From Candidatus Aminicenantales bacterium (GTDB taxonomy: Bacteria; Acidobacteriota; Aminicenantia; Aminicenantales; UBA4085), in assembly GCA_049515535.1 (NCBI GenBank), contig JBEKTZ010000008.1:62001-104172 (forward strand): DNA of 42,172 nt, written 5' to 3'. This document shows, piece by piece, positions 1-42,172 of the stretch. The first letter of the stretch is position 1; each line of letters opens with the position of its first letter. The notes beneath the pieces are model-generated. The model was not told the origin of the DNA, did no database searches, and saw nothing but the letters and a program-made list of their open reading frames with translations. The position numbers were made by a program, and so were the translations under genes.

Positions 1-28
1 GGCTTGCGCGTCCGGTCGCTAAACTGCG

Positions 29-181
29 GTGCTCACAACCTACTGGTGGCGACTTCTTCTTTATGGTAATTTTGCATGGTTCATCGCGCTTAGTTTTTTT
101 AACATTGCATGGTTCTTTTTGGGTTCATGGTTTATCCTTGCTGCAATTTATCTAATTCTTAGATACTCAATCCCCAAATAA
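29..181 (+). other. Possible fragment of a hydrophobic membrane-protein gene (polysaccharide polymerase/flippase-like C-terminus?)
   Basis: The frame reads YWWRLLLYGNFAWFIALSFFNIAWFFLGSWFILAAIYLILRYSIPK* ending at TAA 179-181. An in-frame TAA at 20-22 means it is not a simple continuation from outside the window. Confidence 0.25.
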
Positions 182-343
182 TCTCTTATAATCAGTCAAT
201 AAGTCGTGCAAATAAAACGTTAACTTTTACAAAGAAACGACTTTTTTCTTGGTATAAGGTATTTATTGCAAAAAATACACTTCAGTCATTATCGGCGGGT
301 GATAAAGAAATAATAATCATAAAAAGTATAAACTTTCCTACTT

Positions 344-1204
344 TTAGCCTGCCCGAAAATTTTTTCTGTTCTCAATCTTATTAAAAATCGAATACCAATC
401 GACTCCGGGTGAAATTAAGCTGCTCTCCAAATGCGTTCCAATGGCAGGGATAGGCACCCATAAATAATACTTGCGTCCAAAAAATATATTTTTCCAACAA
501 TAATAAATTGCTTTCACATATATTTTAAAATAAAAACCTGAACTAAGAATATTTCGCAGATTTGTCAGTACGTTCAAACCGTTAAACTTAGTAAGCCCAA
601 GCCACATACTGCAGTCATGATTTCCGCGTGAATATGAACGAAATATATGTTGCGTACGTCGCAACACATCTTTTGTCGTTAAAAAAGTCAAGCAGGTAGA
701 ATGTGCCGTTCTCCAATGCAATCCGCAATAAAATGCCATTTTATATGAACCTGTACTATGAAATGGTAAAGTATAATAATCCATATGGTCGTATGGCGAA
801 ACAAAGTCGACATGTTTATTTTTTTTTAAAAAATAAACCGCTTTCTCAAACATGCCCTCCTGATATAAATAATCATCCTCCGCGAAATATACAATTTTAG
901 ATTCAGTTTGTTTAAGGAGGTATTCTATTTGCAGGTTAAAAGTTGCGTAATTTCCAATGCCACCCGAGTGAATAAATTCCAGATCATCCCGACTAAATGA
1001 TTCTAAAAAAATATTTTCATATTCTTTGGGACAATTATCTAAAAATATATACATTTTTGCTTTAAGGTTCCCCAAACTTGATCGAAATGACTTTACACTC
1101 AAACGTACAAGATCAAACTTATTATCGGCGTGAAAAAGGGGCGTTTTTGAGACCGCCGGATACACGCGGTATGCTACGGCAATATCATAATTTGATTTTA
1201 TCAT
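344..1204 (-). CDS. Glycosyltransferase, GT-A/family 2-like
   Basis: 286 aa ORF with the YFAEDDY DxD-like motif and LDNC earlier; a GAGG RBS lies upstream. Markedly AT-rich compared with the rest of the window. Confidence 0.7.
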   Translation of the reverse strand: MIKSNYDIAVAYRVYPAVSKTPLFHADNKFDLVRLSVKSFRSSLGNLKAKMYIFLDNCPKEYENIFLESFSRDDLEFIHSGGIGNYATFNLQIEYLLKQTESKIVYFAEDDYLYQEGMFEKAVYFLKKNKHVDFVSPYDHMDYYTLPFHSTGSYKMAFYCGLHWRTAHSTCLTFLTTKDVLRRTQHIFRSYSRGNHDCSMWLGLTKFNGLNVLTNLRNILSSGFYFKIYVKAIYYCWKNIFFGRKYYLWVPIPAIGTHLESSLISPGVDWYSIFNKIENRKNFRAG

Positions 1205-1462
1205 CCATTAACCTCGTTTTTGTGCAACCGGAGTCATTCCCCTCGATAAAGAAGGTATAATTTTCATTATTAATTTGCTCTTCCAGTTTAAGCATAAGGA
1301 TTTGCTTTTTCGCTCTGCGCGACTTACGCTCCCATTAAGCGGGGGATCGATGCTCCCGATCACGAAAAGGATAATCCCGGACGCGGATCGAGTCAAGAAC
1401 AAGAAATTTACCACGAAAGAGGCCGGCGCGGCTAGGCCCGACGCTTCGGCGTATCGCCGCGA

Positions 1463-3156
<1,694 letters not shown>

Positions 3157-3160
<4 letters not shown>

Positions 3161-4503
3161 GATGCGGCGCCTCTCATGCGCTGGATGACTTTGTCCTTGC
3201 CCAGCAGCTCCATGATTTCGAACAGGCCGGCCCCTTTCGTCTTTCCCGAGATCGCCACGCGGGTCGGGTGGATGATCTCCGCGGCCTTGAGCTTTCGCTC
3301 TTCGGCCAGCCCGCGGCACACGGCCTCGATGGCGTCGCGGCGGAAATCGGCGAGAGGCGCGAGCCGGGCGGCGAATTCCCGGAGGTTCTCGCGGTTTCCC
3401 GGCGGCTCGATAAACTTCTTCCAGGCGTCCTGCTCGATAGCAAAATCGTCCCGGAGGAAAGCGTCGGTGAGGCCGCCGAACTCCCGCAGCGTCTTGATCC
3501 GGACTTTGTAGAGATCGATGAGCCGGACGAGAAAATCGTCCGGGACCGAAGCCAGGTCGAAGCCGTCCCGCCGCAGCTGGGCCTTGAGGAGCGGAAGGAG
3601 TTCGTCCGCCGTCCTCTTCATGATGTATTCGCCGTTCATCCATTTGAGCTTCTGGATGTCGAACTTCGCCTGGACGTCGTTCATGGCCGGGATCTCGAAG
3701 ATTTTCGCCGCCTCGCCGAGCGGCAGGATCTCGACGCCGGTCAAGGGACGATCCTTCGCGGCGGAAGTGGACCCCCGGGCAGAGCCCGGGGCCCCGGCCG
3801 CCGTGGGCGGAGTCCAGCCGAGGAGGATGAGATAATTCGCCAGCGCTTCGGGCAGGAATCCCTCGTTCTTGTATTCCGCGACCGAGACGCCGCCGTGGCG
3901 CTTGGAGAGCTTCGCCCCGTCCGGCCCCAGGATGAGCGGCATGTGGCCGAAACGGGGCGGCGTCAAGCCGAGCGCTTCGTAAAAAAGGACTTGTTTCGGG
4001 GTGTTGGTGATATGGTCGTCGCCGCGGAGGATATGCGTGATGCCGAGGTCCGCGTCATCCACGACGCAGGAAAAATTATAGGCCGGCGATCCGTCGGATT
4101 TGATCAGGACCTGGTCCTTGAAGTTTTCGGTGGCGAACGTGATCCGTCCATGGATCATATCCTCGACGTCGATCGTCCGTCCGGGCTCGATCTTAAAAAT
4201 GACGGCCTCCCCTTCCTTATAGGCTTTTCCCGCGGCCAGCAGCTCTTCGGCCTTTTGCCGGTAGAGGTCGAATCGATCGCTCTGGAAAGTCAACTCGCCG
4301 TCCCAATCGAGTCCGAGCCACTTCAGGTCTTCCAGGATTTCCTCGAGAAATTTGACGTCTGAACGGACCCGGTCCGTGTCTTCGATCCGCAAGAGGAAGC
4401 GGCCGCCGGAGTGCCTGGCGACAAGCCAATTGAAGAGGGCCGTCCGGGCGCTGCCGAGATGCAGAAAACCGGTCGGGCTCGGGGCGAAACGGACGGTGAT
4501 CAT
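3157..4503 (-). CDS. gltX: Glutamate--tRNA ligase, with an in-frame repeat insertion
   Basis: [29 protein letters not shown] and KLSKR motifs plus a C-terminal anticodon-binding region. Start is MITVRF at 4503. Confidence 0.96.
3741..3806 (+). repeat. 66 bp palindromic repeat, copy A (in frame within gltX)
   Basis: TCAAGGGACGATCCTTCGCGGCGGAAGTGGACCCCCGGGCAGAGCCCGGGGCCCCGGCCGCCGTGG; near-identical to 29902-29967, 39682-39747 and 11210-11314 (minus strand). Confidence 0.95.
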
Positions 4504-4635
4504 GGGCGGCTCTTTGTTCCTTGACAAGTTTTTATATCACAGCCTCTCCCTGAGGGTCAATTCGCGGTCCTTTTCCGAATCGGAGATTCGCCCGGCGGCG
4601 GAGGGGAGGTCTCCGGTCCGCGCGGGCGCCGGCTA

Positions 4636-4644
4636 TGGTATAAT
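4636..4644 (+). promoter_or_regulatory. Extended -10 promoter (TGGTATAAT), probably giving a leaderless or very short-leader GNAT mRNA
   Basis: TATAAT at 4639-4644 lies 8 nt before ATG 4653; no SD is evident. Confidence 0.55.
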
Positions 4645-4652
4645 CAACGCTT

Positions 4653-5060
4653 ATGAAAATTCGAAAAGCCCGCGCCGAGGACCGGCGCCGGATCTATGAT
4701 CTGGCCGAATCCCTGGGCCTGGATTATCCGGGAATGGAAGACGATGAGGCTTGGATCGCGGAAGAGGGGGGCCATATCGCCGGCATCGTCGCCTTGAAAA
4801 CATACGCCGATTGCGACGAGCTCGTTTCCTTGGGCGTCGATCCGGAATATCGCGACAAGGGACTGGGCCGGCGGCTCGTCCGAGCGCTGTTGGAAGAGGC
4901 TCCGGGCGACGTTTTTTTAGCGACCGTGATCCCGGATTTTTTTGAGCGCTGCGGATTCAAGGAAGTTTCCTCTTCCCCGGCCGGCATGACCAAGGACCCG
5001 GTCTGGTGCGAAGGCTGCCCCAAGGAACGCTGCACAATCATGGTCAGGACGGCCCGATGA
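4653..5060 (+). CDS. GNAT N-acetyltransferase (short ArgA-like)
   Basis: Acetyl-CoA-binding motif VDPEYRDKGLGRRLV and FFERCGF; Cys-rich C-terminus WCEGCPKERC. Confidence 0.8.
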   Translation: MKIRKARAEDRRRIYDLAESLGLDYPGMEDDEAWIAEEGGHIAGIVALKTYADCDELVSLGVDPEYRDKGLGRRLVRALLEEAPGDVFLATVIPDFFERCGFKEVSSSPAGMTKDPVWCEGCPKERCTIMVRTAR

Positions 5061-5926
5061 CGATTCCCCGCTTTCCCGAATTCAAGGCCATCGAACTCGA
5101 GGACCGGGATATCATCCAGAGGGCCATGGATCTCTTTCCATCCGAGGTCTGCGAACTGAACTTCGGCAACACCTTCATCTGGCGGAATTTCGATCATCCG
5201 AAGGCAACCTTTATCCGCGACAACCTCTGTCTTTTTTGCGAGCCGCCCGACGAGCCGGCCTATTTTCTTCAGCCGATGGGCGCCCGGGAGATCCCGGAGA
5301 CCCTCCGGGACTGCCTGGCCTTCGCCCCACGCCTGTCGCGGATCCCGGCCGCGTTCGCCGCCCGGTTTTGCCCGGGATTCCGCTGCGCCCCGGATCGGAA
5401 CAATTTCGATTATGTCTATCGATCGCAGGACCTGATCGAGCTCAAAGGAAAAAAATTCGACGGCAAGCGCAACCGGATCAGCAAATTCACGCGCGAAAAC
5501 GAGTTCCGCTATCTCAAGCTGTCGCCCGAACATCTCGAAGCCTGTCGCCGCCTGTTCGAGGAATGGATGGAAGAGAAGGCCGTGAACGGTTCGATGATCT
5601 CCGCCCAAAAGGACGCCATCGAACAGGCCTTGACTCATTTCGCCGCGCTCGGGCTCGCCGGCAGCGCGATCGAAGTGGGAGGCAAGGTCGAGGCGTTTTC
5701 CATCGGAGAGAAACTCAACCGCGAGACGGCCGTCATCCACATCGAAATCGTCAACCCCCGTTACGAAGGCCTTTCCCAGCTGCTGAACCGCGAGTCCATC
5801 AAAAACGAATGGAGCGGCTTCCCCTTCATCAACCGGGAGCAGGATATGGGAATCCCCGGTCTTCGCCGGGCCAAGATGTCCTACCACCCCGATCATCTCG
5901 TCGAAAAATCCGTCATCCTGGCCTAA
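5057..5926 (+). CDS. DUF2156 / phosphatidylglycerol lysyltransferase C-terminal-like protein
   Basis: DRNNFDYVY..DL..LKGKKFDGKRN and INREQDMGIPGLRRAKMSYHP motifs typical of the family; ATGA overlap with the GNAT gene. Confidence 0.8.
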   Translation: MTIPRFPEFKAIELEDRDIIQRAMDLFPSEVCELNFGNTFIWRNFDHPKATFIRDNLCLFCEPPDEPAYFLQPMGAREIPETLRDCLAFAPRLSRIPAAFAARFCPGFRCAPDRNNFDYVYRSQDLIELKGKKFDGKRNRISKFTRENEFRYLKLSPEHLEACRRLFEEWMEEKAVNGSMISAQKDAIEQALTHFAALGLAGSAIEVGGKVEAFSIGEKLNRETAVIHIEIVNPRYEGLSQLLNRESIKNEWSGFPFINREQDMGIPGLRRAKMSYHPDHLVEKSVILA

Positions 5927-5964
5927 TCGCGGCTCCATCCGCGGAAAGCGCGGCCGGCGCGGGT

Positions 5965-7491
5965 CTAGCTCGACGTCTCCAGAATCAAGTCGGCCGCGCG
6001 GCTTCCGGTGTAAAGAGCGGTCGGGACCCCGCCGAGGAAGAGCTCTTTGGCGGCATAGATGCCCGCCATGAAGAGATTCTCGACCGGCGTTTCGACGAGT
6101 AGGGTCCCCGGCAGCCGCGCCGCCGGATCGGCGGCCCACGTCCATCCGGCGAGCGATCCTTCGGTCCGCTGTCCCCAGTCCCGATACGTCAACGGAGTGG
6201 CGACGTCCATGACTTCGATCGAGGACGACAGGCCGGGCAGGATATTTTCGACGGTCCGGATGAGCTTCCGGGCCAGCCCGTTTTTGTTCTCTCGATAGCC
6301 GTCCTTCCTCATTTTCTCCCCGGTTCTCCAGGCGGCCATTTCGGCGTAGGGACAATCCGCGCGCAGGACGAGCGATGCCCGTCCGGCCGGGACGGCGTCG
6401 GCGGCGATGTCCGACCACCGGCAAATCTCGATCTCCCGATTGTCGAAATCATCGACCGAAGAGCCGGCCGCGGGCCGCTCATCCCGGCGATAAAAAAGAT
6501 GCTCCGCCTTCATCCGGGAGAAATCGACGCGGGCCGGATCGATCCCCAGATAGACGCAGATCTCGGATCCGGAATAAGGGACGCCGCGAACGGCTTCGAG
6601 ATGGCCCGGCGGGACATGGGCCGGATCGATCATCTCCAAAAACGTTTTTTTGTAATCGGCATTGGAAATGACCCGGCGGGCCTCGAAGACATCTCCGGCG
6701 ACCGTTCTCACTCCGGTCGCCCGGCCGTGACTAACGATGATTTCCTCGACGGGGACCGAAATCCTGATCTCGCCGCCGGCGAAAGAGACCGCGGCGGCCA
6801 GCATCCGGCAAAGGCCGTGGATCCCGTTGGCCGGAAACCAGATGCCTTTGTCGGACATGACCCTCCACATGAAGGCCAGGTTCAGCATGGACATTTTGGG
6901 AGGCGTGGTTCCCTGTGAGCCGAGGAAGTTCCTCAGGCGCGGATCGCCGATGAGCCGGCCGAGATAATCGGCGGAAGATAAAGCTGCCCATTTTTCAATC
7001 CGCTCCTTAAGGTCTGATGTCTTCCCGCCCCAGGGGAGATCTTCGCTCGCCGGCTTGGTTCTCGAAAGAAAATCCGGATGCCGGCGATCGATGTCCTCCA
7101 GGTTCCGGATCAGACCGCCAAGATCGGTGAGGAAGCTGCTCAGGCCAAGCGCCTCATCCGGAAAGGCGTCCCGGAGTTCGGCTTGCAGGATCGCGAGCGG
7201 CCGCGAATAAATAATATCCAGAAACGGCGTCAGGAGCTGGAAATGATTCCTTTTGAAATCGAGCTCGGTCTCGATACCGACTTCCCCAAAGAACGACTTC
7301 ACCCGTTCCGGATGGCTGAAGGACAGCGGCCCCATGGGAAAATAATAGCCGCCGCGCCGGAAAATATAACTCGTTCCCCCCACATGCGGATTTTTTTCGA
7401 GGACCAGGACGCTCCGTCCGGCCCGGGCGATCTTCGCGGCCGAGAACAAACCGCCGAGGCCCGCCCCGACGATGAGAGCGTCATAGATCAT
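5965..7491 (-). CDS. NAD(P)/FAD-dependent oxidoreductase, phytoene desaturase family
   Basis: N-terminal IVGAGLGGL..LEKN..GG Rossmann motif, ATPLTY, and C-terminal VENLFMAG..GGVP. Confidence 0.85.
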   Translation of the reverse strand: MIYDALIVGAGLGGLFSAAKIARAGRSVLVLEKNPHVGGTSYIFRRGGYYFPMGPLSFSHPERVKSFFGEVGIETELDFKRNHFQLLTPFLDIIYSRPLAILQAELRDAFPDEALGLSSFLTDLGGLIRNLEDIDRRHPDFLSRTKPASEDLPWGGKTSDLKERIEKWAALSSADYLGRLIGDPRLRNFLGSQGTTPPKMSMLNLAFMWRVMSDKGIWFPANGIHGLCRMLAAAVSFAGGEIRISVPVEEIIVSHGRATGVRTVAGDVFEARRVISNADYKKTFLEMIDPAHVPPGHLEAVRGVPYSGSEICVYLGIDPARVDFSRMKAEHLFYRRDERPAAGSSVDDFDNREIEICRWSDIAADAVPAGRASLVLRADCPYAEMAAWRTGEKMRKDGYRENKNGLARKLIRTVENILPGLSSSIEVMDVATPLTYRDWGQRTEGSLAGWTWAADPAARLPGTLLVETPVENLFMAGIYAAKELFLGGVPTALYTGSRAADLILETSS

Positions 7492-7534
7492 GCCCTGAAG
7501 CTATCATGTTTTCGTCAAGGATGACAAACCATTT

Positions 7535-8887
7535 CTATTCCCGCAGCCGCTCGACCATTCGGGTGTACTGGCCGGCATCGAACTTGCGCAGGAGACCCCG
7601 ATCATTCATGTAGCGGATGCTCCCGAAGATCGCTCTTTCCCGCCAGGGCCGGTCATGTTTGCCGAAACACCAGGCGACGCCCGTGAAACCGTTCGGGTCC
7701 CGTCCGTCGAGTTCATATTTGTTGTTGAGGGCGAGAGCGCCGCGAAAGGCCTCCTCCGGCGTCCGGCTCCACTCGATGATCTTCTTGCCCCAGTACATCC
7801 GCATATAGCCGTGCATTTTGCCCGTGGCGATCATTTCGATCTGCGCCGCGTTCCAATAAGGGTCGTGAGTTTCGGCCGACTCCAGCTCGGCGAATGAATA
7901 GAGGAACGGCCGCGGGTCGCTTTGATGAGCGGCGAGCGTTTTTCGCGCCCAGGCCGGGATCCCCTCAAAGGCGTCATAGAGCGCGTTATAATGGACATAA
8001 TTCAAACTCAATTCCCGGCGAACGACGAGCTCTTCGAGAAAATCCTCTTTCCCCGGGCTCTCCGATTCCATGACTTTGAGGGCGATAAATAACGGAGAGA
8101 TCTGGCCGAAATGCAAATACGGGCTCAGGTGAGAGAGATAATCCAAGGTCGGATTGTTGCGCAAGTCGCGGAAATGGTCGAGCTTGTCTTTGAGGAAGAT
8201 CCGCAAATGCTTTTTGGCCTGGTCGATTCCTCCCGTATAAAAATCCGTTTTTCTCACGCTCGTGTCGAGGCGCAGGCGGCCGAGAACGCGCGAGATGTTG
8301 CTCAAATCCAGGGATTCGAGATCCAGGCCCAGGGAGTCCTTGGCCGGCCGACGCTCTTTCAATTCGATCAAATAGTCCGGGAGCTTTTTCCGGATTTTCG
8401 GCCGAAGCGTCGCGGCCGCGTATTCTTCTTTGGGAGACGCCTCCTCGATCGGCACGACGGCGTCGCTTTCGACCTGGACGAAGGGACAGGTCAAGGCAGC
8501 GGCCGCTTTGTCCCTCCACTCCTTCTGGATTCTCAAATAGCCCCTGTCCGTCACCACGAGAGAAGCCCGCTTGGACAACTCCACGACGCCGCGCTCGGGT
8601 GAGATCTTCCGGACGACGAAACGAATGCCTTCCTTTTCGAGCTTCAGCCCCAGATCGGACAACCCTTCGAGCATGAACGCGTAATGCCGTTCATTGGCTT
8701 CCGGAAAATCGTCGGTGAGGCCGAAAAAAACGACCACGGGCAGGCGCAGCTCGTCGGCCCGGCGAACGGCATATTCCAGAGCATGGTTGCATTCAACGCG
8801 TTGCGACGCCTGCATCCAGTAGAGAACGAAATCGCCCTTTTTAACGTCCCTGACGTTCAGGGCTTTGATCCGGGACTGTTGAATCAT
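7535..8887 (-). CDS. phr: Class II CPD deoxyribodipyrimidine photolyase
   Basis: VLYWMQ..QR...NHAL, SHLSPYLHFGQIS, THDPYWNAAQ, GKMHGYMRMYWGKKI and DGRDPNG motifs. Confidence 0.93.
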   Translation of the reverse strand: MIQQSRIKALNVRDVKKGDFVLYWMQASQRVECNHALEYAVRRADELRLPVVVFFGLTDDFPEANERHYAFMLEGLSDLGLKLEKEGIRFVVRKISPERGVVELSKRASLVVTDRGYLRIQKEWRDKAAAALTCPFVQVESDAVVPIEEASPKEEYAAATLRPKIRKKLPDYLIELKERRPAKDSLGLDLESLDLSNISRVLGRLRLDTSVRKTDFYTGGIDQAKKHLRIFLKDKLDHFRDLRNNPTLDYLSHLSPYLHFGQISPLFIALKVMESESPGKEDFLEELVVRRELSLNYVHYNALYDAFEGIPAWARKTLAAHQSDPRPFLYSFAELESAETHDPYWNAAQIEMIATGKMHGYMRMYWGKKIIEWSRTPEEAFRGALALNNKYELDGRDPNGFTGVAWCFGKHDRPWRERAIFGSIRYMNDRGLLRKFDAGQYTRMVERLRE

Positions 8888-8996
8888 ATCGGTTGTCCTT
8901 CAAAATTATAACGGATCGATCGCGATATCGCCATCTGCGACTCATCCGGCGTTCGCGACCGCTAAAAAAACGATTCCCATCCTGTCCGATCCCGCT

Positions 8997-9512
8997 TCAT
9001 TTCAGCAGATGACCCATGATCTCCTCGATTTGAGCAGATCCGAGCGGAAGCGAGTAGCATTTGAGCGACTGCGTTTCCTCGTCGAAAAGCAGGATCACGA
9101 AGCTCGCCTTTGAAAAGCCCGAGAAAAAACGGCTGTCATCCATGACCGCTGAAAACCGGATATCGTTGGCCTGCCGGAAACCCAGCCATTTTTTTTGAAC
9201 GATGAGCCGCCTTCGTCCGGCGAGCTCGCCCGCCTCGGGCGCGCGGGAAACCAAGATTCCTTGGACTCGTTCTTCTTGGACGACGGCCGGAAGGGCGCGG
9301 CAAAAATCCAGGAGCGGCTGCAGGCAGGGTGGACAGAAAAAGCTTTCGATATCCATGATGACCCAACAGCTTTTCCGGCCAACTCCGGATGAAGCGGGGG
9401 CGGCGGCGCCGCTTGCCGCCCATAAGGGGAAGAAGGAAAGAACACCCGCCATGACGAATCCCCCGAGAATCCCGGGGACGGCGCCGAAATGACGGAGTCT
9501 TCGCTCACTCAT
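8997..9512 (-). CDS. Thioredoxin-fold-like exported or membrane-anchored protein with a CPPC motif
   Basis: N-terminal hydrophobic segment, then a beta-strand WVIMD followed by FFCPPC; its start overlaps the end of the upstream propeller gene. Confidence 0.6.
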   Translation of the reverse strand: MSERRLRHFGAVPGILGGFVMAGVLSFFPLWAASGAAAPASSGVGRKSCWVIMDIESFFCPPCLQPLLDFCRALPAVVQEERVQGILVSRAPEAGELAGRRRLIVQKKWLGFRQANDIRFSAVMDDSRFFSGFSKASFVILLFDEETQSLKCYSLPLGSAQIEEIMGHLLK

Positions 9513-10464
9513 AGACGATCCGATACTTCTTCAAGGTGATGCCGTCGTCGCCCCGCGCATAGAGAAAATGAGCGCGGTCGATGTACAGACAATGGCTGGT
9601 GTCGGGAAGCGTACACGTGGTGAGCAGTTCTCCGTCCTGGCTCAAGACGAATACGTCCCGGCTCGGGTTCTTCGCCAGCCGCCCGCCCAGGACGAACACG
9701 TGGCCGCGGCCGTCCAAAGCGATGCCCTTGAGACAGGTCTCTCCGGGCAGGACGAACGAGGCGATCTTTTTCGTCCCGGTTTTCTTCCCGCCCAATAATT
9801 TCGCGCCCCAAAGCCGTTTTCCTTCCACCGTCCATTTCTCCACGCGATCCTGGAACAGATACGCAAGATAGAAATGTCCGCGACCGTCGGGAACGAAACT
9901 GATCGAGTCCATCAACGGGCCCGACCCTTTATCCGCATAGGCGAGTTCGGAGAGAAGTTTTCCTTCGCCGTTCAAGATAAGGATCCTGCCGGGTTCTTGA
10001 AATCCCAAAACCGACACGGCCACCCGGCCGTCGCCGAGGGCCTTCAGATGCTCGATCAGCGACGGGCAAGGGATCATTCTCTTAAATTCCAAATTCCGGT
10101 CGAAGACGAATATGGCGGCGATATTCTGGTCGGTGGCATAAAGCGAGTCCCCCGAGCCATCGAGGAGCCGGGGCGCCATGAATTCTCCCGGCCCCTGTCC
10201 CTTGCCTCCGGTTTTTTTGAGGAGCTTCCCCCGGACGTCGAATTTCTTGAGCGAATAGTCCATGGCGTCGAGGACATAAATGAATCCCTCGTCGTCCGCG
10301 GCCACGCCGGTCCATTGAAAAAGGGTCTCCTCGTTGAGCCCTCCGATCGACAGGACTTCTTCGAGCACGATGTGTCTGAGCCTGTCCGAACCGCGAGCTG
10401 CCGGCGTCCCCGCCAAAGCTGCCGCGACGACGACGGCGCCGACGAACAAGGTCCGCAGTTTCAT
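9505..10464 (-). CDS. Secreted 6-bladed (NHL-like) beta-propeller protein
   Basis: Signal peptide MKLRTLFVGAVVVAAALAG; repeats VAADDEGFIYVLD, GGKGQGPGEF and IALDGRGHVFVL; RBS AGGGGAG before ATG 10464. Confidence 0.85.
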   Translation of the reverse strand: MKLRTLFVGAVVVAAALAGTPAARGSDRLRHIVLEEVLSIGGLNEETLFQWTGVAADDEGFIYVLDAMDYSLKKFDVRGKLLKKTGGKGQGPGEFMAPRLLDGSGDSLYATDQNIAAIFVFDRNLEFKRMIPCPSLIEHLKALGDGRVAVSVLGFQEPGRILILNGEGKLLSELAYADKGSGPLMDSISFVPDGRGHFYLAYLFQDRVEKWTVEGKRLWGAKLLGGKKTGTKKIASFVLPGETCLKGIALDGRGHVFVLGGRLAKNPSRDVFVLSQDGELLTTCTLPDTSHCLYIDRAHFLYARGDDGITLKKYRIVYE

Positions 10465-10526
10465 GCTTCGATCTCCCCTTTGAAGAGACGCTCGAGATTT
10501 CGCATTTTCTCGAAGCGGCGCCATGA

Positions 10527-10739
10527 TCAGGCCGGATCGATGTATTTTTTGCAGAACCCGTATCCGACCAGGCAATAAAGCGTGCCGTAAGCGGCCCAGG
10601 AAGAGATCATCGGATCGTTGAGGCAGTCGAAGAAAGCTCTCTCGCAGATATTGGAAGGAATGTCTTCCGCCCGAAGGCCGAGGGCAAGCCCCGACAGAAG
10701 GAGAAGAATAAGGATAAAAACGCCGGCTGTTTTGTACAT
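10527..10739 (-). CDS. Small secreted twin-CX6C peptide, paralog 2 (70 aa)
   Basis: MYKTAGVFILILLLLSGLALGLRA|EDIPSNICERAFFDCLNDPMISSWAAYGTLYCLVGYGFCKKYIDPA; RBS GAGGTG overlaps the stop of paralog 1. Confidence 0.85.
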   Translation of the reverse strand: MYKTAGVFILILLLLSGLALGLRAEDIPSNICERAFFDCLNDPMISSWAAYGTLYCLVGYGFCKKYIDPA

Positions 10740-10749
10740 GGCATTCACC

Positions 10750-11010
10750 TCAAACGTATCGTTCGACATAGCGTTCGCAAAAGCTGTAACCGATCAGGCA
10801 GAAGCTCAGGTATAAGGGAAACCCGTAGCTTGGCGAAAAAAAACCGGCGACGATGGCATCGCCCAGACACTTGAGCACGATTCTCTCGCAAAAATTACTG
10901 TCGCTTCCGTCATCCGCGCGGCATGGCGCCGAAAGCAGAAGGCCCGCCAGTGAAACGATGAGGACCGCCCCTATAGCCCGTCCCCAAAAAGACCCTACGA
11001 ATGTGTTCAT
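10750..11010 (-). CDS. Small secreted twin-CX6C peptide, paralog 1 (86 aa)
   Basis: MNTFVGSFWGRAIGAVLIVSLAGLLLSAPCRA|DDGSDSNFCERIVLKCLGDAIVAGFFSPSYGFPLYLSFCLIGYSFCERYVERYV; RBS AAGGAG before ATG 11010; clear similarity to the adjacent peptide. Confidence 0.85.
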   Translation of the reverse strand: MNTFVGSFWGRAIGAVLIVSLAGLLLSAPCRADDGSDSNFCERIVLKCLGDAIVAGFFSPSYGFPLYLSFCLIGYSFCERYVERYV

Positions 11011-11038
11011 TGAAAATCTCCTTTCGGTTCGTGTTAAT

Positions 11039-11055
11039 AGCAACAACCGTGCCAA
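11039..11055 (-). promoter_or_regulatory. Sigma54 (-24/-12) promoter of the peptide operon
   Basis: The minus strand reads TTGGCACGGTTGTTGCT, matching TGGCAC-N5-TTGCW. The predicted start site near 11028 is just upstream of the RBS and ATG 11010. Confidence 0.8.
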
Positions 11056-11146
11056 AAGCGAAAACACCGCTCCTGATCCGGAACACTTTGAAAGGAAAGG
11101 AGTTAAGAGAGAAAAGAAAAAAGAAAAATGAAAACCGGTCACCCCG

Positions 11147-11189
11147 GGTTGACGGTCCGCGGGCGCCGCGTTTTCTTTGGTTGACGGTC
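11147..11189. promoter_or_regulatory. 11 bp direct repeat GGTTGACGGTC x2, candidate enhancer-protein binding site
   Basis: Copies at 11147-11157 and 11179-11189 (32 bp period), about 120-160 bp upstream of the predicted sigma54 start site, separated from it by an A/T-rich tract. Confidence 0.4.
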
Positions 11190-11209
11190 GAGCGGGTCTA
11201 GGCCTTTTT

Positions 11210-11314
11210 CGACGGCGGCCGGGGCCCCGGGCTTTACCCGGGGGTCCACTTCCGCCGTACTCGCCCGTGGCTTATATCCACGGGCGAGTGGCGAGCCTAA
11301 GGCTCGTCCCTTGA
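11210..11314 (-). repeat. Palindromic repeat, copy D (105 bp, with an extra hairpin), overlapping the 3' end of hutU
   Basis: The minus strand reads TCAAGGGACGAGCCTT[AGGCTCGCCACTCGCCCGTGGATATAAGCCACGGGCGAGTA]CGGCGGAAGTGGACCCCCGGGTAAAGCCCGGGGCCCCGGCCGCCGTCG. Confidence 0.93.
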
Positions 11315-12967
11315 CATCGGAATTTTGATCTTCGCCCGGCGCGCGAATTCGATCGCGTCGGCATAGCCGGCGTCCGCGTGGCGGACTACACCCAGGCCCG
11401 GATCGACGGTCAAAACGCGCTCCAGCCGCTTCGCGGTCGACGCCCGCCCGTCGGCGACGATCACCATGCCGGCATGGATGGAAAGCCCGATGCCGACGCC
11501 GCCGCCGTGATGAACGGACACCCAGGACGCTCCGCTCACCGCGTTCAGCAGGGCGTTGAGAACGGGCCAATCGGCGATGGCGTCCGAGCCGTCCTTCATG
11601 CCTTCGGTTTCGCGGTTGGGCGAAGCCACCGACCCGGTATCGAGATGGTCCCGGCCGATGACGATCGGCGCGCTGATCACGCCTTTCTTGACCAATCGAT
11701 TGATAACGGCCCCGAACTTCGCCCGCTCGCCGTATCCCAGCCAACAAATACGGGCGGGCAGGCCTTGGAATTTAACCCGTTCCCTCGCCTTCCGGATCCA
11801 GCGCGCGAGGGCCGCGTCTTCAGGAAATTCCTTGAGCACGGCGTCGTCGGTGATATAGATGTCGCTGGGCTTTCCCGAGAGCGCGACCCAGCGAAAAGGC
11901 CCTTTACCCAGACAGAAAAGAGGCCGGATGTATTCCTGAACGAACCCGGGAATATCGAAGGCGTCCGCGACCCCGGCCTTGAGGGCCTGGCCGCGGATGT
12001 TGTTGCCGTAGTCGAACGCCCTGGCCCCTCGTTTTTTCAATTCGAGCATGGCCCGGACATGGACGGCCATGGATTCATAGGAGCGTCTGCTGTATTCGCG
12101 GGGATCATCGCGGCGGAGGCTGAGCGCCTCTTCATAAGAAAGGCCGTGCGGCACGTAACCATTGAGCTCATCGTGGGCCGAAGTCTGGTCGGTCAGGACG
12201 TCGGGGGTCAGGCCACGCCGGACGAATTCGGGCAGCACGTCGGCCGCGTTGCCGAGGAGCGCGATCGAAAGCGGTTCCCCCTTTTTCGCCGCGGCAAAGG
12301 CGAGATTGAGGGCCTCATCCAGGGTCTCGGCTATCGTATCGACATATCCCGTTTCGAGACGGCGCTGGATCCTGTGCCGATCGACCTCGACGACGATCGC
12401 CACACCTTCGTTCATCGTCACCGCCAGGGGTTGAGCGCCGCCCATCCCGCCGAGGCCCGCCGACAACGTGATCCGTCCCTTCAAGCTGCCGCCGAAGTGT
12501 CTCCTGGACACCTCGGCCAACGTTTCGAACGTGCCCTGAAGGATTCCCTGTGTCCCGATATAGATCCAGCTCCCGGCCGTCATCTGGCCGTACATCGTGA
12601 GGCCCAACGCTTCGAGACGCCGGAATTCATCCCAGGTCGCCCATTTAGGAACGATCAGGGCGTTGGCGATCAGGACGCGGGGGGCTTCGGAGTGGGTCCT
12701 GAAAACGGCCACGGGTTTCCCCGACTGGACGATCAGCGTTTCATCGTTTTCCAGCTTTTTCAGGCTGTCCACGATCGCCCAAAAGCATTCCCAGTTCCGG
12801 GCGGCTTTGCCCGTTCCACCGTAAACGATGAGCTCCTGGGGTTTTTCGGCGACGGCCGGGTCCAGGTTGTTCATCATCATGCGCAGCGCGCCTTCCTGGG
12901 ACCATCCCTTCGTCCGGAGCGCTGCCCCCCGGGGGGCCTTTAAAGGCTTATACGGACGCGCGACCAT
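11297..12967 (-). CDS. hutU: Urocanate hydratase
   Basis: [38 protein letters not shown] and [18 protein letters not shown] motifs; RBS AAGGAGG before ATG 12967. Confidence 0.98.
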
Positions 12968-13068
12968 GGCTGCCTCCTTGGAATTCTTGCGTTTGCCCGG
13001 TGGTGAATATATCATATCCCCCCGAGAAATAGCAAAATCAGAAGCCCCCGAAAGACCGAAAAAAGTAG

Positions 13069-13097
13069 TTGACTAAAGTGGAAAAAGGGACTATATT
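13069..13097 (+). promoter_or_regulatory. Sigma70-type promoter of the diguanylate cyclase gene
   Basis: TTGACT-17 nt-TATATT. Confidence 0.55.
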
Positions 13098-13117
13098 CAG
13101 CGTTTCAAGGCTAAGGT

Positions 13118-15154
13118 TTGAATTTATTCGGGAAAGGAAGTTTGGGTAACGTATTTATTTTAAACGCTAATCCCCAAGAACGCGAGTTTCTGTTCAAGTG
13201 CGTTCAAAATTGGGGACCCGTTTATGTTGCGCCTTCTGCCGACTTGGCGGCCATTCATTTCAGCCCCGGCTTTTTCGGCCTCGTTTTGATAGATGCCGGG
13301 CTGGCCGATAATCCTACCCTGAAACCATGGCTCCTGGCCGCCTCTTATCTCATTCTTACGGGACGCCGGGAGGAGGATCTCAAGGACGCCATGCGTCGCT
13401 GGCCTTCCGGCCGGTTTGTCGATTATGTCCTGATTTCCGAGAAGCCGGGGGACCTCATCCGGTGCCGCCGGGTCCTTCAGACCGCTCATGAATGCGCGCG
13501 ATTGAAAGCCGAACTGGAGAGCTTGAAGGATTCCAAGGAATCCGCGGAAAACAAGCTGAAAAAAGCGTCCTCGGAAATCAAAGGCATCGGCCAGGCGATT
13601 TCCGCGAGTCTGGTCAAAGAGCTCGAAAAGCGCATCGCCGTGGAGACGCAATATATCCGCTTCCGCAAGCTCAAGCAAAAACTCGAAGACGCGCTCCGCA
13701 AGCTTTATGCGGCCGACGACGTCAGCAACCTCCTGGACATCGTTCACGATGTCAAGGATCTTGTCCACGCGGGCGGCATCTCTCTTTATATTCGCGAGGA
13801 GAGCGAAACTCTCGGCAAATATCTCAAGCCGCTGGTCTGGTTCGACGCCGTCCCCTCCCACGCGGATTTCTTACGGCACGTGGCCAAGCTCGAAGCCCAG
13901 GACTTCGCTTCGTTCGTCGCCCGGACGGGGCAGGAACTCAATGTCACTGAGCCGGCCCTGGACGCGCGATTCTCCAGCCGCTACAAAAACCAAACCCGAG
14001 AGCCGGTTCAAAACATCCTCTGCTCTCCTCTCAAATACGGCGCCGATGTCATCGGCCTCATTGAGGTCTATAACAAATCGGACGGCGGCCGCATCCTGAA
14101 GGCGGGCTTCAATCCGGAAGACCGACAGGTTCTCCGGGGGCTGTCCGAGCACATTTCCATCGCCATCACCAAGCTGAACCTCATTCAATACGACGCCCTG
14201 ACCGGCCTGCTCCGGCCGGACCCGTTCTTCGAAAAGGTCATCCAGAAGATCGCCTCCCGGAACAAGCGTCGCCAGGAGACGGGATCTTACGCGATGGTCA
14301 TGGGCGACGTCGACTGGTTCAAGACCTACAACGACCGCAACGGCCACGAGGCCGGGAACCATCTGCTGCGGGAGCTGGCCGGGGTGATGAAATCTTCGAT
14401 CCGCGAAGACGATCTCCTCTGCCGCTACGGCGGAGAGGAATTCCTCTTTTTTCTGACGGGCGTCAAGAACCTCGAAGAGGCGGCCATCCTCACCGAGCGC
14501 ATCCGGAAGAACATCGAGGACCATTATTTCGAGTTCGAGGAGTTTCAGCCCAGGCGCAATCTCACGATGAGCTTCGGGCTGACGCTTTTCCCGCGCGAAC
14601 TGACCGACGAACGCGGGACCCTGACTAAGGCTTCGCTCAAGAAGATCGCCGGCGAGGCCGATCTCGCCCTGGCCGAGGCGAAAGGCAAGAAGCTGGCCGC
14701 GCTCAAATACGACCCCGCGGCGATCACGAAAAACAAAGTCTGCGTCTACGTCCGGGATAAGTCCTCGGTCATGACCAAAACCACGCTTCTCAAGGAGACC
14801 GGCCGCAAGGCCTTCACGGAGAAAAGAAAATCCGAGCGTTATTTCACCTCGACGCTCTGCATCTTCAAGGAGAACGGAACCCACCGCGTGGCCGAAACCG
14901 TCGACTTGAGCCTGGGCGGAGCGAAAATCTCATCCAAGACCCAATTCTTTCCAGCCAAGACCCTCGACCTTTTCCTGATCCTCGGGAACCGGGCCAATCC
15001 GTTCAAGGGAGACGTGGTCTATTCGCAGAAAGCTTCCCCTGACTCAGCCTATTTCTACACGGGATTGAAATTCGGCGAGTTGACCCAGGCCGACAGTCAG
15101 ATCCTCCGGAATTATTTTCTTTCGCTGGAAAATAAGGACGCTTCGTCGGCCTGA
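13118..15154 (+). CDS. Diguanylate cyclase: degenerate REC-like N-terminus, coiled coil, GAF, GGDEF and C-terminal PilZ
   Basis: YDALTGL, DVDWFKTYNDRNGHEAGN, REDD I-site and RYGGEEF; GAF-like LCSPLK..VIGLIEVYNK; PilZ motifs EKRKSERY and DLSLGG. The start codon is uncertain. Confidence 0.9.
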   Translation: MNLFGKGSLGNVFILNANPQEREFLFKCVQNWGPVYVAPSADLAAIHFSPGFFGLVLIDAGLADNPTLKPWLLAASYLILTGRREEDLKDAMRRWPSGRFVDYVLISEKPGDLIRCRRVLQTAHECARLKAELESLKDSKESAENKLKKASSEIKGIGQAISASLVKELEKRIAVETQYIRFRKLKQKLEDALRKLYAADDVSNLLDIVHDVKDLVHAGGISLYIREESETLGKYLKPLVWFDAVPSHADFLRHVAKLEAQDFASFVARTGQELNVTEPALDARFSSRYKNQTREPVQNILCSPLKYGADVIGLIEVYNKSDGGRILKAGFNPEDRQVLRGLSEHISIAITKLNLIQYDALTGLLRPDPFFEKVIQKIASRNKRRQETGSYAMVMGDVDWFKTYNDRNGHEAGNHLLRELAGVMKSSIREDDLLCRYGGEEFLFFLTGVKNLEEAAILTERIRKNIEDHYFEFEEFQPRRNLTMSFGLTLFPRELTDERGTLTKASLKKIAGEADLALAEAKGKKLAALKYDPAAITKNKVCVYVRDKSSVMTKTTLLKETGRKAFTEKRKSERYFTSTLCIFKENGTHRVAETVDLSLGGAKISSKTQFFPAKTLDLFLILGNRANPFKGDVVYSQKASPDSAYFYTGLKFGELTQADSQILRNYFLSLENKDASSA

Positions 15155-15159
15155 GCCCG

Positions 15160-16464
15160 TCAAGCCTCGAGCTCTTCGAGGATGGATCGGAGGTAATAGG
15201 CGGGCGGAGTGATCTTTTTATTGAACGCGTCTTTGATTCCTCCGGCATAGCTTCCGAACGAGCGAAAATCCTCCGGGTTGCTCCAGTTATCCAGATTGAG
15301 CTTATCGAGCATCTCTTTCAAAACCGCTTTGTTAAGGATTTCGGAGGTGTATCGCGGCAGGGAGCCGGATTCCTTTTCGCACATCCGCACGCAGCGGAGG
15401 ACGATCTTGCGCAGGGCTTCCTGATGATTGATCAATTCCTGTTTGATGAAGAACTGGTCTTTCGGCGATTCCGTCACGGCGAGTTTCTGGGTCAGCTTCT
15501 CGGCGTTGTCCTGGACCTGCGTTATGGCGCGGAGCAGCGATTCCCCGTCCAGAATCATCCGATCCCGGTTCTGGAAATAGCTGATTTCGCTGGCCGCGTC
15601 GATGGCCTCGGACTTCCGGAGTTTTTCCAACGCCGCGAAAACGGCCTGGAAATCGAGGTCTTGGTACGGCGATTTCTTCTCCTCCCAAACGGGCGGGACG
15701 TGTTCTTGGACGGGCGAGCCCCGGAACGGTTCGCGCTTCATGAAATCCTCGATGAATTGGTTGATCTCGGGCATCTTGAATTCGGCCTGGGGCTGTTCCG
15801 AATCGAAACGCAGGGATTCGAATTTCTCGGGCGTCGCGAATCCCGGCTCTTCGGGGACGGCCGGCGGTTCGGCGGCGGGAACCGGAGGAGCGCTCGTCTC
15901 ATAAGCGGCGCCGTCGTGTCCGGAGTCCTGTTCTAAAAGCTCCTTGATCTTCTTGAGCTTGCCGAGTTCCTGCTCCAGATCGTAAGACGGTTCGCTTTCC
16001 TCCGCCGGCTCCGGCACTTCGGAGGCGATGCCGAAGCGGTCCTTCAATTTCTCCTTGATCTCGGAGATCCTCTTCTCCGAATTCTGCCGCAACTGAGAGA
16101 GATCCGCGCTCAGCTCGTTCACCTTCCGCAGCTCTTCCAGGGTCAGCGAAGTGAGTTTTTCAATATCCTGCTGGTAGCGCATGCCGCGCTCCAAATGGTC
16201 CCGCATCCGGCCTTGGAGGGATTGCCGGGCGGTCTCGAACTCGGAGATCGCGCCCCGGAAGTCCTTGACCATTCCCCGTTCTTTTTCGAATTCGTTCTCG
16301 ATCTCGGACTTCTTTCGTTCCGTCTCCTCTTTTTCCAGCTTCATTTTGTCCTGGAACTCGATCTCCACTTCTTCTTTCCGCTTTTGAAGGACCTTCTCCA
16401 GGTTACTCTCGATTTCGTTGATGATAAAAGATGACTCATCCGCCAATTCTTCTTTTGGAGTCAT
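15160..16464 (-). CDS. Hypothetical coiled-coil protein with an acidic Pro-rich linker
   Basis: 434 aa ORF, E/K-rich helical N-terminus, RBS AAAGGAG. Confidence 0.8.
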   Translation of the reverse strand: MTPKEELADESSFIINEIESNLEKVLQKRKEEVEIEFQDKMKLEKEETERKKSEIENEFEKERGMVKDFRGAISEFETARQSLQGRMRDHLERGMRYQQDIEKLTSLTLEELRKVNELSADLSQLRQNSEKRISEIKEKLKDRFGIASEVPEPAEESEPSYDLEQELGKLKKIKELLEQDSGHDGAAYETSAPPVPAAEPPAVPEEPGFATPEKFESLRFDSEQPQAEFKMPEINQFIEDFMKREPFRGSPVQEHVPPVWEEKKSPYQDLDFQAVFAALEKLRKSEAIDAASEISYFQNRDRMILDGESLLRAITQVQDNAEKLTQKLAVTESPKDQFFIKQELINHQEALRKIVLRCVRMCEKESGSLPRYTSEILNKAVLKEMLDKLNLDNWSNPEDFRSFGSYAGGIKDAFNKKITPPAYYLRSILEELEA

Positions 16465-16703
16465 GCTCGTCTCCTTTCCATTCGATCTTCTCGTCCTTTT
16501 CCAAATCCGGGACGGCGGGAGAGGACCTCCGGCCGATGCGCCGGGCGCTCGGCGCCCTCTTTCCTTTTCGAACCCAGTTTAAGCGAGCCTGGGCCGCCCA
16601 TCAATCACCTTTTCCGACGATTCTCAAGAGGATATTGAAATGGATCTTCTCACCCCTAAAGGGGATGCGGGCTCGGAGAAGAATCCCGGCCTCGGGACTT
16701 TTC

Positions 16704-16732
16704 TTGCAAATCGAAAAGCAATTAAGTATAAA
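16704..16732 (+). promoter_or_regulatory. Sigma70-type promoter of the HD-GYP gene
   Basis: TTGCAA-17 nt-TATAAA; supports a start at ATG 16745. Confidence 0.5.
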
Positions 16733-16744
16733 GGAAAGACGACG

Positions 16745-17848
16745 ATGGCCAGACGCAAAATTCTGATATGCGGGGAGAACAGGGTCCAGGGAGAAAGCTT
16801 GACCCGCCTCTTGGAAGGGCTGGATATCGAAATCACGGCGGTCGAATCCATGGCCTCCGCCTTTCGTCTTCTTCTCGGGAAGAACGGCTTCTCTCTCCTC
16901 GTCGTCCGTGTCGGGACCATCGGCAAACCGGCGCTCCAGATCTTTCGAGGGTTGAAAAAGAACGACCCTTCTTTGTCCGTCATCGGCCTGACGAAAATCC
17001 GGGACTCCGCGGCCGGCATCGCGCTGCTCGAAAACAAAATATTCGATCTCCTCGTCGCTCCGGGGGACGGGGTCGGGCTCTACGCCGCGGTCAGGAGCGA
17101 GCTCGAGAAAAGGGACCTCATCGAGGAAAAAGAGAAATATATCAGAATCCTCCGCAAACTCAAAGCCGAGCAGTCCAGGAACGCAAAAAAGGCCTTTGAA
17201 CTCGAGGAAATCTACGCGTCGACCGTCGAAAACCTGATGACGGCTCTTGATCTTCGCGACGTGGAAACCTTCGGCCATTCGCAGACCGTGGCCAAATACA
17301 GCCAGGTCCTGGCCAAACTGCTGGGCATCGACGACCGGACCCTCCTCGACAATATCCGGCTGGGCGCTCTCCTCCACGACATCGGAAAAATCGCGATTCC
17401 CGACGCCATCCTTCATAAACCCGGCAGCTTGACGGACAAGGAGTGGGAAAAGATCAAGCTTCATCCATCGCTCGGCTACGGTCTGATCAAGGAGATCAAA
17501 CTGGTCAAGGAAGTCGGCCAGATCATTTTGTGCCACCATGAACGGTTCGACGGATCGGGATACCCCCGCGGCCTCGGAAAGAGCGACATACCGCTCGAAG
17601 CGCGGATCTTCGCCCTGGCCGACGCCCTCGACGCGATCACGGCCCATCGGCCCTACCGAAAAGCGCGCGATTTCCCGACCGCGAAAAAGGAGATCGTCGC
17701 GTATTCCGGAACGCAGTTCGACCCGAGGGCCGTCGAAGCCTTTTGTTCCTTGACGCCCGAGAAATGGGAGCGGATCCGCTTCGAGACGACATCCTACATC
17801 CCCAATATCGAAGAATTTTCCAGGCTGATCAAGAGCGCCAAGATTTAA
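16745..17848 (+). CDS. HD-GYP phosphodiesterase with a degenerate receiver-like N-terminus
   Basis: ETFGHS, LLHDIGK, HHERFDGSGYPRGL, ADALDAIT and RPYR motifs. Confidence 0.9.
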   Translation: MARRKILICGENRVQGESLTRLLEGLDIEITAVESMASAFRLLLGKNGFSLLVVRVGTIGKPALQIFRGLKKNDPSLSVIGLTKIRDSAAGIALLENKIFDLLVAPGDGVGLYAAVRSELEKRDLIEEKEKYIRILRKLKAEQSRNAKKAFELEEIYASTVENLMTALDLRDVETFGHSQTVAKYSQVLAKLLGIDDRTLLDNIRLGALLHDIGKIAIPDAILHKPGSLTDKEWEKIKLHPSLGYGLIKEIKLVKEVGQIILCHHERFDGSGYPRGLGKSDIPLEARIFALADALDAITAHRPYRKARDFPTAKKEIVAYSGTQFDPRAVEAFCSLTPEKWERIRFETTSYIPNIEEFSRLIKSAKI

Positions 17849-18708
17849 ATTTCGGCGCGGGCCTTTCTGGCGCTGACGACGCGCGGAATCCCGCGGAGAT
17901 CCTCGCCGAGGCGGATATCCGCCCAGCCCCGATTGAAAAGGGAGACGACCTCGTCCGCCTGTCCCGCTCCGATCTCGAACACGAGATGACCGCCCGATTT
18001 CAGATAGGAGCGGGAGCCGTCGATCAAGCGCCGGATGAATTCAAGCCCGGTAGCCCCCGCGACGAGCGCCCGTCTGGGTTCGTATCCGCGAACTTCGGGC
18101 TCGAGCGTCCGCCATTCGCGAGCGGACACATAGGGCGGGTTGGAAACGAGAAAATCAACGGATCTCCTCCGGACAACGCCTTCAAGGGCGGCCAAAGCGT
18201 TCCCTTCGACGAACGTTATGGAGTTGATATTCCGGCGCTCGGCATTGAGCCGGGCGGCCTTCAAAGCCCGGCGGCTTATATCCGTCGCGATGATCCGGGC
18301 GTTGGGGAGCTCTCCGGCGAGCGCCACGGCGATATTGCCGCTCCCCGTGCCGATATCCACGATCCGTTCCCGCCGTCTCGAAGACAGGGCGACGACCTTT
18401 TCCACGACGAGTTCGGTTTCGGGCCGCGGGATGAGCACGCCGGGAAAAACGGCGAGGGAAATGGACCAGAACTCGCGTTCTCCGGTCAGGTAGGCCAAGG
18501 GAACGCGAGCCCGGCGCTTTTCGACCAGATCGAAAAACCGCCGCTCGGCCGCCGCCGGGACCAGCCGCTCCGGAAACATCAAAGCGTCGCCTTCGGATAT
18601 CCCCGCGGCCTTCCGCAGGAGGAGTCCGGATTCGAGCGCGGGATCGGCGTGAGGCAATCGCCCAAGCAGCGTCCGGCCTCGGAGGAACAGCTCGCGGAGG
18701 GAACTCAA
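17845..18708 (-). CDS. prmC: Release factor glutamine methyltransferase
   Basis: VLIPRPETE, DIGTGSG and SNPPY motifs; directly downstream of prfA. Confidence 0.95.
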   Translation of the reverse strand: MSSLRELFLRGRTLLGRLPHADPALESGLLLRKAAGISEGDALMFPERLVPAAAERRFFDLVEKRRARVPLAYLTGEREFWSISLAVFPGVLIPRPETELVVEKVVALSSRRRERIVDIGTGSGNIAVALAGELPNARIIATDISRRALKAARLNAERRNINSITFVEGNALAALEGVVRRRSVDFLVSNPPYVSAREWRTLEPEVRGYEPRRALVAGATGLEFIRRLIDGSRSYLKSGGHLVFEIGAGQADEVVSLFNRGWADIRLGEDLRGIPRVVSARKARAEI

Positions 18709-19784
18709 GGCGTTTCTTTTTGTTCGAAGGCCCGGCCCTGCTGGAGGCGGACGAGTTTATCGATGATTTCGTCCAGTTCCCCGTCAAGGATCGCGCCCAG
18801 GTTGTGAAAACTCTCGTTGAGCCGGTGGTCGGTGACGCGCGACTGGGAAAAATTGAACGTCCGGATCTTCTCGCTCCGCTCGCCCGTGCCGACCTGGGAG
18901 CGGCGGTCCTGGGCGATCTTCTCCTGCCTTTCGCGGCGGACGATCTCCATGAGGCGGGAACGAAGGACGCGCAGGGCCTTCTCTTTGTTGCGATGTTGGG
19001 ATTTCTCGTCCTGGCAGGAGACCACCAGCCCCGAAGGCCTATGCGTCACGCGGATGGCCGTATAGTTGCGGTTGACGCTCTGGCCCCCGGGGCCCGACGA
19101 ACCGAACGCCTCGATCTTCAGGTCCTTGGGATCGAGCTTCACATCGACCTCGTCCGCCTCGGGCAGGACGGCCACGGTCACGGTCGATGTATGGATGCGG
19201 CCGCTGGCCTCGGTTTTCGGGACCCGCTGAACGCGGTGGACGCCGCTCTCATATTTCAACTGCGAATAGACCTTCTTGCCCTGGACGCCGGCGATCGCCT
19301 CCTTGAATCCGCCGATCGGAGAGACGCTCACATCCATGATCTCGAATTTCCAGCCTTTGTGTTCGGCATAACGGGCGTACATCCGGACGAGGTCCTGGGC
19401 GAAAAGCGAGGACTCGTCGCCGCCGGCTCCGGCCCGGACTTCGAGAAAGACGTTCTTTTCGTCGAGAGGGTCGATGGGGACGAGGAGAAGCCTGATCTCC
19501 CGTTCGAGCTCGGCCTCCCGGGCGGAAAGTCGCTTGATCTCTCCGTCGGCCATGGTTTTCAGGTCGGGTTCGGATTGGGGATCGGACAAAATGTCCCGGG
19601 AATCCCGGATGTCCTTCCCGAGCTTTTTGTACTCCTGGTACTTCTTGACGAGCGGCTCGATTTCCGCTCTCTCTTTGGCGGTCTCTCTGATTTTTTGGGG
19701 GAAGGCGATCAGGCCGGGGTCGGACAGGGCCAGCGTGAGCCGGCGGTACTTCTCCTCAACGGCCTCTAATTCCGGGAACATCAC
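18705..19784 (-). CDS. prfA: Peptide chain release factor 1
   Basis: ESGVHRVQRVPKTE (PxT), GPGGQ and RVTDHR motifs. Confidence 0.97.
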   Translation of the reverse strand: MMFPELEAVEEKYRRLTLALSDPGLIAFPQKIRETAKERAEIEPLVKKYQEYKKLGKDIRDSRDILSDPQSEPDLKTMADGEIKRLSAREAELEREIRLLLVPIDPLDEKNVFLEVRAGAGGDESSLFAQDLVRMYARYAEHKGWKFEIMDVSVSPIGGFKEAIAGVQGKKVYSQLKYESGVHRVQRVPKTEASGRIHTSTVTVAVLPEADEVDVKLDPKDLKIEAFGSSGPGGQSVNRNYTAIRVTHRPSGLVVSCQDEKSQHRNKEKALRVLRSRLMEIVRRERQEKIAQDRRSQVGTGERSEKIRTFNFSQSRVTDHRLNESFHNLGAILDGELDEIIDKLVRLQQGRAFEQKETP

Positions 19785-19786
19785 GC

Positions 19787-19999
19787 CTATTTTTTCGGTT
19801 TGGGCGCGTCATATTTTTTCCGGAATTTCTCGATACGGCCGGCGCTGTCGATGAACTTCTGCTTACCGGTGAAAAAGGGATGACACTGCGAGCAAATCTC
19901 GACGCGGATTTCCTTTTTCGAGGACCGCGTTTGAAACGTGCTGCCGCAGGCGCAGATCACGGTGCATTCTTCATAATTGGGATGAATGTCTTTCTTCAT
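19787..19999 (-). CDS. rpmE: 50S ribosomal protein L31 (Zn-binding type)
   Basis: [26 protein letters not shown]. Confidence 0.97.
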
Positions 20000-20101
20000 C
20001 GGTCATATCTCCTCTTGGGGGGAAGTCATTATATCAAATTTAAAGAAATTCCGCCACAGGAATGCGCCATGATCGCTATCCCGCGGAGGGGTCGGCCGCC
20101 G

Positions 20102-20956
20102 CTAATCGATCGAGCCGATTTTTTTGTCGAACGCCTCCTCGTCGATGACGAAGACGGAATTCTTGAGGCCCTGCCTGACGCTCTCTTTATAAACCCTGGA
20201 ATCAAAATAGTCCTTGAGTTCTTTCGTGAGCGGAAAGACCTGTTCCTCGGATTTCCACTCGTAGAGTTTGCCGCTTCCCGTTCGCAGGCAGTTGAGATGG
20301 ACGACCCAGGCCAGATGTCTGATGGGCACATGGCTGAACGTCCTCCGGATGGATTGGATTTCGCCCTCTTTGACGGGGTTGAAAAAGTGGAAATACCGGG
20401 AGAACAGAACCGCGTTGTGATAAAAAGCGGGGAACGCCAGGATGCAGTCCTTTCGGGTCAGCTTGCCCAGATAGATGAAGATATCCATGATCTTCTTGCT
20501 CATGCCCAGGCCGGGGTGTTGCTGACCGGGAAGAGAGCCCCTCTTCTCCGAGAATTCCGCCGCCGGATTCTGAAGCGTCAGCCATTCCATGATCAGGCTC
20601 TTGAAATCCCGCAAAGGGAGGGCGAGAGCCGGATTTTCCTTGGGAGCGAATATTCCTTCCCTGATCTTCAGGTCGACGATGAGGTTGTCCGGTTTCTTCT
20701 CGCGGAGAAAGATCTGAAACCGCTGAAGGGGAAAGGCCGAGGAGTCCATGTCGAAAGCCAGCGGCCAGAGACCGCGTTTCCGAGCTTCCTTGTCGAAGCC
20801 CTTCTTCGCCATGACGGCGAAGATCTCGTTCATCGTGAATTTTCCCAGAAAAAGCGTCGTTCCCCGCCGTTCGGCCAGGTTCGAGAAGATCTCCTCTCCT
20901 CCGATCAGCGGTTCGTCCTCCCAGAAAGGTGTGCGTTTAGAATCGGCCATTTTCAC
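20102..20956 (-). CDS. Hypothetical protein
   Basis: 284 aa ORF with host-like codon usage; motif-like segments EWLTLQNP, LPGQQHPGLG and PAFYHNA. Confidence 0.75.
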   Translation of the reverse strand: MKMADSKRTPFWEDEPLIGGEEIFSNLAERRGTTLFLGKFTMNEIFAVMAKKGFDKEARKRGLWPLAFDMDSSAFPLQRFQIFLREKKPDNLIVDLKIREGIFAPKENPALALPLRDFKSLIMEWLTLQNPAAEFSEKRGSLPGQQHPGLGMSKKIMDIFIYLGKLTRKDCILAFPAFYHNAVLFSRYFHFFNPVKEGEIQSIRRTFSHVPIRHLAWVVHLNCLRTGSGKLYEWKSEEQVFPLTKELKDYFDSRVYKESVRQGLKNSVFVIDEEAFDKKIGSID

Positions 20957-21061
20957 AATCTCGACGATCTACGCTGTTTCTTCCCGGACACTCAAGGCCA
21001 TTGTAATGGATTCGCCGAGGCTCCGCAACTGGAAAGCGATTTCGGAAGCGTGAAAGCTTGA

Positions 21062-21622
21062 TCACGCGCGGGACGCGGATCCCCTATAGAAAAGGAGCGT
21101 ATCGTCGCCGATAGTGACCTGGCGGCCGAGCGTGAAGTAGGGCGAATCGAATTTCGTCTTGAAATGACGCCGAAGGACGATCAGTCCGCCCGGGGTCAGG
21201 ATCCCCCGCTTATAGATGACTTTCAGGGGATTCCTTTCCTCTAAAAGCCGATACGGCGGGTCCAGGAAAATGAGGGAGAAAACGGACTTGGCTTTGGCCA
21301 GCCTGATGACGGCCCTATTGAACTCCTCGGCCATGACGCGCGCTTTGTCGTCTGCTGCGCATTTGGCGAGGTTATGCTTGATCGTAGAGACGGCGGGTTT
21401 GAAGAGCTCGATGAACACGGCGCTCTCGGCCCCGCGGCTGAGGGCTTCGATACCGATCGAGCCCGTCCCGGCGAAGCCGTCGAGCACGGTCGCCCCCCGG
21501 ACATCGTCCCGAAGAATATTGAAGAGGGCGGTTTTGAGCTTGTCCGGCATGGGCCGGACAAGCGGGTTCGCCACTTTGCGCAGGCGCTTTCCCTTATAGA
21601 TTCCGCTGATGACTCGGATCAT
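21062..21622 (-). CDS. rsmD: 16S rRNA (guanine966-N2)-methyltransferase
   Basis: MIRVISGIYKGKRL, LDGFAGTGSIGIEALSRGA and FLDPPY motifs. Confidence 0.93.
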   Translation of the reverse strand: MIRVISGIYKGKRLRKVANPLVRPMPDKLKTALFNILRDDVRGATVLDGFAGTGSIGIEALSRGAESAVFIELFKPAVSTIKHNLAKCAADDKARVMAEEFNRAVIRLAKAKSVFSLIFLDPPYRLLEERNPLKVIYKRGILTPGGLIVLRRHFKTKFDSPYFTLGRQVTIGDDTLLFYRGSASRA

Positions 21623-21631
21623 GGTTTCATG

Positions 21632-22225
21632 TCAGTAAACCACGGAGATTCGGCCGGCCCCCGTTTGGATATCTTTGATCCCGGGCGGCAGCGCATACCA
21701 ATCATGGAGGCTGAAGGGATCGGACTTGCCCAGTTTCACAGCCACGTAGACGACAAGGTCCAGGAGCATCAGGGGGACTTGCTGACCGTCGAGAAACAAT
21801 TTTTGAAAATCAAGCCGGGCTTCTCCGTCGCGGGTGGCCAAGACGCCCGCGAAATAAAAGTTCATTTCCGGCTTGAGCACGGCCGGGAGCTTCTGCCCTT
21901 GGAGATCGAGGAAAATTTTTCCTTCGATGCGGTTCCGATCCAAAATCTTGAGACGCAGTTCCTTCATGACGTTGGCTTTTTCCGCGGCGATGCGATAAGC
22001 GATATAGGAATTGAACTCGCTCTCCGTGAAATCCATTTTTCTCGGCGGCCCGGACTTCCCCATCAGGCTCTCGGCTTCGACGTGGTCGAGAAAGCGGATG
22101 ATCTTGAGCGCTTCGCGGCGGGTTTCGGCCGTCAATTCGCCGCTCCGGCCGGCCGCGATCATGAATAGGAATCCGCAGAGCGTTATCACCGGCCTGCGCA
22201 TTTTCGCGGACATGAGCATCGTCAT
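21632..22225 (-). CDS. Hypothetical exported protein
   Basis: 197 aa ORF with an N-terminal hydrophobic segment, co-oriented with and 9 nt upstream of rsmD. The start is uncertain. Confidence 0.7.
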   Translation of the reverse strand: MTMLMSAKMRRPVITLCGFLFMIAAGRSGELTAETRREALKIIRFLDHVEAESLMGKSGPPRKMDFTESEFNSYIAYRIAAEKANVMKELRLKILDRNRIEGKIFLDLQGQKLPAVLKPEMNFYFAGVLATRDGEARLDFQKLFLDGQQVPLMLLDLVVYVAVKLGKSDPFSLHDWYALPPGIKDIQTGAGRISVVY

Positions 22226-22350
22226 TTTTTATCATGCTAACAAATCAAAGCTCTCCTGTAAATATGGAACGTCCGGAAAATTGGTCGAAGAGAAGCCAAA
22301 AAGATGGGGGGGGAAGATGGGGAGGATGAGACGGCCGGCTTGATATCCGG

Positions 22351-23163
22351 CTATTTGATGGGCGCGAACGGAGAGACGGGCGTTTTTTCCGTGATATTGA
22401 TGATCCCGGCCATGATCGCTCCGGTTCCAGCGACGACCCAGGCGATTCCGCACGGCGTCAGGAAGAAGGGCACGATGCCCTTTTTGCAAACGACATAGAC
22501 GCCATCGCCGGTCTGGACGGCGCCCCTGACTTTCATCCATGCGGTCTCCCCGACCAGCGCGCGCCGGACGGTCTTTTCGCCAACCCGTAAAGACCCGGCG
22601 TCCTGAGAAAAATTCGTCTGGATGCCTCTGATCCGGATGCTGTCGTCCGTTTGCAGGATGCCGCGTTCTATGAAAACGCTCGCTTCTCTGGCGTCGGGAT
22701 CGTACTGGACGATCCGGCCGATCCTCGATTCTCCCTGGTTATCGGGCTGAGCTTGGTCGCGGAGGACTTCTTGAACGGACGACTGAACGCCGCTTTCATA
22801 AGGATTCAAGGAAATGGTCACCTTGGTCGTTTCGTTGGTTAGGATGCCGACGAGATCATTGGAATTGAAATCGCCCAGAGACGTCGTAATACCGAACGTA
22901 TAAATGCCTTTGCTCAAGCCTTCGATCTTGAAAACGCCCGAGCTGTCCGAAGGCGAACTTTCATAAATAGTGCCGGAAGTGATATTCCTCAGTTTCGCGA
23001 CCGCCCCGGGGATAGGCGTTCTGCCGTCGCGGTCAAAGACATAGCCGATGAGATTCCCCTTCTCGATGACTTGGGAGGTCAAGAAGCCGGGAAAAAGGCA
23101 AAAAACGACGAATAACGGGATGAAAGAAAGAACGGCCTTTCTAGCCTTGGCTAACTCGAACAT
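22351..23163 (-). CDS. Exported protein: carboxypeptidase-regulatory-like Ig domain, beta-barrel domain and C-terminal TM segment
   Basis: Signal peptide; GYVFDRDGRTPIPGA..SDSSGVFKIEGLSKGIY; C-terminal hydrophobic GIAWVVAGTGAIMAGII; RBS AGGAG. Confidence 0.75.
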   Translation of the reverse strand: MFELAKARKAVLSFIPLFVVFCLFPGFLTSQVIEKGNLIGYVFDRDGRTPIPGAVAKLRNITSGTIYESSPSDSSGVFKIEGLSKGIYTFGITTSLGDFNSNDLVGILTNETTKVTISLNPYESGVQSSVQEVLRDQAQPDNQGESRIGRIVQYDPDAREASVFIERGILQTDDSIRIRGIQTNFSQDAGSLRVGEKTVRRALVGETAWMKVRGAVQTGDGVYVVCKKGIVPFFLTPCGIAWVVAGTGAIMAGIINITEKTPVSPFAPIK

Positions 23164-23245
23164 AAAATACTCCTGCCCCAGAGAATAATAGCATAAGCGT
23201 TAAAACCAGCGAAGTCAAGAAAAATTTCCAGATCATGATATATCT

Positions 23246-24973
23246 CTATTTCTCGGATTTCCCGTTTTTTTCCCCGGGTTTATTGGCTTGTTCCGCCGCG
23301 AGCGCCAGCTTAGCCAGGACAATATCCTTATTGACGGGAATGATTTGACAAACATTGATCCCGGGAATCGGATTAATACGGAAGGAAAGCTCCGGTTCCT
23401 TCAGATAATCCTCCCAAACCGCCTGACCATTGAAGAAAACGGACACGAGCGGTGACGGCTCTTGCGGATCGCTTCGAAAAACCAGCGAAACCGTCGTCTG
23501 TCTTCCATCGAGCATCAGTTCCTGGGAATACGCTTCTCCCCTCCGGATCGTCAAGTTCGTATAAGTCAACTCCGGAGGGGTCAGGATCTTTTGAATCTCT
23601 TCGTACATCGTCTGGATCTGTTCGGTATCGTTGAGCCGTTCGTAATTTTTTTTGATCTTCAAGAGAATGCCGAGGTCCTTAGCTCCCATGGTCCTGGCTT
23701 TTTGATAGAAATTGTTGGATTCGTAAATATAGTCGAGCTTTTGATAGGAATCTCCCACCAGCTCAAGGATTTTGATGTATTCGTTCCGCATCGTCTCGGG
23801 AACCACGAGGAAACTCTGATCCAAACTGTTCCCGACATCCACGATGTCCCGGTACCGGTTTTGTTTATAGCTCAGCCAGATCGCGAACGAAAATTGACCG
23901 AAATCCTTGAATCCAAGGCCGGATTTTTCCTGAATCAAGCCGCGCTCGCGGAGGAAGCTTTCGAGCTCGCCGACACCCGAGCTCTTTTCCTCGAACATCA
24001 GATAAGAGCGCAGATACGGCATAGCTTTGTCCAGGCTGCGCGTGTCTTCGATCAAACACTTGGCCAGGCCTAAATACGACATTTTCTGGAGGTTCTGGAA
24101 GGCCATGGGATCGATCAGGCTTTGGAGTTTCAGCGCTTGATAGAACTTGATGTTTTGGAGCAAACCGAGGGTCGCCTGGAAATGGTCCCCGGCCTGTCTG
24201 AGCTTGAACATCTGGGCCGCCTCGCGACCCGCTTCGTATTCGCTTTTCGCCTCGGCAAAATCAAGGCTTTCCGTCAGGCTCAAGAATTTGAGCCGCTCCT
24301 CGCGGTCCAGGGATCGCTCTCCCAGGAATTGAGCGAACATCCGATAGGCGGTCCGATCCTTGGGCAAGATTTTTTCGATGAAATCATAATCCTTCACGTT
24401 CAAAGCCCAGAGATTGAACAATTCCATCAGCCGGGTCGGATTGATCTGCTGCAAGGTCCGCTGGAAAATTACGACCGTGAATTGCCGTTCATCGGCGGTC
24501 AACACCGGCCAGCGCGCCAACATCACCCGGCCCACTTCATAATAGATGTCCATATTGTACTTGGCCAGCACGGCCGCGTGTTTGAATTCATCGAAATACG
24601 GGATGCGCGCGACGGGGAGCGAAAGATAATTCATATAGAGCAGAGCCTGGGCGAAATCAAAATGCGTGGACGCCGAAAAGGGATTGATGTCCAGCGCAAG
24701 GGCATAATGACGATAGGAATTCTGAAAAGCCTCGTCCCGGCGCTCGACGTTTTGTAGATTTTCGAGGCCCAATTCAAAATACGCTTTTCCCAGTTCATGG
24801 TAGAGGCCGTCATGAACGGGATAGATCGTTTGTTCCTTCTCCAGGATGGCGATCCGGGCTTGCGGGACGGCCGGAATTTTCCGGGCCTGTTCATACAATT
24901 GATCGCCCCGGAACAAAACGATCTCCGCGGCTGCGCAGCCGAGAAGAAGAAGGGCGGCCAGCGCTTTTTTCAT
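23246..24973 (-). CDS. Exported TPR-like helical protein in the polysaccharide cluster
   Basis: Signal-like MKKALAALLLLG; TPR-like segments LYHELGKAYFELG and ALALDINPFSASTHFDFAQAL. Confidence 0.7.
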   Translation of the reverse strand: MKKALAALLLLGCAAAEIVLFRGDQLYEQARKIPAVPQARIAILEKEQTIYPVHDGLYHELGKAYFELGLENLQNVERRDEAFQNSYRHYALALDINPFSASTHFDFAQALLYMNYLSLPVARIPYFDEFKHAAVLAKYNMDIYYEVGRVMLARWPVLTADERQFTVVIFQRTLQQINPTRLMELFNLWALNVKDYDFIEKILPKDRTAYRMFAQFLGERSLDREERLKFLSLTESLDFAEAKSEYEAGREAAQMFKLRQAGDHFQATLGLLQNIKFYQALKLQSLIDPMAFQNLQKMSYLGLAKCLIEDTRSLDKAMPYLRSYLMFEEKSSGVGELESFLRERGLIQEKSGLGFKDFGQFSFAIWLSYKQNRYRDIVDVGNSLDQSFLVVPETMRNEYIKILELVGDSYQKLDYIYESNNFYQKARTMGAKDLGILLKIKKNYERLNDTEQIQTMYEEIQKILTPPELTYTNLTIRRGEAYSQELMLDGRQTTVSLVFRSDPQEPSPLVSVFFNGQAVWEDYLKEPELSFRINPIPGINVCQIIPVNKDIVLAKLALAAEQANKPGEKNGKSEK

Positions 24974-24977
24974 CGGA

Positions 24978-26525
24978 TCACGCTCTCTTCCGATAATACG
25001 CCGTCGTCCAAGCCAGCGACAGGACGACGGTGAACAACAGAATGTTTGCGGGGATATGCAAATTGAAATCCGTAATGCTATGGAAGGCCATGACCGCGAC
25101 GGCGACGATCAATCCCAGGCCCAGGCCTTTGATCTCCGGGTTCTTTCGCTTGGCCCACGTCTTGAAGGCGTCGCCGGCGATAAAGAATAGGCCGGCCATG
25201 AGCAGCGTGAAGCCCACGAGTCCGAGCTCGGAGAAATATTCCAAATAATCGTTGTGCGCGTGGACGAGGGGCCCGTCCAGTCCGGTATTGTCATAGGCCG
25301 AAAAGACGGCCGGAAACGTGCCCAGCCCGGAGCCCAGCAAGGGAAAATCTCCGATGACGTTCAATACGTCGGCCCAATACTTCGGCCGGCCGTCCTGGAG
25401 GAGGTTGTCCTGGGAAAATCGGCGCACGGTGGAATCCACACCGACATAAAGAGCGATCAAGGTGACTAAAACGATCGTGACTTTGAGAAAAGTCTTGATC
25501 CAGATCTGCCTGTATCTCGCGACCCCGAAAGAATAGACGGTGAGCGTGAAGAACAGGAAGAACGTGAAAGCCAAGAGAAAGACGCCCGAGCGGGAATTCG
25601 AGCGAAAGATCGCCAGGGACATCACCAGGATCGACAGGATCACGAAGACGTTGACCGCGAAGCCCTGGGCGGCCATCTGGGCGATGCGCTCCTTCCACTT
25701 TTTTCCCGGCATGGAGAACAGGTTGATCCGGGAGATCACGAGCCCGAGAGCCAAAGGCAGGATCATTTCCAGATAGCCGGAAAAATGGTTGCGGTTGACG
25801 AACGTTCCCGTGACGGAGTCCAAGCTGAACACCTTTTTGTAAAAAAGGATGTGCGGGTTGCTCCGATAGAGCTCAAAAAACCCGTAAAAGGCCTCGAATG
25901 TCCCCATGAGAATCAGCCCGATGATGAATTTTCGGATCTGGCGACCGCGGGTGACGGTTTTTATGACTAAAAAGCCGATCAGGAAGTACGAAAGGAGTTC
26001 GAGGCCCGTCCGCAGCGTCTGGGAAGGGACAAGGGACAGCGGGACCGAGGACGGATCGGAGAAGTTCGGGATAAAGAGCTTTCGGAGAGCGAGAGATGCC
26101 GGCGAGATCGTTTGGACGATAATCCGGGGCAGGGGAATCATCTGCACGCCAAAGAAAAGAAATAGAGCGGAAAAGATCGCCATCGGCCATTTCAATTTCG
26201 GCTTGAGATGGACGTTGAAATTCGGGGTCCGTCCCACGAAAAGATACAACAGCGTCAGGGCGATCGCGCCCAGTTCGATCACGGTGATCGACCAGCGTTC
26301 GACAGAGGCCGCCGGAAGAGGGCTGAAAATGAGGAGCGCGAGAAGTCCGTTTTCTATGACCTTCCGGAGGAACCGGTCCTTTTTCGTCGGCCCGGAGGAA
26401 GATCCGTTTTCGGGCCGGTCATCCGTGTATTCCCGCGAAGAATAGACGCCGCGATCCGTTCCGCCGCGCGGCCAGGGAATCGCCTCCGGAAAATCGGGGA
26501 GCGGAGCGGGGCGCGGGGCGGACAT
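24978..26525 (-). CDS. O-antigen ligase / Wzy_C family membrane protein
   Basis: Multiple TM segments; GTFVNRNHFSGYL, SNSRSG, GSGLGTF and HAHNDYLE motifs. Confidence 0.88.
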   Translation of the reverse strand: MSAPRPAPLPDFPEAIPWPRGGTDRGVYSSREYTDDRPENGSSSGPTKKDRFLRKVIENGLLALLIFSPLPAASVERWSITVIELGAIALTLLYLFVGRTPNFNVHLKPKLKWPMAIFSALFLFFGVQMIPLPRIIVQTISPASLALRKLFIPNFSDPSSVPLSLVPSQTLRTGLELLSYFLIGFLVIKTVTRGRQIRKFIIGLILMGTFEAFYGFFELYRSNPHILFYKKVFSLDSVTGTFVNRNHFSGYLEMILPLALGLVISRINLFSMPGKKWKERIAQMAAQGFAVNVFVILSILVMSLAIFRSNSRSGVFLLAFTFFLFFTLTVYSFGVARYRQIWIKTFLKVTIVLVTLIALYVGVDSTVRRFSQDNLLQDGRPKYWADVLNVIGDFPLLGSGLGTFPAVFSAYDNTGLDGPLVHAHNDYLEYFSELGLVGFTLLMAGLFFIAGDAFKTWAKRKNPEIKGLGLGLIVAVAVMAFHSITDFNLHIPANILLFTVVLSLAWTTAYYRKRA

Positions 26526-28864
26526 TACCCTCTCCTCGCCGACTGCTTCTTGCGCGGAGCGTCGTCGACGGACTTATCCTGGTAGTATTCGTATTGAAAA
26601 TACGGCGAATATTGATCGCCGCCGAACCGTCGGATCCTCGTGTCGTTGAAGATGACGCCGATGACCTTGGCCTTGGCTTTATTCAGTTCCACCACCGTCC
26701 TGGAGAGGGACTTGCGCACCGTCTTTCCCGTGCGAACGATCAGGACCGTGCTGTCCACGAAGGAGCAGACGATCACCGGATCGATGACGGCCAACACCGG
26801 CGGCGTATCGATCAAGACGATATCGAACGTGTCTTTGACGTGCGTCATGAGGTCCCGCATTTTCGGGGAATTCAGGAGTTCGGCGGGATTGGGCGGATGC
26901 GGCCCGCAAGGCAGCAGCCAAAAATTATCGATGGCGGTCTTCTGGATCGCCTCCTCCAGGCTTACCTGACCGGTCAGATAGACGCTCAAGCCGGCCGAAT
27001 TCCGGACTTTGAAGATCTTGTGGAGACGCGGCTTGCGGAGGTCCGCGTCGATGGCCAACACTTTTCCCCCGATCTGAGCGAAGGAGATCGCCAGGTTGGC
27101 GACGGTGACGGACTTCCCTTCCTGAGGAGCGCTGCTGGTGAAGGCGATCGTTTTCGGCCCTTTATCGGTGAACGAGAACAGGATGGACGTTCGGACGGAC
27201 CGATAATCCTCGGCGATGGAAATCTTGGGAAACAAATGATTGATGAGTTCGATCTCGCCGGCTTTCGACAGCGCGGCTTCCATGGCCGGATCATCCTTCC
27301 CGCCGTAGCGATACTGATAGCCGGAAGAGTAAAAATGGCCCCGTTTTTTCAAGCCGTCCGGGGAAAAATGGGGAATGACGCCCAGCGACCCCAGGCCGGT
27401 CAATTTCTCCACGTCCTCCGGCCCCTTGATCGTGTTGTCCATGAAATCGGCGAGGAAGGCTAGACCGACCCCGAAGATCAATCCCAGGAGGACCGCCACG
27501 ATCAGGTTCCGCTTCTTGTTCGGGGAGATGGGATGCTCGGGAACCAGCGCCCGGTCGACGACCTTGACGTAGCTCGTCCCCAACCCGCCCAGGCGAGCCG
27601 AGACAAGAGTTTCATTCTGTTTGGCGACCAGGGAATTGAGGAGCGTTCTCTTGTTGTCGACGTCGATCTGCAGGCTGCGTTGGAGGATGGCGTTGTTGTT
27701 CATCTTGACGACGTCGGCTCTCTGCGCGTCGAGAAGATTCATCAACTCCATCTCGTTTTTCAGTGCTGTCCGGTATTCGGCTTCGGCGGACTGGATTGCT
27801 TTCTTGATCTCGCTGTCGAGCGCGGCTCTTGTGTTATCGAGCTTGACCTTGAGCTGGATCATCACCGGATGCTCCGGTTTATAGTCCAGACTTTTTTCCG
27901 CGTATTCGTTCTTCAATTGCGCGTAATTGCCCTTCAGGGTCTGGATCAACGTATTACTCACGAACTGCGGCAGGAAATCCACCTGGAGGCTCGTCAGCTC
28001 CCGCCAGGCGTTTTCCGCCCGGATGCGCTGGACCTGCGCTTCCGTATGTTTGTTGCTCACGTCGCTGAACTTGCTGATCGTATTGTTGTCCTTGTCGCTC
28101 AGCGACAGCAGTTTCTTTTCTTCGCCGTATTTCTGGAGCTCCCGCTCTTTCGTCGCCAGGTCGTCCCGGAGCTGGGCGATCTGCTCGCTCAAGAATTCCG
28201 AGGTCTGCTGCGTCGCCGCGTAGCGGGTCTCGACCGTGAAAGCGATGAATTCGTCGATGAGCGCGTTGACGATGTCCGCGGCCAGCTTGGGCTCGGACGT
28301 TTTGAAGTTGACGTTCACCAGGGACGTTTCCTCGATCTCGACGACGCTCAGTCCCCAAGAAATCCACGTCGCGTAGTAAGCGTAAGGATCGGCGGGCATG
28401 GCCGCGTTTTCGGATGACGTTTCCGCTTTTTTTTGGGGGAAGAGCCAGCGCAGGGACAGGACAGTCTGGAGGTTCCGGATGAGGCTTCTTTCCTCTTTCC
28501 GGGAATCCTGGAACTCGGACCGCGAAGGAAGATTCATCTTCTTGGCGACCCGTTCCGCCAGCGTGCGGCTGAGCAGGATCTTGAGCTGGGTTTTGAAAAA
28601 GGACCCCGAAAAACTGAGGTTCGTCCCTCCCGAGGTCAGGATTTCCTGGATATTCGGCACGCTGGACGCCGGCTCTTCGATCAGGATATTCGCCGTCGCC
28701 TGATAGATCGGCGTCGCGGTGAATGTATAGATCGCGGCAAAAACGACGATGACGGTGACGGAACTGAAGACAGCCCACCTGCGCTTGAGGATGATTCTCC
28801 AGTAATCGAGAAGATCGACTTGCGTCTTCCCGGTCGCTTTGTTCGCAGGCATCATCGGCGTCAT
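26525..28864 (-). CDS. wzc: Polysaccharide co-polymerase / tyrosine autokinase (Wzc/GumC)
   Basis: N-terminal Wzz-like TM, coiled coil, second TM, Walker A PQEGKS, IDADLRKP, IDTPP and a C-terminal Tyr cluster QYSPYFQYEYY. Confidence 0.93.
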   Translation of the reverse strand: MTPMMPANKATGKTQVDLLDYWRIILKRRWAVFSSVTVIVVFAAIYTFTATPIYQATANILIEEPASSVPNIQEILTSGGTNLSFSGSFFKTQLKILLSRTLAERVAKKMNLPSRSEFQDSRKEERSLIRNLQTVLSLRWLFPQKKAETSSENAAMPADPYAYYATWISWGLSVVEIEETSLVNVNFKTSEPKLAADIVNALIDEFIAFTVETRYAATQQTSEFLSEQIAQLRDDLATKERELQKYGEEKKLLSLSDKDNNTISKFSDVSNKHTEAQVQRIRAENAWRELTSLQVDFLPQFVSNTLIQTLKGNYAQLKNEYAEKSLDYKPEHPVMIQLKVKLDNTRAALDSEIKKAIQSAEAEYRTALKNEMELMNLLDAQRADVVKMNNNAILQRSLQIDVDNKRTLLNSLVAKQNETLVSARLGGLGTSYVKVVDRALVPEHPISPNKKRNLIVAVLLGLIFGVGLAFLADFMDNTIKGPEDVEKLTGLGSLGVIPHFSPDGLKKRGHFYSSGYQYRYGGKDDPAMEAALSKAGEIELINHLFPKISIAEDYRSVRTSILFSFTDKGPKTIAFTSSAPQEGKSVTVANLAISFAQIGGKVLAIDADLRKPRLHKIFKVRNSAGLSVYLTGQVSLEEAIQKTAIDNFWLLPCGPHPPNPAELLNSPKMRDLMTHVKDTFDIVLIDTPPVLAVIDPVIVCSFVDSTVLIVRTGKTVRKSLSRTVVELNKAKAKVIGVIFNDTRIRRFGGDQYSPYFQYEYYQDKSVDDAPRKKQSARRG

Positions 28865-29003
28865 ATTAAAACCTTACATCACGCGGAAAAATAACCATTC
28901 CAAGAGCATCGTACACTCCCCCGAAAAGCCGGGCAATCGTCCGGGAGGATGATTCAGGGGGTGATTTTTCATCCTCCTCCCTCCCCCCGAAAGGCGGGGA
29001 GGA

Positions 29004-29861
29004 TTAGAACCACGTCTGCGGCACGATAATGACGTCGTTCTCAAGGAGCGGAAAGTCCCTGATCTTTCCTTTCTTGATGTCTTTCACGTTGACGGTGAAA
29101 TTTTTCTCGGCGCCCTTTTCGTCCTTGCGTTTGACGATGACCCCTCCTTCGACGGCCCGGTCCGTGAACCCTCCGGCCTGGACGATCGCCTTGAAGAGCG
29201 TCGGAATGCTGGACTTTAAGACCCGAAGGGCTCCCGGGTTCTTGATCTCGCCGCTGAGGTAGATCAAGACTTCCTTATCGGCCGGAATATTGACGATGTC
29301 GCCGGGTTCGAGCGTGATATTGAGCTTTGGATCGCCCTTGAACATCAAGTCTTCGATGGGAACGCTCAGCCTTTCGCTCTGTCCGTCGGAGAGCTGGCGG
29401 AGGATGATGATCTCCTTCCCCACATCTTTGTTGAGTCCCCCGGCTTCGGAAATCAGCCACAGGAGGGTCTGGCGGCCGAGCAAATCGTAGGGTCCCTGCT
29501 TCGCGACGGCGCCGAGAACGGAAACTCTCTGGCTCCGGAATTCCAGGACGCGGACGAAGGCCTGCGGTTTTTGCAGATACTTTTCGTAAAGCCGGACCAG
29601 CTTCTTCTCGAGCTCCGAGGCCGTCAACCCGCTGACGTCGACTTCGCCGATCATGGCCAGCGTGACCCGCCCCTGTTGCGACACGCGGACTTGCGCTGTC
29701 AATTTGTCCTCGTTCAGGAATTTGATCTCGATCAGATCACTCGGACCAATCCTATACTCGGTGAAGCTCTTATCCGGGTTTTCCTGCGAACCCAGGAACA
29801 TAGCGACGGTCAGGAAGACGACGGTCCAGAGGAAAATGACGTTCCGTTTTTTGTTGGTCAT
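29004..29861 (-). CDS. wza: Polysaccharide export protein (Wza/OPX family with SLBB domains)
   Basis: EYRIGPSDLIEI, V.GLTASELE, VLGAVAKQG and AGGFTDRA; RBS AAGGAG before MTNKKR at 29861. Confidence 0.88.
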   Translation of the reverse strand: MTNKKRNVIFLWTVVFLTVAMFLGSQENPDKSFTEYRIGPSDLIEIKFLNEDKLTAQVRVSQQGRVTLAMIGEVDVSGLTASELEKKLVRLYEKYLQKPQAFVRVLEFRSQRVSVLGAVAKQGPYDLLGRQTLLWLISEAGGLNKDVGKEIIILRQLSDGQSERLSVPIEDLMFKGDPKLNITLEPGDIVNIPADKEVLIYLSGEIKNPGALRVLKSSIPTLFKAIVQAGGFTDRAVEGGVIVKRKDEKGAEKNFTVNVKDIKKGKIRDFPLLENDVIIVPQTWF

Positions 29862-29901
29862 GGCCGACTCCTTCATCAAAGCCCGAAGAGAGCCCGGACG
29901 A

Positions 29902-29967
29902 TCAAGGGACGAGCCTTCGCGGCAGAAGTGGACCCCCGGGCAACGCCCGGGGGCCCGGCTGCCGTCG
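29902..29967 (+). repeat. 66 bp palindromic repeat, copy B (intergenic)
   Basis: TCAAGGGACGAGCCTTCGCGGCAGAAGTGGACCCCCGGGCAACGCCCGGGGGCCCGGCTGCCGTCG. Confidence 0.95.
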
Positions 29968-30016
29968 AGAGACGCCGGGCCGGCTCCATTCTTTTCTTTC
30001 CAAAACGACGACGCCG

Positions 30017-31267
30017 TCAAAATTGCGTCGTCAAGAAAACGCTGAACATATTCCTCGAGCGATCGATCCCGGGCAAGGTGGAGATCCACCGGGCGGACCC
30101 CCAGGTCACCCCCACGCCGGTTTGCCGGAAAACCCTGAGAACGAGACTCGGCGCAACCGAGAGCTGATGATCGATCCTCTTGACGCTGCGCGTTTCGCTA
30201 AGGCCCTCATCCACGATAAAGGGCCGGGGATAATCCATGGTCTCATAGCTGACGGCGCATTCCAGGCGGAGGATCCGCAATAGAAAAAACACGATCCCCC
30301 CGGAATAGCCGTTCTCGAGATAAGTATCATCCGTGAAATAGGAAAAGGCGGTGTTCCGGCCATATCCCAGCCGGACGACAAAACGTCCCAAACGCATTTC
30401 CAGGGACGTATTGCCCACGATGCCGGAGTAGCTCTGTGTATCGGCCGCGCGCGGAGCGAATTTCTTATACCCGAGCGACAAGGTACCCTGGACGACTCCC
30501 AGCAGGGGAAAGCGGATGCCGGCATCGGCTTCGTAAGAGCGCGCGTCGCGGCCGGCCGCTTCGGCGTGATCGAATCGATAGTCCGTGACGCCCAGCTTGG
30601 TGAAAAAGAAACTGTCGTGAAAGATCTTGTAATAGAATTCAAAAGCGCCGCTTTTCTCGATTCGGTTGAGGGCTTCCGCCAGCGGAATCACTCCATCCCC
30701 GGTTTGGACGTCCTCATAACTCTGGTAATTCCACGTCCCGGTCAGACCAAAGAACGTCTTCCGGGCGGTCTCGTAAAAGAGACCGAATTCGTATCCCCGG
30801 GCCGTGTCCCGGCTCAACCATCCAAGCTCCGACGAAAACCGACGCCAATGAGAATCCCTGTGATAGCGCCCGAAAACAACGAATCGGGAGAGCAAAAAAA
30901 ATCTCGTTTCGAAAGCATAACTGTTGGTGAATGTTCTCCGATCGCGCTCCCGGAGATAATAATTATATTCCGGCGTGTCGCGAAAAGTGAGCAGGAGCGA
31001 TCTCCGGAAGGGAAGATAGACATTGATGTCCGAAGACAGGGTCCCCGTATAATCGGGGATCGCATTGTCGCCGAACTGCGTATTCGTGTCATAGCCGATA
31101 TTTTGGATCCGGATGAGAGGATAGATCCTGAACGGGCCGAGCGAAATCCTGGCTTTTTGCAGGATATCGTTGAGCTCGTCCTGAAAACCGCGATAAGACT
31201 GGCCGAACGAGGGAAGCGCCGCCCCCAACATGAGAATGAGGATCAGGCACCTTTTAAGGGGAGTCAT
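30017..31267 (-). CDS. Outer-membrane beta-barrel protein associated with polysaccharide export
   Basis: Signal peptide, aromatic-rich alternating strands and a C-terminal Phe (VFLTTQF); lies next to wza. Confidence 0.8.
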   Translation of the reverse strand: MTPLKRCLILILMLGAALPSFGQSYRGFQDELNDILQKARISLGPFRIYPLIRIQNIGYDTNTQFGDNAIPDYTGTLSSDINVYLPFRRSLLLTFRDTPEYNYYLRERDRRTFTNSYAFETRFFLLSRFVVFGRYHRDSHWRRFSSELGWLSRDTARGYEFGLFYETARKTFFGLTGTWNYQSYEDVQTGDGVIPLAEALNRIEKSGAFEFYYKIFHDSFFFTKLGVTDYRFDHAEAAGRDARSYEADAGIRFPLLGVVQGTLSLGYKKFAPRAADTQSYSGIVGNTSLEMRLGRFVVRLGYGRNTAFSYFTDDTYLENGYSGGIVFFLLRILRLECAVSYETMDYPRPFIVDEGLSETRSVKRIDHQLSVAPSLVLRVFRQTGVGVTWGSARWISTLPGIDRSRNMFSVFLTTQF

Positions 31268-31284
31268 GGTCGTGAAGCGAAAGT

Positions 31285-32499
31285 CTAAGCGATCGTTTTT
31301 TCCAAAGCGCCGGGCTTTTTGGAAATTCCTTTGAGAATGCTGAAAACCGGGGCTTTCTTGATCAAGGCGAGAATCACTTCGCTCTGACAGTCAAAATGGC
31401 CCTTTTCCTGGATCAAGGGGATGATCCCGTTGGTCTGGGCCAATTCGAACAACCGGATGATCTGGTCGTCGTTCAGCCGGGCGTAAATCTTCCGGGCGTA
31501 ATACCCGACAAGGATTTCCCTTTGGATCGCTTTCTTCCAGCCTCGTTCATATTCCGAGAGATCTTCCGCCCGATACGAGCCCGCCCGATGACACTTGGCC
31601 ACGAGCTCCGCCGCGATCCGGGCGCAAAGCAATCCGAAGGAAATGCCGCCTCCGGTGGTCGTCTTGACGTGACCGGCGGCTTCGCCCAGCGCGATTACCC
31701 GATCGGCATACGTCCGGGAAACCAGGCCCTGGGCGATGGGTTTGACCCGGATCTCTTCGTCGCGGAAGCATCCCGCTTGATCGGCATAGTGCCGTGAAAT
31801 CAGGCGTTGAAAACAAGCCCGCGGTTCGGATGAGGTGACCAAACCGATCCTGAGCTTTCCGGGAAGCGTTGGAACGGCCCAGGCGAAGGCTCCGGGGGCG
31901 ACGTCCTTTCCGACGAAAACCGTGGTCGTGTTCCCGTTTGGAATATCGACCTCGGCTTGCGCTCCAAGAAGATACTCGTTGGGAAAACCCAGTCCGAGCT
32001 TCTTGTTGAACTGATGCTCCACGCCGGTGGCGAGAATGGCCATCGCGGCCGCGTATTTTTTCTCTCCGCCGTCCTCGTCTTCGGCCCGGATATCGACGCC
32101 TCGATCGTTCACGGATATATCCGTCACGCGGGTGCCGCTCTCGATCGTCGCGCCTTCCATTCTCGCGGCCTCCGCCAGCCCCTGATCGAATTTCTTTCGA
32201 TCGACGATGCAGGCGAAGTCCGAAGGATGTTGATACGAGATGACGTGACCTGAGGAGGAAATGACCTTGATGTTCCGGATTTTACGGAGGATGGAATTGG
32301 TCGGAAGCGCAAAGTCCTCGAAAACGTCTTTCCCGATGATGCCCGTGCATATGACGTCGGCCCCGATCACACGTTTCTTTTCCAGGACGACGACGTCCAA
32401 CCCGCTTTGGGACAGGAGCTTGGCGACATGAAGGCCGCTTGGCCCGCCTCCGATGACTGCCGCGTCGGATTTACGCACGTTTCCCGCCGTTTCTCTCAA
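31285..32499 (-). CDS. Geranylgeranyl reductase-family FAD-dependent oxidoreductase
   Basis: IGGGPSG, ICTGII, DRKKFDQGLA, FAWAVP and GEAAGHVKTTTGGGI motifs. The start is uncertain. Confidence 0.85.
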   Translation of the reverse strand: MRETAGNVRKSDAAVIGGGPSGLHVAKLLSQSGLDVVVLEKKRVIGADVICTGIIGKDVFEDFALPTNSILRKIRNIKVISSSGHVISYQHPSDFACIVDRKKFDQGLAEAARMEGATIESGTRVTDISVNDRGVDIRAEDEDGGEKKYAAAMAILATGVEHQFNKKLGLGFPNEYLLGAQAEVDIPNGNTTTVFVGKDVAPGAFAWAVPTLPGKLRIGLVTSSEPRACFQRLISRHYADQAGCFRDEEIRVKPIAQGLVSRTYADRVIALGEAAGHVKTTTGGGISFGLLCARIAAELVAKCHRAGSYRAEDLSEYERGWKKAIQREILVGYYARKIYARLNDDQIIRLFELAQTNGIIPLIQEKGHFDCQSEVILALIKKAPVFSILKGISKKPGALEKTIA

Positions 32500-32570
32500 G
32501 GTGATTTCGGAGGGAATCCGTCCGGCGAGAGCGAAAAGTGTTCATACTATATATGGGGGCTCTTGCAAAA

Positions 32571-32599
32571 AAAATACAATATGTTGCTTTGCTTGTCAA
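32571..32599 (-). promoter_or_regulatory. Internal sigma70-type promoter upstream of the reductase/export genes
   Basis: The minus strand reads TTGACA-17 nt-TATTTT in an AT-rich spacer. Confidence 0.5.
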
Positions 32600-32699
32600 G
32601 CGATATTATTCCTTGATAGTCAACGGGCTAAATCGCTCTTCATTATAATGGGTTTCGCGATCCGGAATCAACTTTTTTCCGCGATTTTTCTGAACTTTT

Positions 32700-33317
32700 T
32701 CATATTTTATCCTGCCGGGATTCCCATTTTCCCCGAAACGTGATCCAAAAGGACAAAATGATGAGTTTCATATCGAGGCAAAAGCTCCGCTTCCGGATAT
32801 AAAAAAGATCGAAGCGGAATTTTTTCCGTCGCGGCGTATCGCCCGGCAGGTAGACTTGAGTCAATCCCGTCAGGCCGGGCCTGACGGCATGGCGTTCCCT
32901 ATAGCCGGGGATCTCGTCGATTTTCCTTTTATCGGAGTCGCCGCGGACTTCCTTCTCGTTCGGCCGAAGGGCCCGGGGACCGACAAAACTCATATCGCCT
33001 TTCCAGATGTTGAGCAATTGCGGAAGCTCGTCCATGGCCGTCGCCCTCATGGTCCGGCCGACTTTCGTGACGCGAGGGTCATGCTCGATCGCTTGGACGG
33101 GGCCGTGGTCCTTTTCGGCGTCGACGATCATCGATCGAAACTTCATGGCCTTGAAGATCCGGCCGACTTTCCCGACCCGCTCCTGCTTGTAAAAAATCGG
33201 ACCGTGATCTTCAAGCCAAATGAGCAGGGCCAGGAGAAGCCAGAGCGGCGAGGAAAGCAAAATGCCCATCGAGGAGAGAGCGATATCGAACGGCCTCTTG
33301 AGAAACAACGCTTTCAT
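32700..33317 (-). CDS. Priming sugar transferase (polyprenyl glycosylphosphotransferase, Bac_transf)
   Basis: KRPFDI, KFRSM, DPRVTKVG, DELPQLLNI..GDMSFVGPR and RPGLTG motifs. Confidence 0.93.
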   Translation of the reverse strand: MKALFLKRPFDIALSSMGILLSSPLWLLLALLIWLEDHGPIFYKQERVGKVGRIFKAMKFRSMIVDAEKDHGPVQAIEHDPRVTKVGRTMRATAMDELPQLLNIWKGDMSFVGPRALRPNEKEVRGDSDKRKIDEIPGYRERHAVRPGLTGLTQVYLPGDTPRRKKFRFDLFYIRKRSFCLDMKLIILSFWITFRGKWESRQDKI

Positions 33318-33342
33318 GATTTCGATCCTCAAAACATCTCGA

Positions 33343-34554
33343 TCACGACATGGACGACATGAGATCCTCATATCTCTTCAAGACGAAGTCCCGCGAAAAA
33401 TGGTTCAGAGCGTAGGCTCTGCCGCTGGCGCCCATGGCGGCCCGGGAGGTCGGGTCGTTTTTGAGAGAACGGACCGCCTCGGCGATCAGCCGCGGGTCGT
33501 AGGAGGGAACGCAGATTCCGCACCGTGTATCGCCGATCAGTTTGAAGACCTCGGAATCGGGATGGGCCAGTCCGAGGATAGGTCGTCCGGCGGCCATGTA
33601 GTTATAGACTTTCGATGGGACGGACAGCAGCGATTTCTCCTTGTCCAACGGAACCAGCAGGACATCGGCGGAAGCCATCGAGGAGGGCAGGTCCGCGTAA
33701 GGCAGGAAAGGCAGGAAGACGACGTTCGGCAGGCCGAAATGTTCGGCCTGGGCCTTGAGATCATTCGCTTTGAATCCGTCGCCCACGACGACGAACAGGA
33801 TTTCCGGATCGTCCTTCAAGAAAGACGCCGTTTCCAGAATTTTAACCAGGGTCGCATAACTGCTGATGCTGATAATGCCGGAATACATCAAAACGAACTT
33901 CTTTGAAAACCCGTATCTCGTCGAAACCGGGTTTTCCTTGGGCAGGGGTTTCAAAAAATCCGTGTCCACCCAGTTCGGAATGACCGTGATCGTCTCCGGC
34001 GGAACCCCCTTGGCTTCCAGGTTCTTTTTAAAACCGTCGCTGATGACGACGATGTTCTCGTGGCGGTCATAAATCCATTTCTCGAAGGCGAGGGCCGCCT
34101 TGATGATGAAAGGGTTCTTAAGAAGTCCCGACTCAATGGAAAGGTCGGGATGGATATCCTGGACGTTCAGCATGACCCGAGCCCCGCGAAGAATCCTGGC
34201 CAGCGCTCCCGTCACTCCGAGCTGAAGGGGCGGCAGCCGAAGAAAAACGACGTCGCCGCGGCGCACTTTGACCAGGCGGAGCATGGAATAGAGCGTGTAA
34301 ATCGACCAGGCGATCAAGCGGCCGAAGTGATGACGGGTGAAATTCGTCAGGATTCTCCTGGCGATGAAACCCTCCCGCGATTCACTGACGAACAGCCGCC
34401 CTTCGTAGCCTTTATTATGGGGGGTCCGGGGCAAAGTCGTCACGACTTCGACGGTGTGTCCCTGCCGGCTCAAGTAGGCGGCCAACTCATTCATGAGAAT
34501 CGGGGCGCTGCCGAACTCGGGCAGGAAATACATGGTATGAATATGGATGTTCAT
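33343..34554 (-). CDS. Glycosyltransferase family 4 (WcaI/WbuB-like)
   Basis: YFLPEFGS, VQDIHPD, VIPNWVD and PSKVYNYMAAGRPI motifs. Confidence 0.92.
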   Translation of the reverse strand: MNIHIHTMYFLPEFGSAPILMNELAAYLSRQGHTVEVVTTLPRTPHNKGYEGRLFVSESREGFIARRILTNFTRHHFGRLIAWSIYTLYSMLRLVKVRRGDVVFLRLPPLQLGVTGALARILRGARVMLNVQDIHPDLSIESGLLKNPFIIKAALAFEKWIYDRHENIVVISDGFKKNLEAKGVPPETITVIPNWVDTDFLKPLPKENPVSTRYGFSKKFVLMYSGIISISSYATLVKILETASFLKDDPEILFVVVGDGFKANDLKAQAEHFGLPNVVFLPFLPYADLPSSMASADVLLVPLDKEKSLLSVPSKVYNYMAAGRPILGLAHPDSEVFKLIGDTRCGICVPSYDPRLIAEAVRSLKNDPTSRAAMGASGRAYALNHFSRDFVLKRYEDLMSSMS

Positions 34555-35786
34555 GCATCCTCCGCGAGCACGCCGACGCCCCCGGGAGTTCGCCCGGTGA
34601 AGAGCGAGATGAAGGCCATGGCCGGGATGATCAAGAGGAGATCGACGCCATAAAACGCCGCGGTGGATTCGAAAAAAGTCCGCGACGACAAGAACGCGAC
34701 GATCATGATCGATTCCATCAACACGGCTTGATCACTTCCCCGGAGCTCCCGGCATTGCCGGAATATATTCGACCGGAACATGATGAACCAGAAACTCAAG
34801 ATGGCGGCCAGGAAAAAGAGGGCGCCCACGACGCCGACTTGGAGGAGGGCATGAAGGTAGGAATTGTGGACGTGCTCCCCGCTGAACATGATGCGGTCCG
34901 CGTAGAATCCCCAGCCCAAGTACGGAGATTCCTTGATCATATTCCAGCTTTTGATCCAAGTAGCTTCGCGTCCAGTCAGAGATAGAAGGGCGTCCAAATG
35001 GCCTCCCGCCCGAACCTGATAGCCGGCCGTGAACAGGATAAAAGCCACGACCGGACCCGCGAACAGAAATCTCCAGTTCAAGCCTCTCAGAAAAATAAAA
35101 AGGACGCTCGCGACCGCCAGGCCTAGAAGGGAGGTTCGGGACTGCGTCTGAGCCAAAAGAAACAGGGCGGGAGTCAGGGGGATGACCCAGACATAACGAC
35201 GCCGCCGCTGATCCGTCAGAATCCGGACCGCCGAGACGATGATGACGATCAAGGCATACCGCCCGACGCCGTTCCGGTTCACTTGTCCGAAACCGAAGGG
35301 AAGATCATACACGGTCGTGAAACTGGCAAAACCCCGGCCGATTCTGTAAGCGCTCGGAAGCATAGCAAAGGTCAAAAAGAAAAAAATAGCGTAATTCACA
35401 TAAATCACGTTGCGAAGGATCGTCCGATAATTTTCGTTATCATGAACGCACCAGATCACGAACAGCGGCGCGAGAAAAATAGCCGCGTTGTAAAGCGCGT
35501 AGTCCTGGCTGACCGAAAGAAAAAACGACGTGAGCATTCCCAGCAAGCCGTAGAGGAAAAAGAATCCGAGCGGATCCTTGGCAAAAGGGAACTTGGATCG
35601 GTCCTTCAAATACCAAAGGAAACAGAGGAAAATCGCCAAGAGAGGAAAAAGGGCCCGGGCCGCCTGAAAAATTTGCATCGTCGTAATCGCCGTATTCGAC
35701 GCATTGGCCAGATAATAATAGAAGTTTTGCCACCCCGTGAACATGCCGCCCCAGACGAGCAGCCAGAGAAAAATGGAATACATCAT
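34551..35786 (-). CDS. O-antigen ligase / Wzy-type polymerase family membrane protein
   Basis: Polytopic; TQSRT, LTGREATW, PYLGWGF and HVHNSYL motifs. Confidence 0.85.
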   Translation of the reverse strand: MMYSIFLWLLVWGGMFTGWQNFYYYLANASNTAITTMQIFQAARALFPLLAIFLCFLWYLKDRSKFPFAKDPLGFFFLYGLLGMLTSFFLSVSQDYALYNAAIFLAPLFVIWCVHDNENYRTILRNVIYVNYAIFFFLTFAMLPSAYRIGRGFASFTTVYDLPFGFGQVNRNGVGRYALIVIIVSAVRILTDQRRRRYVWVIPLTPALFLLAQTQSRTSLLGLAVASVLFIFLRGLNWRFLFAGPVVAFILFTAGYQVRAGGHLDALLSLTGREATWIKSWNMIKESPYLGWGFYADRIMFSGEHVHNSYLHALLQVGVVGALFFLAAILSFWFIMFRSNIFRQCRELRGSDQAVLMESIMIVAFLSSRTFFESTAAFYGVDLLLIIPAMAFISLFTGRTPGGVGVLAEDA

Positions 35787-35857
35787 CTTCGTTCTCGAGG
35801 CGAGGCCCTCATTGGAAATCTTTTAATTTCAAATCCAGGGGTATCTTCATCAGATAT

Positions 35858-35866
35858 GCTACCGCC
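35858..35866 (-). promoter_or_regulatory. ops-like element (GGCGGTAGC) in the leader of the polysaccharide operon
   Basis: Exact match to the ops core, about 70 nt upstream of ATG 35786, on the sense strand within an AT-rich leader. Confidence 0.5.
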
Positions 35867-36079
35867 GATGGGATTTAAAATCCGATCTTAAGAATGATTT
35901 TACTTGAACTAACAAATATTGTCACATGATGGACAAATATTGTTGTTCTTTCATTTTTTACTATTCCGAAGCCATGATAAACACGGGCAAGAGAGCGGAC
36001 AATCGCCTGATAAGATGAATGAAGGGGTGATTTTGATTTGTCCGGTCTCACCTGAAGAGGTGAGTCCATTCGCGGCGTC

Positions 36080-37150
36080 TTATTTTTTTTGGGCGATCAG
36101 CACGATTTCTTCGCCGAAGGGCCCGACAGCGGCCAATGCTCTCTCTAATAAAGAGAAAAGCCGGCTTTCCCACTTGTCCAGCCGCCGCTCCCCTTTCGCT
36201 CTTCCTTCGAAGGGCAGCGTTCCGCGCCGGAGAGAGCGGCTGGCCCGCCAAATATATTGGCTCCCCGTCGCGGTGGTCCGGGCGATATCGATCTTCAGTT
36301 CCATCGATCGAAACGCCGCTTTCAAAGTGCTCATGGAAAAAAGAAAGAAATGCCGCGGCGGTTCAAGGCCACGCCATGCGCGACCGAAGACGCGATGTCC
36401 CAGGCTCTCGACATTGGGCGTCACGATCACCAGTTCCCCGCCCTTCCGGAGCAAGCGGGCGCATTCTCCGAGCGTCCGAACGGGATTTTCAAGATGCTCG
36501 ATCACGTTGTTCATCGCGATCGCGTCGAATGAGGCGGCTTCAAGATAAGCCTCCTCGATAGGATCCCGAAGGACATCCAGCCCGAAGCGCCGCCGCGCCG
36601 TCCCATTCGCGACGGGGTCAGGCTCGATGCCGACGACATCCCAGCCTCGGGCTTGCATACAGCGCAAAAATTCCCCATTCCCGCATCCGATTTCCAGCAG
36701 CCGGCCCCGCGGCTTTTTCCTGAGCCAAAGGACTTCGCGCCCGGCGCGTTCCCGGAACGACGGGATGGAGGATAGAAACCAGCCCATCGCGGCCGCGGTT
36801 TTTGTGAGGTTCCGAGGCGCGTATCCAAAGCGGACGGCCAATATCGCCTTCCTTCCCGATCTTCGCAGCGAAGCCGGGCCGGCCCGAGGAGGCGTCTGAG
36901 GGACCTCCGCGGCATGGGTATGATAATGCTCATAGAGCTTTTCCATGTCTTCGGGGATCGGCCGCGGATTCAGCCAGAACAGGCCGCAGGCCGGACATCG
37001 AAGCCAATTCCACTCGCCCGGGACGCCGTACAGCTTATCGACGAGTCTTTCATAATAAGGAACGCCGGGAGCTTCACAGAGCAAGCAGAGAGCGATGCCC
37101 CGGGTCCGGATTCCGGCCCCGCTTTTCCCGCTTCCGTTCGTTTCTTCCAT
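36080..37150 (-). CDS. Class I SAM-dependent methyltransferase with an N-terminal Zn-ribbon
   Basis: CLLC..CPACG, LLEIGCGNG, NVIEHL and PPRHFFLF motifs; likely start MEETNG at 37150. Confidence 0.88.
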   Translation of the reverse strand: MEETNGSGKSGAGIRTRGIALCLLCEAPGVPYYERLVDKLYGVPGEWNWLRCPACGLFWLNPRPIPEDMEKLYEHYHTHAAEVPQTPPRAGPASLRRSGRKAILAVRFGYAPRNLTKTAAAMGWFLSSIPSFRERAGREVLWLRKKPRGRLLEIGCGNGEFLRCMQARGWDVVGIEPDPVANGTARRRFGLDVLRDPIEEAYLEAASFDAIAMNNVIEHLENPVRTLGECARLLRKGGELVIVTPNVESLGHRVFGRAWRGLEPPRHFFLFSMSTLKAAFRSMELKIDIARTTATGSQYIWRASRSLRRGTLPFEGRAKGERRLDKWESRLFSLLERALAAVGPFGEEIVLIAQKK

Positions 37151-37276
37151 TTGTCCGCTTTCTTCGGAAGGCGATATTCTCCGGCCTCCGCATCGAAACA
37201 AGCCTTCTTCGCTTTTTATATCAGAGTGCGCGAAAACAAGTCAACTTGGAGGGGAAGACCCCTTCCAACGGGCGCA

Positions 37277-37429
37277 CCGTTTTGTACTCTAGGGTACAAA
37301 ACGGCGCCGCCCTGCCTCCCCTTCTCGGGCGGGGCATGAAACCCCGCCCTGCGACCAAGGGGGCGACTCCCCCTTGGATTCCTCTCGAGCGGCTCCCAGT
37401 GGCAAGCCACGGGGCATAATCGCCGCTCG
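37277..37429. repeat. Cluster of four consecutive hairpins between divergent genes
   Basis: CCGTTTTGTAC/GTACAAAACGG (37277-37304); GGGCGGGG/CCCCGCCC (37327-37349); CCAAGGGGG/CCCCCTTGG (37355-37377); CGAGCGGC/GCCGCTCG enclosing CCCAGTGGCAAGCCACGGGG (37386-37429). Confidence 0.8.
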
Positions 37430-37471
37430 TCAATTTGACCGGAAAACGGGACCTGGTGGCCAGGAGGGCTG

Positions 37472-37500
37472 TTGAATAATCGGGGGAATCATTGTAGACT
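37472..37500 (+). promoter_or_regulatory. Sigma70-type promoter of thiC
   Basis: TTGAAT-17 nt-TAGACT, ending 13 nt before ATG 37514. Confidence 0.5.
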
Positions 37501-37513
37501 AAACATCCAGACA

Positions 37514-38830
37514 ATGGAAATGACGCAGCTCAAACTTGCGAGAAAGGGAATGATATCGCCGGCGCTCAGAAAAGCGGCCCGCGAGGAAGGCCTGCCTCTC
37601 GATGGGCTCCAAGCCCTCGTCGCTTCCGGGCAGGCCGTCATTCCTTTCAACTCCCGCCACCCGCGGCTCCGGCCGACGGCTATCGGCCGGAGATTGCGGA
37701 CGAAAATCAACGTCAACATCGGCACGTCGCGCGATTTCCCCAGCCTCAAGGAAGAGCTCGGGAAGGCCGCAGTCGCCCTGAAATTCGGAACGGATGCGAT
37801 CATGGACCTGAGCACGGGCGGCGACCTCGTGAAAATCAGGCGGGCCATCCTCGCTAAAGCGCCGGTTCCGCTGGGAACCGTTCCGATCTATCAAGCGGCG
37901 ATCGAAGCCATCGAAAAACAGGGCTCGATCGTGGCCATGTCCGTGGACGCTCTTTTCGCCGTGATCGAAGCCCAAGCCCGGGAAGGCGTGGACTTCATGA
38001 CCGTCCACTGCGGATTGACTCTGAAGGCCATCGAGCGTCTGAAAAACCAAGGCCGGGTGGCCGATATCGTCTCGCGCGGCGGCGCTTTTCATCTCGCCTG
38101 GAGCCTTCACCACGGCAAAGAGAATCCCCTCTATGAGCATTTCGATCGCCTCCTGGAAATCGCCCGGGCCTACGACATCACCTTGAGCCTCGGCGACGGC
38201 CTCCGGCCCGGTTCGGTCCTCGACGCCACGGACAGGCCCCAGCTCGAAGAGCTGCTGACGCTGGGCGAGCTCGTCAAGAGAGCCTGGGAGCGGGACGTCC
38301 AAGTCATGGTCGAAGGACCCGGTCACGTTCCCCTGGACCAGGTGGAGATGAACGTCAAGCTCCAGAAACGCGTCTGCCAAGGGGCGCCGTTTTATGTTCT
38401 GGGCCCCTTGGTCACGGACATCGGCGCCGGCTATGACCATATCGTGGCCGCCATCGGCGGCGCCCTCGCAGCCGCCGCGGGGGCCGATTTTCTGTGCTAT
38501 GTCACACCGGCCGAACATCTTGGCCTTCCTTCGGCAGACGATGTCCGGGAAGGCCTGATCGCAGCCAGAATCGCCGGACATGCCGCGGATATCGTCAAAG
38601 GCGTGCCGGGCGCGCTCGAAAGGGACCTGAAACTTTCTCGAGCCAGAAAAAAACTGGACTGGGAGGGCCAAAGGCGCCTGGCCATCGACCCTTATAAATT
38701 TGCCGAAATCCGGAACAAAAGACGGTCGAAGACGGAAGCCTGCTCCATGTGCGGCGATTACTGCGCCATGCGTCTTGTTTCCGAGTTCCTGAACTCCGAA
38801 GGAGAACCGGATGCCTTCCGTTGTCAGTAA
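37514..38830 (+). CDS. thiC: Phosphomethylpyrimidine synthase (short ThiC type)
   Basis: [52 protein letters not shown] and C-terminal CSMCGDYC. A BzaA/B/F paralog is not excluded. Confidence 0.9.
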
Positions 38831-39662
38831 GCTCCGGTTCGGGACGGCCGGCGTGCCGGATTCCTCGCCCCAGACCTCCTCGATCTCGGCCATCCAACAT
38901 CTTCACGAGATGAGGTTGGACAGCCTGGAGATCGAATTCGTCCACGGAGTCAAGCTCGGGACCGAAACCGCGATAAAAATCAAGGAAAAGGCCGCCGCCC
39001 TCGACATCGGTCTCAGCGCCCACGCCCCCTATTACGTCAACCTGAATTCCCCTGAACACGGCAAGCGTCTCCAGAGTCAGGATCATCTTCTGCGCGCCGC
39101 CCGCGCCGCGGCGCTATGCGGCGCGAAATGCGTCGTCTTCCACGCCGGCTATTATGGATTGTCCTCCCCGGAAAAAGCTTACGTCGTCATCCAAAAAGAA
39201 TTGGCTGAGGTCATTTCCGTTCTCCGGTCCGAAAGGAATCCGGTCGTCTTACGCATCGAAACCATGGGAAAATCATCCCAATTCGGCACGTTCGACGAAG
39301 TCCTGTCTCTCTGCCGGGACGTGGAAGATCTCCAGCCCTGCCTTGATTTTTCCCACATTCACGCCCGCGAAGGCAAAATCAACACATACCTGGAATTCCA
39401 TCGCATCCTGAAAAAAACGGAGAAAAGATTGGGCCGGGCATCCCTGAAAAATATCCACATCCACATTTCCGGCATCGAATATGGCCATAAAGGCGAAATC
39501 AAACACCTGAACCTGTCCGACTCCGACTTCCATTTCGACGAATGGATCCGGGCTCTGAAGGACCTTGACGTCGAAGGGACCGTGATATGCGAAAGTCCCA
39601 GCCGGGAGACGGATGCCTTCCTGCTCAAAAAACTCTATTGGTCCTACCAACAAAAAGCCTGA
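38811..39662 (+). CDS. Endonuclease IV-like AP endonuclease family 2 TIM-barrel protein
   Basis: [41 protein letters not shown] and ICESP motifs. Confidence 0.88.
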
Positions 39663-39681
39663 GCCCGATTTCTTCGGACCA

Positions 39682-39747
39682 TCAAAGGACGAGCCTTCGC
39701 GGCAGAAGTGGACCCCCGAGCAAAGCCCGGGGCCCCGGCCGCCGTGG
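39682..39747 (+). repeat. 66 bp palindromic repeat, copy C (19 nt after the endonuclease stop)
   Basis: TCAAAGGACGAGCCTTCGCGGCAGAAGTGGACCCCCGAGCAAAGCCCGGGGCCCCGGCCGCCGTGG. Confidence 0.95.
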
Positions 39748-39804
39748 ACATGGAAGAGCCCCTTCCGGGAAAATGAAAATCGGCCCCGGAACGGGCTCTG
39801 CACC

Positions 39805-39833
39805 TTGACAGCCCGCGTCCTACGTCCTAAACT
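39805..39833 (+). promoter_or_regulatory. Sigma70-type promoter of the por operon
   Basis: TTGACA-17 nt-TAAACT. Confidence 0.65.
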
Positions 39834-39919
39834 AGTTCACTAAAGGCGGTCTCTCCCGGATCGTCCTTTAAATCCGCGGTCCATGTTTTAATGGCAATCT
39901 TATCATAAGAGGAGTCCCA

Positions 39920-40474
39920 ATGATCGAAATACGCTTTCATGGCCGAGGCGGCCAAGGGACGGTGGTTGCCTCGAAAATTCTCGCTGACGCGCTCGCCCAG
40001 GAAGGAAGCTACGTTCAAGCCTATCCCGAATTCGGGGTCGAGCGGCGCGGCGCTCCCGTCTTTTCTTTCATCCGGATCGACAACAAGCCCATCTACGACA
40101 AGAGCAAGATTTACACCCCCGACCATGTCGTCGTCGTGGACCCGACGCTCGTCGAAGCCATCGACGTCACCGAGGGCCTCAAGGCGGGCGGCTGGATCAT
40201 CATCAACAGCGACAAAAAGCCCGGAGATTTCAAGTTTCCGGCCCGTTTCCGAGTGGCGACGGTCAACGCCACGGAAATCGCCGTCCGCAACAAGCTCGGC
40301 TCCTTGGCCGCGCCTATCGTCAATACCGCGATCGTCGGCGCCGTGATCAAGATCCTCGGCCTGACCAAGCTCGAATCCCTCCTCCAGGCGATCGGCGACG
40401 CGATCACGATCAAACCCGAAGACAACAAGAAAGCTGCGGCCGAAGCCTATGAACAAGCGGCGTCGTTCGTATAA
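39920..40474 (+). CDS. porG: Pyruvate/2-oxoacid:ferredoxin oxidoreductase gamma subunit
   Basis: EIRFHGRGGQGTV, FGVERRGAPV and IVNTAIVGA motifs; RBS GAGGAG. Confidence 0.93.
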   Translation: MIEIRFHGRGGQGTVVASKILADALAQEGSYVQAYPEFGVERRGAPVFSFIRIDNKPIYDKSKIYTPDHVVVVDPTLVEAIDVTEGLKAGGWIIINSDKKPGDFKFPARFRVATVNATEIAVRNKLGSLAAPIVNTAIVGAVIKILGLTKLESLLQAIGDAITIKPEDNKKAAAEAYEQAASFV

Positions 40475-40483
40475 GAGTTGATC

Positions 40484-40783
40484 ATGCCCAAGAAAAAAGA
40501 CGTGAAAAAGATCGTTTTTCAATCCGCCGAAGAGATGCCGACAATGCCCATGTCGCTCGGTTCGATGCTCTACAACAAGACCGGCTCCTGGCGGAACATC
40601 CGGCCCGAGATCAAGCTCGAGGATTGCATCCAATGCGGAATCTGCTGGAAGTTCTGCCCGGACATGTCGATCGAGATCGAAAACGAATGGCCGGTCGTGA
40701 ACTACGACTACTGCAAAGGCTGCGGCATCTGCGCCGCGGAATGCCCGACGAAATGCATCATCATGGTGGAGGAACGGAAATGA
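40484..40783 (+). CDS. porD: Oxidoreductase delta subunit (2x[4Fe-4S])
   Basis: TGSWR, CIQCGICWKFCPD and YCKGCGICAAECP motifs. Confidence 0.93.
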   Translation: MPKKKDVKKIVFQSAEEMPTMPMSLGSMLYNKTGSWRNIRPEIKLEDCIQCGICWKFCPDMSIEIENEWPVVNYDYCKGCGICAAECPTKCIIMVEERK

Positions 40784-41931
40784 AGAAAGTCATCATGGGA
40801 AACCACGCCCTCTCCTACGGCGCCATGTTGTCCCGATCCCAGGTGATCGCCGCCTACCCCATCACGCCCCAAACGCAGGTCGTCGAGCTTCTCTCTGAGA
40901 TGTGCGCCGACGGGACTCTCAACGCCAAGTTCATCAAGGTCGAATCCGAGCACTCGGCCATGGCCGCTTGTATCGGCGCCTCGATCGCCGGCGCGCGGAC
41001 GTTCACGGCCACCTCGTCCCAAGGACTCGCTCTCATGCACGAGATGCTCCATTGGGCGTCCGGCGGCCGGCTGCCGGTCGTCATGGGCAACATCAACCGT
41101 TCGATGGCTCCCGGCTGGAGCATCTGGACGGACCAGAACGACAGCTTGAGCGAGCGCGACACGGGCTGGATGCAGTACTACTGCGCCTCCAACCAGGAAG
41201 TCTTGGACACGGTCATCCAGGCGTTCAAGGTATCGGAAAAACTGGCCATCCCGAGCATGGTCGTCCTCGACGCTTTTGCCCTGTCCCACACCTATGAAGT
41301 CGTCGACATCCCCGTCCAGGCAAAAGTGGACGCCTATCTCCCGCCGTTCAAGCCTCCCTTCCGGCTGACGCCCGACGACCCCCATGCCTTCGGCGGCCTG
41401 ACGGGCCCCGAGCACTATTTCGAGCTGCGCTACAAACTCCAGAAGGACATGGAAAAAGCGCCCGCCCTCATCGAAGAGACGGGCCGGGAATACGAGAAGA
41501 TGTTCGGCCGCTATCTCGGCCTGGTGGATGCTTATCGATGCGAGGATGCCGAGATCACCCTCGTCACGTCGGGGACGGCGGGCTACACGGCACATGTCGC
41601 CGTGGACGAGATGCGCAAGAGCGGCCTCAAAGTCGGAAACCTGCGGATGAAGGTCTTTCGGCCCTTCCCCTTCGACAAAATCCGCGACATCCTGAAGAAG
41701 GCGAAGAAGGTGGCCGTCGTCGACCGCAACATCTCCTACGGCTATCACGGCATCTTCGCCCAAGAAGTGAAAGCGGCGCTCCTGGGCCACGCCCGCGTCC
41801 CCGTCTTCAGTTTCATCGCCGGGCTCGGGGGCCGCGACATCACCCCGGCCTCGTTCCGGGAGGTCGTGGATTATACCGTGGCCCGCCCTGAACCCGATGA
41901 AGAGATTGCCTGGATCGGAGTCAAGAAATGA
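40780..41931 (+). CDS. porA: Oxidoreductase alpha subunit
   Basis: AAYPITPQT, VESEHSAM, TATSSQGL and GLGGRD motifs; ATGA overlap with porD. Confidence 0.94.
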   Translation: MKKVIMGNHALSYGAMLSRSQVIAAYPITPQTQVVELLSEMCADGTLNAKFIKVESEHSAMAACIGASIAGARTFTATSSQGLALMHEMLHWASGGRLPVVMGNINRSMAPGWSIWTDQNDSLSERDTGWMQYYCASNQEVLDTVIQAFKVSEKLAIPSMVVLDAFALSHTYEVVDIPVQAKVDAYLPPFKPPFRLTPDDPHAFGGLTGPEHYFELRYKLQKDMEKAPALIEETGREYEKMFGRYLGLVDAYRCEDAEITLVTSGTAGYTAHVAVDEMRKSGLKVGNLRMKVFRPFPFDKIRDILKKAKKVAVVDRNISYGYHGIFAQEVKAALLGHARVPVFSFIAGLGGRDITPASFREVVDYTVARPEPDEEIAWIGVKK

Positions 41932-42172
41932 GCAAACAAAAGAAGATGACGTTGACCTTGCCTCTCGAAGAATACGTCGGCGCCGGCAACCTCGCCTGCC
42001 AAGGCTGCGGCGCGAACCTCGCCCTGCGCTATGTCCTCAAGGCGCTCGGAAAGAGAACCGTCCTCTGCATTCCCGCCTGTTGCTGGTCCGTCATTGACGG
42101 CGCGTTTCCCTATTCCTGCATGAGCGTCCCCATCTACCATTGCGCCTTCGAGACCGCCGCCTCCACGGCGAC
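41928..42172 (+). CDS. porB: Oxidoreductase beta subunit (partial, runs off the window)
   Basis: MSKQKKMTLTLPLEEYVGAGNLACQGCGANLALR..IPACCWSVI..HCAFETAASTA; ATGA overlap with porA. Confidence 0.9.
   Translation, partial: MSKQKKMTLTLPLEEYVGAGNLACQGCGANLALRYVLKALGKRTVLCIPACCWSVIDGAFPYSCMSVPIYHCAFETAASTA

Follow-up and report, generated by a model that had tools for sequence, protein, structure and literature searches.

An in-frame 63-bp palindromic repeat in gltX of an Aminicenantales bacterium and its likely relationship to IS200/IS605-type elements

In-frame palindromic inserts have been known from Rickettsia for 25 years. Rickettsia palindromic elements (RPEs) and their kin in Wolbachia and Methanocaldococcus lie in frame in housekeeping genes, typically in non-structured segments, and the accessible text of these reports gives no transposase for the CGTC/RPE type (PMC10969869, PMC3733652, PMC2996958). 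The concept of in-frame coding palindromes is not new. A separate class of small repeat, the PATEs of Haloquadratum walsbyi, consists of ends-only derivatives of IS200/IS605 elements (PMC3119063). The IS200/IS605 element IS608 inserts 3' of a short target with no gain or loss of DNA, has a fixed terminal tetranucleotide, and has its cut sites read by guide bases at the hairpin foot (PMC3201880). IS608 and ISDra2 prefer the lagging-strand template, and other IS families are also strand-biased (PMC5027513).

We analysed a repeat in a stretch of 42,172 nucleotides (the window) from a Candidatus Aminicenantales bacterium (assembly GCA_049515535.1, contig JBEKTZ010000008.1, positions 62,001 to 104,172), in which one copy interrupts gltX. 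Our results suggest that the repeat likely combines RPE-like consequences with a PATE-like mechanism.

The insertion in gltX

The features of the gltX locus are as follows.

3157–4503, minus strand: gltX, glutamate-tRNA ligase (GluRS) of 448 amino acids, matching profile TIGR00464
1463–3160, minus strand: glnS (GlnRS), the neighbour of gltX, with overlapping stop and start
3740–3802, minus strand: 63-bp short-form element, target-first on the gltX sense strand, delimited by orthologues, empty-allele contigs and family lengths
3803–3807, minus strand: host target pentamer CCCAC, 5' of the element, kept once in the empty allele
3740–3744, minus strand: fixed element end TTGAC, shared by 90 of the 112 complete copies and by the end of the genome's IS200 element
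3766–3798, minus strand: main imperfect hairpin, with an 8-bp GC stem, a T-rich loop (on the target-first strand) and a longer outer stem

Translation of gltX from 4503 to 3157 gave 448 amino acids with zero stops, which confirmed the original prediction that the repeat sits in frame, downstream of KLSKR and without a frameshift. The protein scored 431 bits against TIGR00464 (cut-off 290), retains both the HIGH (HLGS) and KMSKS (KLSKR) motifs intact and has its closest named relatives in Candidatus Aminicenantes. It is the sole GluRS gene found in the 94%-complete assembly, where tblastn otherwise returned only the adjacent glnS. Their overlapping stop and start couple gltX and glnS translationally. 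A Rickettsia gltX may also carry an RPE.

The insert comprises 21 codons (residues 234–254) between LGW and the conserved Glu, with a boundary that is ambiguous by 2 nt (GT). It had been predicted to measure 66 bp, or 22 codons, and to extend to position 3806; orthologues, empty-allele contigs and the commonest copy length instead give 63 nt and 21 codons at 3740–3802, and positions 3803–3806 are host target sequence. The expectation that GluRS normally has a short loop here held in all 29 gltX loci examined from relatives, in which LGW is followed by six residues before the acidic residue. The insert is absent from each of these 29 orthologues, whose loop is 21 residues shorter, and several of the same genomes bear the repeat elsewhere.

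Empty and filled gltX alleles both occur in metagenome contigs approximately 97% identical to this genome. A 311-nt contig from run X3, with 11 differences, passes directly from position 3739 to 3803; its shorter arm measures 118 nt, and two letters at the junction could belong to either side. A contig from run X5 has an identical junction, but its shorter arm is only 30 nt. Because these empty-allele contigs skip exactly 63 nt, we conclude that the insert is 63 nt long, subject to the 2-nt junction ambiguity, and that it carries no target duplication. Filled junctions were recovered from both flanks, reaching 25–30 nt into the element, in contigs of X1 (possibly the source run) and X2 (from another study), and from one flank only in X6 and X8. 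Typing of the site rests on contigs of these runs (X1, X2, X3, X5, X6 and X8); X4 and X11 were not typable. X5 (empty) and X6 (filled) share seven flanking differences from this genome, a pattern that suggests precise loss, repeated insertion or recombination; the depth of X6 is 4, and strains may be mixed.

We considered whether the repeat had been mis-joined into gltX, or whether this gltX is a pseudogene. No single metagenome contig spans the whole filled site, because unitigs break inside the repeat, and in an assembly that is 94% complete a second gltX could be missing. However, filled-junction contigs come from four studies (X1 and X2 from both sides, X6 and X8 from one side), so that the misassembly raised as a concern with the original prediction is not supported. 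The reading frame is intact in the only GluRS gene of the assembly, and 18 of the 21 listed differences between the filled X2 strain and this gltX are synonymous (19 further table rows lie outside this list). An artefact or a dead gene is therefore extremely unlikely, and the gltX insertion is real, young and in frame in an essential gene.

Relative to the common form of the element, the gltX copy has two base changes, which place Ser for Phe and Asp for Ala. An AlphaFold model of the GluRS, built on a 90-sequence alignment, has a pLDDT of 94.6 overall and of 66, 49 and 68 in three blocks spanning residues 231–260, and it superimposes on GluRS 8JPV with a TM score of 0.91 and an rmsd of 1.8 Å. 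The insert is modelled as a low-pLDDT coil with the core fold intact, although low pLDDT is also expected in columns without alignment depth. The insert is predicted to add a floppy loop and the enzyme to keep its function, though the loop belongs to what we take to be the stem-contact fold of GluRS, near the tRNA, where activity could be affected. We also observed that the zinc-binding insertion of the acceptor-binding region is absent from this GluRS and from Aminicenantes orthologues (approximately 426 amino acids), as in PDB 8JPV.

The repeat family and its junctions

A BLAST search of the genome with the repeat, as the original prediction had proposed, returned 130 clusters, of which 126 measure 39 nt or more and 112 are complete at both ends, and E-values down to 1e-54 show that this is a repeat family and not chance. 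Besides the gltX insertion, the window holds three copies.

11214–11315, plus strand: 102-bp long-form copy, consisting of 63 bp plus a 39-bp second-hairpin module
29901–29963, minus strand: 63-bp intergenic copy between a beta-barrel gene and wza
39681–39743, minus strand: 63-bp intergenic copy, 19 nt downstream of a TIM-barrel gene

The prediction that the repeat is intergenic elsewhere is mostly true within the window. The probable ATG start of wza at 29876 places the 29901–29963 copy outside that gene, and the wza frame is also open through the copy. The exception is the 102-bp copy, which covers the final 19 nt of the urocanase ORF (11297–13015, minus strand) and supplies its TAG stop. 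The loop of the second hairpin of this long copy is inverted relative to most copies.

Two lengths dominate the 112 complete copies: 63 nt (54 copies) and 102 nt (40 copies), the latter being the 63-mer with an additional 39-nt hairpin module. The remainder measure 129 nt (three copies), 165 nt (three), 141 nt (one) or a length not divisible by three (11). The two main forms are similarly uniform, with identities to the majority sequence of 95.7% for the 63-mer and 96.3% for the 102-mer. Three mosaic copies (G000:C10 21164–21293 and 26291–26419, and G000:C1 88854–88982) have two main hairpins flanking a variant second hairpin, resembling a BIME array. A second small palindromic element appears to be inserted in the main-hairpin loop and at several places in IS91-like genes (L240:340–393, near the end of L339, L223, and G000:C9 near 68014). 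It recalls the SMR-A repeats of Haloquadratum, which target PATE palindromes; the insertion of other small repeats into the palindrome is common to PATEs (PMC3119063) and to the repeat described here.

The junctions of the copies are asymmetric. The host pentamer 5' of the 112 copies is strongly conserved from positions −5 to −1 (T in 90, C in 102, G or C in 100, A in 92 and C in 110), giving the family target consensus TC[G/C]AC (TCSAC), and the 3' flank is near random from +1 to +8. The element ends in TTGAC in 90 of the 112 copies and in TTGAT in another 12, so that its end pentamer differs from the target pentamer. Among metagenome matches, 94 of 125 loci could be parsed at both ends and show the same target as the genome copies. 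In both the 63- and the 102-nt form the two ends of an element are unlike, leaving no terminal inverted repeats, and the elements are too short to encode a transposase. A MITE was rejected on the absence of both terminal inverted repeats and target duplication.

In a survey that scored only two to three candidates per genome, 18 of 251 genomes of the class and 2 of 401 genomes of the phylum contained the family, all belonging to one order. A viral collection gave 0 matches to the repeat and Rfam gave no significant match (best E 2.4). We found no description of this repeat family in the literature covered, which largely excludes subscription journals.

Coding insertions

Gene calls from our own hexamer gene model, which is unvalidated, assign 21 of the 112 complete copies to predicted genes. 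Of these, 20 preserve the frame, and 14 have 30 codons or more on both sides. An insertion into a gene keeps the frame open because the two main forms (63 and 102 nt) are multiples of three and five of the six frames of the short form are stop-free. We scanned 20 candidate host proteins, which include an aconitase/LeuC-type subunit, BamA, iPGM, aldehyde ferredoxin oxidoreductase, RibBA and an LptA-like protein. In each of the eight host genes compared with up to five relatives, at least one orthologue has a net 21 fewer residues (34 fewer for iPGM). The gap at the insert is a single clean block in six of these genes and is split or ambiguous in a methyltransferase and an M28 peptidase; more distant orthologues of the host proteins align poorly. 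Ten of the 94 parsed metagenome copies also lie in long open frames, including those of LeuRS and SecA. The in-frame metagenome copies observed are in LeuRS, SecA, a beta-CASP ribonuclease and a TolB-like protein (L289:1137–2417, L394, L326 and L377), and L319 has the same insertion in the LptA-like protein as this genome. The iPGM of this genome (L039, G000:C2:209882–211621) has its Pfam N-terminal domain at the C-terminus, a circular permutation, with the 102-bp element in the linker between the swapped halves.

Coding DNA accounts for 90% of weighted targets but, with these unvalidated gene calls, for only 19% of copies, and the density of copies in genes is 2.6% of that outside. Besides selection, targeting of intergenic DNA could contribute to this low density. 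By the same unvalidated calls, the frame used in gltX accounts for 7 of the 20 in-frame copies (2.0 expected, p = 0.003), and the short form is commoner in genes than the long form (17/59 versus 4/45, p = 0.014). The frame containing Cys, Leu and Phe was used three times (8.0 expected, p = 0.02), which is not significant after six tests.

The family had originally been described as an RPE-like, coding-compatible repeat in a different lineage. An in-frame palindrome in a housekeeping gene and a low-confidence loop bear this out, but the anatomy is more specific and matches IS200/IS605 derivatives (PATEs). As with RPEs, a palindromic repeat lies in frame in unrelated protein genes; RPE-1 measures approximately 150 bp and close to half of all RPE copies are genic, compared with 63 or 102 bp and 19% here (PMC10969869, PMC3733652, PMC2996958). 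Unlike RPEs, the repeat resides in a free-living uncultured anaerobe and uses several frames and both strands. The CGTC-tag architecture of RPE-4 and RPE-6 (PMC3733652) is not evident in it, the comparison with RPEs being by description only. The accessible account of CGTC-type RPEs names no known transposase (PMC3733652), whereas the repeat described here has IS200/IS605-like junctions and a polarity relative to the replication fork.

Movement of the repeat

Considering the conserved 5' target with a random 3' flank, the IS200-like TTGAC end and hairpin, and a replication-strand bias, we read the repeat as likely moving by the 'peel-and-paste' route of IS200/IS605 elements. It is probably a non-autonomous, PATE-like element of the IS200/IS605 type that depends on a Y1 HUH transposase supplied in trans, which would act on single-stranded DNA at the replication fork. 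TnpA would bind the T-looped hairpin on the target-first strand, cleave immediately 3' of both the host pentamer TC[G/C]AC and the TTGAC end of the element, and release the element as a single-strand circle. The circle would then integrate 3' of another target, in most cases on the lagging-strand template. Selection would likely remove most coding hits; those retained would contribute linkers rich in Ala, Gly, Pro and Ser to tolerant loops, such as the one between LGW and the conserved Glu of GluRS. An exact end-to-start (circle) junction was absent among the contig joints listed, and contigs drop rare forms.

The strand bias was measured in this one fragmented genome, with the origin inferred from dnaA and GC skew. 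The target-first strand of 83–86 of 110 copies, depending on which of four window sizes was used, is the G-rich strand (contig-flip permutation p = 0.0004–0.0008), compared with 1257 of 2362 genes (53%) and 1321 of 2547 free target-like sites (52%). On contig C5, dnaA is 10 kb away from the skew minimum, and the G-rich strand carries the rRNA and ribosomal-protein clusters; we therefore took this strand to be leading-strand sequence and infer that the strand bearing the target-first orientation is the lagging-strand template. On C5, copy orientation flips at the skew minimum (4/4 copies to the left, 4/6 to the right). For comparison, the orientation of 11 IS200 copies in the single contig of a relative, G026, switches at mid-genome. 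In the IS200 elements of G026 (L092–L095, L101 and L061), guide and target both differ from those of relatives with pairing kept, which amounts to natural guide retargeting.

The repeat shares with IS608 and ISDra2 a polarity of target, element and fixed end, the absence of duplication and an orientation on the lagging-strand template (PMC3201880, PMC5027513). It shares with local IS200 elements (L001, L057 and L058) a T-looped subterminal hairpin and the TTGAC end. IS200 elements in these genomes end in TTGAC, TTTAC, TTAAC or TTGAT and are preceded by the targets TTGAC, TTTAC, TGCAC or TTTAT. The one IS200 element of this genome has TTGAC at both boundaries and a tnpA with an internal TAA. 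The IS200 element at L001:1417–2026 (G000:C9), 610 bp long and with its tnpA broken, lies without target duplication inside what looks like a transposase gene of the IS1 type. The hairpin of the repeat is approximately 19/20 identical to the subterminal hairpin of relatives' IS200 (L057 and L053), a match with a BLAST E of 0.01–0.2 that is weak alone. Its right-end hairpin is unlike that of IS200, having a GAA loop beside TTGAC, and the 5' arm is missing from the short form.

A guide pairing rule, in which the first two pairings are from PMC3201880 and the fourth is inferred, fits all tested IS200 left ends. Applied to the repeat, the guide GGGG predicts the target C-C-x-C, and the 112 copies have C in 102, C in 37 or G in 63, and C in 110 at the three paired positions. 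No right-end guide fitting the pairing rule was found in the repeat, and no covariation of element variants with target bases was found at p < 0.02 across the 112 copies. The distance from left cut to stem is 11 nt in the repeat and 18–19 nt in IS200 and IS608. The repeat therefore differs from IS200/IS605 elements in having no tnpA or tnpB, a degenerate target, a shorter cut-to-hairpin spacing and no conforming right-end guide.

In most of the features compared, the repeat fits the definition of PATEs (PMC3119063). Both lack terminal inverted repeats and target duplication, are too short for a transposase, and have a short 5' target and a conserved terminal oligonucleotide (PMC3119063). The near-terminal palindromes of PATEs resemble IS200/IS605 ends (PMC3119063), as does the left hairpin of the repeat but not the right. 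One-hairpin short forms occur in both, of 52 bp in PATEs (PMC3119063) and 63 bp here. Unlike PATEs as described in the accessible text of PMC3119063, both main forms of the repeat are whole codons and mostly stop-free, with approximately one-fifth of copies in genes; in-frame insertions into coding sequence are not mentioned in that text. The repeat also differs in having no identified parent IS and no canonical right-end hairpin.

Our search for a mobilizing enzyme covered Y1 and Y2 transposases and TnpB. BLAST of the repeat found neither an autonomous parent nor a repeat-flanked transposase among 107 Y1/Y2 loci. BLASTP with 27 Y1 proteins found no Y1 transposase beside the 125 metagenome matches, of which only 80 loci have flanks, up to 1200 nt, and TnpB was found in 0 of 19 repeat-bearing genomes. 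IS200-type TnpA was not seen in the repeat-rich genomes G008, G010, G084, G143 and G252, and the repeat was not seen in G026 despite its 11 IS200 copies.

In the main rival reading, the repeat is of the REP/BIME (REPIN) type and owes its spread to a domesticated RAYT (TnpA-REP), for which a single hairpin sets the cuts on either side. The repeat resembles REP/BIME/REPIN families in its many copies, mostly intergenic location, modular doublets or arrays, and some in-frame intragenic copies (PMC3733652, PMC3333891). The two related hairpins of the long form, with T-rich loops on opposite strands, recall a REP–iREP doublet, and mosaic or tandem forms of 129–165 nt occur. TnpA-REP can cleave on the 5' or the 3' side of a single hairpin (PMC3333891); this would account for the 63-mer, with its one hairpin, matching the 102-mer in abundance and uniformity. 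RAYT-like Y1 genes are present in most relatives, and at L269:1484–1588 only 1 nt separates the end of a long-form copy from the start codon of a RAYT-like gene, and a degenerate half-copy in inverted orientation lies approximately 60 nt upstream. However, this is the only RAYT-like locus with an adjacent copy among the 107 loci, about what chance would give. None of the 107 transposase loci is repeat-flanked on both sides as a REPtron would be, a count that draft genomes limit, and RAYT-like genes also occur in repeat-free relatives. The 112 copies have no GTAG/GTGG or CGTC tag at the hairpin foot, and their precise fixed ends and 5-nt target are more in keeping with guides of the IS type than with the CT dinucleotide of TnpA-REP. 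We therefore regard movement by a RAYT as unlikely.

IS91-family (Y2) transposases are HUH enzymes that insert by a rolling-circle route beside a short target without duplication, and the repeat might be a non-autonomous element of this family. Y2 genes occur in 13 of 19 repeat-bearing genomes, and copies of the repeat lie at Y2 loci in four genomes. These copies sit inside coding sequence, after a normal TCCAC target, so the Y2 gene is a victim rather than being flanked. Moreover, Y2 had no match in the most repeat-rich relative, G014 (92% complete), nor in G027, which leaves a Y2 origin quite improbable. Diverged long-form copies occupy the same codon of broken IS91-like genes in genomes of two families (L223:1381–1483, L225:1752–1855, L224 and L235), which suggests that this IS was shared between lineages.

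Finally, the repeat might need no transposase, being a structured RNA or intron-like element or spreading by hairpin-driven template switching or gene conversion. The long form has three hairpins, and the inverted-loop copy suggests that template switching acts on the repeat. Against this, no Rfam family matched, copies in tandem gene pairs show no orientation bias to transcription (28 versus 23), and frame selection implies that the insert is translated rather than spliced out. Exact ends, a target preference and a one-sided junction need an enzyme, and we give a transposase-free origin little credence.

Returning to the IS200/IS605-type reading, we tentatively raise a stronger version, that this is a codon-sized, 63-nt, one-hairpin transposon still active in wild Aminicenantes. 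One guide would set both cuts, an IS200-type TnpA would act at the fork, and precise excision would make the 21-residue GluRS loop reversible. Precise loss fits the finding that empty X5 and filled X6 share their seven flanking differences while this genome, X8 and X2 are filled. If true, an active 63-nt transposon would be the first concrete mobilization mechanism for coding palindromes of the RPE kind. As the family is young, with exact ends, a defined target, empty and filled wild alleles and a replication-strand signature, the movement of coding palindromes becomes directly testable. The family also maps natural insertion-tolerant loops in essential proteins, in GluRS here and in LeuRS, SecA, BamA, the LptA-like protein and iPGM elsewhere.
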